DNA of 63,967 nucleotides, the filler included, from Reticulomyxa filosa (Eukaryota; Protista; Foraminifera), in NCBI GenBank assembly GCA_000512085.1. It is 25 parts of 25 records of this genome, joined end to end, with 100 filler letters (N's around TTAATTAATTAA, not from the genome) between each part and the next. Parts side by side here need not be neighbours in the genome. Positions count along the whole stretch, not along the records: positions 6,682 to 16,661 come from ASPP01006979.1; 24 more parts are not named here. One strand, given 5' to 3'. Under the pieces are notes generated by a model. The model made no database searches and was not told where the DNA came from. It saw nothing but the letters and a program-made list of their open reading frames with translations. Shown piece by piece: positions 1-63,967 of this stretch. Made by a program: the position numbers and the translations under genes. Position 1 is the first letter of the stretch. Each line of letters opens with the position of its first letter.

Positions 1-149
1 GAACATATACAGTTGAGAGTATAAATTGCAACGTCAGGCATTATCTAGCTAGATTTAGGCGCTGGTCAAGATGCTATTCAAAATCTCCAGCTATGGTTGA
101 ATTAGCCATAGTCTTCTTATTTGAAGAAGGCTTGCTGATGTATCTTTAA

Positions 150-1352
150 GGTAGCAATCCCAAAAAAGGATGGAGCACCATTGTTCAGAAAGCCATTTAT
201 ATTAGTAGAGCGAATTTATTAAGTCTAGATCCAGGATCCATATCATATACTCTAACAGCAATAGATAGTGGATATCCTACAATAGCTATTTCTTTGTTTA
301 ATGAAGGTGCTCCATTTCGTGCACGCGATTTGGATTTAGCAATCAAAAAAGGAGTGAACGAGGTAGTTGATTATGCTATTCAGATAGCTAAGCAAGGTAA
401 ATTTGATGTAAATAATAATTCCAACAAACTTTATAAACAACCATTCATCACTGTAGCTATATCAAACAACCAAGAAAATATCGCAATTTCCCTTTTAAAA
501 GCTGGTGCTAAACTTTCTGAAAATGATTTAAGTTATGCATTACAAAAAGGATGGAAAAACTTTCCTAACAATGTCGTTGAACTCGCTTCAAATAATAAAG
601 GCTTCAAAGCTTCTATTCTTGAATTGTTAGGAAATAATGTATCGGATTACAATGCTTTTACCAAGCTATTCCCAGAACTATTAAATAAAGTGATAAATAA
701 AACTCAGCAACAACCTAACTCCTTTATCGAAATTGCGCTGCAGTTTTTGACTGAATTATTCAATAAATCGACAACTTATGTTGAGAAATATTCTAATACT
801 GTTGTTCACGCTTACGCAGCTTCAAAGGTTGATAACATAAAAGTAAAAGATCTGATCCAAAGCATGAAGATGAACGTTAATTCGAAAAATATTTTCGGTG
901 ATACCCCTCTACATTTTGGCGTTTGTAGTGATTATTATAAAGTGATCAAAAATATTTATATACATAAGAACACTAAAAATTTCCTAATAAAAGATAAAGA
1001 CAACACTAAAAATCCAGAAGAAAAATATGTTTCATTTTTTGGTGATAATGAATCTTTTTATGCTGGCGAATATACTTATAATGATACTCAAAGCTCCTTT
1101 AAGGCAAAAAATGGAATAATTATTTATGTTAAAAAGCACAGCAGCAACTTCAGATTTGAAGTTGAGACCTCTTACTCTACATTACCAGTAGAAAAAGTTG
1201 AATTTTTATTACAAATGGGTGTAGATGCTAAAGCAAAAAACAGTTTTGGATTATCTCCTAGAGCTGTGATTGCAAACTTCTGTCCAGATTTCATGGAAGA
1301 ATTCGAGCAAATGGTTAGTAAATTTGCTATTCCTGTGCATGGAGATTTATAG
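150..1352 (+). CDS. Bacterial ankyrin-repeat protein (Rickettsiales-like); 5' part disrupted or partial
   Basis: ANK-like units AIDSGYPTIAISLFNEGA, AISNNQENIAISLLKAGA, VNSKNIFGDTPLHFG and VEFLLQMGVDAKAKNSFGLSP. The frame is open from 150, upstream of the TTG at 294, after a TAA at 147-149. No introns; neighbours yciB. Confidence 0.75.
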   Translation, partial: GSNPKKGWSTIVQKAIYISRANLLSLDPGSISYTLTAIDSGYPTIAISLFNEGAPFRARDLDLAIKKGVNEVVDYAIQIAKQGKFDVNNNSNKLYKQPFITVAISNNQENIAISLLKAGAKLSENDLSYALQKGWKNFPNNVVELASNNKGFKASILELLGNNVSDYNAFTKLFPELLNKVINKTQQQPNSFIEIALQFLTELFNKSTTYVEKYSNTVVHAYAASKVDNIKVKDLIQSMKMNVNSKNIFGDTPLHFGVCSDYYKVIKNIYIHKNTKNFLIKDKDNTKNPEEKYVSFFGDNESFYAGEYTYNDTQSSFKAKNGIIIYVKKHSSNFRFEVETSYSTLPVEKVEFLLQMGVDAKAKNSFGLSPRAVIANFCPDFMEEFEQMVSKFAIPVHGDL

Positions 1353-1686
1353 ATAAAAAACTTACCCTGCTAAATTCGATATTATAAATTTACACTTTGA
1401 TATTGAATACGCTAAGTTAACTACCAAATGTTAACATATTTATGAATGAAAGCGATGCTTAACCTGATCTTTTCAAATACAGATTTGTTTATATTATCGC
1501 TTTGTTCTTTCTTTATTATAATAATTGTAAGGAAGATTTTTTTAAGCGCATCGGTTATATACTATTATATCATTTATGCTTAATGATAGTATTTAGTGTT
1601 ACCGTTATCGATGGTGGTGTCCAAAACTTTGATTATGAATTATTAGAAAATTTATTGCCCTAGAGAAAAGCAATACTCTTGAGCAA

Positions 1687-1908
1687 GTGAAGAATAATCC
1701 TGATAATTATGACCAAAATTTGCAATTTGTTTTAAAAAATTATCATAATTCAGATGAGTTTAGAGATTATATTAAACAATATGATGCCGGCGTAGATAGA
1801 GCAGAAGCTGCATGTATAGGCTGGCTATTTGTGATTATATCTGAGATTTTATTAGCATTTGTAGGATTATTAACTTTGGCAGCGAATAGAATCAAGAAAT
1901 CTAAATAA
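1687..1908 (+). CDS. Small hypothetical membrane protein, probably the 3' remnant of a longer disrupted ORF starting near 1446
   Basis: C-terminal hydrophobic helix; hydrophobic coding-like sequence upstream is interrupted by stops. Confidence 0.35.
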   Translation: MKNNPDNYDQNLQFVLKNYHNSDEFRDYIKQYDAGVDRAEAACIGWLFVIISEILLAFVGLLTLAANRIKKSK

Positions 1909-1988
1909 TATGGGTAAAGTAAACTCAAAATGAGCTTTATATAAGCTTATAAATACGCTATAATTTTAGCTAAATTTACATACAGGGT

Positions 1989-2528
1989 ATGGCGTTGAAA
2001 ACTTTTTTAGAATTATTTCCCTTAATCATATTTTTCTTATTATATAGTAAATTTGGAATCATCCAAGCTACGGGGGGGTTAATGATTGCTTCGCTTATAT
2101 CGATTGCATTGACCTATATCATTTATAGAAAAGTTACAGGAATGATGATCTTTTCAAACATCGTACTGGTAGTTTTTGGCAGCTTAACTTATTTCAGCGG
2201 CAATGCTTTATTTATAAAAATCAAACCGACTATATTTTATACTTTGATGAGCCTTGTGCTTTTATACGATATTATAGCTCAAAAAGGCTTGCTAAAATAT
2301 GTTTTCGGCAATGCATTTGATTTAAATTTAAAAACCTATCTAAACTTATCCAAGCAATGGTTTTGCTACTTTATTTTTTGCGCACTTTTAAATGAGATTA
2401 TCTGGAGAAATTTCTCAGAAGCGTTTTGGGTTAAGTTTAAGGTCTTTGGTTTTCTTGGTATTACTTTTGTTTTTGTTCTCATGCAGATGCTTTATATTTC
2501 TCGCAATGCTAAAAGAGAATTGCAATAA
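1989..2528 (+). CDS. yciB: Intracellular septation protein A / inner membrane protein YciB (IspZ)
   Basis: 179 aa with 5 TM segments and family motifs ELFPLIIFF, FIKIKPTIFY, LNEIIWRNFSEAFWVKFKVFG; alphaproteobacterial style. Confidence 0.93.
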   Translation: MALKTFLELFPLIIFFLLYSKFGIIQATGGLMIASLISIALTYIIYRKVTGMMIFSNIVLVVFGSLTYFSGNALFIKIKPTIFYTLMSLVLLYDIIAQKGLLKYVFGNAFDLNLKTYLNLSKQWFCYFIFCALLNEIIWRNFSEAFWVKFKVFGFLGITFVFVLMQMLYISRNAKRELQ

Positions 2529-2801
2529 CTTAAATGGCGGCATCCTGTACTCCGCAAAGCCACTGTAAGCAGCGCCAAATAATTTAAATAGGTTATTGAT
2601 TTCTGTTGCATCCTCTAAATCAATATGGAAAAAATCTGCTAGGGAAATAGGTTTATTTTTATTTGTTATCGCAAAAAATTTCTTAATCGGCTTTATCAAT
2701 TCTAACCTATCTGCCATTGCTTGATTAATGAATTGCATTCCTATCAGTTCATCTAATTTATAATAGACTTCTTTCGAAACTAAAAGAAATAGATTAAAAA
2801 G
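2415..2801 (-). CDS. 3' end of a convergent hypothetical bacterial gene (partial)
   Basis: Frame stays open to the contig end and overlaps the yciB 3' end; no recognisable motif. Confidence 0.3.
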   Translation of the reverse strand, partial: LFNLFLLVSKEVYYKLDELIGMQFINQAMADRLELIKPIKKFFAITNKNKPISLADFFHIDLEDATEINNLFKLFGAAYSGFAEYRMPPFKLLQFSFSIARNIKHLHENKNKSNTKKTKDLKLNPKRF

Positions 2802-4536
2802 NNNNNNNNNNNNNNNNNNNNNNNNNNNNNNNNNNNNNNNNNNNNTTAATTAATTAANNNNNNNNNNNNNNNNNNNNNNNNNNNNNNNNNNNNNNNNNNN
2901 NTAATAAAAATAAAAGAAAATAAGAAGAAAAAAGATGGAAAAAAAGAATAAGAAAAAAAAATGATAAAAAAGAAAATAATGAATGAAAGAAAAAAAAAAA
3001 AGAATAAGAACGATAAGAAAGAAGATAATTAATGAAATAGAAAAAAAAAATAAGTGAAAATAAAAAAAATAAAAGAATAAGAATGAAAAAACTTATAATA
3101 AAATGTTATTTTTTAAATTTTTTATGGAAAAAAAATAATGGATGTCCCGCTCAAGGATATCGATCTAGTTAAGTTATTTTTTTATCATTTGTGTTTGTTT
3201 AAAAAAATTGAAATACTTATAACATTATAGAAATAGAACATCGGATTCTCTTTAGCGAAGAAATTGTCAACGATCAAGTAGTTATGTGATTTGAATTATT
3301 TGTAAGAAGTAAGAAATGGAATGGATATGATGGTCAACAATATTATGTGCATTCGATCCAACTTCGATTCAATCTATCCACTTTTGCGGAACACCAACAT
3401 CTTTGACTTTCCAGTGCACGCAAATAACGCGCATTCGTTGTTTGTATACAGCTCATATGATCCTTTAATTTCGACAATACGCTGCCAACGCCTCTCAAAC
3501 GCTATGCTCAATTTCACACATTCACAGCAACGACAATTACACCGTTCACAAACAAAATACATCAAATATTAGTTTGGACAAACTGCTCTTCCAAGGCATT
3601 TTTGGAAGTGTTTCAAATTGAGTTCCATTGGACCATATTTGTCCAAACAGTCCAGCTGCATTTATTTTCGAACATGGGACAGATTCGTCAATCTCGAGCA
3701 AGTATTACAAAGTGTTGATACACTTACAGTAAATTCGAACAAATATTCCATATTTCGATAGCTGCATGATTATGAGTTGAACATGGCATCCAAGATCAAA
3801 TCGTAAGTGGCCAAATATCGCATCAAAAGAAGAAAAAGACCAGCCAGTTGAATTAAATGGGACAAGTAGTTACCTATCTCTTTCTTTAATAATATACAAT
3901 TAGTGTGTTATCCTGTATATGTACATAAATAGATCTGAAATAACAAAAAATATTGTCCAGAAGAAATCGTTAGTAGTTATGAACAATTTGCCCAAATTTG
4001 AGTCTGTATATTATACGTGGTCATGTTTTGGTTATATTTACACTATCTATGATCAATATGAGCATCCCCAATAAATTGTGCTAATCAAAAAATTAACTTA
4101 TTAACATAGCTGGTAGACAAATAAATTGGGATCAGGTTCAGTAATCTTGGAATTGGCTCCACAAATGGTCAATTAAAATATGAGAAGAAATCTACAATTG
4201 AATTGCCAAATCTTAAAATGTAATCCGTGTCACGAGTCACCACCGAGGGCCGATACGATATTGATCCAATCTATTGACAAAGTGCAGTACAATTATGTTG
4301 TCATCAAACTCGATCTCTTTTGATATATTGTGATTACAATTCAAAAGTGGATTAATTTGTGGTAAGCTCACAAGTCAATCCACGTAATTCATAATACATC
4401 AACCCAAGAAAATAACTTTACCAGAGTTGTGATGAANNNNNNNNNNNNNNNNNNNNNNNNNNNNNNNNNNNNNNNNNNNNTTAATTAATTAANNNNNNNN
4501 NNNNNNNNNNNNNNNNNNNNNNNNNNNNNNNNNNNN

Positions 4537-4616
4537 ACATGCACATGCACATGCAAATGTACATGCAAATGCACATGCAAATGTACATGCACATGCACAT
4601 GCAAATGCACATGCAC
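4537..4616 (+). repeat. (CATGCA/AATGCA)n hexamer microsatellite encoding His-Ala repeats in frame with CLP1
   Basis: Direct reading gives HAHAHANVHANAHANVHAHAHANAHA. Confidence 0.85.
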
Positions 4617-5553
4617 TGAGATCATCACTTAGCAGAGACAATAACAATGACAATAACAAGGACAATGACAATGATGATATTTTTAATAGCATATCGCCAT
4701 TATATTTCCATTTCATGTCGCGTGCCAGCGTGGCCATGAAAAAGGTGCTGCTGCAAAACCAACATTGCCAACGTGCTGGTGCGATTATCAACACCTGTGG
4801 CTTTGTCAGCATTCCACTGCTCGACTGGATGATACGCACTTATTGCGTCAATGTCGTCGTCGTTTTGGAGGATCACACACGCGAAAAAAAGGCATTCAAT
4901 CCCTCATTCGCCATTATCATCAACAGGTTCTTCTTTATTCCATTCCAAAGTCTCCTGCTGTTCGCACCAGACATCCAACTGAACGCAAATATACTCGAAA
5001 TAACGCCATTGCTCATTACTTCTTTGGAGAGCACGTTTTGGTTCTTGACCCCGCTCACATAACGGCACCCACTTTATCCAATACACGCAAAGTCGCACCC
5101 ACACTGCAAACCAGTGCAGTTTTGAGCCACTTGAAAACACGTCAGACATGGCAAATCCAGCACTTTATTGTTGAACGTGTGTTCACCTTTCAACAATTCC
5201 AATTGTTTCAAATCCTCTTTCACTTTCCAAAGTCAAAAAGTAAAAATAAAAGTAACACCACGACCTCTTCCAGTTCGACTCCAACATTAACTAAAAAAAT
5301 GCATGTTCAAAAAATTACTCTCGGTAAGCATATTGAAAATCATGTCGTTGCTGCCACTTATGCACAAAAACCTAATGAAATTTTGAAAGTAAACGTTGCT
5401 GGCTTTCTTTTTGTTAAACGTGTTGATCCGGGTACTCAACTTGTTACTTGTGTTAGCACTACTCCGCATGACTTGCCGGGACTGTTGTTGTGTGGTAACA
5501 TTGCTTGGCAAGACGGTGCTAATCTTTCAACGTTGCCATTGAAATCTACTTGA
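4538..5553 (+). CDS. CLP1: Polynucleotide 5'-hydroxyl kinase Clp1 (partial, C-terminal portion) with one frameshift at the A7 run near 4884-4890
   Basis: GAIINTCGFV...VNVVVVLED in one frame joins IPKSPAVRTRHPTERKYTRNNAIAHYFFG...NVAGFLFVKRVD...LPGLLLCGNIAWQD in the next. These match Clp1 motifs INTCGW, VDVVVVLD, LPKSGGV, IREYFYG, SVAGFIVVTSVD. Confidence 0.88.
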
Positions 5554-5862
5554 ATTAAACTTAGATGATTTTATATATACATATACATATATATATATAT
5601 ATTTCTTTCTTCTCGTAATATATGTGCTATGGCATTAATTTTATTGTTTTGTTTTATTTTGTTTAAAAGCTAGTCGTTTCGACGTGAAAATTTGTGTCTT
5701 TCTTACACTTGCCAGTATACTGACGTTTAAAAAATAGTTGATGTTCATTCTAATTTCTTATTTCCAGCACAGACAAGAAGTGAGCTTTTGCAGTTAAAAA
5801 AAGGGCCTGCGTTGTCGCGCAACTTTTGATAATAGAAAACGTATAAACAAATACTCAAATAA

Positions 5863-6581
<719 letters not shown>

Positions 6582-7810
6582 NNNNNNNNNNNNNNNNNNN
6601 NNNNNNNNNNNNNNNNNNNNNNNNNTTAATTAATTAANNNNNNNNNNNNNNNNNNNNNNNNNNNNNNNNNNNNNNNNNNNNCTTTCGTATTACAGTTTGC
6701 ACACCTCTTTCAGCAGCAGGAAAACTCACAGTTTCTTGTTCAATCTTTCCTTTTGTACATTTTCAAAAGACTCTTGAAATAACTAAATTAAAAAAAATTT
6801 TGTCATAAAAATGATTAAAGATTGAATAAAGATCAAAATTATGTTTAAAGATTCTATTTTAAATTATTTTTTAAATTTACATTCAATATTCGAGTCATAC
6901 TATTCCTTTTGATTCTTTTATCCAAATTTTACTTATTTTTTCAAAAAAGATATAATAAAATCTAATTACATATCAAAAACAATACTGCACAAAATACGTC
7001 TCATGTAGGTCATCTATTTTTCCAAATTAAAATAATAATTATTTTATTTGATTTATTACATAATAATTTATTAAAATCATAAATCCATACAAATTTAACT
7101 TGTATGATTTTTATACAATATTGAATAATAAAGTTAATTTTGTTTTGATATTTTATTTTATTTTTATATTTATATAATTGAAATAAATAAATAATTTCCA
7201 GATATAAAATATCACATACACTATCTTTAGTCTTCATGTGATTTAATAATTTTACATATTGATTTTATATTCTAATTATTTGTATATCACATATTGTTCA
7301 TTTAATATTACAATACTATTATATAATGTAATAGGTAAAATATCATCAAATGTTGTATATTTATTTTCTTTTCTGGTAACTCATTCAAAGTTTAAATGAG
7401 ACCAGAATGTTCATGTCAATTAGAACTATATGAAAAAAAGTAATCCTTTTAAAAGAAAAAAAAAGACTATAACAAAATACGATTACTTTGTCCAGACCAA
7501 TTGCAAATAATTTCATCTTAATTTATATTATTTTTCTGTTGAAAAACTGAATCATTGCAAAAAAAATTACAAGCTTAATGGTCAAGGTTAGAAGGTCTTG
7601 AAACTGTTTTCTCGAACACTTTTACTATCACTTTCAAAGTTTTTCTTGCTATTTCTTTTTAGTTACAAATTACATTTGGAGTCGTTAAAATAATTATACT
7701 ATCTTTTTAAGGATTGGACTGTTCTAGTTCACACTGTTTTTCAAATTAAAGGGCTTGAATAACTTAAAAAATTTGGCCAAGTTTGAAATTGTTCGACCAA
7801 GCTTTTTGAA

Positions 7811-8996
7811 ATGGTGGACCTCTATATATATTTAGATGATTGGAAATATTTTCATGAAAAATGAATACACTGTGTTGACAGAGGTTCGTGATTCAAAGAG
7901 TGTCAAGAGCTTCGGTGACCGTGGAAAGCAAAGTAATATCTTCCATTGAACGAGGTTTGATGATATTGGTTGGAATAACTCAAGACGACAAAGAATTGCA
8001 CGCCAAAAAACTGTGTGTTTTTTTTTTTGGTTCAAATGATGACTTTTATAAATTTGTATCTTCGCTTAGCAATAGCACGAACGTCTCTTATTATTTTTAA
8101 AAAAAACAGAGTAAATAAGGTGTTAAATATGCGATTATGGCCAGATGCCGAACAACGCCCATGGAAAACAAGTATTGTTGATCAACAATACAAAATACTA
8201 TTTGGTGAGATCCGAATTTATATAATATATATATCTACTCTTTCTTCTCTACTTCTTTTTTTTTTTTATAAATATGATTGTATAGTGAGCCAATTTACGT
8301 TGTATGCAAGGATGAAAGGAACAAAGCCAGATTACAGTCATGCAATGAATCCAAAAGATGCAAAGGGTTTGTACGATAAATTGCTGGAAATTGCAAGGCA
8401 GGAATATGCACCAGACAAAATTGCAGGTTTTTTTAATAAATAAATGACATTAAAAAAAAACAACACTTTTTCTACACAAACAATTTGGTGACTGTTTCAA
8501 AAGATGGGGAATTTGGAGCTTTTATGAATGTCGATCTATGCAATGATGGACCTGTGTAATACTTTCTTTTTTTTTTTTTCATTTATTTTTGTTGCTTGTT
8601 GTTTCTTTAATGACTGTCGCTTTCATTTTGGTTTGGTGGTGTATGTGTCCATATATACCTGAAAACTTCAGAACCATTTGCATAGACACTGATTCAGATG
8701 GACCGACCAGACAAACGAAAGATCCCAATTCCAAACGATCACAAGCCAAAGAGAACAAAAAAAAAGAAGGCAAAGATAATGATACTGACACAATTCCCCA
8801 AAATAAATCCAAAGTAAAACACACCAATCCTATTAATACTCATCATGCTCAAAAAAACTCGGAGTCCACTTTATCATCTCAATCCACTAATGAGAAAGTA
8901 CATGATGTTCAAAAGCTTAATGATATATCACAAACTTGTCCACAACAAAACTCTGATTTTAGATTGAGAGAATGGCACCCATTGTCAACCTTTTGA
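7811..8996 (+). CDS. DTD1: D-aminoacyl-tRNA deacylase; exons 7811-7813, 7882-8012, 8110-8204, 8286-8426, 8504-8555, 8672-8996
   Basis: Spliced product MRFVIQRVSRASVTV...VSQFTLY...KGTKPDYSHAM...GEFGAFMNVDLCNDGPVTICID. SQFTL and Gly-cisPro (GP) motifs are present, and all five introns are GT-AG and in phase. Confidence 0.93.
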
Positions 8997-10121
8997 AGCC
9001 TTTTTTTCTCTCATACTAATGTTTTGCATATTTTCGGTCATGTTTTTCTTTTTGCGTGAAAATTGTATTGTATCCTTTGTGTTGCCAATCATTGAACTCA
9101 AAAAAAGGACTTCAAGACTCAAATGAACATTGACGTTAAATAGTAGTGCATTGACATACATGATGTTTGTAATATAAACACAAAACAACACTAAAATCAA
9201 TTCCAGTGGTTATGAACAGATTATTAATACTAATGATGTAAGTAAACGTGCTTTACATTGTATTTTATCAACAGCAAATACTTCTTATTGATCCAATATT
9301 TAATCTATTATACAAATATTTCATCAAATAACTATAATGTAATATTTTTGCAAATCTGTAATCAAATTATAAGATTAATACTGTCTATGTCATTTTCGAT
9401 CCTTTTTTTCAAATATTTTTTTTTGGTTATTTTATTTACATTAACCCATATACAATACTTGTACATGTAGAAATTAAATATTGCTATCAAAATTAAATTT
9501 ACTATTAGTTTATCACAATAAGTACAATTAAAAGATTTAATATTATATAAAGATAATATTGACAAATTTAACATTAATTATACTGATAATTCTGCATTGC
9601 TGTAAAACATTTGTAATTACTGGCTTTATCCCAAATTTTATATTTGAAATGTTATTGCAAAGACTTTTTTCTGTTCTTATTTTTACAAAAAAACTTCTGA
9701 ATACGTGATAATTCAAAGTAATAAAAGATGAATGAATTGTGTAGAAAAGTCATATATGTTAATCTAAAAAATCGATTTTTTTTGAAATAATGATGTCATT
9801 ATAAAAAAAGCAATTGTTCCGATTTTGCGAATATCAGATGTACATGTATGTTTTCTAGTTGAAAGAAAAAAATAATAAAAAAAATCTTTTCATCAGAAAG
9901 CAAAGATCCATTTGTTAGATTCTTTTTGGCGGAATTATCCCAAGTGTAACAATGGAGTTGTTTCGAACGCTTATTTGGTAAGTGGAGGGGCAGTGGTTTG
10001 GATGTGTACAAAAATAAAGAGCAAACGCGACAAAAAAAAGAGGAAGGAAAAAAACAATGGTTTGGAAAAAAAACATGAAAACATACAGGGAGGAACAAAA
10101 AAACACAGCGAAATAGCCTAC

Positions 10122-12047
10122 ATGGAAGTGATTCCATTTTCATTTGCCTCACCCTGCAGCAGCGAGAGATGGCACCAAAATCGACGACGATTGTTGGAAG
10201 GCGAGGCCAAAAGCGACACAGACCTGCAAGCAGACGAAGAAGCAGCATTACAACAAAGGTTAGCAAATGACATGGTGCGAACGATTCAATTTCTGTGGTT
10301 CTTTGGAATATTCTCGGTTATTTTTTGTGGCTTATCTTTCGTGGTCTATCAAAAGCCTAACGACACGCCACAGGGACAAAGTTTGGTTTCAAAAATTCGA
10401 CGAGCGCCATTCCTGGGATGGTTCTTTCGTCAGCCTTACGGACATCGGCTGTCCTCCACCGCTGCAGATACTGAATTAGTGCCACTGACCAAGAATGACA
10501 TCCAAATCATCACAGGTTTGTGTTTTTTTTTTTGTTGTGTGTGCGTCTATGCAATATTTCGGTATAACTTTCCCTAAAAAAAAAAAACTCACCTATGTCA
10601 CATTTAATTTTTTTTTTTTTTTTTTAAATGCGATTGTGCGATTCCTAAAAAAAAAAAAAGCAAACTTTTTTTAAACCCATATTGAATCTTAGTTTGATGA
10701 TTGATATGCGGGGGGGGGGGTGATAAAAAAAAAAGATTCAAAAGGAACGACAGCAGAACGCAAAGTTCATGGCAGTGGAGAAGAAAAAACAATGGAAGAC
10801 ACCTCGAATGAGAAGCATCGCGGAGCCAGAGGTGGGAAACGTGGCGCGGCCGATGGGCCAATGAAACCTGGTGCATATTTGGTGAATAATTCACCGCAGC
10901 TGACGCTGTTGTGCTGTGGGGTGTTGCTGTTGCTGGCGTATTTGGTATGGGGCTTCTTCCAAGAGAGGATAATGGCTCATCCTTATGGCGACCCCAATGA
11001 CGAAAAAAATTGGTTCAAATCGTCCGAGTTCTTGGTATTGGTCAATCGAGCCTTTGGGTTGTTGGTTAGTTCAATAGTCATTCGATACACCAAAGGAAGT
11101 GGCTTTGATTGTCCTCCTTACTATTACGGCATGTCTGCCTTGAGCAACATGTCAAGTAGTTGGCTTCAATACGAGTCCTTGCATTACGTCACCTTTCCTG
11201 TCCAAACTGTGTTCAAGTCAGCGAAGGTACTCGTCACCATGCTCGTCAGCACTTTGATGGGAAAAAAAAATACTTGGGATCAATACTTGAGTGCAATACT
11301 CACTGGAGTTGGGGTGTACCTTTTTCTTTCTTCACAGGTAATTGTACTTTTTTTTTTTTTTTTGTATATGTATGTACATAAAAAAAAAAAAAGGGGGAGG
11401 GAGGAGGGACGAAAGAAAAAAAAAGTTCAACAACAACAACAAAAAATTCAATAATGTGCTTTGTTTAATTAATATGACAGAGAGAAGAAGGAGAAGAACG
11501 TGATATGGGATGGTATTTTTACTTAGGATTGGTGTTGGTGTCAGGCTATGCTTTGACAGATGCGTTCACTAGCAACTGGCAACAAAAGGTATTCCATGAA
11601 ACCAAAGTGTCTTCTTTTGAAATGATGCAAGGCACAAATGCTGTCACTTTTGCTGTTTCGGTTATCTTTGCATTGCCTTCTATTCCTGAAATTTTGGAAT
11701 TTTATGTTGCACATCCACTAATTATTAGCCATTCACTTATGGTGGGATTAACTGCTGGATTTGGTAATCTATATATGTATTCTTTTTTTGCCTTACAATA
11801 TTTGCATAAATATTTTGGATTTATTTGTTTTTTTTTTTTTGAAAAAAAAAAAAAAAAAGGGCAAATTCTTATTTATTTTACCGTTGAAAACTTTGGTGCC
11901 GTAAAGTTAGCAACTGTGATGACAACAAGAATGGTTGTCTCGGTTTTGCTGTCGATCATCTATTATGGCCATCCTGTAAGTATGACAGGAGTTTTAGGGA
12001 TGTTTATAACCTTTGGAGGATTGTTTTATGGCATTTTGTTCAAGTAA
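10122..12047 (+). CDS. SLC35B2: UAA-family nucleotide-sugar/PAPS transporter, PAPST1/SLC35B2-like (multi-exon; 5' end uncertain, possibly ATG at 9952)
   Basis: YLVWGFFQERIM, SEFLVLVNR, SSWLQYESLHYVTFPVQTVFKSAK, DAFTSNWQQKVF, GQILIYFTVENFGA, IMTTR-like motif; introns with poly-T/A tracts. Confidence 0.82.
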
Positions 12048-12467
12048 CGTAACAAAACAAATCGTTATTACCTTTCCTTTTTTTTCTTTCAAAGTAATAT
12101 GCTTCTTATTTTCCTACCCTATGCCCATTTTTTAAAAATCACTTGAAGTGCTTTCGTCCATAATTCTGCATGCTTATTCCTCCATAACCAACTTTCTTTT
12201 ATCAATAATTTACATCAAAAATACAATTCAAATCGAAACACTTCAAATTATATAAATAACCAAAGAATTTATTGGTACTAAATATATGATTCTGTTATTT
12301 AAGTGATTTCAATATTATGATAACACACTAATTTTACAATAATTTTTCCAAACACAAAATCCAAAAACACACCGACGACAACATACATAAAATAAATTTC
12401 GGCCAGCGTACAAAGGCGTGACACCAAAAAAATTTTTTAAAAAAATATCCACCGCAAATAATAACAA

Positions 12468-15400
12468 ATGATATCAAAGGTATTTGTGACAATTGATTCA
12501 ACGAAATATGAAATTGGATTGACAACTCTGTCAATTCAAAGCTTAAAAGACAGAATAATAGAAATCTCGAAAAGCGACCAACACGGAAACACACTGCTTA
12601 AAATTACGGATAGCAATGGTCATGTTGTTGAGACGGACCAGAATGTAATGGAAGCGTTCGAGTACTATCACGGTCACTTCGCTGCTCATTTTGAGCCAAG
12701 TCCTTTTTTTTTGTATATATCTGTGCATTTTTTTTTTTTGGTAATAGAAAGAAATAGTTCGACAATAAACAAATGATCAAAAGAATCTCTGAGCAAGAAT
12801 GAAGAAGAAAAAAGAAAAAAATCGGAAACGTCCCAAAATGAATTGATTGAACTGAAGAACCCTCTAGTGTTGTTGGCAGGGGCAATGGAATATGAAAACC
12901 AGCCCAATGTGGATAAAATTAAAACTGATTTGGTTTTATTGAAAGCATTATTTCAGCAAACCTTTGGTTATGAAGTATTTACCACATTCGATCCAGAAAA
13001 AAAAACAACTGGATTGTTGACATTGGATGAATTGAATGGATTTGTGTTGAGCCATGGTGTGTCTTGGAGAGAGAGCGCCAGGAAAGAGTCTTATGATGGA
13101 CTCATCTTTGTGTGGTGCGGACATAGAGGCTTTGAAGATGATAGGGACACTTTGGTCACAAGCGAAGGAAAAACCAAGACTTTGAAAAGTATAATAGATG
13201 CATTTGCAATTGACACAAGCTGTTTTTTTGTAAGAAAACCAAAGATATTCATAACAATTGGATATGAAAAAGAAGGCAGTTCGTACTTTTGGACAGCCAA
13301 AGTGGAAGCAAGCAAATTCAGGATAAAGTTATATGGAACAGTCTTGATGGTGATATCTTCACATTGTCTGCATATACATTCGGAAAATATGATATTGGCC
13401 CTCCTGACATGGAAAACACAAAAAAAGGAAGTTACTTTACAGAAGTGTTTTGTCACGTTATTCAAACGAACATTGGGAAATGCCTGGATTTTATTATCAG
13501 ACAGGTTCTTGAAGCAGCCGTGATTGGACAAGCGCCAGAGAGTGATGTCATGCCATACACTTCAACTGAAACAACACTTGAGGTATATTGGACGCAACGA
13601 TCATCACTCTCGGCTGCTTTGGTCCAATCTGACGATGTTAAACAAGAACCAGAAGCGTTGATAAATTCACAAGATGGGTATTCCAATATGCACATCCCAA
13701 GCAATATCCACAAACATCGAAATAAATATTGGAAACTGGCAAATATGGAAGCAACCAAAATGGTTGAAGAAATGATGAGACATGAAGAACAAGGATTAAT
13801 TATTGTTGCCAATAACATTCCTCAATTGATGAAACCTATAGACGAAAGTCTGCCGAAAGATCAACTCCCATTCAGTATGTTGGTCAACAGTTCAGACATG
13901 TACAAGAAAGAATTTGATACTTATTGGGTATGTTGTATCAAGAAAGAATGGGTCATTTTAGATTATATTAATATTGATGGAAATGTATATGTGGTCGACT
14001 GCCATATACAAGGTATTGGAACCATTGACATGCAGGTTTTTGTCACGGATCACGGAAAAGTGGATCCTTGTTTGGAGTTGATTAATCCCTCCATTTTGTG
14101 GAACACCAAATTCCATCATGACATTCCAATCCAAATCCAAGGTCTCATTGACAAGGGACAACAATGCACCGACATTATCCTCTTTGATGATTCGATTTCT
14201 TATTTTCAGCAAGCTTTACAAATTTGCATTGGCATACTTGGGAATGCGCATCCTGATGTCAGCGATTTGTATTCCTATTTGGGAGACAATTATGACAATA
14301 AAGGAGACTATGACAAAGCAATTGAATGCTACGAAGAGGCATTGAAAATTAGGTTAAATTGTTTGGGAACTGAACATCCTGATGTTGCTACTTCATATTG
14401 TAATTTAGGGGCAACATGCTATAACAAACAAGACTATAAAAAAGCAGCCGAACATCATTGCAATGCATTGGATATAAGACTGAATATTTTTGGGAACAAT
14501 CATATTGATGTCGCTACTTCATACCAACATTTAGGAAACTCTTGCTTTAAAAATGGGCAATACGACAAAGCCATTAAAAATTATCAAAAGGCAGTTACTA
14601 TTCGCTTGAATCTGACCGGAAAAAACAACTATGAAGTTGCAAAGTTGTACGATGATTTGGGATCTATGCACGTCTGTATTGGCTCATATCTTAGAGCCAT
14701 TCAAGATTATGAAGAGGCACTGAATATTAGGTTATCTATTTTTGGGATGAAGCATGTCGATGTTGCTAAATCTTACGAGTATTTAGGAGACTCTTATGTT
14801 CATATGGGAGAATACGAAAAGTCAACAGAATGTCATGAAAAAGCATTGAAAATTAGATTGGATCTGTTTGGGAATATACACGGTGAGGTCGCCGATTCCT
14901 ACTACAATTTGGGATATAACTATGATATTCATAAAAAAAGCACCAAAGATAACGGCAAAAATTGTGACAAAGCAATTGAATACTATGAAAAGGCATTACA
15001 AATTAGATTGGAGCTGTTTGGAAATAAAACCAAAGATGTGTCTCTCTTATATCACTGCTTAGGATATACCTTTAGTGAGAAAGGGGACCACGAAAAAGGT
15101 ATCCAATATTTTGAAAAATCATTGACCATCAAATTGGAAATCCTTGGACCAAACAATGGTGACGTTGCTTGTTTATATGGTAATTTAGGGACAAACTGTT
15201 GTGAAAAAGGTGACTACGACAAGGCAGTTGCATATAATGAAAAATCATTGCAAATCAGATTGGAGATTTATGGAAATCAACATATCAATGTGGGTTGGTC
15301 TTATTTCAATTTAGGGTATTCATGTTTCATGAAAGGGTTATATGAGAGAGCGACTGAGTATTTTGGTGAAGTGATCACAATTGGATCATTTAATGCGGCC

Positions 15401-15841
15401 ACTACTGATAACTTAATCACAAATATAAAATATTTCAATGATAGCGATGAACAATTTCAAAAAGCGGCGATATTATATGAAGAAGCATTAAATATTGGAT
15501 TCAATTGTTTTGGTTTTTCTCAGGTCGATGTGGGTAGATTGTATGAACGTTTGGGCAATACCTGCTTTGACAAGAAACTTTATGAAAAAGCAATGGAATA
15601 TCATGAAAAAGCGTTAAAGGTCAGATCAGAATTTTTCGGTAATTTCCACGAATATGTTGCTGATTCTAATTGGAATTTGGGAATTGTATTTGAAACAAGA
15701 GGGGGAAATGATCTTGCACGTGCATATTACGAAAAGGCTTTCAACATGTACCAGACGGAATTGGGAAACTCTCACACAAAAACAGTAGCTACAAAGGAGA
15801 GGTTGATATCTTTGAGTGGAGAAAAATGTATAAGTAGTTAG
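12468..15841 (+). CDS. Multidomain protein: N-terminal Ubl/PB1-like domain, caspase-fold (peptidase C14, p20+p10; catalytic Cys replaced by Tyr), uncharacterised linker domain, about 12-13 42-aa TPRs; intron ~12700-12783 and a frameshift at or just after 13268
   Basis: p20-like: DLVLLKALFQQTFGYEV, YDGLIFVWCGH, KPKIFITIGY. p10-like: DIFTLSAYTFG...KGSYFTEVFCHVI. TPR consensus HxDVAxSYxxLGxxYxxxGxYxKAIxxYExALxIRL. Confidence 0.8.
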
Positions 15842-16319
15842 TCCTTTCTTTTGTTGGGAAAAGTAAATGTATTCTAGCATATCGTGACAAAAGAAAGTAA
15901 TTCATTCTTTTTTATTTTGCAAAGAGTAGTTTTTTTTTTTACCTTAATCGCAGATTAGTGTTGAATTTCGAGCCATTATTTTTGTTATAAAGCATTTGCC
16001 ATTTATATGATATTTAAACAAGCACTTTGTTTTCATTTAAATAAATATATTTTTTCAATACAAGCAATACAATTATTTTAATTACATTAGTCTGTACAAC
16101 GAATCTTTTTTGATTTTAAACTTATGTAGATTGTCAAAAGTTTGTGATGCTAAACTATGTTGTAATTATATTGTTTTAATTTTGTTTTAATTATTTTTAA
16201 ACGTCAACAAGTACGTGTACAACTAGGTTCGAAAAGGAGAAAACAGTATAATCAGCGCTGCACTTTTATTATATAAGCATTTGCTGTTTCTATTTGTGAA
16301 CGCATAGAATTGACCAACA

Positions 16320-16621
16320 TGGAGCCCTTTACAGTAATACCTCAATCCCGATATCATTCCACCTCTCGTCATTTAAATGACCTTATAAGTGAAAACGAAG
16401 ACGACACTAACTTTGGCTCTCATAATAACGTTCGGCATTCCAGAACATCAGAACATTTCCCAACAGTAAATGAGTGCAACAACTCCTATTCTTTCAACGA
16501 CTGCGAAGCTCAAAATGAGGCCTTGTTATTTTCATTGGCTCAACTTATCAAAATGCGTGGAGAGATTAAGGAGCATATTCCGGAGTTATCAAATCACTGC
16601 TTATACTTTTCCCATCGTTGG
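16320..16621 (+). CDS. Probable first exon of a hypothetical protein
   Basis: ATG-initiated open frame ending at a GTATGT donor followed by poly-T. Confidence 0.35.
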
Positions 16622-16761
16622 TATGTCGACTTGTTTTTTTTTTTTTTTTTTTTTTTTTTTTNNNNNNNNNNNNNNNNNNNNNNNNNNNNNNNNNNNNNNN
16701 NNNNNTTAATTAATTAANNNNNNNNNNNNNNNNNNNNNNNNNNNNNNNNNNNNNNNNNNNN

Positions 16762-17983
16762 CGTCAACAATGATAACGTCAGTGAAGCGGCTCCGTCCAC
16801 AGTCACTAATACAAACACCAATGCAACTGGAGTGACAACAACGGCCGTGGTGTTTTCCAAGGCGCGTGTCAGTGTCCCCCTCTCGGAGGACACTACAAAA
16901 GATGCGGGAAGTATGCTGCATAGTGGCAACAGCAATAATGAGAACGATGACGGAGAGAAAGTGACAGACGAAACAAAGTCGACGAAACAAAAAGAGGAAA
17001 GAAAGAAGGACAATTCAACAAAGCACATGTTGTTAGATCTGAGTGTGACTACAGTGGACACGCTTTCGCCTGTGGCAAAGGAGGCTAGTGAGGACGATGA
17101 GCCAAGTTTGACCCAACGAGGAGAAGAAGAAGAAGAGAAAAAAATGATGATGATGATAATGATGATAATGATGATAATGATAATGATGATAATGAAGACG
17201 AGGAGGACGAAGAACAAGAAGGAAAAAAGCAAAAAGGAAAAAACAAAAAAAAGAAGAAGAAGAAGACAATGAAAAAGAGAAATACAAATTACAACAAAGC
17301 CCATATTCAAAATTGAATTCACAACCAAATTCACCCTTTCTGATGGCCAAATTTGAACTTCATAACGGCCATGTGAGCATGATCGATTTGAACGAAAGAC
17401 AAAACAACATTCATTCGACAAATAAAATGAGCTACGAACGTGCGACGCGATGGATGCTGCCCAACAAGGACGAGAATGCAAAACCGAGACGACGATCGTC
17501 GTCTCTGCACAGCTACGATCAGTTCTTTCTGGAGCGTGCAAACGTGTGGGGCGAAAATGTCCGAGCCATCACATCTTCGCCATTGCAACAGCCGACAAAA
17601 GCAAAGGCAAAGCCAAAGCCAAAGGCGAGTGCAATCGTCATCAAACCGCAGTACGGCGCCGCACATCCGCAAAGGTCGATCCAAAGCCAGGTCAGCTTCA
17701 CGTCTCACGTGCATTCCTCTTCCGAGCCAGACTTGAAAGATCACGAGGATCGAAATCGATGGCGCAAAAGCCGGCCGCAAAGGAAGGCCATTATTCAGCG
17801 TCGAAAAGAAAAAGAAAAGGAAAAAGAAAAGGGACAACAACAACAACAACAAGATAAAAACAAGAAGAAAGACAAAAAGAAAAAGGAAGAGGAAGTGGAG
17901 ATTGAGGTCGAGATTGAAGTTGAAGTACAAGAAGCAACGATAGAAGAAGAAGAAGAAGAAGAAGAAGAAGAAGAAGAAGAAGA
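16762..17983 (+). CDS. Fragment of a low-complexity acidic/basic hypothetical protein with apparent indels
   Basis: Long open frames with D/N, E, K and Q tracts from (GAT/AAT)n and (GAA)n repeats; GC richer than introns. Confidence 0.45.
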
Positions 17984-18259
17984 NNNNNNNNNNNNNNNNN
18001 NNNNNNNNNNNNNNNNNNNNNNNNNNNTTAATTAATTAANNNNNNNNNNNNNNNNNNNNNNNNNNNNNNNNNNNNNNNNNNNNTTTTTTTTTTTGTGTGT
18101 ATGTTAAAAGTGAAGGAGATTGCTTACATATACATATTACTTATATACATACAACAACGTATTTAAATTAGTATAGTGGCCTTCTTCCTCCCTATACTTC
18201 CTCCTCACACACACACACGCTACTATCACAAAATACGTTTTTGTAAAGAGTAACGCTAC

Positions 18260-18441
18260 CATGAATAGCCGCCCTTTCCTAATGTCTCCCCAAGAAACCA
18301 TCGACCAATTTGCCGAGAACTCTCCTCTTTGCTTGGTGAAGAGTCACCGTTAGCGGCTGCGTCGTCCTTCACGTCTTCCGTGGCTGGTGACTTTTGCAGC
18401 TGATCATATTTTACAGAATCAATTAGACCCAATTGTGTCAT
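18260..18441 (-). CDS. First exon of a Ser/Thr protein kinase
   Basis: MTQLG...IGRWFLGETLGKGGYSW (subdomain I glycine-rich loop) ending at a GTAGCG donor. Confidence 0.75.
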
Positions 18442-20425
18442 ATCCCTTATTTTAATCAAGGGTTAAACAGCAATAAATGCTTTCTTTCCTCAAAAGTAAT
18501 AATTGTTGATGCAGCTTTGCAACACCTTAAGGAAATGCTCTTGGAACTTTCTTACGAGGAATGTACCCCCTTTTTTTTTGTTTGAACTACACAAGAGGCA
18601 CAAACTTTTTTTTCCGAGTTCAAATAGTTCTAAATGAAAAAAAGACAATCTTTAATATTCTTAAATATCAAACATAACAATTCATCAATCATAGAAGGTA
18701 AATCAGGCGCATTTTCGCATGCGAGCATTTTCAATGAACAATAGTGACATTTTGCAAGCAACGTTACGTTTGAGTGCAACACTAAATGCCACTGTTTGAC
18801 ACAAAAAAGAAAGTAGCTAGTTTATTTAAAATCAACTGAAACACCTTTACTACAAGATCGACCAGATCTTAGAGATCCAATGTTTGCAAAATATATACAA
18901 TCGAGAACTAAAAAAAGCCCCCTAAAATGAACCATATAACATTTATGTTTAAAACATTTTTGGATTCCCACAATACATAGATATTACTTAAAAAAGGACT
19001 TCGACAAAATATTGATTCTTCATGAATAGACACATAAATATTATAGGGGTTCATTTTAGGAAGATCTTTTTTAGCTTCCGGTTGTAAATCCTGGAGAACA
19101 GTTTAATTATATTATAAATCGTGATGGTGATAAAAACAGTCCTGGTCTTATGCAAGCAATGCATAGTTCTATGGTTGATATGAAAAAACAAATCCAAATA
19201 CAACAATTGGTATAGATATTTATACAAACACGATGGCTGATTTGACAAGATAGTAAAATTATAAAAGTAATTCGGATGAGTTTAAAAGTACTGAAATATA
19301 CAAAAAACAAAGCGATTGTCAATTGTTTGGGATGAAAACTTAATTGGTGTCAACAAAATATCACTTTTTCATTTTTTCTCATTAATATTGATATTCAAGA
19401 TTAACTGATAAAAGCTTTCTTGGATCTTTTGGTATGTTAAAAATACCACTTTCACAACTGAATAAAAATATTTTGAAAAACAACAAATTGATAAAATAAT
19501 CAAAGAATAAACAACAGCTTTTGAAACTGATCGTGAACATTGTACGAAACTTGCACTAAACTCATTAAATTGAATTTTAAAATATCCGTTTTACAGCAAT
19601 TTTTCAACTGCAAAAATTAGAAGTAAAAACAACAAGGGACCTTACTTTGGAGGCAAAGCGTAAGATACCACTTAGTTTTTCAACAGTTGAATTCTTGTCA
19701 TTCAGATCGAACCTTTATTCCTCGTTTTCATTTTGCATTTTTCATTGTGTGCTAATTGTTTCTGCATTCTATTAGGGACAAGTTAATAATTCTGTGTGTT
19801 TTTTTTTTTGGTCTCTCTTCCCCTTAAAAAGAAAAAAATGGTTGGATTTTGATAGGATATTCTAACCCACAAACCTCAAAAAGGGTAATGAAAAATGACT
19901 TTGATTCATACACCAACAAACCAAAATACCAAAACAATATCTCCTCACAAGGAATCTCTTTGGAAAATTTTTGTGACGCCTTCCTCCTCCTCTCTCTCTC
20001 TCTCTTCTGTCTTCTCTCTTCTCTCTTCTCTCTTATGCCTCCAGTTAAAAAGGCATAACCATTGTCACCAGTGTTTACAACACACTATGTCACCAAACTC
20101 AACACATGAAGACACATTAACTTGGTGAATACACAAACAAACAAGATCATTGCTATAATTACATTTTTTTGTTTTCTTTGTTTTGTTTTGTTTTGTTTGA
20201 GTTATTGTTTTTATGTCTTTTTTTTTTTTTTTGGTTGTTGAATGAATGAATTGCATGACTGTGTCAAAATAAAAGATTGCAAATTTGAATGAGTGATTTC
20301 GAATTGCATGGCACAATGTCGAGAAATGGCACAAGAGATAGCAAGTTCATTTGACCAAAACATTGAAAGAAAAACAAAACAAAACAAAACAAAACATTGG
20401 GCAATGTCAATCACCACGTGATAAC

Positions 20426-20464
<39 letters not shown>

Positions 20465-20615
20465 NNNNNNNNNNNNNNNNNNNNNNNNNNNNNNNNNNNN
20501 NNNNNNNNTTAATTAATTAANNNNNNNNNNNNNNNNNNNNNNNNNNNNNNNNNNNNNNNNNNNNTTTTTTTTTTTTTTTTTTCTCTCTCTCTCCCCCTCT
20601 CCTCATCCTCCTCAG

Positions 20616-21135
20616 TGATCGCACAAAAAATCGATGGATGCTACAAAAGGGTCACAATTCACCACAAACGACCAAATACTTTGAACTACTGGATGAGTGG
20701 CAGGAAAACAAAGATGACAAACGTCGTGATGAAGATAGCTTTTATCCACGTTTTTTAAGCCGCAAAGAAGCTCGGGAAGTTTGGGGGTTTGATGACAAAA
20801 ATTATGAACATTTCTTCCCTCAAGACTTGATTCCACTCAAACGCAACACTCTCAAAAGTGCTTGGAACGAGTTGGTTGCTCATCAAGACCTCCCTTTTGT
20901 CAAAGCGGACGAACAAAAGTTGCTCTTGGTCAATACTTTGCTCAATGAAATACGACCAATCATCATTTACCACTTCCGTAAACATGTACAAGGGTACGTT
21001 CGCATTATCAATATGACCGATAGGGACATCAATGGAATGCTCAACTGCTTACGTGTGCGTGGCTGTCGATGTGACAATGGCAGTCGACAAAGCCATGACT
21101 GCACGTCCAACGGTGGCCGTCCACCTTCTTGGTAA
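20616..21135 (+). CDS. Last exon of a hypothetical protein
   Basis: Polypyrimidine tract + CAG acceptor, then a ~170-codon open frame with coding-like composition. Confidence 0.5.
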
Positions 21136-21767
21136 ACTGAACTTCAAAGAAAAAAAAAAAAATGATCAACTATATAATTGCATGATGTAAAGATAAACAA
21201 GGGGTGAAACACGATTGGAAAGGGAGGGGAAGGAAAGGAAAAAAAAGGCGGGAACTATAACAAAGGATCCCTTTGTTTCAAGTTTTCCGGTTTGATAATG
21301 AGTTTTGTGGGACTATTCAATTGATGATTTTATGTTTACAGCTTCATCTTTGGTCCCCCAAAAAAAAAATCATTCCTTACAATAAGTCACAGATATTACG
21401 CTATGTCTTTCTTTTAAAATTCACATACTACGTATTTTCAACAAAATCGCTGTATAATAATATTCAATGGCAAAGAAATTAATAATTTTTGTACACTTAC
21501 CAGAGCATGTTCTATAACTATTAACAAATAAGACATATTAAAAATACAATGCACGTGCTACAGTAACTGCAAAAATAATATCGTACGGATATATACATAG
21601 TTTTTTAGATGTAGATCAAAAGCCTGCTAGTGTGAAAAGGCACGCATAAATAAAGGGAAAAGAGTCCTGGCAAGATATAGGACAACTACAAACCCAAAAA
21701 GCAGACGTTGAAAAACTGAGAGCAGTAGCAAACTTTTTGAAAGGTTTTTTCCTTGTGAGTTTTTCAA

Positions 21768-22418
21768 ATGATGTTTTGGGATAAGCATGCCAAAAGTAAA
21801 CGAGCCAATGACTATGGAAATAAATGTCAGCAAGGTCTTTGGCTTGTAGTTTTTTTTTGCTTTGTAGGAATAATTTTGTTTATTGTCACACAAGCTAGTC
21901 ACCTGTTTCCATCAGGGACTCCGGCGCTGACATTTCATCAACAAGCGCTAAAAAACTTCATGTATGGTGTCGACTTCACCATACTGGAAAGCATGGACAA
22001 CAATGGTGACGAAAGTACATTTTACCTATCTGCCAATCATTCAGCTACAAACGATGGAATTATGATTCTTCAGCATTAGTTTTGCAAATCATGAACAAAC
22101 ATAAGATCAAGTGAAACTCCCCCTTGGCTCCCTCCCTCTATTTCAAAAAAGAAAAAAAAAAGATGTTTCATAATCACTCATTTCAAATGGAGTGTTTGGT
22201 ACAAAAATATCAACAAAAAAGTCATGTGACAGCAATGTTACTAAGCGTGTTCAATGATCCCTCGAATACAATGAAGTATGGGTCCCCTGATGAGGTTGTA
22301 AGGTTGGCCAAGCGTGCAAAAGAGAAGAAGTTACAAATACTATTGGAGTTACATTTCAGTGATAATTTCACCACCAATTCCACTCAAACAAAACCAGCGC
22401 AATGGAAAAGCTTCACAG
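21768..22418 (+). CDS. Glycoside hydrolase family 53 (endo-beta-1,4-galactanase)-like protein with N-terminal TM anchor; exons 21768-22078 and 22222-22418; 3' partial
   Basis: FMYGVDFTILE ~ FxxGADxSxL; spliced ILQHYHVTAMLLSVFNDPS ~ ILKxxGVNxVRLRVWNDP; LAKRAKEKKLQILLELHFSD...QTKPAQW ~ LAKRAKxxGMKVLLDFHYSD...QxKPxAW. Confidence 0.78.
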
Positions 22419-22486
22419 GTTATTTTTCAAAAAAAATAAAAAATAAAAAATAAAAAATTGCTCAGTTATTTTCGCAACTATTTTTT

Positions 22487-22523
<37 letters not shown>

Positions 22524-22623
22524 NNNNNNNNNNNNNNNNNNNNNNNNNNNNNNNNNNNNNNNNNNNNTTAATTAATTAANNNNNNNNNNNNNNNNNNNNN
22601 NNNNNNNNNNNNNNNNNNNNNNN

Positions 22624-22674
22624 GCCCTAAGCCCTAAGCCCTAAGCCCTAAGCCCTAAGCCCTAAGCCCTAAGC
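22624..22674 (+). repeat. Telomere-like tandem repeat (GCCCTAA)7, G-strand TTAGGGC
   Basis: Seven perfect 7-mers starting at the first base of the contig, with the C-rich strand pointing to the contig end. Confidence 0.8.
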
Positions 22675-22792
22675 TAAAAATTTTAATTAGAATATTTTTT
22701 TTGAGTTTTTTTTACTAACTAGAGTTACAGATCGTTTGATATTTGTTTATTTTTTTTTTATAGGGACATATTTTAATAATTAATCCAACATG

Positions 22793-23726
22793 ATCATTGT
22801 CAAAATTTTTCATTACGGCGTATAATTTGTGCTTGCTTTTGCTGATTTGGCTTGAAAGGCCATAATATTTGCGAAAGTCCTGCCACCGTTTTGATCGACA
22901 TGTACAATAGCTAGTCGTATTTTTACAACGCATTTCCACATCATGCTACTTTTATACTTTTCTTTAATACAGGCCCAAAATTTTTTGTTTTTCGGACGAT
23001 TTTTTTGCTTGTGCTAAAGCTTTGTGCACCAATTTCTTTTGTGTTGCGTGGTATAATGTAATAGTCTTTACAGTTGCAAAGAATAATACACTTAAAAAAA
23101 GCCACATATTCCATATGGCCCAAATCACTACCAAAAATGCTTGATATGATAAAAAAGATCAAAAAAAAATATTGACATTAATTTTAGTCAAAACAATGCA
23201 AGTGGTAGCTAATTATAATATTATTTGTGATTTTTTATTAAATTTGACAAATAAAACATCACCATATATATGACTATAATACATAATTTTTTTTTTAAAT
23301 ATATATGGATATGACTTATATGTTTCATTAATTGAATCTGCTTTTTGTTCCAGTTGTTGTTGTCCAGAAGCTTCATGATTGATTCATTTTTTGTTTTAAC
23401 AGTGACTTCTAAGTCTTAAATCTGATGTTGTTGTCATAAGCATCAATTAAACTATCTTGCGATATTAAAAATCTTTAATCTATTGTCTATTACATTTTCT
23501 ATGAAATGTATTATCATCATACCCATCTCTATTACCGCGGTACAACAGACAACTGTTATGCAATTGTACCATTTCATTTATGTATACTTATCAAAAATAT
23601 AACTAAATTCGGATAGCACTGAGATAGTTGTTGGTCCTTTTCAGTTGAATCTTTCATAAAACTTGCTGTAAGAAAGTTAATCATTTCCACGGTATAATGA
23701 TCTTAATGAAAAATTTTGACAATGAT
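22793..23726. repeat. Perfect 23-bp inverted repeat pair (22793-22815 / 23704-23726) bounding ~0.93 kb; possible MITE or non-autonomous element
   Basis: ATCATTGTCAAAATTTTTCATTA vs TAATGAAAAATTTTGACAATGAT; no clear TSD and no transposase. Confidence 0.45.
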
Positions 23727-25246
23727 TATTTCTTATTACAAAAATTTTCTTTATAAGATAGCGTTTGTGTGTTCTTTATTTTGAAAAATTATTTCATTGT
23801 TTAAGAAAATATTGTATTAATATTAAATCATTTTCATTATATTTCATTAATTTTATTTGTTCATTCAGCATGAAATTTAATTGAACAAATAACAAATGAA
23901 AGTCGTAAAACTGTTAGACGAAGACGACGTCCAAGACAACAATGAACAAATCGATGAAAATTCTGGACAACAAAGACAAGGACAAAAAGCGCGTTCAATT
24001 CATGTAATGAATAACAGTCCTAGCATTGCAAGTGAAAATAAGCACGATTATGAAACAAGAATTAACCAATTAACCAAAGAAAACAATGAACTCGCGTAGC
24101 AAGTTGCTAAGCTATCAAGTAACCTAACGCAGATTCGCAAGCTTTGTGATCCTCCAAAAAAAGACTAAGCAAAAAGAAAAAGGTCTCGTGATAATTATGT
24201 ACACCAAAAAAAAAAAGAAATAATAAATATAATTTTTAAATTAGCTTGTTAATATTTACTTTTTGTTGTAAATCCTGATTTTTATTAAGTCGAAACTGTA
24301 AAAAAAAACAGGATTGAAAAAACTTAGCTAGTTTTATGATATATTGAAATTTGCACGAAAATGTTTTGTGATTACAAACAAGCAAAGTAAACAACGTTAA
24401 TACTAAATCAAAAACGATAATTCCAGGTGAAAAAGAATAAAAGAGGGTGCAAATATTCAATGCAGTCAATGTCACAATGAAAAAATGCATGGTGCAATCG
24501 CTAATATGGACGAACAACAAAAACAAGATTTTTGGAACAAGATGACGATAGATTCAAACGTAATTAGAATATAATGACTGCTATTGAATTATTTTGCTCG
24601 GATAGCCTACTTATTGCACATGACGAAGCCAGCAAAACCATATGGGCTTCCTTTACAAATTCGAGCACGTAGGCCTAATAATATTATACAGATGAAAGGT
24701 TATAGTAATTTCGATACTATAATGATAAAAGACCTCAGAAAACAAATAGAAAAACATATGAATGTTGAAGAAATTGATTCACATTTTTTAAAAGTATCAA
24801 CATCCGATCTTTCAAATGATGTTCAAGAAAATTTAGTTAATTCAACAGTCATTTCTGAACAACAAGAACAAAAAGTAAATTCAGTTTTTGTATTCACTCC
24901 AAAGTGAAAATAAAAATAGATTAAACAATTTAAATATGCAAAACTTATAAATAGGCATCATAGTGAATATAAAAAAATAATTTTATTAAAAAAAACCACT
25001 AAAATGCAAATATTCTATCTCTAACTATAACATAATCCAATATTACTACGATATAGAACGCTAAAACTTAAGGGTCTACCTTAGCTGGACTACTAAAATA
25101 AAAATATTCAACGATAGGGAATGCTAATACTTAAGGGTGTATTCTTNNNNNNNNNNNNNNNNNNNNNNNNNNNNNNNNNNNNNNNNNNNNTTAATTAATT
25201 AANNNNNNNNNNNNNNNNNNNNNNNNNNNNNNNNNNNNNNNNNNNN

Positions 25247-26696
25247 GGCGGCCCCAGCCTTCCTCGAACGAGAAGACGCCGGCCAGACAGGCCGCCACGA
25301 ATTCGCCGACGCTATGGCCCACCATGGCGTCCGGCTGGAGGCCCCAGGACATCCAAAGCCTGGCCAGGGCATATTCGAAGATGAACAGTGCCGGCTGTGT
25401 CAGCAGGGTTCCATCGCCACCGGTCGCTGCAGTATCGAGAAGCTGTGCGCGCAGCTCGGCGCCCACGATTGGCGCCGCGATGACAATGCCTTCGTCGACG
25501 ATGGCTCTGAAAGAGGCGTGTTGATCGTAGAGGACCCGCGCCATACCGGGGTACTGCGCGCCCTGTCCGGGAAACATGAAGATCAGGGGCGCGCGCGGGC
25601 CGCTTCCCGGCGGGGGCAAGGCCCGCAATGCCTCGATCGCCTCTTCGCGGGAGGAACATGCGATGGCGGCACGGTGGTCGAAGACACGCCGACCGGCCTG
25701 CAGCGTATAGGCGACATCCGCGATCGCCGTCTCCGTGTTCCGCGCCAGATCGTTCGCCAGTGCAGTCGCTGCGGCGGACAGAGCCGCAGCGCTCTTCGCG
25801 GAAAGCGGTAGCACATGACGGCGCGGCGTTGCCGTCCGCGCCTGTACGACGGGCGGCGCTTCCTCGAGCACGATGTGCACGTTGGTACCGCCAACACCGA
25901 ACGAACTCACGCCGGCCCGCCGTGGCGTGATGCCCTGCGGCCACGAGACGGGTGCGGTCGGAAAGTAGAAGGGCGTGCCGGCGAGCTCGATGTGCGGGTT
26001 CGGCTTGTGAAAGTTCGCCAGCGGCGGGATTTCCCGATGGTGCAGCGCAAGCGCCGCCTTCATGAGGCCGGCCACGCCGGAGGCAACGTCGAGATGTCCC
26101 ACGTTCGCCTTGACGGAGCCCAACGCACAATAGGGACTGTCGACCGGATTCGATCCGAAGCCGCGGACCAGTCCGGCGAACTCGATGGGATCGCCGAGCG
26201 GCGTCGCTGTCCCATGGCACTCGACATAGCCGATCGAGTTCGCCTCGACGTCGGATGCCGCGAGCGCCGAGGCGATGACATCCGCCTGGCCGCGGATGCT
26301 GGGCGCCGTGAAGCCCACCTTGTCGCTGCCGTCATTGTTGACGGCACTGCCGCGAATGGCGGCATAGATGCGGTCGCCGTCTTCGATGGCTTCGGCGAGG
26401 CGTTTCAGCAGCACGATCCCGGCGCCATCGCCAAATATCGTGCCGCCGCCTTCGGCATCGAACGGGCGGCAGACTCCGTCCGGCGACACCATGCCGCCTG
26501 CCTGATGAAGGTAACCGCGCTTCTGCGGGAACGTGATCGAGACTCCGCCCGCGAGCGCCATGTCCGATTGATGCAGCAGCAGGCTTTGGCAGGCCTGCGC
26601 AATGGCCAGCAGCGATGTCGAGCACGCGCTCTGCACCGTCATCGCCGGTCCGCGCAGGTTCAACTTGTAGGAGATGCGCGTTGCCAGCGTATCCGC
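25247..26696 (-). CDS. Bacterial type I polyketide synthase fragment (KS-linker-AT), hybrid NRPS/PKS-type KS; partial at both ends
   Basis: ATRISYKLNLRGP, VQSACSTS (active Cys), ECHGTATPLGDPIE, KANVGHLDVASG, SSFGVGGTNVH; AT motifs FMFPGQGAQ and GHSVGE; very high GC. Confidence 0.95.
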
Positions 26697-28681
26697 GNNN
26701 NNNNNNNNNNNNNNNNNNNNNNNNNNNNNNNNNNNNNNNNNTTAATTAATTAANNNNNNNNNNNNNNNNNNNNNNNNNNNNNNNNNNNNNNNNNNNNCCA
26801 TTATTTTCCTTATTTCATTGTTATTGTGATTGTTGTTATTACAATTATGATTTGCTTGAAAAGGTAGTACTACTTGTATATCGAGCATTATTACTCACAT
26901 TCGGTGAGTTGTCCATTCAATGAAAGGAGTTTGGCAAATATGTAACTCGACTCTCATCCATTCTATTCAATCTGCTCTTGTTCGTTGTTAATGCTTGCTT
27001 ATTCCTTGTTCTCTCGTCATTTGTCATTATTAGTCTTTTTCTTTACCTACTGTTCGTTGTTTTTGTGACCCAGTTTTATGTCCAGTATTTTTTTTTAGCA
27101 GAGACAGAGAAAAACAAAGTTACAAAGTAGTATTCAATTAGGAACGAAATGAAACAATTTCGACTATTGCAAAAAGCTCTTTTTCAAAAATTTCCCCTTT
27201 TTTATTGCAAAAACAAAGGAAACAAAACTTCTTTCAACTTGGGAAAAAAAAGATCAATATTTATGAGGTATTAATAATATTCAATGATAATTTTTTATTG
27301 AATTACAAATAATCAATAACAGTTGAACGAATCCCTTTTTCTCAAAAACAAAGTACATGAAATTCACTTGTCAATTTCCTTTTCCTTTTTTTGTCTCCTT
27401 CAGACAGTCCTTTTCAGCCTCATTTGTTGTTCTCATAGGTCATTTCTTGGAGGAGCAAACAGCTTTCTACGCGTTTTCAGTCATTCACACTAACAACTGG
27501 ACATAAACAATATAAAAAGTTTGATCGCAAAAACTTTTTGATAGATTCATACGCATATTATATTGCATATACTTTCAAATGTGTGTGTAGATGACCAAAA
27601 AGAAAGATGAGTTGTTTTTTTTTAAATAAAACAAACAACAATTAATAATCCAACAATGTTCTCCTTTGATCAATTTCCCATTCACACTCTATCTTCTTTT
27701 GTCATTTAATTCAAGCCTAACAGCCGCAATAGTCCTTGTTTGTTGTGTTTATTGTATTTGTTTTTTTAAAAAAATGTAATTGTGATTTTTGTTTGATTTT
27801 ATTCTCACAACAATTATGTAATACTTTTTTAAAAATCCTGTTTGACTCATACACAAGAAATAATGAATTAAAAAAATAAAAATACAGAATTTCAATTGAT
27901 ATGTCATTGAGGGAGTAACAAAACAGTACCAAAAATAAAAGTAATTGCATGAACAAAATGGTCTTGGTAAACTTTAAAAAAAATATGTAATCAAGTAAAG
28001 GCATTGCGCACTGCAAGCGTACCACCTATTTTAACTAAACGGAATTTTAAATACTGCCTCAGAAACAAATTTCTTCCTTTCTTTTTCAATGAAAGAACAC
28101 ATAAAAGTTTTCCAATACGGAAACGCAAGACATCAAGAATGACCAACACAAAGTCAGAATATATTATTATATTTCGTTCATATACAAAAATGTAATCTCA
28201 TCACTTATGCTAAAATAACACCTCTTGCACTATCTACATTAAATATCATACATTATGCATATTCATTGACATTGAGGCACAATTGTACCTGTTTTATTCA
28301 ATTGAAAAATCTGAAAAATTTTTATCTAATCTCAATGCTAACATGATGCAAAAATACTTCTTAATTCTTTGTGATTTACAATTTGGTGGAAAACATTGGT
28401 AATTATGGATTATTTGAATTTGTACATTCTTTTTAAAAAAAATTCGTGAAGTTGTATTTGTAAAGGAAATGACTGCACTGAAACGTGTGACGACAAAACA
28501 AACGAGCACAAATTGAAACTTTGTGAAAAAATGTTTTGGACGACTTAGAACATAACATATGTGAGGAGAAGACTCATGCTAAGCAGAAGGCTCAACAGTT
28601 TATGTTGATTCCATGTTTTTAAATTTTTTGATAAACAAGCAAATGGTGGAACTTTTGAGAATAACAGTCAGATTCGATATG

Positions 28682-29915
28682 CTCAGAAGTAACAAGTTAC
28701 TATATATTTCAACAACGTACAATGATAAAAAAAACTTTACAAGATGAAAAAACAAACAAACGGAAAGACGGTGAACTTGTTTAATACTCTTTTGTGTCCT
28801 CGTCTGTTTGTGGTTGCAGTGAAGATGAGAAAAAAAGCAAACTCTTTTCCACCTTTGCTGTTTGTAATTACCCAAATTTAATTTTTCTTTTCTTTCCAAT
28901 GCCAAAATTTCTTGTTCAAAATATTCTGAAGCAATTGCTTTTCTTTTTTTTTCTCCATCAAATCATTCTCGAATTTCATTTTATACATCGTCGCAACTTG
29001 CGTGTGCATAGTTTGTACAAACTGCAAAAAATTTTGCGATGACTCCTTCTTAAATTTTTCGTTTATTACGTACTGTTATTTCTTTCTTCAATTATCACAT
29101 CCACTTGTTTGACGTTCGTCGATGTTGGATCGCTTCAAAGATTCTTTCATATTTGAAGTTATGAACTGCCAAGGAGTTACTCTCCTTTGTTTTAAGCGAG
29201 GAACTCTCAAAATTTCTGCTACACACCATTTTTAACATTACTCGAAGGGGGCCACCCCTAGATCAAACAAAATAAGTGAACGAAAACTTCGATTTTTGAT
29301 AAAATAAGTTCAAAAAATGTTAATTTGTTAAATTTTTTTTAAAAATATATAAGCGATTCATTTTATTTTCAATTTAACTGTTTTTTTTCTATTTTTCAAC
29401 AGTGTTTCTGGAAGAACTTTTAAAAAACTAGCTGTTTTTCGCGTTCATTTAAAATGTTTCCTTTGTGAAAAGTTCTTGAAATGTGTCACAATACTTGGCA
29501 TTACGGAGCAAACAACGATATTCATCGCAATCTTTGGAATGTAAAAAAATAGCAAATGTGTTGTCACTTTAGCGCCTTTCCAAAAAAAACAAATTGTGAT
29601 CTGCCATTTTTCATTTTGTTTTGTATCCGAAAAGAGTGTGTCCCCATGAAGAAGGGATAAGATTGTTCGATTGTGTTTTCCAAAATGCGGACATTTCAAT
29701 GAAGTACATCCAGTATTGAATACATTATCAACCCTGCCGTTTTGACTTCAATTTGATAAATGTACTCAGAAGTAACAGCCACTATATATTTCGGCAACGT
29801 GCAATGATCAGAAAAAAAATCTTCACAGTGGTGAAAGAACAAATAAACGGAAAGACAGTAGACTTGTTTAATCTTCTTTTGTGTTCTAGTCTGTTGCACG
29901 TGTTTGTGGCTGCTG
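28682..29915. repeat. Diverged direct repeat of ~140-150 bp (28682-28820 and 29764-29915)
   Basis: Both copies share ctcagaagtaaca..actatatatttc..caacgt.caatgat..aacggaaagac.gt..acttgtttaat..tcttttgtgt. Confidence 0.75.
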
Positions 29916-31400
29916 CTTGCTTTTTTCTCGTTCACTCTCTTTTTCTTCTTTTCTACCTTTCTTTGTGTATCCATAGCATACTCAATCTCTCTTCCAGCCT
30001 TCTTATTGCATCAGTCACAATAGTTGTTTCAAAAAGGTCAGAGCCTTTCAATCATTCCTTTTGTTCAGCTGTCACTTTGAAAGTTTCAGCATAGATATTA
30101 TTTTCAATTGTTGAGATGATGTTGCATCAACTCCCCTTCGTTTCGACTATTCAAGAGCGGATTAGTCACCTTGATTGACAGTCATTTGCGTATCTCCGCT
30201 TTCATTTTCTACCGATATATACGTGTCAATAAAAACGTTTTTGTTTGCATACGCTAAAAAAAAAANNNNNNNNNNNNNNNNNNNNNNNNNNNNNNNNNNN
30301 NNNNNNNNNTTAATTAATTAANNNNNNNNNNNNNNNNNNNNNNNNNNNNNNNNNNNNNNNNNNNNAAAAAAAAAAAGAAACAAAAACATCATGTAAATAC
30401 TTTGAAGAAGTATGGAAGTACTGAGTGGGATGAACAAAAATTAAGAGCAAAACAAAGAGTCAAAGAACTGACTGAATTGCATGAGGAATAAAAATAGTTT
30501 TGTGTTTGTACAAGTTCATATTTCATCAATTAAACTATGCAAAAAAAATGTGCTTTTATTTTGAAATTTTTCACATGTCTTTCTATTGGCTTTTTTTTTG
30601 GAAAGATGTCACTGCAAAATTTTCACCGTTGTGAAGATGGGTGTACAATATCAACCTGGATATTGTCAATGCAGGAGAGATCATAATAGACAAGCGTGTT
30701 TGTTTGGGCCGTGATGACAGTACTTTTTTTCAAATGATGTCGTTATTTTAAGGCCTTGTGTTCACACTGGCTAGCTTCTTTCTTTTTTCGGCTGTTGCAG
30801 TTTTGCAAAGGAGTGCAGTGGTGAAGGAACTCTCCATGTTGTAGACGTTTATATTGTTAGTTTGTTTGAAGAGAGAAGAACCAAAACCATATTCGTAGTG
30901 CACAAGAGAACATTTTCTAAAAATGGAAAATTTTTTCTCTGGTAGAGAAAAATCACTTCTCAAAAAAAAGTAAGTATTCATTCCAAAAAAAAAAAATTTA
31001 ATTTTTAATTATCTGTGGTTAATTTGTTTTTGGAATCACGATTGTAGAACTACAAATAAAATAATATACAAAATTTTAGCAATTCTTTTTTTCAAGTTGT
31101 TTTGTCAAAAATGTCAAAATATTTCAAAAAATTGCAGTTTTGGAATAAACTTTTGTGAGTTGTGTTAACGTCTTACTAAAAAAAAGGGCTTTTTTTTTTG
31201 TTGTTGTTTGTCGTACCAGCCCGAAATTAGGGTGATAACGCCCTCTCCACTACTAGTATGTCTTTTAAATATTTTTTTCTAACTTTTCAACTTAAAAAAG
31301 TGATTTGTTTTTCTTTTGAACAGCTGCCCACTTTGAAAAAAAAAATGAATGATTTTTTTATGGATGCTGTTCATCCTTCACAAAAGAAAAAAAAAATTGG

Positions 31401-31660
31401 ATCTGGGGTAAGGCCCCCCGTCTCCGCAAGGAGTAAAACAGGTTTGGTATATGTATTTGTATATATTTTTTTTTGACAAATTAACTTGTGTTTTTGTCAA
31501 TAACAGCCGCAGCCCATCTATCAAAAAAAAAACTTTGAATCTGGGGTAAGGCCCCCCGTCTCCGCAAGGAGAAGTAAAGGTCTGTTATATTTATATAAAT
31601 TTTTTTTTTGATAAATTAAATTTGTTTTCTTTAAATAACAGCCGCAGCCCGTCCAAAAAA
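31401..31660 (+). repeat. Tandem duplication of an exon+intron unit, period ~138 bp
   Basis: ATCTGGGGTAAGGCCCCCCGTCTCCGCAAGGAG at 31401 and 31539, each followed by a GT...AATAACAG intron and CCGCAGCCC. Confidence 0.75.
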
Positions 31661-32359
31661 AAAAGTATACGTCCCCTCCAAAGAAAAACTTAGGTGTTGA
31701 AGAAACCCAGCATTTGAAAAAATAAAATAATTTGTATTTATTTTTTTTTTATATTTTTTTTAATCAAATGTTTGTTTGTCAATAGGCATGCCCCCTTCAA
31801 AAAAAAATTGTTTGCCCCCCCCTTCACCGTGACAAAAAAAAAATATGTTATTGGAATAGGAGCTTTTAGCTCCACAGCAAAGTATGTTGTTTTTTTTCTT
31901 TAAAAAATCAAAAATCTATTTAATTTGTGGTTATGTTTATATGAGTCAAGGGTCAATACATGATTGGAAAGTTTATTTTATTTTATTTTTTTATTTTTTA
32001 TTTTTGTTTAAGAGATAGTGATATGGAAGATTTGGGAAAAGAAAAGGGATGAGGAAAATAGTATGGAAAAAAGTGGAAAAATAAAGTGAGCAAAAGGGGA
32101 TAAAAAATTTTGTTAAAGAAAAATGAAAAAAAATGAATGGAAAATGAGAAGAAAAAAGAAAAAGAAAGTTGGAAATGGATTTGACAGAGGCCTTTGAAAT
32201 CAACTATCATTACGGCGAAATCGACGATATGGTCAGACGCAAGTCGAGCACGACTGGCGATGCGTCAAAACGAAGAAAAAAGATCACATGGCTGTTGTCA
32301 GTGATGCTGGGCCAGTGGACTTTTCAAGAGATTTGCCTAGTGACAAGACGACTACTCAT

Positions 32360-32790
32360 TTCAAAGTTGGAGATAAAATTTAGTTATCACACGCAACATT
32401 TGTGTCATTCGTTTTATTGACGGCGCTATTGGAACAGTTCGTTTATCGGAAAAACCGATTTTTCCAAGATCAATTCGCCATTAGTATCAAGCTGGATGGT
32501 GGCAGCACATCTGCAAACAATGGAAGTGTGATTGCATGCTTTGCTGCTTGAGGCTGGGTTCCGTCCTAATGGCCCAGTTCTCCAATTCGTTCAAAATTGC
32601 AAAGTATCAGTCTTTGAATTTGAATAATTTATTGTCATTCAAAGTTGTGGCAAAGTAAAAACTGACTCGTCGCAATATTGGGCGAGGTCAAGTTCATTGG
32701 ACTTTAGCAAAGGTGATGAAGTGATCGGTTTGTAGTTGGCTCAATGGACATAGGGGCTCATGACGGAAAAGTCAATGATATGGAAGTAGC
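32360..32790 (+). pseudogene. Decayed gene with two tandem CAP-Gly domains
   Basis: Reading across frameshifts and stops gives FKVGDKI...GTVR(F)IGKTDFS...ISIKLD...ANNGSV and EVKFIG..DFSKGDEVIGL*L.QWT*GAHDGKV, matching CAP-Gly GxVxFxGxTxF..GxELD..GxNDGSV. Confidence 0.72.
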
Positions 32791-33787
32791 AGACGACGAT
32801 TGGATCCAAGAAACAAAAATACCAAAGTTTACAACTGTGTTGAATTGGATCGTGGTCGTAAAGGTGTTGTAAAATAAATGACTTTAGTTGCGGCGAAGAA
32901 ATGTCGGGAATCGAATTTGATGATTGGTGGATCAATGATTATGATAGAATAAATATTTCCAAGTTCACTAAAAAAAAGCCTATCTTTATTTTGTATTACC
33001 ATATTTGTGTGTGTTTCAATACAGTATGCTGAAACAGTATATACTTTGCCAGTCGACGTTCAGTGGCAAACATGATAGTGAAAAACGTGAAGGAGGACCC
33101 ACGAAAGAAGAACAAATGTTTTCGAAGCTGGAGTATTCAAGACATTGAAAAAACTTAGCCAACAATAAACCATCGCATAAAAATCAAATCGAAAAGGCAA
33201 ATTCAAAGAAAATTTGCATAATTTGGAAATGGAACTAATTATACAAACGCAAGACAATAGCCGAAACGCGCAGATTGGGGCATACGTGTCGAAACTATTC
33301 GTGTGTGCGCACATGCTCAAATTTGTGTTTTGAATCATGCGCGTGCTGATGGAAGGAATCACAAGCCCCCTCCCCGGCGGGCGACATCGAGCATTGCGCA
33401 TTTTCAAACATGGACGAACATAGTGCGCACTCTCTCTCCCTTCACAATGGAAGTTGTTGCAATGGTGTGAATGTCAAGCGTAGTCCAATGACGATAGCGA
33501 CGAAATGAAGTCCGTTCAATCTTTTACTCATTTGTCAATTGTCTAAACCATGGGTGCAGCTGCTGTATTCTACGATTTGATTTTTGGTGTGTGCGCGGGA
33601 GATCTAATGTTGTTCTCTCATTTCAAAAACGTAGTCGTTGTGGATACGAACGAATTGTTCGGTTACCAAAAACCGAATCATTCGGATNNNNNNNNNNNNN
33701 NNNNNNNNNNNNNNNNNNNNNNNNNNNNNNNTTAATTAATTAANNNNNNNNNNNNNNNNNNNNNNNNNNNNNNNNNNNNNNNNNNNN

Positions 33788-35190
33788 CTGGAAATAAAAG
33801 ATCGTGAATGGTACCCAACAACATACAAAACCTGTTTTGTGTGGAGAGGTAGTGTCACTGCACGTGAGCTCAGGTGTAGCAAAGACACGCGAGCAAGCAG
33901 TGGAATTTGTGAATTTGTTGCTTGTGGCGAACGTCTTTGGTCACGTGACAAAAGATCACAGTTCAAAGATGACAACTTGTACTGTCGTTTTGTAATGGAC
34001 AAAGTCAGCCACGGCGAAAAAGAGAAAAACGAGGGGACCTCACAAGACTGGAGCTGGAGAGACTTGGTTCCCGTGCTGTTTCGGACCGAGCAACGAATCA
34101 ACTTGCAAGCCAAAGTCAAAGACTTGTCGTTAGAAGTTGGAAATGCGAAACTTACTGAAAAACAACACGTTTGGCATTTGGTCTATCGATAAGTACAATC
34201 AATGTACATCCAGCCAAATGGATTTTCATTAAGCCAAAGGGCAAATACAACATTGTCGTAATTGGTATTTTAATTTTTTTTTAATTGAAAAAAACAACAT
34301 TTTTTGTATACGTATTTTTTTTTCTGAAAAAAATAAATTGATTGGCTTATTGAGTGCAACTGGCTCATCAGGTTTATGAGACAAAGCGGCGATCATCAAA
34401 GAGTATCTATTCGCTGGAGACTGCCCAAACAGTGGCTGTGTCAAAGGAAAAGTTACTATCGACTTCCCGAAAGGGATGTAAAGAATGCGAAAAATAAGGT
34501 TCATTTTTCTTTTTAATAAAGAAAAAGAAAACTATAAATAATAATTTATACTTGCTCTAAGTATTTTACAAATATATATGTATATATTATATAAGCATAA
34601 AATCACAAGAAATGAACACTTTTGAATGAAAGGGACAAGTGTTGCAATGCAATGTGAATAGAGTAGAGATCTCTCATCAAGATGCTTGTGAACGATTCAC
34701 GAGAATGTATGTGACGGACGTGTTTTTGGAGCATGGAAAATTCATATCGAAAAATAATATACGTCGTTGGCGATTGTTGCACGAGATATCAGTTCACTCA
34801 TATGGTTGATGCAATGGCCAGAATGTTCATTCGCAATGCTATGTTTTTTGGTCGCGCCAAGTACAGTGATTTTGTTATCCTGTGGCGCACGTACACATTT
34901 CCGAAAGTGATACATGTACGAAGGAGATATACAAATCTGTCGCATCGACTATGAAGTGATCAAAGTAGGCTTGGATCACAATGGTAGAACCATTTGCGAA
35001 GATGAGACTGGTGAGTTTGTCAAAATGTTGATCAAAAAAGGATCGGACCAATCTTGTGATGAGCTATTGTTAGCAAAAACGCTGGTGATCAAATCAATGA
35101 AATCACTCTAGCCATTCAAACTAACACCGGACTCAGGTCCTTTGCTGGAGTTATCCATCCTTATCTAATTGTAGGAGAAGCTGTCAAAGT
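33788..35190 (+). pseudogene. Pseudogene of a DEP domain fused to a class I pyridine nucleotide-disulphide oxidoreductase (mercuric reductase/lipoamide dehydrogenase-like)
   Basis: DEP: LEIKDREWYPTTYKTCF..GEVV...TREQAVEFVNLLL...FGHVTKDH/QFKDDNLYCRF. Reductase: NVHPAKW..KGKYNIVVIG, AGDCPNSGCV, IYVVGDCCTRYQFTHMVDAMARMFIRNAMFFG, GVIHPY. Multiple frameshifts, stops and a large internal deletion. Confidence 0.82.
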
Positions 35191-35659
35191 TTTTGGTGTC
35201 ATTTTGTATATTCAGATGAGATGATGTATGAACAAGAAAAGATAAACATATTGGCAGAAGAGGTAAGAAGAGATACTGAACCCACGACCGAAACGATCGA
35301 CAGAATAACACCACGCAATCACAAGTATTGTAGCTTGAAGACAGCTATTGTCAATTGATCTTGTAACAGTTGAGCAGCTTAGACACACCTTCAGAAACGT
35401 GCTTTTCACAAAAACTTTTAACGAACACGATAGCGAATTTTGCACCTCTTGGATAATCGGAAGTGTTTTGCAAATCTTAAGTTCCAATTGTGGATGCACA
35501 CGTCTGCGGNNNNNNNNNNNNNNNNNNNNNNNNNNNNNNNNNNNNNNNNNNNNTTAATTAATTAANNNNNNNNNNNNNNNNNNNNNNNNNNNNNNNNNNN
35601 NNNNNNNNNTTTTTTTAAAAAAACTCAGTTCCCTTTCTCAAAAAAAAAAAAGTCAAAAC

Positions 35660-36001
35660 ATGCTGCAAATGCACCAACAATTGAGAAATATCAATCAAAA
35701 ATTGCCTAAAATGTTCGTACAACCATTGCATCTTATCCGTGAATACACCGCCCTCAGTCTTAGGCAACGCCAAAATATCAACCAAATTTTTGGGGTCTTT
35801 TCGGATCACTTCTTGGATGTACTCCTGATTGGCCAACAGTCCTTGCTTTTTTGAATATGGCTCGCTTGGCCAGTCGAACAGCTCTAAAGCCTTCATTCCT
35901 GGCTTTAGTCGGCGCTTTATCTTTACAACACTTGCATCCTCTGTTTCAGAATCTAACTCATTGTCTTTGAAACCATCTTCATCGACTTCCAAAGTTTTCA
36001 T
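35660..36001 (-). CDS. MOB4: MOB4/phocein (STRIPAK component), first exon
   Basis: KRRLKPGMKALELFDWPSEP...LANQEYIQEVIRKDPKN...WLYEHFRQFLIDISQLLVHLQ matches phocein RRNRPGTKAxDFYNWPDE...AVQQYIQ...WKYEHLRQF. Confidence 0.88.
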
Positions 36002-36247
36002 TTTTTTTTTATAATATATTTTTTGACGGAAGGGTTCAAACTACCTAACAATTAATTTTTTTTTTTTGTACAAAATTTGGCACATAACATAGGCAAATGT
36101 CACAAATAGGAGTTAGTGTATGCAATTAATTTTTTGTAGTTTTTGTCGCCTCCAAAAAAAACTAGAAAAAACGGTAGCTTCTACATCGACTTTTTTTTTT
36201 GTTCTAGTTCCCTATTTAAAATTTCTTGAATAGGTTTGATACGAAAA
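36002..36247. promoter_or_regulatory. Short divergent (putative bidirectional promoter) region between MOB4 and a TPR gene
   Basis: Two ATGs head-to-head about 250 bp apart. Confidence 0.45.
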
Positions 36248-37289
36248 ATGAGCTCAGACAATAAGACACCATACGATGAGGCAACACTAGCAAAAGATAA
36301 AGGAAATAAACTTTTCAAGGATAAGAAGTATAAGGACTCACTGAGAGTTTACAAAGAAGCAATTAGCCACTTAGAGTCATTAACATCACCCACTAATGGA
36401 AATCGTAGCTATACAGACAAGGAGTTGGAGTTGTTGCAAACCTTACATCTAAACAGTGGCAAAAGTCTGTGGTATATGAAGGACTCGTTACAAGGCGTGG
36501 AGCGAGAGATTATTCTCACTCAAGCAGAGGAAGCCGTGGAAAAGTTGTGTACGCTTTTTTTTTTTTTTTTGTCTTTTCACAAGACCGACCCAAAAAAAAA
36601 AAAAAAAGCAGCAGAAAAAAAGCAGAGAGAAAGGGAAGAAACATTCACTCTTTTTTTCTAAAAAAAAAAATCCTTCCCCCCCCCTTTGCCCCCTTTTTTT
36701 TTTTTTTGCAGGATTTATGCAATTAAAAAAAAAAAAGCCCCCTCTTTACTTTGAGAATGTGTAAACATGCACAAAGTGTAATTCTTACAAAAGCAAGATT
36801 TTGCGCAAATGCGCCACTATTTTTCCCAGTGTGCAAATTTGCTCTTTGAACTTTTTCTCCACCAATTTGCGAGACTCAGCTTTTAAGAGGATGATTTTCG
36901 AACACACACACATACATATACATATGTATATACACATACATACACATTATGTGTTGAAATATATAAACATAAAAAAAAAAAATGCAAAAAAGAGCGCTAG
37001 GTCTGTCGAACGCAGGACCAATATATTGGAAAGCCCGACTGTCGATGGCGGAGGTATGGAAAGAAAGGAAGGAATATGATAAAGCATTGCAAGAGCTGAG
37101 CGCGATAATAGATAACAAAGACAAAGCGGACGCGAGAACAGTGGAATCAGCACGGAGCAAACTCAGGATATGGATGGCACAAAAAAAAAAGATGGACACC
37201 AACAAAAGTAATTCTAAGGAAACAATGGAACAAAAGAAGCAAGATACTCAAGACATCGAGGAAACAGCTGACACCATTGCACGTCAAAG
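36248..37289 (+). CDS. TPR-domain protein (co-chaperone-type TPR), multi-exon, partial
   Basis: AKDKGNKLFKDKKYKDSLRVYKEAI, LHLNSG and YWKARLSMAEVWKERKEYDKALQEL TPR helices. Confidence 0.7.
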
Positions 37290-37503
37290 GTTTTTTTTTT
37301 TTTTTTTTTTTTGNNNNNNNNNNNNNNNNNNNNNNNNNNNNNNNNNNNNNNNNNNNNTTAATTAATTAANNNNNNNNNNNNNNNNNNNNNNNNNNNNNNN
37401 NNNNNNNNNNNNNTGACATAGTTGTATTTGTATTTGTATTTGTATTTGCATTCATATTTATATTTTTGAGTGTGAATGTACGTATGTATGTACAACTGAA
37501 CAT

Positions 37504-37940
37504 CTTTGTATGTTTCTTGTCGAATGACTGTAAATTCTGTAATCGATTCGGCGACGGATGGAAACTTGGAGCGGACGTTGAATGCTAACATACGATCCAA
37601 TACATCGTCGTGCATTGACATGGACGACTGATCTTCGACTTTCTTTTCCAATACCTGATTTTTTCTGTTTATTCATTTGTCCATTTGTTTTTGTTGATGA
37701 AGCAAAAATATGCTATCACTACAAATTTGGAGGTTATGCAAACAAAAAATAGAGTCTCTTGGCCTTTCAATTCTCCTCCCATACTAAAACTGTTTCAATT
37801 TGATTAGTGTTTGCAACGCTTCATTTTCGTCACTTGATAATTCGAGGCTTTGTAATTTTGCTAGTTCGTCTTGCAGTTGTTTTGGAGTTGGCGTGGTCTT
37901 GTTCGTCAACAATTTGATTAGATCCATTACTATGCTCCAT
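37504..37940 (-). CDS. Exons of a hypothetical coiled-coil protein
   Basis: Coding-like segments (KQLQDELAKLQSLE; HDDVLDRMLAFNVRSKFP) separated by intron-like tracts. Confidence 0.35.
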
Positions 37941-38613
37941 TTCGTTTTCTTGTTTTCTCTACCCGTGATATTCGATATGAACTTTGTTATTTTGCCCCTG
38001 TGTTTTGTTTGGTCTTAGACTAGTCCTTTCATTATGCTGGATATGAACACAAACAACAAATGATCATTCAAATCACTAAACTCTTTTTTTACATGTTCCT
38101 TTTCTGACTTTTCTTTTTCTAATTTCTCTTTTTTGAGCCTGGTGGGATATGTGCATATATATATACTTGGTACATAGGTGTCTAAATATGTGCATCAATC
38201 TCAGATGTTCCACTTTATTTTTTTTTTCTTACAAAACTTTATTTCAAGTATCTTGTTGATAATGTGTTTTTCTTCCTCAGACAATTTTGATTCAGCCACT
38301 TGCTGAGGTGACAGATCTGATTTAAAAATATCGAACACAGTCGTTTTGAACAATGATGTCTCTGTTTGTTCACTCATCTCTCACTAATCAGTTGTCAGTC
38401 ACTCCAATTTTTTCTTTTTGCTCCTTGAACATTTTTGAGGTGTTGATTGCAAACAAATTTTAGTTTTTAAGCGTAAGGTAAATTTGCGGAAAAAGTGAAA
38501 GCGAAGAAAAAGAGTAAAGACTCTCGGACAGAGCTTCAAAAGTATTCCCAAGGGAAAAGGCTGTTGTGCTTCTAAGAACTGAGCAAACATAAAAAAAAAT
38601 ACTTGCATTATAA

Positions 38614-39081
38614 ATGAGTGCGTGGTTCTTTGGAGGAAGCGGAAAAGGCAATCCGGACATATCATCATTATTGATAAGCCGTTTATCAGCACTGCAAACA
38701 AGTACTTTATTGGAAGATAAATTAAAGGCGTTGGAGGAGTTGAATGAGCTGTCACAAAGCAAGCCATTGGAAGTGGGGAAGCAAGCAATTCCGACAATAA
38801 TAGACCAAGTTCTGCTGAGCAGCAGCGATTCGAATGTGGTGTCACTGAGCGAAGAAAAGGACATAATTCACCTCTGCTTAGAAATATTAATGACCCTCAT
38901 GTTGTCACCACCACAAGTAAAAAAAAAAAAGTATCCAAATAAAGAAAAATGATAACATAATAAAAAAACAACTTTAACACAATTATACAAAAATGTGAAA
39001 AAAAAAAAAAAGGCATTTGATACAGAGAGCATAGCAAGGGATGAAAAGAGTGGCGAGTATTATTATCAACGGAACATAGGG
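38614..39081 (+). CDS. USO1: Uso1/p115 vesicle tethering protein, N-terminal head exons (38614-38916, 39013-)
   Basis: SRLSALQTSTLLEDKLKALEELNELSQSKPLEVGKQAIPTII...DIIHLCLEIL matches the p115 N-terminus (SSTLLDDRR.AVR.L...EVG..AM..LI...EII...LDTL). Confidence 0.75.
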
Positions 39082-39449
39082 NNNNNNNNNNNNNNNNNNN
39101 NNNNNNNNNNNNNNNNNNNNNNNNNTTAATTAATTAANNNNNNNNNNNNNNNNNNNNNNNNNNNNNNNNNNNNNNNNNNNNTTTTTTTTTTTTTACTATG
39201 TGTGCGAATAAAAAGACGTCCCTCTGGACTATTTCTTTCCTCCCTTTTGTTATAATAATTATGAACACCATATTATTTAATAATTATTATTATTAATACG
39301 GTTCATATAAAAATATATAAATATATACACATATATTATGCATAACTAACTTGAGAAAGACTCTCACTTGCAAAAAAAAAAAAAAACTTTCAACTATGAC
39401 AAAAATGACGTGTGCAAAAAAAAAAAAAAATAATAATAATAATACGAGG

Positions 39450-41229
39450 ACACAGCTCTCCAAACGCGAACAAGTGGAAATACAAGGCACGTTATCCGGC
39501 TCAGCGCATTGGTTTGAACTGGCAAAGTTTGCGTCTCTCGCGGTGCGAACGAGAAACGGCAGCGGCGCAGATCTGGAAAGAAGGAATGACAAAAGCGAAA
39601 AAGGTAGAGGTAGTCCGGATCTAATCGAGTTTGAATTATATCTGAAACGGTTTCTATTCTTGTCGAATCCCGTCCACGTCAATATTTCGGTGGTTAAATA
39701 TCGCGTGCCTATTTTGGAGCGTGAAGGCACGAATACTGCTGGAGCTACGTATATTCCGCCCTTGTGTGAGGAAGATAAGCATGAAAGCCGTCCTGATGAA
39801 GGATTCGCCGTGATGCAAAAGAGTGCCTTCCCTTTGTTCTACTTTGATATTCCAACTTCCGATTTGGTTCACACTTATCAATTCAACAATGTCATTCTAG
39901 TTAATTTTCAATTCCATTGAGAGAGAGAGAGAGTGAGAGAAAAAGAAAAAAAAAGAGGAGGGACAACGAAACTATTTTTAAATTGTATCCCCGTTTTTTT
40001 TTTTTTTTTTTTACATATAATAAAATAAACAAATATAACCAAATAAAATATTTATTAAAAGAGACCGCTCTTGTCGGAAAGCCAGTTTGAACCAAGTGAC
40101 AGTTTATTTTTGTTTCTACCCCCGTTTTTTTTTTTTTTTTTGTAGATGAATTGAATAACACTTTTTTTTTTTTTTCCCTCTCAAAATTATACCCAAAAAG
40201 TCAATGCACCGGTGAAACGGAAATTGAACACGATGAGTGATGGAAGCGCGTCAGCAAGCAAAAAATCACGATTGGATGGCATCCCTTGTACATCAAATAC
40301 TTGCCTGGAGTCCCCTCCAATGAACCCATTTGTGCATGGAGTGCCATCCAAGGCTAGTCAGTGCGGACACGAACTGATTGTACGTGATTTTGATCAGTCT
40401 TCCACCGACTCCAACCTGCATCGTTATTCCACTCCTCTTTGTCGCAGCACGCGGAGTACGCATCCTTGCAATGAATCTGAGTATCCGAAGCAAGCAGGCG
40501 CTAGTTATGAGATGCCTTTCTCTTCTTCTTCTTCTTCATCATTATCATCATCTTCTTCTTCTTCTTCCTTATCCTCTTGTCCTCCCAATGGAGAACACAT
40601 ATCCAATTCAGGTCATCATTACTCTTGGATGTCACAACCGCCATCACACTCAATTTGGTCTGCCTCAAATCACATAAAGCCAAACGAGCAAAACCACTTT
40701 TCTTTTGTGCCTCAATTGGAATGGCCATCTTACAACTTGTTACCACCCACTACTGCAACGAAGAGGACCAGCCCGGAGATCATTGCTCACTCTACACAAT
40801 TCTTCTTCTTCTTCTTCTTCTTCTCCTTCTTCTTTTGCCATGGAACAAGTGACAAAAATACAAGAGGAAGAAAAAAAAATTGGACAAACATATGAAAAAA
40901 GATTAGCCTTTTTGAAAATGAAGCTGTCTCGCAAAATCGCTATTCAAAACCAATTGCGCAATTGGGAATTATTCTTAAATCACTGGAAAGACTGGAACAT
41001 TGAGGATTTCCATTCCTACGTTGTTCGGATACACGAAAACCTGTTTGCGAAATACTTTTCCTCTGCGGAAGAGCTCAGGAACAGATGGAACAAAGATCAT
41101 TCAACACCTTTCCAAGGAGGACTGGATTTAATCTCCTTGGACAGGGAAGATTTACTCAATCTCGGGGTCGATGATAAAGACCACAGAAAATTGTTGTTGG
41201 AAGCAATTCGGAGCCTTTGTAAACAATGA
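39450..41229 (+). CDS. Multi-exon protein with C-terminal SAM domain (partial; indel in the Ser-rich tract)
   Basis: WKDWNIEDFHSYV...GLDLISLDREDLLNLGVDDKDHRKLLLEAIRSL is a SAM consensus; upstream exons 39450-39900 and 40200-40800 are unassigned. Confidence 0.65.
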
Positions 41230-43204
41230 TTTGCCGTTTTTGTTGTGCAAATATCTGATTGTTTGGTCTTTTTTTTCTTTTCTTTTTTCTTTGTTTTGTA
41301 AGGCTATTTTCTCTAACTTTTCACTCTTTAATTTTTTCTTTTTTTTTTTTTNNNNNNNNNNNNNNNNNNNNNNNNNNNNNNNNNNNNNNNNNNNNTTAAT
41401 TAATTAANNNNNNNNNNNNNNNNNNNNNNNNNNNNNNNNNNNNNNNNNNNNATCGTTTTAGGCGTTCAGTTTTCTTTGCAACCTACTGTACATGCTTCCA
41501 ACTACTACAGGAAAGCTAACAAATTTTTTGTTCATTACATCATTGTCGTTTTGGAATTTATTAAGAAATTGATAGCCAGGTCATCATCATTCAAAGATTC
41601 CAAGTTTATTAAGTGCTTTAAATATTGATCTAATTGCTTAAAATTCACTTGAAATGCCATAAACATAACATACTAACACCAACTAATATTATCTATTGAA
41701 CAAATGTATTATCTTTCTGCAATAATCACAATGACAAGTATTTAAAACATTGAATAGTAATGCTTTTTGTAGAAACGTGGTATTATATCATTAACCAAAA
41801 TATATGATATTATATCAAACCTGTAGTACTCATGATGTCGTAATGAGTAATTCGCGCACTACAAGTGAACTTTGGAACCATTTATTCTAAAAACACACTA
41901 CTCACTTTCACGACTTGTCTTTTCTCTTTCACTTGTTGAATCTTGTTGTTTATTTTCTCTTTTATTTAAATCATTAATCTTTTGTTTTAAATTGCTCAAA
42001 AGAGCGAAAACCTTTCGTATTACAGTTTGCACACCTCTTTCAGCAGCAGGAAAACCCACAAACCAATTTCATGATTACAATTTTCCGACACTACCCACTT
42101 TTTTAAAATATTATAATTCAAATTTTAATTTGATTTTATGTTTCAATGAAATAAATTGAACATTTGTTTCTGATTTACAAATGTAAATTCGCAAAATTAT
42201 TGTCAGTAATTTGTTTCTGTCGTTATTTTTTGACATTAGTTTTATTCTTTGTAGAGAATTTCAATGAAAAAAAGATTAAATTAATATGAAAGCAAAATAA
42301 AATGAATACAATTGGCCTTTGTGGAAATCTATTTAGAGTCTTCTGTCAAAGAGCTAGAACCATGGAGACAGAAGACAAGTAAAGCGTGCAACAGATCATC
42401 AGCTTTGAAAAAGGAAAAGAAAAGAGTACAAAGAAAGTTTAGAGTGTCGAGTTGAAGACGTGTTCGCTGAAGTTTTTTTTAACTTTCTTTCTTCAGTTCC
42501 AAGATGTGATGATAAAATGTTGAATCACATCATCATTGAAGCTGTACTCGTGATAAATTGTTTCCAATCCAGAGCAAATGAAGAAATTTGACAAAAATCA
42601 AATAATATTTACTCCAATTGGTTTTGTCTTAAAGTCTCTTGATAGTTAGAAATAAAACTAATTCCCAGATTGGCTTGGCTCCTATTTATAATTTTTATAT
42701 TGAAAGAGAGGTATCTTTGATAGTTTTTGGATAGCCTTTTATTTTGAAAACACAGTTCAATTCAGGTCAATACTAATTATATGATTCTTTTCCATAGGAG
42801 CAAAGTGGTTGAAGACCCTTTTTCTGCTAAGGACATCGCAAAATACGACAGCTCATACATCGCCGAAATATTGGTTGATTTCACCGAAATTCACATGGTA
42901 AAGTTTTAAGCCCCTTCCCTCCAAAAAAGGAGTTAAGAATTCAAGATGCAATTTTTTTCCCTTCAAATGACCAAAAAAAAAAGTTAAAAAACTGTGACAA
43001 AAGAATGGCTTTTTTTAAAAACTCCCTGTCTCCCATTGTGAGCGAGAGAAGGAAAAAAAGTTTGAAAATTCCGACACAACAAAATGCTCAACATTTATTT
43101 TTAAACAAGCCACCAAATTATTGAGAAGGGAGTTGTATAACCCTCATAAGCCATGAGAAGAAGGGAAGAAAAAAAATTGGCGACACAAAATACAAAGCCT
43201 CTAT

Positions 43205-44034
43205 TCAATAGGTAGCACTTGCTGAGACGCGAGCACATGCTTGAGCTACTGCGCTTGGTTCCATTTCTTGACGAATTGCCAAAAGTGCTTCAAACAATGA
43301 ACTTTCATGAGTCCAGTGAAAATTGCTTACTTTCATTTTGCTAAATTCCACCTATGAGAGTAATAATTTAAAAAAAAGTTTTTTTTATTTGAAAGGGGGA
43401 GAGTTCTGATGTTTCCTTCTTAAGTTTTTTTTCCATCGGCATTTCGCCAAAGTTTTTATGCAAGATAAAAAAAATACAACACGACGTATTATAACACTGC
43501 GATTTATCCTTTCTTTTTTTTTTTAGATAAAAACTCAACGTATCCTTTTGCGTCGACACATGGCATATCCACTTTTTGAACAAATCTGATCTGTGGAGGA
43601 TCATCTGGATAACCACCTCCTGCTTTGATTTTCAATGTGTAAATTCGATCACCAATGTGTCCCCCCTATACCCACATATACAAGTTCCCACTTTCTTTTT
43701 TTCTTCCTTCATACACTCGCAAAAAAAAACACAAAAACTCAATATCAAAGACATTTTCACTTTCTTCAGAATTTTTTGTCTTTGTCACCACCTCCTCTCT
43801 CATCCCTTTTAAATACAAAGAAAATATACTTGGTGTCCAATAATGGTCGCATTCCAGTGTGTAAATGTTGAGTCCTGACCATCCAAACCCAAGTTGATGC
43901 ACATACTGCTTTCTCCATATTTTTTTGGTGTCTGCGTAATGACCTTTTTCAGCCGATTCTAACTCATCCAAAAGTTTGAAGTTGCGAGGCACACGATATT
44001 CAGTAGGATCGACTTTTGTTGGAGCTTGTGCCAT
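43205..44034 (-). CDS. MMS2: Ubiquitin-conjugating enzyme E2 variant UEV1/MMS2; 3 exons, two homopolymer indels
   Basis: VPRNFKLLDELESAEKG, INLGLDGQDSTFTHWNATIIG, DRIYTLKIKAGGGYPDDPPQIRFVQKVDMPCVD, WTHESSLFEALLAIRQEM. Confidence 0.88.
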
Positions 44035-44882
44035 TTCTCTTATCTGAGAATAGATTGATGTTACTTTTTTTTTTCCCAGAATTTATTAAATGCTTCCCCC
44101 GTTTCGTGTGAACTGGCAAAAAAAAGTGGTGAAGCAGTTAAACCAAGTGGGACTGTATCACGCACTGGGATAATTTCATAGCATAGTAATATGAAAAACA
44201 TAAAAATGCTATGCATATGATACCTTTTATAGTTGAGATTTTTCTATCATACAAATGTATAAACATATTATTTGGTTACAAATGCTTCTCTTGTAATTGG
44301 TCCACAACTTTGATCGGTATATTTAGGGAGGGAAAAGTGTGGCATCATGCTCCAAAAAATTAAGCTGAATGTGAAACTGAAGACAAAAGTGGAAAATGAG
44401 ACAAATATAATAAAGTATCAAAAATGACAATTTTTACAAACAGTTAAAGCAAGCACAAGCGAGTCAATATGCTTCCTTTTATAGTGCAATCAAAAACGGA
44501 TATCGAACAAAACGCCAACAACCGGATTATTGGCATGAACATTTTTTTTTTTGGATTGAAAATAGAAGAAAAATGCAAATCACGTTAACGCTTATGCTTT
44601 TTCTTGGGATCTGCATGACTAAATTTTTTGTATGCATAGTAGAGTAGCCCAGAGACCACCACAACAGCAATTACTCCAGTTGTAAGTTCCGAATACGATG
44701 AAGTGCTGTCAAGATCTGGAGCAGGTGTTTGTTGGATTCGTTCTCTTTTTTTTTTTTTTTTTTTTTTTTTGTCATTATTTTTNNNNNNNNNNNNNNNNNN
44801 NNNNNNNNNNNNNNNNNNNNNNNNNNTTAATTAATTAANNNNNNNNNNNNNNNNNNNNNNNNNNNNNNNNNNNNNNNNNNNN

Positions 44883-45026
44883 GTTCTGGTGAAGGGTGCT
44901 GACAAACAACTGGTTGGCCAGGTCGCTGCGAACATCCGTGCGTACCGTAAACCAGAGCCGTACAAAGGCAAAGGTGTTCGTTACGCGAACGAAAACGTGC
45001 GTCGTAAAGAAGCCAAGAAAAAGTAA
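44883..45026 (+). CDS. rplF: 50S ribosomal protein L6, 3' end
   Basis: [43 protein letters not shown]. Confidence 0.96.
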
Positions 45027-45035
45027 GGTAGAGCG

Positions 45036-45386
45036 ATGGATAAGAAACTTGCTCGTCTGCGCCGCGCGAAACGCGTTCGCAGAAACATTATCGAACAAGG
45101 TGCAAACCGTCTGGTTGTACATCGTACACCGCGTCACATTTACGCCCAGCTTATCGCACCAAATGCTGAAGTGATCGCTGCTGCTTCTACTGTTGAAGCA
45201 TCTGTACGTGAAGCACTGAAGTACACCGGCAACTTAGATGCTGCTAAAGCTGTGGGTAAAGCCATTGCTGAGCGCGCTATTGCTAAAGGCGTGACTACTG
45301 TCGCTTTCGACCGTAGCGGTTTCCAGTATCATGGTCGTGTACAAGCTTTGGCTGACGCGGCGCGTGAAGCCGGTCTTCAATTCTAG
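45036..45386 (+). CDS. rplR: 50S ribosomal protein L18
   Basis: [16 protein letters not shown]...[26 protein letters not shown]; spc operon order. Confidence 0.98.
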
Positions 45387-45395
45387 GAGTAGATC

Positions 45396-45899
45396 ATGGC
45401 TAACGTAGAAACAAAACCACAATCAGACTTACAAGAGAAGCTGGTTGCTGTTAACCGTGTATCTAAAGTAGTTAAGGGTGGCCGGATTTTTTCTTTCACC
45501 GCTCTGACTGTTGTAGGTGATGGTAATGGCCGTGTTGGCTTCGGTTACGGTAAAGCACGTGAAGTGCCAGCTGCTATCCAGAAAGCTATGGAAAAAGCAC
45601 GTCGTAACATGACTCAGGTTGAACTGAACGGCAATACTCTGCACCACCCGGTGAAAGGTATTCACGCTGGTTCAAACGTGTACATGCAGCCTGCTTCTGA
45701 AGGTACTGGTATCATCGCGGGCGGTGCAATGCGCGCCGTGCTGGAAGTTGCCGGCGTTCAGAACGTTCTGTCTAAGTGCTACGGTTCAACTAACCCAATC
45801 AACGTAGTTCGCGCTACTATCAACGCTCTGTCTGCGATCAAATCGCCAGCTCAGATCGCTGCTAAACGTGGCCTGCGCGTTGACGACATTCTGGGGTAA
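45396..45899 (+). CDS. rpsE: 30S ribosomal protein S5
   Basis: [32 protein letters not shown]; AGGAG Shine-Dalgarno upstream. Confidence 0.98.
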
Positions 45900-45904
45900 T
45901 CGAC

Positions 45905-45933
45905 ATGGCTCAAAAGACGATTAAAGTAACCCA
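45905..45933 (+). CDS. rpmD: 50S ribosomal protein L30, 5' end
   Basis: MAQKTIKVT immediately after rpsE. Confidence 0.88.
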
Positions 45934-46106
45934 NNNNNNNNNNNNNNNNNNNNNNNNNNNNNNNNNNNNNNNNNNNNTTAATTAATTAANNNNNNNNNNN
46001 NNNNNNNNNNNNNNNNNNNNNNNNNNNNNNNNNAGAGTATGTCCTAAGTTCAGTTTTTGATTTCTAAAATATAGGCAATCAATATCTTTTCAGCAATTTA
46101 GCTGAA

Positions 46107-47262
46107 ATGGGACCTTGTGTGACAACAATTTGGACAAATGAAGGCGAATTGCGAAACTACCCGGTATAACTAACTAAACGACATCTCGTCTTTTTTTAAA
46201 TAAACGCTTTTTTTCTTTTTGAGTGACAGTCAGAAAAAGAGGTAGCTATAATTCTTCAAAATTGGATTAGAATCTTGAACGTCGAACTAGGATGGATTAA
46301 CGATTTTAACAAAATTGTTGCAAAATATGTTAAGTTTTTATTTGCTGAATTTAATTGAAAATTTGTGCGTTTGCCTTTATTGTAAAATACAGGCCAAATA
46401 TTTTAAATTATTAAAAGTTTTAGAAGGACATAACGATGGAATAAAAACTGTAAGATTTTCAGCAGATGGGAACAAGATTATTTCGTCATCGCATGATCAA
46501 ACAATTCGAATATGGGATGTTGCATCAGGGGGACAGTTACGGACTTTTTACGAACAATTTGGTCAATTTTGTGATGTAAATGGAAATACTATTGTGTCAT
46601 TTTCAAACAATACAATTCGGTTATGGAATGTAGAACCAGAAAATCAAATAATGGAATTTTCAGGACATTCGAATCCAATATATGATATCGACTTTTCTCC
46701 AGATGGAAAAAATATTGTGTCAAGTTCACATGACAGAACAATACGATTGTGGGATGTAACTTCTGGAAAAGAGATTTCGCAATTGGAAGGACATTCTGGT
46801 ATTGTGATGAGTGTACAATTTTCACCAGACGGCCAAATGATTGTATCACCGTCTCAAGATCAAACTCTTGTTTTGTGGAACGCAAAATCAGGTGAAAAAT
46901 TGAAACAATTAAAAGGACATTCTGATTTTATACTACGTGCAAGGTTTTCTCCAGATGGTCAACTTATTGTATCATGTTCATATGATCAAACTGTTCGAAT
47001 ATGGAATGCAGAAACAGGGGAAGAACTGAAAACATTAGAAGGACACTCAAGCAGTGTGCGAGATGTGAAATTCTTTCCAAATGGTCAAACTATTGTATCT
47101 TGTTCAGACGATAACACGATTCGGTTGTGGGATGTACAATCAGGACAAGAAATACAGAAATTAAAAGGACATTCTGATCGAGTGACTGGAATAGATATCT
47201 CGACAGATGGTAATACGATTGTATCATGTTCTTTTGATGAAACAATTCAAATTTGGGGATAA
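46107..47262 (+). CDS. WD40-repeat protein, paralogue 1; exons 46107-46163, 46230-46328, 46393-47262
   Basis: About 7 GH...WD repeats (GHSxxVxxVxFSPDGxxIVSxSxDxTIRLWD); phase-0 GT-AG introns. Confidence 0.92.
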
Positions 47263-48983
47263 TACACTAGTTGTAAAAATAACTATTGTGTTTCTTTAAA
47301 TTGAAAAATATGCAATTGAGTAAATGTCTTTATAACAATTGGTCAAAATAGAACTAACTTTAAATGTGCTTTGCATTAAATTTGGACTAATTATCGGTTT
47401 TTTGTACATTACATAATTTGAAGTCATATAAGATAAATAATGAGCCTCAATGTTTCATTAGATAATAACATTTCTCTACCACACTCTCTGCACCGGATTT
47501 ATTTTTTAAAGGAGAATTACAAATATGGATTTGCAAGGCTATCATTCCTTGGTGGTACAATTTCCAGAAGGATCATTTTTTTTGCCATAATATAGTCGTA
47601 GTGGTGACAAATTTTCCATTCAATCAAAAAAAAACAAGCAACTAATAGTCATAAATATCTCCAGCAATGTCACCGACAAGAAAGTCATCAAAAAGTCACC
47701 GGTCAGCTGCACAAGCAAAACATCAAAATATTCTTTTTCTAACGATGCTAGATCTTCATGAGAGCAGTAAGTCCTCTCTAATATACCATGAACAAAAGCT
47801 TGTTGTGATACATATAATCAAACTTTTGGTGAACACGTGAATGACAGTGTTAGCGGTCATAACTATATTTTTGCCAAACACGCCAATGTCATCCGCCTCA
47901 AAGTAGAGGGAAGTGTTTGACTATAGGATTTTAACCGATTGGACATCACTTTTAAATCAATTATTTTAAGTTACCTACATTATGTTTTCCAATATGCAGT
48001 TTATTTTGATAAATATCATAAATAGATTTATTATCTAATGTTAACAAGATATCAATATGGCCCATTAACCAATGTGTTGCCAACAATGCATTGTAAGGCT
48101 CAATCACAAGTAGATAAAGCCAGTGTCAGATAAACTCCAAATCTTATTTTTGCTTTTTTTTTTGTAATTCACTGCAAGTCGTTTTAAGATCAATGCAAAA
48201 AAGATCAAAACTAACAGCTGTTCAAAAGTTCAAATTTCATTTTGGAACTTTAATATTGATTTGTTTTCGTTTTTCCACAAACAAACAGTAAAGTAATGGA
48301 TATTACATCCAAAGGAAAAATGACCACAACAGTGGTAAATATTTCTTCATATCTGGCACTACAGCTGTCAGCTGGTTAATATATATGACGGCACAAATTT
48401 AAAAAAAGATATTAAAAGAAGTACATTTGATTATTCAAACTGGCTTCTACTCTAAAAATAAGAAAATTTAACAAATTCAATAAATCTGCAAACAAACGAT
48501 TGCTGTTGAATATGCAAATAAATGCTGTAAACAATGACTTACCATTTGTTGAAATAAAAAAGCAAAGATAAAAACAAAAATGAAATTCAAACGCCCAAAC
48601 CTATTTAAAATGATAGAGCAACTTTTTTTACTGTTTGTGAAATTTTAATAATAAATGTTAGCGTTTTGATAGTTATATCTTTGTGTTAATGTCATTTTTG
48701 ACTTATTTGTTTATTTTACTCCAGCAGAATTCTGTGTTCGTTACTACAAAAGCAAAATATATTCTTTAAAATTTTTTTTACATATGATCATGACTTTCAA
48801 CAAAAACAATGAATGAAAATATAGTATTGAGATTATCAATTAATTATGATCAAAACAAAACGTCTCAACCAATAATATTAATTTACTTGGTTCATTCTCT
48901 GGAACAAGGAAACTCACCAAGTTCAAAGTTTATTTTTGAATGGATTATTATTGATTCGACATCTTTCTGATACAAGTAGAAGA

Positions 48984-50146
48984 ATGAGTACTGTAACTTA
49001 CGAAAAAGAAAATACAACACCACATTTTGTAAGCATTCAATAAATTTACTATTCTTACCAAAACACCAAATAATTTTGTATATTTGATGAATTAAATAGT
49101 CGGAAAAACAACTAAAAATAATTACACAAAATTGGGTTCGAATTTTGAATGTAAAATTAGGATGGATTAATGATTTTGACACAATTGTGTTCAAATATGT
49201 TACATTATATTCTTATTTTTAAATACGTGTTAAATATTGCCTTGTTGATATACTCAAAATATAGGCTAAATGTTTTCGGCTGATGAGTATTGCAAATGGG
49301 CATTATGATATAGTACGAAAAGTTAAATTTTCATCTGATTGTCACAGGATTGTTTCATCTTCAGATGATGGGACAATTCGAATGTGGGATGTTGAATCTG
49401 GAAAACAAATTCAAATTTTTTATGGACATTCAGATTATGTCCGTGATGTCGAATTTTCATCAGATGGAGATATTGTTGTTTCATGCTCAGATGATAAAAC
49501 AATTCGATTATGGGATGTAAAATCAGGAAGAGAATTGATGAAAATGGAAGGACATTTAAGTTTAATATTAGGTGTAAATTTTTCTCCGGATGGTAAAAGC
49601 ATTGTTTCGTGTTCATCTGACAAAACAATACGATTATGGAATGTAGATTCTGGAAAAGAGATAAAATTATTCATAGGTCATTTAAATGAAATATGGGCTG
49701 TAAAATTTTCATTAGATGGTCAACTGATTGTATCAGCATCTTTTGATAAAACAATTGGTTTATGGAATGTAAAAACAGGTGAAAGACTAAAAGAACTAGC
49801 TCATTCAGGTCCTGTAACATCTGTATGCTTTTCTCCAGATAAAAAATGTGTTGTATCCTGTTCTTACGATAAAACAATTCGAATATGGGACGTAAAATCA
49901 GGAAAAGAATTGAAAAAATTGGAAGGTCATTCAGACATTGTATATGATGTGAAATATTTTCCAGATGGTCAAACTATTATATCTTGTTCATGGGACAAAA
50001 CAATTAGATTGTGGGATGTAAAATTAGAAAATGAAATACAGAAATTGGAAAGTCATTTTGGATCAGTGATAGGTATCGATGTTTCACCAGATGGTAGTAC
50101 ATTAACATCGTGCTCTTTTGACAAAACAGTAAGGATTTGGAGATAA
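48984..50146 (+). CDS. WD40-repeat protein, paralogue 2; exons 48984-49028, 49100-49198, 49265-50146
   Basis: Seven WD40 repeats; same exon structure and N-terminal motif as paralogue 1. Confidence 0.92.
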
Positions 50147-50747
50147 AATTTACTTTAATTGGCATTATTACTTTTTTGCAAAAAAAAAAATTAATTTATA
50201 TTAAAAACCAATACCAATATTAGAACAAAGTTTTTGTTCAGTCGCAACTTCAACATTTATACTACTAAATAATTAAGGCTGATGATAACACCAACTACAT
50301 TTGGTTTTGTCAAAATGCCATGAACACGAAAGATATTTCAAACATACGCACAGCTCCTTTTGAAACTTTGGCCAAGTTTCTGATCACGTTTAAAACACTC
50401 AGCGTGTAGCTATAAACACGAAATTTTTATTTTTGCAAAGTAAGATACTTTCAAAAATGTGGAAAATGAAAACTTATTAAATGTATTTTTGCAATGTACT
50501 AAAAGAACAATAAAACTGATGTCTGAGGAAATGCAAAGAAAATTGTAGAAAATGTACACAAACGATGTAACCTTAACTCTGAAAAAAAACTGACACTTAA
50601 TAATTATCTTTTGAAGCGTTTTTTGCGTGTAATGGACTCAAAAAGATAAGACTTTACGTCAATTCATTCGATTGCAATATAATGTTATAAGTAGTATTAT
50701 CTTCAATTTGCATACGATGCCATTCACCAAATTATTTTTTTCATGCA

Positions 50748-51420
50748 CTAAAAAACGAATAATTGGCAACTTTGTATCCATTCGCTTTTACTTTTAAAAA
50801 CTTTTGCTCGGACTTGCCATTGCCGTATCCAAACGATAAGGAACATGAGTACTGGCGTCATACTATGTCTTTTGACGTCGATGATGTTTCCTTTTGGTGG
50901 AAGACGCTTGGTCAATCTATTTTGTAGTCTTTTATCGTAATCCATTTGTTTCATCTTTCGTACCAGGCAATGAAATGAACGGTGCACCTTTTCAGCGTTT
51001 GTCATTCCTTTTTTCCCAGAATAGCGAATATATACATTATACCACTCGTCATTTGCCATTAAATTAATAACTATAAATAAGTGTAAACGTATAAGTATAT
51101 TAATTTATTATTATTTTTATCCGCCTAAAAACAAAGCAAAGGCAAATAAACTAGCCTTCAAACATACGTTGACATCCAAGATATCTCCTGGTTGCAAGCT
51201 CTTCAACTTGTATAGGCCCTTGACCAATTGCTACAAGAACTCTTGCTTTTCGTTGATATGGCAGCGTTTTTGGGGAGCCCCAATCGCACACGATGTAGTT
51301 TAGTCCGTCGTCCGGAATTTCGATATACAATGCTGGATCTTTATCACTAAAATCTTCCAAGATCACATAATATACTGCCAAAAGCTTTGCTGTGGAAACA
51401 TATGCAATGTCCACTTGCTT
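50748..51420 (-). CDS. Exons or remnants of a hypothetical protein
   Basis: Two coding-like ORFs separated by an AT-rich intron-like gap; no motif recognised. Confidence 0.3.
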
Positions 51421-51729
51421 GATGTCGTAGATTCAGTTTGAATTCACGTCAGTAAATCGCAAAACATTTAAATTATATCTTCATTCACGGATTTATCTTG
51501 TTTTTTGCCATCATTGCCAAACCTTTCAAAAAAAACAACTTGAAATCAAACTTTTAGCAAACAGTCCTCGAATTCATTGTGTCTTTTTTTTTGTCGGCTG
51601 TTGCTCAAGCAACTGTCTGGCTCATCGAAAGCTAGAAAATAGGTTTGCAACGACAAAACCTTACTCTTTAGCGCTTCTGTTTAAAGGAAATGTAACGATG
51701 TAATATCAGTGTGACCATTTGGAAAATAT

Positions 51730-52030
51730 TTTGAGGAAAACTGAAGACGCTGCGCGAGGTGGTATTTGGACTCGAAAAGTGAACGTGACAAACGTAAGTG
51801 TGAGCAAAGGGGTGAAATTGAAGCTGAATGCAAAGAATATGAAGGTGTATCGCATGAATATCATGAGCTGCACGAAAAAGTACCTGTCGTAGATTAAATT
51901 CATCTAGCAATGAACATGGTTTACGTTATGACAAGTTAAACCAGGCGGTCACAAAGGCAGAAATGATTGTGGACGTGCGCTACAAAAGTCAGGAAAAGAA
52001 TGGCGAAAGTGTTGCCGGCCGAGTGTCATC
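51730..52030 (+). pseudogene. Possible decayed (mitochondrial) ribosomal protein L20-like sequence
   Basis: SNEHGLRYDKLNQAVTKAEMIVD resembles L20 AREHGLSYSxFIxGLxKAxIxLD; stops and frameshifts; weak. Confidence 0.25.
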
Positions 52031-53445
52031 GCGTCGAACTCAAGTTCAAGACCAAGAGCGAAAAGATGAACGAAGCGTTTGTTAAAATATGGCATATGAT
52101 ATCAACACTTGCAAAAGCAGTCCTTGCTCGTGAGGCCGTTCACCCTACGACGCAAGTACAAGAGTTAAGAGCACGTTGATGTCATTGAACACAAGCACTA
52201 CAAGTAGTATCGTCAAATTACCAAGAGCTACTTGTCATTGTTGTCACATCTACTCGTGTGTTTGGACAGCAGTTGGCGTGCTGGAGTTTTTGGCCAACTG
52301 ATCTGCGTCGACTTGGTCAATTTTCAATGAAGCAAGGCTCAAGCAACAAACACTGCTACGTGAGATTAATCGAGCGCTGCACCAACATCATTGAGTGCTC
52401 AATATCGTGTCAGTGACACAAGTGCCTTATTGTGTATACGCAGTGCTGCCGACGCGAAAGGCTGCGTTGGGTGTACGAGTGAGTTGCCATGTGTTCATGG
52501 CATCGAAAAGTATTATTGAAGAATTATTTACAATTTGTCCAACGAAATTCCAAATTCTAGAGCATGTACTTTTATTTAAATTGAACATAACCCAAATGTT
52601 AGAGAAGGCCAAACGTCTCATACTAAATCAAAATTGTCTTCAGTCGTGCATAGATCATTTGGTAACTACAACGAAGAACTGTTTAATATCGATTTGAATG
52701 CTTTGCAAATATGCATGGAACTTGATTGAGAAAAAGAGTGCTCTGAACAAAAATATTAAGCGAACGATAGTTTTATTTGAATCTTTTTGAAACTAATGTG
52801 GATTTGAATACAAACATTTATTGACGACAAATAAGTACTGATGCACAAAGCATAATTTAAATTTTATAAAATAATCATTTATATTAATTGCAAAACAACA
52901 TTATCCACATTACGAGCCAAAACAAAACAACGACATAGCAAAAATAAAAAAAAATAAAAACTACTAATTGTAAACAGTAAATGTCAACATTGAACAATGT
53001 AAAAAAACTTAACTTAAAAAATGAATGTAACTAAGTAGTCGCAGTTAACTAGAATTTAAAATTAAAATGTTGTTTCATACTTAAAAAACTAACTTATAAA
53101 AAAAATTACAAAAAAGAATGAAAAAACAAAAAAAAAAAATTAATCTAATCATTGCCAAGGGCGCCGCTTGGAACAAATTATTTTTTTTTGATTTTTTATT
53201 CTTTTTTGCTCCGAGCAAGAAAATGAAACTAAAGAAAAGGCACTGGAAAATGACAGGAAACGACTTGAAATGCTTCAACAATTGTTAAAAAAAAAAAAAA
53301 AAAATTCATTTTAATATCTTTCATCATCGANNNNNNNNNNNNNNNNNNNNNNNNNNNNNNNNNNNNNNNNNNNNTTAATTAATTAANNNNNNNNNNNNNN
53401 NNNNNNNNNNNNNNNNNNNNNNNNNNNNNNAAAAAAAAAAAAAAA

Positions 53446-54389
53446 CCTTGACTTTTTTCAATCAGGAAATCAACAAAGTGGACCAACGGACGGACCAAAG
53501 TCCTCAAAGTGAGAGAAGGGATGAGTATTTCCCAAAGGCGATGGAAAACAAAAGTATCTTTTTCGGGAATACTGGAATGTGTCAACACTTGATGCAAATA
53601 CGACGTCCCACTGCCAACACAACCAGTGATGAACACTGGGCTTTTGATCTGTGTTGTCTTTATCTTCATAAATATAAATTCATCAAACAGTACCGATATC
53701 AGCATTAATGATTGAAATACATATACCAATGGAGATATCGATACTATACCTTTCATTGTTATTATTATCATTTTTTTTTTTTTTTTTTTAATTTCTGTTG
53801 TTGTTGTCACGGAAAATCGGGAGAGGAAAAAAAAATTCTTTTTCATAACAAACGAAACTCAAAGTTCCCAAAAGACGATACATTCCCACAAATAAAAGCC
53901 AATGCCTTTGAATTCCCCATAGCCATGAACCCAAAATAATTCGGTTGCTTAGCAAATATAATGGCAGTGTGCATATAAAGTATACCAAACATGGCAAAAA
54001 TACAAATGAAAAGGCCAACAACACCATTGTCGTCTTTTGGAATTGCTCGGTCACATATTCAAAATCAACTCGTATTATCCTTCGCAATCTCTCTTGACAT
54101 TTCTTTCGCTTGCTTTCTTGGCTTTTACTCGTGGACGCTTGCTCGGCTTGTGATGTATCTGAGTCTATTGGGGACATGTTGGGTCATTTCAAACCGTTCT
54201 TGTCTCATCTCTTCCGACCCCTCCCCCCGTGTTTGGGAAATAAAGGAGGTGCTTTCGGAAACAACGCATACCAGGATTATATGGTGGATATGGATAATGG
54301 CCAATGTCATTGTTCAAGCGTTGCTGATTTTTTTGAAAGGTATTATATCCATCTATATGGTCTATCTTAGGCTCCTCTGAAAGCGACAT
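53446..54389 (-). CDS. Membrane-anchored sulfotransferase (Sulfotransfer_3-like), 5' exons, partial
   Basis: IKSPVFITGCVGSGTSYLHQVL resembles the 5'-PSB loop PIFIxGxxRSGTTxLHxLL, followed by RLWEILIPSL; hydrophobic segments upstream. Confidence 0.68.
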
Positions 54390-55174
54390 TATTGAGAAGA
54401 AATAACTAAAAAATTCAGTCACGTTGTCCCAAAACACAACATTTTCGGTAAGAACTGACAGGTGGAGCAATTGCAGATTACTTACAAAAAAGTGTTTATT
54501 TGAAATATATAAATTGTAATTAATTATTTTTTTTGGCTGTCGAGTTAAAAAAAAAGTATATTGCGTGAAAGTTTGTGTGAGGTATAAGAATGAAAACATT
54601 GTTGCACTTGGGTACTGCTTCATGCGTGGGGTAGTACCGATCAAATTGCATCGAGTGTTGATTTTAAAATTATTTTCTTTGTAAAATAGTTTAATTTTTG
54701 GAATCTTTGTTAATAATATTTAACCATTCTAAATTCTCTTTTGGATTAATACCTTTATTCTTTTTGATCCATTTTATCATTTTCCCATTGAATTCCTTTT
54801 GCCTTTGAATACAAAATAAATAGCTGTATGGTAAGTCCCTATTATACAGTCTCAAATACATGGAACGGTGGGACCCGGTGGGTTAAAACACTGTTCACAA
54901 AAACAAGTCACTTTTGTCTTGTTTCCTTTCTTGTGTTGCAATTATTTTTGTCAATTTAATTTTCTTTTACTGAAGTTGCTTTTTTGGAACTAAGTTACTT
55001 TCGTATTACACTTAGTCTTCTCAATATTCCTACAAGTTCAACATAATCTTTGGAGATCAAACAAGATAGATGGANNNNNNNNNNNNNNNNNNNNNNNNNN
55101 NNNNNNNNNNNNNNNNNNTTAATTAATTAANNNNNNNNNNNNNNNNNNNNNNNNNNNNNNNNNNNNNNNNNNNN

Positions 55175-56142
55175 TTTTTGATTGTAATTATATCTTTGTT
55201 TAAATTTGTGATTATGATGATTATGATGATTATGATTGGAGTTGTGGTTGTAATTGAAACAATGAATAGCATATGACTGTTGGACACTTGATTGTCTAAA
55301 TTATTATTTGAAGGATTCAAGAGTGCAAGAGGTCACTTCCATGTTTTGAGGGGCAATAATATTCGTAGGGTAATCGAGTGGGAAGATTCTTGTCTACTGT
55401 TCTCATTGCCTTTGCAATGGTCTCAATGGTAAGTACAAATCACACAATCAAAACCCAAGAAAATTACGTGTGTATTTGGCTTGTTTCGGTTTTGGAGTAA
55501 TTACATACCTAGTGTAGACGCAAAGAGGGCGGAAAAGACCAAGCGATTGACTGGTGTTAATGGACGTTTTCCACGTTCCATTGGTAACGCTGGTAAGTGG
55601 ACTGACAAACTGGTTTGGAAGAATGATGTGGAAATGTTCTTGTGCTTCTGTTGGGGACCTTCGGATGAGCATTTTCGACGCATGTGGCTTCGCCACTCCT
55701 CATAGTGACAGGATAGCTTTATCGATGAGTCGCTCTTTTCATCGGTCAATTTTGGCATATTTGCCCTTGTTACATTCGTTGAAAGAGAGGCCATTGTTAT
55801 TGCTATGATCGCTGCCAATATTTATTTGTGTATATATATAATTTTTTTTTTTTTTTGATAGCACAACATAAAGTATCAAGTAAATACAACCAGGCAAACA
55901 AAAATAAAAATAGTAATTGGTGGATTGCTTTCTCACCCTCCCTTCCATTGAAATGTTTGCGACGCAGTAACTGTTGATTCAATCAGAATAAAATGTTCGC
56001 AATGCTTCATTCCAAGTTTAATTCATTTTGATTAATGGTTGAAAAATCCATTACAATTTTTTTTTCTTTTTTATTTTCACTGGCTTGTTGTGTTGTTAAA
56101 TCTGCTGACAATTGTTCATTGTCAATATCAATATTATTATTA

Positions 56143-56174
<32 letters not shown>

Positions 56175-56449
56175 GATTGGCATTTGCGATATTATCAAAA
56201 TTACCCTTGCTTTCATTTATATAACCATGATTGTCAATATTGCTTATAAAAGTGACAATGATATGATTGAGATTCGAGTCCTCACTGTGATAATGTAGAC
56301 TCCTATCCTTGCACTCCACTTTCTGTGTCTTCATGCAAAAGGGTTCACTCTTCATTGCACTAATGCCACATTGCGATGCGTGCGTGCGTGCGTGCTGACA
56401 GGATACTCTTTTCGACAATTCAAACGATTTGATTGGTTCCAATTGTCTT
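55175..56449 (-). CDS. Internal exons of a low-complexity (Asn-rich) hypothetical protein
   Basis: Open frames with poly-N tracts separated by intron-like T/A-rich gaps. Confidence 0.35.
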
Positions 56450-57920
56450 NNNNNNNNNNNNNNNNNNNNNNNNNNNNNNNNNNNNNNNNNNNNTTAATTA
56501 ATTAANNNNNNNNNNNNNNNNNNNNNNNNNNNNNNNNNNNNNNNNNNNNAAAAAATTTTAATTTAACAAAATACAAGAAAAAAATATTTGTAATATTGTG
56601 GTTTGGCAAGTGTTATTCTTTTTTTAAAGTGCACTATACACTCATTGGATGATGCACGCTAACTTGTTTGCAAGCTTAGCGCTCATATAATACTTGCACA
56701 AAAAAAAGTGTTAATATGTCAAATGGAGTCATGACTACAATATTTCGTCTTTTTTAATTTAATTAAACAAAATAGTTTTCACTTTTCTTAAAACTTACTT
56801 TCCTGCTCCAGATTTTCTGCATTAACTATAAATTTTTTTGCAATTAACGGAAGCACAAATCATCAAAATATTTTTTGAATTTTTATTATTTCACAGGATA
56901 AACACTTGTTAAAAAACTACTGCACAGCTTCCAAAAGAAAGTGGATGAAAAACAAACAAATTAAATCTCAAAAATAAAGAAAAAGCAAAGCGTACATAAT
57001 AAATTGTATAAAACAAATGGCATTACTTTACATTTTATTAAAATAAAATAAAAATGTTACAAATATTTTTAGAAAGCTCAGGACAGAAGTTGTAAGTGTA
57101 ATACGACAGATACTTTATTGAGAGCAGTTTCCAATAACATAAAAATGAGTTAAATAAAGAATAATTAACAACAAGAAACTAAAGAAAGCAACAAAAGAAG
57201 TGAAAAGAGTTGTGAAGGAGTTTAACTTACTGGGACTCCTTATGCCCTTTAGAGTTCGGCTATCTACAATAGGGCTTGCCCTACATGCCCTTGATCATGT
57301 AAATCTCGTAATGTTGCAACGTGTGAAGGTTGAAGTATTGTTGAATATATTAAATGATATTATACTTTGCATTTGAGAATCTTTATGATTTATTTTCCAC
57401 CGTTTCACAGATTTATAAGTCTGCAACAGCAGGAGAAAAAAACAGACACAATTGTGAAAAATTGAAACAAAGATGTACGCAATATGTTTGATTATTAATG
57501 TGCGTCTTGGAGCAAAAACAGTTTTTTTAAATTAAACAAAAAGGCAGACACCAATAAAATAATCAATGGCTAGTCATGATGATTCAATTAAAACAATATC
57601 CAGCTCTAAAGAAGTGGATGTGAATGCACTATCATTGCAAAATCCATCGTCAATAGAAGAGCGAAAACAATAAACCCCAGTTTCCTTTGATGAGTTTAAT
57701 TTGTTTGAATGGGCTATTGCATAAAAAAGGCAACGATGTAAATTCTGTAGCAAGCGAGCTTTTGTAAAGAGATGGCAACAAAAAAAAAAAAACACACATA
57801 CACAATGTGTTGGAATAGAGGACAGCAAACAAAAAAAAGAGCCAAAAGAGGGAGAAGGAATAGAAAAAGAAAAAGAAAAAGAAAAGAAAGAAAAGAGGAA
57901 GAAAGCAAAGGAGACACAAG

Positions 57921-58164
57921 CATGGAAAAAGAAGACAATAGGATTAATTTGCTTGTGCATAATGATAGTGGACTGGACATTAATGAGTAAGCTCGGAGGA
58001 AGCTACGACAACCCGCTGTTCGTTCGCTACGTAGTGAACTCGTGCTACAGCATGTTGTTGATACCTTTTTGCGTCATCACGTATTCACGCAAAGACGAAC
58101 CAAACTTTAAAACGTGCTATGGCACGTTCAATTTGAAAACCAATTGTTCTGATGAAATTATATA

Positions 58165-58207
<43 letters not shown>

Positions 58208-58250
58208 ATTTTGTTTTGTACAAATCAAATCAAAATCAAATGATATTTAA

Positions 58251-58282
<32 letters not shown>

Positions 58283-58465
58283 AATGAAACAGATCGTGGA
58301 CTGTTTTTTTCACCACTCATCTTTACATGTCTCAGCATGTCTTGTGGATACATTTGGTATTTGTCATTGGAACATACCAACTTTGCTGTAAATAACACTA
58401 TTTATCAGAGCCAATGTGTTATGGTCTACGTATTGTCCGCCACTTTCCTTAAAGCCAAGGTTACC

Positions 58466-58500
<35 letters not shown>

Positions 58501-58656
58501 GTTCTCCTCTCTCTCCCCCCCCCTTTTTTTTTTCGTTTCCAAAAACATGAATGTACTACATACTTTAGCTGACGTGGCAAAAATCACTGGCTGTAGTTAT
58601 ATCCGTAGCAGGGGTTGCTTTGATTTCCTTCTCGTCGGAGGTCGGCTCTCTCTTTA
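57921..58656 (+). CDS. DMT/EamA-superfamily transporter, SLC35F-like (multi-exon, partial)
   Basis: YDNPLFVRYVVNSCY, CGYIWYLSLEHTNFAVNNTIYQSQCVMVYVLSATFLK, LTWQKSLAVVISVAGVALISF. Confidence 0.72.
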
Positions 58657-58756
58657 NNNNNNNNNNNNNNNNNNNNNNNNNNNNNNNNNNNNNNNNNNNN
58701 TTAATTAATTAANNNNNNNNNNNNNNNNNNNNNNNNNNNNNNNNNNNNNNNNNNNN

Positions 58757-59832
58757 GTATCATATCTATTTCTTCTGGGGAATAACAAAAGTCACCAAAG
58801 ACTCTTATTTCCCCATTCTTGTCTTGCAGACACTCCAATGTTTTTTTTATGAAACCTTTCGAATGAGTCAATCCACCTTCTGACATTGAATTCTATCGCA
58901 TTCATTACAGAGGTATGCTGTCAACACAAACCTCGATCTCAACTGGGAGCTTTGATAGTTTTTTTGTCGTTTGTTGCGAATTATTTCTTTTTTAAACACA
59001 GTGATCAGTCAGTTACATCTCACCTTTACATCTAAGAGATCAGCGCAATCTTCTTTTGGGAATCTTTTGCCATCATTGACATGTTAAGGTATCCTTTTCA
59101 AAAAAAGAATTTTAGGTAAACTCATATACTGGCCCAAAACTTCGCTGATATCTTCCAAAATGCTGTCACATATCAAAAAACTTGGAATTGCAAACTTGGA
59201 GTGACGCGTTCCAACTCCGATGTATTCATGTCTTTGGCATGTGTGGCTCCAAAGTAAGCCAATGATGTGTTGTCTGTACTGCCCTTGTTCAAATAAGACT
59301 GCCAATTGAAGTCGTGAGAATGGGCTTTGAAATGATGCAAAGTATTAATATATTTGGCGTCCAACGTATACTTTTTTGTCAAATCGTCAAATAAATTGCG
59401 CACGTGGATAATACTTCCAATCAGTGCCAGCAATCGTTCACTCAAAGCAAGTGTTTGATGTTGAGATGAGTCTTGCAAATGAATTGGAAGATATACAAAT
59501 GTCATCGAAATGTATGTTGGAAATTTTTAGTTCAATCAAATCTGTGACATATTTAAGTATGTAATTAAAACGCTGGTTGCCATCTTTTTTTTTGTCGCGT
59601 TGTGATGTGTCGCCATTATCAATAAACAAAACAAAAAAATAGGGGATATAAACGCACATCTCTCCCTCAAGCAAACGTATACGTAACAAAAGAAAAAAAA
59701 GAAAAGAAAGCTTACTTTGGGCCAATTGTAACAATTGAACTGGAGTTAAGTCATAGGCTAGCAATCGCTTAAAGGTTGTGTCCATTAAACAAATGACGGC
59801 AACACAAGAAGTAGAATAACATAAATGCATAT
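58757..59832 (-). CDS. Internal exons of a hypothetical protein
   Basis: Coding-like frames over most of the contig with short intron-like gaps; no family recognised. Confidence 0.35.
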
Positions 59833-60300
59833 NNNNNNNNNNNNNNNNNNNNNNNNNNNNNNNNNNNNNNNNNNNNTTAATTAATTAANNNNNNNNNNNN
59901 NNNNNNNNNNNNNNNNNNNNNNNNNNNNNNNNAAATAAAAAAAAATTAGGTATAAATGTTGATTTTTCATGGAGAAAATCAATTATCATCATAGGATATA
60001 ATTTTAGGCGTTCAGTTTTCTTTGCAACCTACTGTATATACTGTGGAAGCATCTTATTGTAAAAAGCAAATTCTGTATCTACATCAAAGTAATTTTGAGA
60101 TTTGCCTCAATTCTAATCATTTTTGAAAATTTTTTTCTTAAAATAACTTTTCTAAATTTTTGTTTATTGTTTTTACAAACTCTTATAAAAGTGTAAAAGT
60201 ATATATATAGTAAACCAGAAAAAATAATCACAATTTGCTACTAAAATTTTTGTTAGGAACACAAAAAGTTCATATTTTAGGTGTGTCTAAATTTTTTTTG

Positions 60301-61079
60301 TCGCAACTGTAATACCTCCAATTCTGCAAAAACCGTTAACAAATTGAGCACCTCCTTGTGAGCGATTAGTAATAATTATAGTTTGCATCAATCATCTTGT
60401 TGAACAGTATTACGATAACCAAATCAATATTTATTAGTATCATTATCAATTTATTACATTAAATCCATTATTTATTATAAAATATGTTGTGTAGCAGTTT
60501 TCTGCACATTTACGTATAATAATTATGTCTTTTTTCAATACGTAATCTAGCAAAACGTGCTGATGATTATTCACATCTACCATGCTTTTTAGGTAATTCT
60601 ACTGGCATTTTTGTAATATATATTACATGTACTACCGCCATTACCATCCATTATTATAAAACAAATGTAGCATCACTTTCTAATAATTCATTTAATAGTT
60701 CTACATGAAATTTATTATCACGTAAATATAATAATGTGTTTATAGGTTTAAATGATTCAAAATGTATTGACATTTTTTTTTTCTTTTCCATCATCTATCA
60801 TTACTGTACCACAATATAAACCATTTTTAGGTACTTTATTTATAGCTAATAACACAGATAAACGATTTACTCTTGATCTTATATTGACACTATTTCATGT
60901 CCATTTTGTAACATTTTTTGTATTCTGGATATTTGATCTTTTGGTGGTATTACTAATGATATTATTGATGTTCCGTTTCCTTGTGCTTGTGGCAAGTGTT
61001 TAATTAAATTTTTTATTTTCCATTGTTCAACAAGTATATCATGCTCACTTGAGTTTGAATCGTCTGCTTTTTTTGCCAA
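60301..61079 (-). pseudogene. ETF1: Eukaryotic release factor 1 (eRF1) pseudogene, heavily deleted
   Basis: [32 protein letters not shown], (N)[86 protein letters not shown] in place of ATG, plus frameshifts and stops. Confidence 0.92.
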
Positions 61080-63967
61080 AAAAAGTTATTTTCTTAAATT
61101 TTTCTTTAACAACAAAAACTTAAAACCCTTTTTCCAGTCCTTTAACAAAAAAAAAACTTTTTAAAAAATTATCTCTCCCAAAAATCCTATATTAAAGCTC
61201 TTTTATCCCAAAAAAAAAATTTCTTTAAAATTGAAACTTCTACCCTAAAAAGATATTCCATTATTAGTTAAGATACAATCATTGCATTCCTTTTTTCTCA
61301 AAACAGATATTGCTATTATTATTTATAAAAAAAGAGGTTTTTCTTCTTAAGAACAACAAAACTTTTTCTATTATTTAAGCATTTTAAAAAAAAATTAATA
61401 AACTTGTAATGTTTTTTTTTGTGGAGATACTATACTTTATTATCAGAGTTAATTCAAACAGAAATTCTATTTAATATTTGAAATATCATTTTTCAAAAAT
61501 AGTACTTATAAACTTTTTTTAAAAGATTCATCAAAATTTCAATTGTTTTGATTATATTTGAATATTTCAAAAGAAACATTGAAAATTGAAATTATTATNN
61601 NNNNNNNNNNNNNNNNNNNNNNNNNNNNNNNNNNNNNNNNNNTTAATTAATTAANNNNNNNNNNNNNNNNNNNNNNNNNNNNNNNNNNNNNNNNNNNNTT
61701 TTTTCTTTCAAATCGTACAGGATACACTTGCACTCAACTTCATCAAATGAGCATCTTTCCCGGTTGTTGTCGTTGTAATGCGCGTGAATTCCTCAGACAA
61801 TGCTTCTTTTTCCGATACTATTCGAATCTCTCGGATTGGATTTGTACACGCTGTACGTTCACACCCAAAAAAACAAAACAACATACTGGTTTTATTGCAG
61901 TACTTTTGGTCAGAACGGTACGAAGTTATCAGAGTACAACAATAACTAACCATCATCTACAATGGGGATAATACAATTTTTATCCAAGCCTACTGTGATG
62001 AAATATTCCACCAACCGCTGATGATTCGAGCACATTGCCGTTTTTCGGGCAGATCGCGCTCCCTAATTTTTTCTGTACAAACACAAACGACTCAAAACAC
62101 TGTCAGTTGCAAAAAATTAACAAAATAACTTTTCTACTCACTCGTTTTAATTTAGAAATAACATTGACAACAATCACATTACATTTTTATAGAATTCCAC
62201 AAAATTTCCTTGAAGGCACAAAACCATTTCAAAAATGTAAAAATTTCGCAAAGTTTTTCAATATTTTTAAAAAAATTTGAACAAAAAAACAAACATATTT
62301 TTCAGGAAGTCTCAGTCCTTTGTGCTCTGTGCTGTTACTAAAAGATGTTGTTAAAATTTTTTTAAAACGAGCTGGAAAACAAGTTTGTTAATTTGGGTGC
62401 GCACATTCAAAAAAACTGAAGAACAAAATAAAATGTCTGATCTATTATCAATTGTCTCATGCCTCAATGTGAAACTTTTTTTTTTTTTGGAGTCCATGGA
62501 CTGGATTTCCTTCGGCAGTGTGTCAAAAGTAGCGTTAAATGATTTGTTTGACTTTTTGCGTTCAAGTCTAACAGTACACAAATACGGGAACGATGTTGCT
62601 GGAATTGCTTTAAAGCAATGGTTTTCTGCACCTTTCAATCCTTCTATTTTTGTGCTGCATCGCCTAAGAAAAAGTTGATTTCCAAAATAGTTCAATCAAA
62701 CAAAAAGCTAGGAATGAGCCTAACATTATTGTGTATATACGATAATAATGCACATATATGTATATGGATATTGTAACGACAAGACGAACAGTACATGTCA
62801 AAAANNNNNNNNNNNNNNNNNNNNNNNNNNNNNNNNNNNNNNNNNNNNTTAATTAATTAANNNNNNNNNNNNNNNNNNNNNNNNNNNNNNNNNNNNNNNN
62901 NNNNCTTACCACTATTCCTGGCAAAAAAGGCTTCGAGTATTATCTTCTGCCGTCATATAGGAGTAGGTGACAAGAAGACGAAAAAGAAAAAGCAAAGGAG
63001 GAAGAAGTAGAGTCTGACTCCAATTAAGCCAATGAGAACAAAAATGCAGTAATATTGGTGATTGGAAGTTAGGAAGATGTGCAAATTCTTTGGCCACGAA
63101 ATTAACAAAGGACTCCAAAAAAGGACAGAAAAAGAAGATACGAATGAAAATGAAGAAGATACCAACAACGATGACAATGATAATTGTAATGCCATTTGTT
63201 GTTTCATTTTTGGATACAAATTTCATCAATTGACAATAGTAGCGTTGTTGGAATTGAATTATCAACATTTAATGACATTAAAATATTTAAATTATTTTAT
63301 ATTGTGCTTTGCGTATAGACAATAACAAGAATGATGATTGATTAAAAAATAAGGAAATAGTAAAAAGCATGACATTAATCTGTATCAAACAATAATTTTT
63401 TCAATTTACGAATCTCAATGTTTGGGAACTTCTTTTTAACCATAAAGTTTATCACCCACCCCATCCTAATCCGAAGTATAGTGATTGTAAACGTATTTGA
63501 TGTGTCTTGACGTTTCCATGTAACAATTAACATAAGAGAGTATGTATTTTCCTCCATGTTGTGACAATCGATGGAGCAGCTTATCGACTATTTTTTTATT
63601 TTCTTCAAAGGCTTCATTGCAATGATGATTAACATATTTCACTGCATTTATTTCAAAATTTTTCAATCTTAAAAAAACTTGAAACATATTGTCAATCATT
63701 TTCTTCTTTGCTCAGTTTTTATTTTTGTTTGGTTTGATTAAAACATTCCAATTCCATAGTTGTGTCAAGTGGTGAATGAGTGCACAGCCAATTTTCGTTA
63801 AATCAATTTCTTTTCTTCTTGGTACCACGTGATATTTTTTGTTTGTTTTTGAGACAATTGAGATCAGAATAAGCACTTGTTCCGTCATCGCATTATTTCT
63901 TGATTTTTTTTCAAACCTTTTTTTTGCGATACATGATTGATATTAACAGATTTTAGTGTTGTGTATG

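What the first reader, a model, noticed from the sequence alone, without database searches (positions are those of the whole stretch)
12468..15841. Candidate innate-immune/death-signalling receptor: Ubl/PB1-like + pseudo-caspase + unknown domain + TPR array
Seen: the protease-like region aligns by eye with true caspases rather than metacaspases. It has a p20-like part with D-x-L-I-F-V-W-C-G-H (His codon 13122-13124, equivalent to caspase SHG) and KPKIFITIGYEK, equivalent to caspase KPKLFIIQACRG. After a linker comes a p10-like DIFTLSAYTFG...KGSYFTEVFC, equivalent to DFLxAYSTxPG...GSWFIQxLC. The catalytic Cys position is TAT (Tyr, 13263-13265), one transition from TGT. Upstream is an ~77-aa exon that looks beta-grasp-like. 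Downstream are ~200 aa of unassigned globular sequence and ~12-13 42-aa TPRs. Known: effector + repeat-sensor architectures occur in fungal NLR-like proteins and bacterial caspase/CHAT-TPR systems, and catalytically dead caspases (cFLIP) act as regulators. Caspase-type sequences have, to my recollection, been noted in Reticulomyxa, so any novelty lies in the architecture and inactivation. Inference: this is one member of a lineage-specific TPR-sensor family coupled to active or decoy caspase modules, possibly for non-self or symbiont recognition in a syncytial cell.
Basis: partly seen in the sequence, partly recalled or inferred. Interest (0 to 1): 0.8.

Follow-up and report, generated by a model that had tools for sequence, protein, structure and literature searches.

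The report
PB1–dead caspase–TPR protein of Reticulomyxa
This gene of the foraminifer Reticulomyxa filosa encodes a large protein with a polymerising PB1-like head, a true-caspase-type domain whose catalytic cysteine is a tyrosine (as in human FLIP), a domain of unknown fold and a long TPR array. It belongs to a large species-specific family that also has members with an intact catalytic pair, so it looks like a home-grown caspase/decoy signalling system, though its function is untested.

Summary
The gene is R. filosa RFI_09245.

- **Gene structure:** exon 1 is 12468-12699, followed by an 84-nt GT..AG intron. The rest runs to the stop at 15839-15841, with one frame break between 13268 and about 13316.
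- **Frame break:** a profile built only from paralogues matches frame 0 up to the KPKIFITIGY motif, then frame 2 (E 1e-16). The GenBank model, which skips the p10-like part, is wrong.
- **Caspase domain:** it is caspase-type. The family profile hits caspase-3, Dronc and CED-3 (E 4e-15). A modelled paralogue matches caspase-9 (Z 22.6) and c-FLIP (Z 21.7), above MALT1 (Z 19) and metacaspases (Z 15-17). His is kept. Cys is Tyr, as in most paralogues.
- **Other domains:** the N-terminal exon is PB1-like (Z 9.8 to Par6 PB1). The ~185-aa middle domain matches no known fold or family and was seen only in R. filosa. There are 11 clear 42-aa TPR units, plus one degenerate and one partial.
- **Family:** paralogues with an intact His/Cys pair have the same architecture once split gene models are rejoined.

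The immune or death-signalling role is inference only. No reads were available, so I cannot say whether the frame break is a sequencing error or a real mutation. This is a new variant of a known kind.

The parts
12468..12699 (+). Exon 1: PB1-like beta-grasp domain (77 codons plus 1 base), starting at the ATG at 12468
   Evidence: It aligns with the N-termini of 62 family members (A6). The modelled paralogue P0009, residues 1-78, has b-b-a-b-a-b topology and matches PB1 domains best: Par6 Z 9.8, rmsd 2.0 over 73 residues. The family profile hits Bem1 PB1 at E 0.013.
12700..12783 (+). Intron, 84 nt, GT..AG, phase 1, with an in-frame TGA at 12774
   Evidence: Read directly from the sequence. Paralogous loci show a frame change across a gap of similar size at the same domain boundary, e.g. 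L002 1795 to 1870.
12784..12842 (+). Lys/Glu-rich linker at the start of exon 2
   Evidence: Translation. This stretch is variable and gapped among paralogues.
12843..13268 (+). p20-like half of the caspase-type domain (frame 0). His codon at 13122-13124; Tyr codon at 13263-13265 in place of the catalytic Cys
   Evidence: Paralogue-only profile 201.5 bits. HMMER aligns the H/Y column with the caspase His and the Y column with the active-site position of Dronc and caspase-3.
13268..13316 (+). Interval that holds the frame break (frame 0 to frame 2, as if one base were missing). It lies in the variable linker between the p20-like and p10-like parts and contains an A5 run at 13267-13271 and a T4 run at 13287-13290
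   Evidence: Frame 2 opens at 13268. The profile alignment switches frame between profile positions about 236 and 243. Homopolymer runs are listed.
13316..13630 (+). p10-like half of the caspase-type domain (frame 2), with DIFTLSAY and KKGSYFTEVFC
   Evidence: 51.1 bits, E 1e-16 against the paralogue-only profile. It aligns to GSWFIQ..C of caspase-3 and Dronc. The GenBank model ETO27891.1 omits this part.
13631..14185 (+). Middle domain, about 185 aa, alpha/beta, no known fold or family
   Evidence: AF2 model from the window's own sequence with 91 rows, pLDDT 82.5. Foldseek PDB best E 0.44. VIA best Z 4.1. ESM Atlas TM at most 0.37. No PDB or Pfam sequence match. Present in about 90 representative proteins. 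All 15 of those whose source was looked up are R. filosa; counting proteins with the PB1-like domain too, 24 of 24.
14195..15778 (+). TPR array of 42-residue units (TPR_12/TPR_10 type): 11 full units, one degenerate unit, one partial cap
   Evidence: Pfam TPR_12 E 6.6e-110. Unit-by-unit scan. Nearest natural solved relatives are kinesin light chains 1 and 2, E 4e-21 to 1e-17. No DNA-level tandem repeat.
15839..15841 (+). Stop codon TAG that ends the 858-codon open frame 2
   Evidence: The GenBank model adds a further C-terminal exon with no support from paralogues.

Best explanation
**What it is (shown).** The locus is one gene of Reticulomyxa filosa (RFI_09245) for a cytosolic protein of about 1100 residues with four modules:
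- a PB1-like beta-grasp domain;
- a caspase-type (C14A-like) domain that keeps the His but has Tyr at the catalytic Cys position and lacks the Asp-pocket residues, so it is a pseudo-protease;
- a Reticulomyxa-specific alpha/beta domain of unknown fold;
- a solenoid of about 12 kinesin-light-chain-type TPR units.

It belongs to a large species-specific family. That family includes members of the same architecture with an intact His/Cys pair, and members that lack the caspase module altogether.

**How it most likely works (inferred).**
- The TPR array, perhaps with the middle domain, binds a partner or ligand.
- The PB1-like heads join family members head-to-tail, as PB1 and CIDE-N domains do.
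- This brings caspase-type domains together. Members with an intact catalytic pair become active by induced proximity.
- Members with a dead domain, like this one, pair with them and tune or block activity. This is what FLIP(L), which has Arg and Tyr in place of His and Cys, does to caspase-8.

**The frame break.** I think it is more likely an indel error of the draft assembly than a real mutation, but this is not shown.
For: **Identity:**

**Caspase type**
- The family profile hits caspase-3 (4e-15), Dronc, CED-3 and caspase-7. All 60 hits listed, of 198 at E up to 1, are caspases.
- The AF2 model of paralogue P0009 (His/Tyr like the window, pLDDT 83.5) gives Foldseek top hit c-FLIP-L 3h13 at 1.4e-10.
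- VIA Z-scores for the same model: 22.6 caspase-9, 21.7 c-FLIP, 19 MALT1, 15-17 metacaspases.
- Paralogues pass the Pfam PF00656 cut-off.

**Dead site:** Tyr aligns with the catalytic Cys position. Tyr is found there in 21 of 28 annotated PB1+TPR representatives.

**PB1-like head:**

**Family and architectures**
- 295 representatives at E up to 1e-3. Architectures are tabulated.
- Several middle-domain+TPR proteins carry the PB1-like domain directly in front of the middle domain.
- For five annotated proteins with Cys retained (four His/Cys, one Tyr/Cys), the middle domain follows on the same strand; three of the five contigs also reach the TPR array. A sixth (His/Cys) has TPR units only.

**FLIP precedent:** R315 and Y360 replace the catalytic pair (PMC7586951).

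**Assembly error more likely than mutation:** there is a single break in 3.3 kb of otherwise open reading frame. Similar breaks inside continuous homology sit at A6-A7 runs in paralogous contigs.
Against: - No experiment or expression data bears on function, and no sequencing run could be listed.
- The window's own caspase-type domain could not be folded as one chain. The fold evidence comes from a paralogue about 45% identical.
- Pfam PB1 (PF00564) is not matched. The sequence support for PB1 is marginal (E 0.013), and the canonical acidic and basic PB1 motifs are only partly recognisable.
- Heterodimerisation and polymerisation are analogies, not results.
- The TPR units are not highly similar to one another (no DNA repeat). 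The hallmark of fast-evolving fungal sensor repeats is therefore absent.
- Homopolymer runs are so common here (23 runs of 5 or more in 2550 nt) that an A5 run in the break interval is weak evidence for a sequencing error.
Confidence: 0.5

Rival explanations
1. The gene is a recently disabled pseudogene. The frame break between 13268 and 13316 is real, and the locus makes at most a truncated PB1 plus half-caspase product.
For: The break is present in the only assembly available. Large young gene families usually carry many dead copies. Other family loci also show frame breaks (L002, L005), some without any homopolymer run (L003, L005 at about 1552).
Against: There is only one lesion in about 3.3 kb. 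An 858-codon open frame follows the break and 265 open codons precede it. The break interval holds an A5 and a T4 run. The draft contigs of paralogues break frame at A6-A7 runs, as homopolymer miscalls would.
Confidence: 0.3
2. The family has nothing to do with death or immune signalling. The proteins are kinesin-light-chain-like cargo or cytoskeletal scaffolds of an organism with extreme microtubule transport. The dead caspase fold serves only as a binding module, as in Raptor.
For: The nearest natural solved relatives of the TPR array are kinesin light chains 1 and 2. One paralogue is even named 'Kinesin light chain' by UniRef. The Raptor caspase-like domain appears among the fold matches (Z 10.2). 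Nothing links the family to non-self recognition.
Against: Same-architecture paralogues keep an intact His/Cys pair and a caspase-like ACRG or GCRG motif, which argues for real proteolysis in the family. No kinesin-binding heptad region was found; Pfam sees only TPRs. The large expansion and the module shuffling are more typical of signalling or defence families, but this is a soft argument.
Confidence: 0.2
3. The frame change is removed by a very short intron of 20 or 26 nt (GT at 13283 or 13302; AG at 13302, 13308 or 13321), so the genome sequence is correct and the gene intact.
For: GT..AG pairs of length 20 or 26, both 2 mod 3, exist in the interval and would restore the frame (read).
Against: The one clear intron of this gene is 84 nt. 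Gaps between homologous blocks at other loci are about 75 nt. In L002 the two frames overlap with continuous homology, leaving no room for an intron. Such GT..AG pairs are expected by chance in 50 nt.
Confidence: 0.05

Closest known systems
FLIP(L) / CFLAR, the vertebrate pseudo-caspase
   Same: It has the caspase fold with Tyr at the catalytic Cys position (Y360 in FLIP; PMC7586951). It is the top Foldseek hit of the modelled paralogue (3h13, E 1.4e-10). It sits in a family beside same-architecture paralogues with an intact catalytic pair, as FLIP does beside caspase-8 and -10.
   Different: The prodomain is PB1-like, not tandem DED. His is retained here, whereas FLIP has Arg. There is a long C-terminal extension (orphan domain plus TPR array) that no animal caspase or FLIP has. 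The origin is independent: the Cys state changes at least 8 times on the family tree.
Published Reticulomyxa caspase-like proteins (Klim et al. 2018, PMC5982838; ETO10778.1 used as an outgroup in PMC10959488)
   Same: Same organism and same Peptidase_C14 branch that groups with animal caspases. Several paralogues found here are labelled 'Peptidase C14 caspase domain-containing' by UniRef.
   Different: In the passages of those two papers that mention Reticulomyxa, I found no description of the PB1-like head, the orphan domain, the TPR coupling or the loss of the catalytic Cys. RFI_09245 itself is 'uncharacterized' and its model lacks the p10-like part.
NLR / STAND receptors with TPR sensors (fungal NB-ARC-TPR, bacterial caspase- or CHAT-STAND proteins)
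   Same: The overall logic is an N-terminal effector-type module plus a C-terminal TPR_10/TPR_12 array. More distant relatives of this caspase domain in metagenomes are fused to NACHT, WD40 or ankyrin repeats.
   Different: There is no NTPase domain. The central domain has no P-loop family match and no fold match. The repeats are not highly similar to each other.
PB1 and CIDE-N domains (Par6/aPKC, p62, Bem1; DFF/CIDE)
   Same: These are the best structural matches of the N-terminal 78 residues: Z 8.2-9.8, rmsd about 2 A over 67-77 residues. There is also a marginal profile hit to Bem1 PB1. These domains act by head-to-tail pairing or polymerisation (my background knowledge).
   Different: No Pfam PB1 hit. 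The acidic OPCA motif is only partly recognisable (ITDSNGHVVETD in the window). No PB1-caspase fusion is known to me.
Kinesin light chain TPR domain
   Same: It has 42-residue TPR units and is the best natural PDB sequence match (E 4e-21).
   Different: There are twice as many units, no heptad-repeat region for a kinesin heavy chain, and different N-terminal modules.

Membership tests
Peptidase C14, caspase-type (clan CD, C14A-like) | Caspase/hemoglobinase alpha-beta fold with p20 and p10 parts | tested here: met
   Tested on paralogue P0009 (His/Tyr, about 45% identical): VIA Z 22.6 to caspase-9, 22.4 to CED-3, 21.7 to c-FLIP; Foldseek E 1e-10 to 1e-8. The window's two pieces match the paralogue-only profile at 201.5 and 51.1 bits. 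The window's own domain was not folded as one chain, because it is split by the frame break.
Peptidase C14, caspase-type (clan CD, C14A-like) | Significant match to Pfam PF00656 or to solved caspases by sequence | tested here: inconclusive
   The window pieces alone give no Pfam hit and no PDB hit. Paralogues pass the cut-off (P0006 38.9 bits, P0034 70.2 bits). The family profile hits caspase-3 at 4e-15.
Peptidase C14, caspase-type (clan CD, C14A-like) | Catalytic His-Cys pair | tested here: not met
   His is present (13122-13124). The Cys position is Tyr (13263-13265), by HMMER alignment to Dronc and caspase-3.
Peptidase C14, caspase-type (clan CD, C14A-like) | Asp-binding pocket (Arg in loop 1, Gln before the Cys, Arg in the p10 SWR motif) | tested here: not met
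   From the profile-to-caspase-3 alignment and the family alignment: the Gln position is Ile, SWR corresponds to D-I-G, and the loop after strand 1 is shorter and has no Arg. This rests on alignment of divergent loops, so it is less certain than the Cys call.
Pseudo-caspase of the FLIP(L) kind | Caspase fold without a catalytic Cys, next to active paralogues of the same architecture | tested here: met
   Intact-pair loci L002, L003 and L006 carry the same PB1, caspase and middle domains, and L002 and L003 also the TPR array (the L006 contig ends inside the middle domain).
Pseudo-caspase of the FLIP(L) kind | Death-effector-domain prodomain and heterodimer with an initiator caspase | tested here: not met
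   The prodomain is PB1-like, not death-fold. Heterodimerisation cannot be tested with these tools.
NLR / STAND receptor | Central P-loop NTPase (NACHT or NB-ARC) | tested here: not met
   No Pfam NTPase hit anywhere in the protein. The middle domain has no PDB sequence or fold match.
PB1 domain | Beta-grasp fold closest to PB1 domains | tested here: met
   Tested on paralogue P0009, residues 1-78: Par6 Z 9.8, MEKK3 9.5, MAP2K5 9.4, p62 9.1, NBR1 9.0, Bem1 8.7. The window's exon 1 is 30% identical to that domain.
PB1 domain | Sequence membership (Pfam PF00564; OPCA acidic motif or conserved basic Lys) | tested here: inconclusive
   No PF00564 hit in 63 members. Weak hits go only to other beta-grasp families (GRHL1_C, DWNN). 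The profile hits Bem1 PB1 at E 0.013 over the OPCA-equivalent region.
TPR_12 / kinesin-light-chain-type TPR | Array of 42-residue TPR units | tested here: met
   TPR_12 E 6.6e-110, TPR_10 E 1.2e-56. 11 full units. KLC1 E 4e-21.

The most novel reading that the evidence does not exclude
Reticulomyxa has built, independently of animals, a caspase-8/FLIP-like regulatory system. PB1-type head-to-tail polymerisation replaces death-fold domains. A lineage-specific central domain plus a TPR solenoid replaces the NOD-plus-repeat sensor of NLRs. Dozens of paralogues have switched between live (Cys) and decoy (Tyr) protease modules by single transitions. This would be a non-STAND route to repeat-sensor-controlled proteolytic signalling in a giant syncytial protist.
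Probability: 0.2. Interest if true: 0.8.

Novelty: new variant of a known kind. Interest (0 to 1): 0.55.

Why it matters
True caspases are usually treated as an animal invention, and Reticulomyxa is the odd protist that has them. This locus adds three points:

- The foraminiferal caspase-type domains sit in a large multi-domain family with a polymerising PB1-like head, an orphan domain and TPR arrays.
- Most annotated members have lost the catalytic Cys to the same residue (Tyr) that marks human FLIP(L).
- Live and dead modules share one architecture.

That gives a testable model for how caspase regulation by decoys can arise outside animals. It also defines a new domain that is well predicted but has no known fold match.

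There is a practical result too. The public gene models of this family are often wrong, either split or frame-jumped, so published counts of Reticulomyxa caspases and of their domain partners are probably too low.

Tried and rejected
- **Whole-genome search of the window's own assembly:** not available for this eukaryote.
- **Sequencing runs:** none could be listed, so read laying was not used and the frame break stays unresolved.
- **Window pieces alone against Pfam and PDB:** no caspase hit. Only paralogues and profiles made the link.
- **Word-based protein search with the p10 and middle part:** it found only the gene's own product.
- **Middle domain:** Foldseek PDB, VIA wide, ESM Atlas by shape and by features, PDB profile and Pfam all gave nothing credible. 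The weak deaminase-like rows (Z 3-4) are rejected as noise.
- **DNA-level tandem repeats in the TPR region:** none.
- **A conclusion I withdrew:** my first tabulation suggested that no TPR-coupled member keeps the His/Cys pair (0 of 36). I rejected this after reading the contigs. For all six annotated proteins with Cys retained that I checked (five His/Cys, one Tyr/Cys), the middle domain and/or TPR units follow on the same strand; five have the middle domain, four the TPR units. The annotated models are simply split.
- **Literature:** no paper joins Reticulomyxa with pseudocaspase, and I found none that describes this architecture. The genome paper itself is not in the library.
- **Joined protein:** Exons and frame pieces were searched apart by reference. 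In the tree only, the two caspase pieces were put in one alignment row with gaps across the break and no residue added.
Full report
**Identity and gene structure**

The piece is a 9,980-base contig of Reticulomyxa filosa. The finding's gene is RFI_09245 (ETO27891.1, 'uncharacterized').

The sequence shows these features:
- an ATG at 12468 that opens a 77-codon exon;
- a GT at 12700 and an AG at 12782-12783, bounding an 84-nt in-frame intron that holds a TGA;
- a long exon that runs in frame 0 until at least 13268, and in frame 2 from 13268 to the TAG at 15839-15841.

**The frame break**

I built a profile from 75 family members, leaving out the window and its annotated protein, and scored every forward reading frame.
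- Frame 0 (12777-13520) scores 201.5 bits, but it aligns well only up to the KPKIFITIGY motif (profile position about 236).
- Frame 2 (13268-13720) scores 51.1 bits, E 1e-16, for profile positions 243-337. This is the p10-like part with DIFTLSAY and KKGSYFTEVFC.

So homology continues in another frame after a break that lies between 13268 and about 13316, in the variable linker between the two halves of the domain. The GenBank model stays in frame 0 for about 50 more codons and then jumps by an invented intron. It therefore loses the p10-like part. It also keeps part of intron 1 and adds an unsupported C-terminal exon.

No sequencing run could be listed. I cannot say whether the break is a miscall, a real mutation, or, least likely, a 20-26-nt intron. 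Two observations lean towards an assembly error:
- it is the only lesion in 3.3 kb;
- contigs of paralogues break frame inside continuous homology at A6-A7 runs (L002 at 2738 and 4291, L005 at 1396).

The support is weak, however. Such runs are very common in this genome, and two other breaks have no run.

**Is it a caspase?**

Neither window piece alone reaches Pfam or PDB significance. Seven paralogues found by word search are 39-48% identical over the p20-like part, and one of them (P0006) passes the Pfam Peptidase_C14 cut-off.

Sequence profiles give these results:
- A nine-row profile hits only Dronc in the PDB (E 0.0044). That alignment puts the family's H/Y column on the caspase His and its Y column on the active-site position.
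- A 78-row profile hits caspase-3 at 4e-15, then Dronc, CED-3 and caspase-7. All 60 hits listed, of 198 at E up to 1, are caspases.

An AlphaFold model of paralogue P0009 (residues 1-384; His/Tyr like the window; pLDDT 83.5) gives these fold matches:
- Foldseek top hit c-FLIP-L (3h13, 1.4e-10), followed by caspases 1, 9, 6 and CED-3.
- VIA Z 22.6 (caspase-9), 22.4 (CED-3), 21.7 (c-FLIP), 19.1 (MALT1), 15-17 (metacaspases) and 13-14 (legumain, GPI8, CHAT).

The site is dead. Tyr stands at the Cys position. By alignment, the Gln before the Cys and the two Asp-binding Arg residues are also missing.

**The other modules**

*N-terminal domain.* Residues 1-78 of the model have b-b-a-b-a-b topology. 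They match PB1 domains best (Par6 Z 9.8, rmsd 2.0 A over 73 residues; MEKK3, MAP2K5, Par3-NTD, p62, NBR1, Bem1), then CIDE-N domains. The family profile of this domain hits Bem1 PB1 at E 0.013 over the region that corresponds to the acidic OPCA motif. Pfam gives only weak hits to other beta-grasp families. 'PB1-like' is therefore a fold-level statement.

*Middle domain.* I folded it from the window's own sequence (13631-14185, 91-row alignment, pLDDT 82.5). It has one long helix followed by a beta-meander. It has no credible match in:
- the PDB by Foldseek (best E 0.44);
- 48,161 PDB representatives by VIA (best Z 4.1);
- the ESM Atlas by shape (TM at most 0.37) or by features;
- PDB sequences or Pfam.

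*TPR array.* It has 11 full 42-residue units, one degenerate unit and a partial cap. It is of the TPR_12/TPR_10 type and is nearest to kinesin light chains among natural solved proteins. The units are not similar enough to register as a DNA repeat.

**The family**

An exhaustive HMMER search with the PB1, caspase and middle-domain profile found 295 representative proteins (50% clusters) at E up to 1e-3, and 107 at E up to 1e-30.

Among the 152 sequences in hand:
- 29 annotated models have the full architecture of the window;
- 55 have the middle domain plus TPR without the caspase module. About 20 of these carry the PB1-like domain shortly before the middle domain, directly abutting it in several. 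The caspase module therefore looks like an optional insert.

On species range:
- All 24 proteins with a PB1-like or middle domain whose source I looked up are R. filosa.
- The relatives outside R. filosa share only the caspase domain and keep His/Cys. They are fused to NACHT, WD40, ankyrin or RanBP zinc fingers, and come from unnamed metagenome contigs. One of these contigs looks bacterial.

At the catalytic positions, annotated PB1+TPR models show His/Tyr (9), Tyr/Tyr (8) and other degenerate pairs, but no His/Cys. That last point is an annotation artefact. For all six annotated proteins with Cys retained that I examined (five His/Cys, one Tyr/Cys), the middle domain and/or TPR units follow directly on the same strand, in another frame or after a short gap (L002-L007). 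Five have the middle domain and four have TPR units. Live and dead modules therefore share one architecture.

A quick tree of the caspase domain, with the catalytic-pair columns masked, puts the main R. filosa PB1 group in one supported clade (SH-aLRT 96). His/Cys and Tyr members are interspersed in it, and the Cys state needs at least 8 changes. The tree is poorly resolved, so the number is rough. Still, Tyr is clearly not a private lesion of this gene.

**Mechanism**

*Shown:*
- the domain composition;
- the loss of the nucleophile;
- the co-existence of intact-pair and degenerate paralogues with a shared PB1-like head.

*Inferred by analogy:*
- PB1 and CIDE-N domains pair or polymerise head-to-tail (my background knowledge).
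- Caspases are activated by induced proximity (my background knowledge).
- FLIP(L), which has Arg and Tyr in place of His and Cys (PMC7586951), controls caspase-8 by heterodimerising with it.

On that basis I propose the following. The TPR array and middle domain bind a partner or ligand. The PB1-like heads assemble family members. Dead modules such as this one modulate the live ones.

The immune or death-signalling label is not tested by anything here. A cargo-adaptor or scaffold role is a live rival, as is a plain pseudogene.

**Comparison with what is known, and novelty**

Reticulomyxa caspase-like proteins that group with animal caspases were reported by Klim et al. 2018 (PMC5982838) and have been used as an outgroup (PMC10959488). 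Pseudo-caspases (FLIP) and bacterial pseudo-orthocaspases with Tyr/Ser (PMC6426788) are also known.

I found no description of the following:
- the PB1-like prodomain;
- the orphan central domain;
- the TPR coupling;
- the family-wide, repeated Cys-to-Tyr change.

The protein is not an NLR, because it has no NTPase. I file it as a new variant of a known kind.

**Limits**

- The fold evidence for the caspase and PB1-like domains comes from a paralogue, not from the window's own chain.
- Only the best 150 of 295 family representatives were tabulated.
- Gene models in this draft assembly are unreliable.
- There are no expression data.

Noticed in passing
window 12468-15841 compared with GenBank ETO27891.1 (P0001): The public gene model is wrong in three places. 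It keeps T-rich intron sequence after exon 1. It reads about 50 codons out of frame and then jumps by an invented intron of about 70 nt near 13437-13503, which deletes the p10-like part. It also adds a C-terminal exon that no paralogue supports.
   Followed up: yes
L002 (ASPP01021642.1) 1556-4464; L003 1441-3692; L004 1504-3765; L005; L006; L007: Annotated 'short' PB1-caspase proteins, several with an intact His/Cys pair (RFI_25175, RFI_15520, RFI_05058, RFI_30807, RFI_11690), are the front parts of longer genes. The middle domain and/or TPR units follow on the same strand and are annotated as separate genes or not at all.
   Followed up: yes
L002 2738-2744 and 4291-4296; L005 1396-1402: Frame breaks inside continuous protein homology coincide with A6-A7 runs in other contigs of the same assembly. 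This suggests frequent homopolymer indel errors, or many dead copies, in this draft genome.
   Followed up: partly
window 13113-13118 (Trp-Cys before Gly-His): A Cys two residues before the catalytic His position (the FVWCG motif) is almost invariant in the R. filosa subfamily, in live and dead members alike. Canonical relatives have Ser, Ala or Leu there. No explanation.
   Followed up: no
window 7888-8443 (+): Two ORF pieces match Pfam Tyr_Deacylase (profile positions 3-45 and 74-125). This is a D-aminoacyl-tRNA deacylase gene interrupted by an intron.
   Followed up: partly
window 10720-12047 (+): Two ORF pieces match the UAA nucleotide-sugar transporter family (profile positions 4-139 and 160-307). 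This is an SLC35-type transporter gene with at least one intron, immediately upstream of the finding.
   Followed up: partly
window 16310-16627 (+): An open frame of 106+ codons with no Pfam match runs into the poly-T at the contig end. It may be the start of another gene cut off by the contig edge.
   Followed up: no
L001 (ENA metagenome contig) 2735-6016: A distant relative of the caspase domain with an intact His/Cys pair is fused to a NACHT domain in one uninterrupted 1093-codon ORF. It lies next to WD40 fragments and a Transposase_31 gene, so the contig is probably bacterial.
   Followed up: partly
P0070 (RFI_05622, partial), residues 477-513: A PB1-caspase paralogue with an intact catalytic pair has a weak TRAF-type zinc-finger match (E 8e-4, below the Pfam cut-off) after the caspase domain.
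   Followed up: no
P0044 (RFI_03651) and P0139 (RFI_03648): Two middle-domain/TPR family members have locus tags three apart, which hints at local clustering of paralogues. No paralogue lies next to the gene in this window.
   Followed up: no
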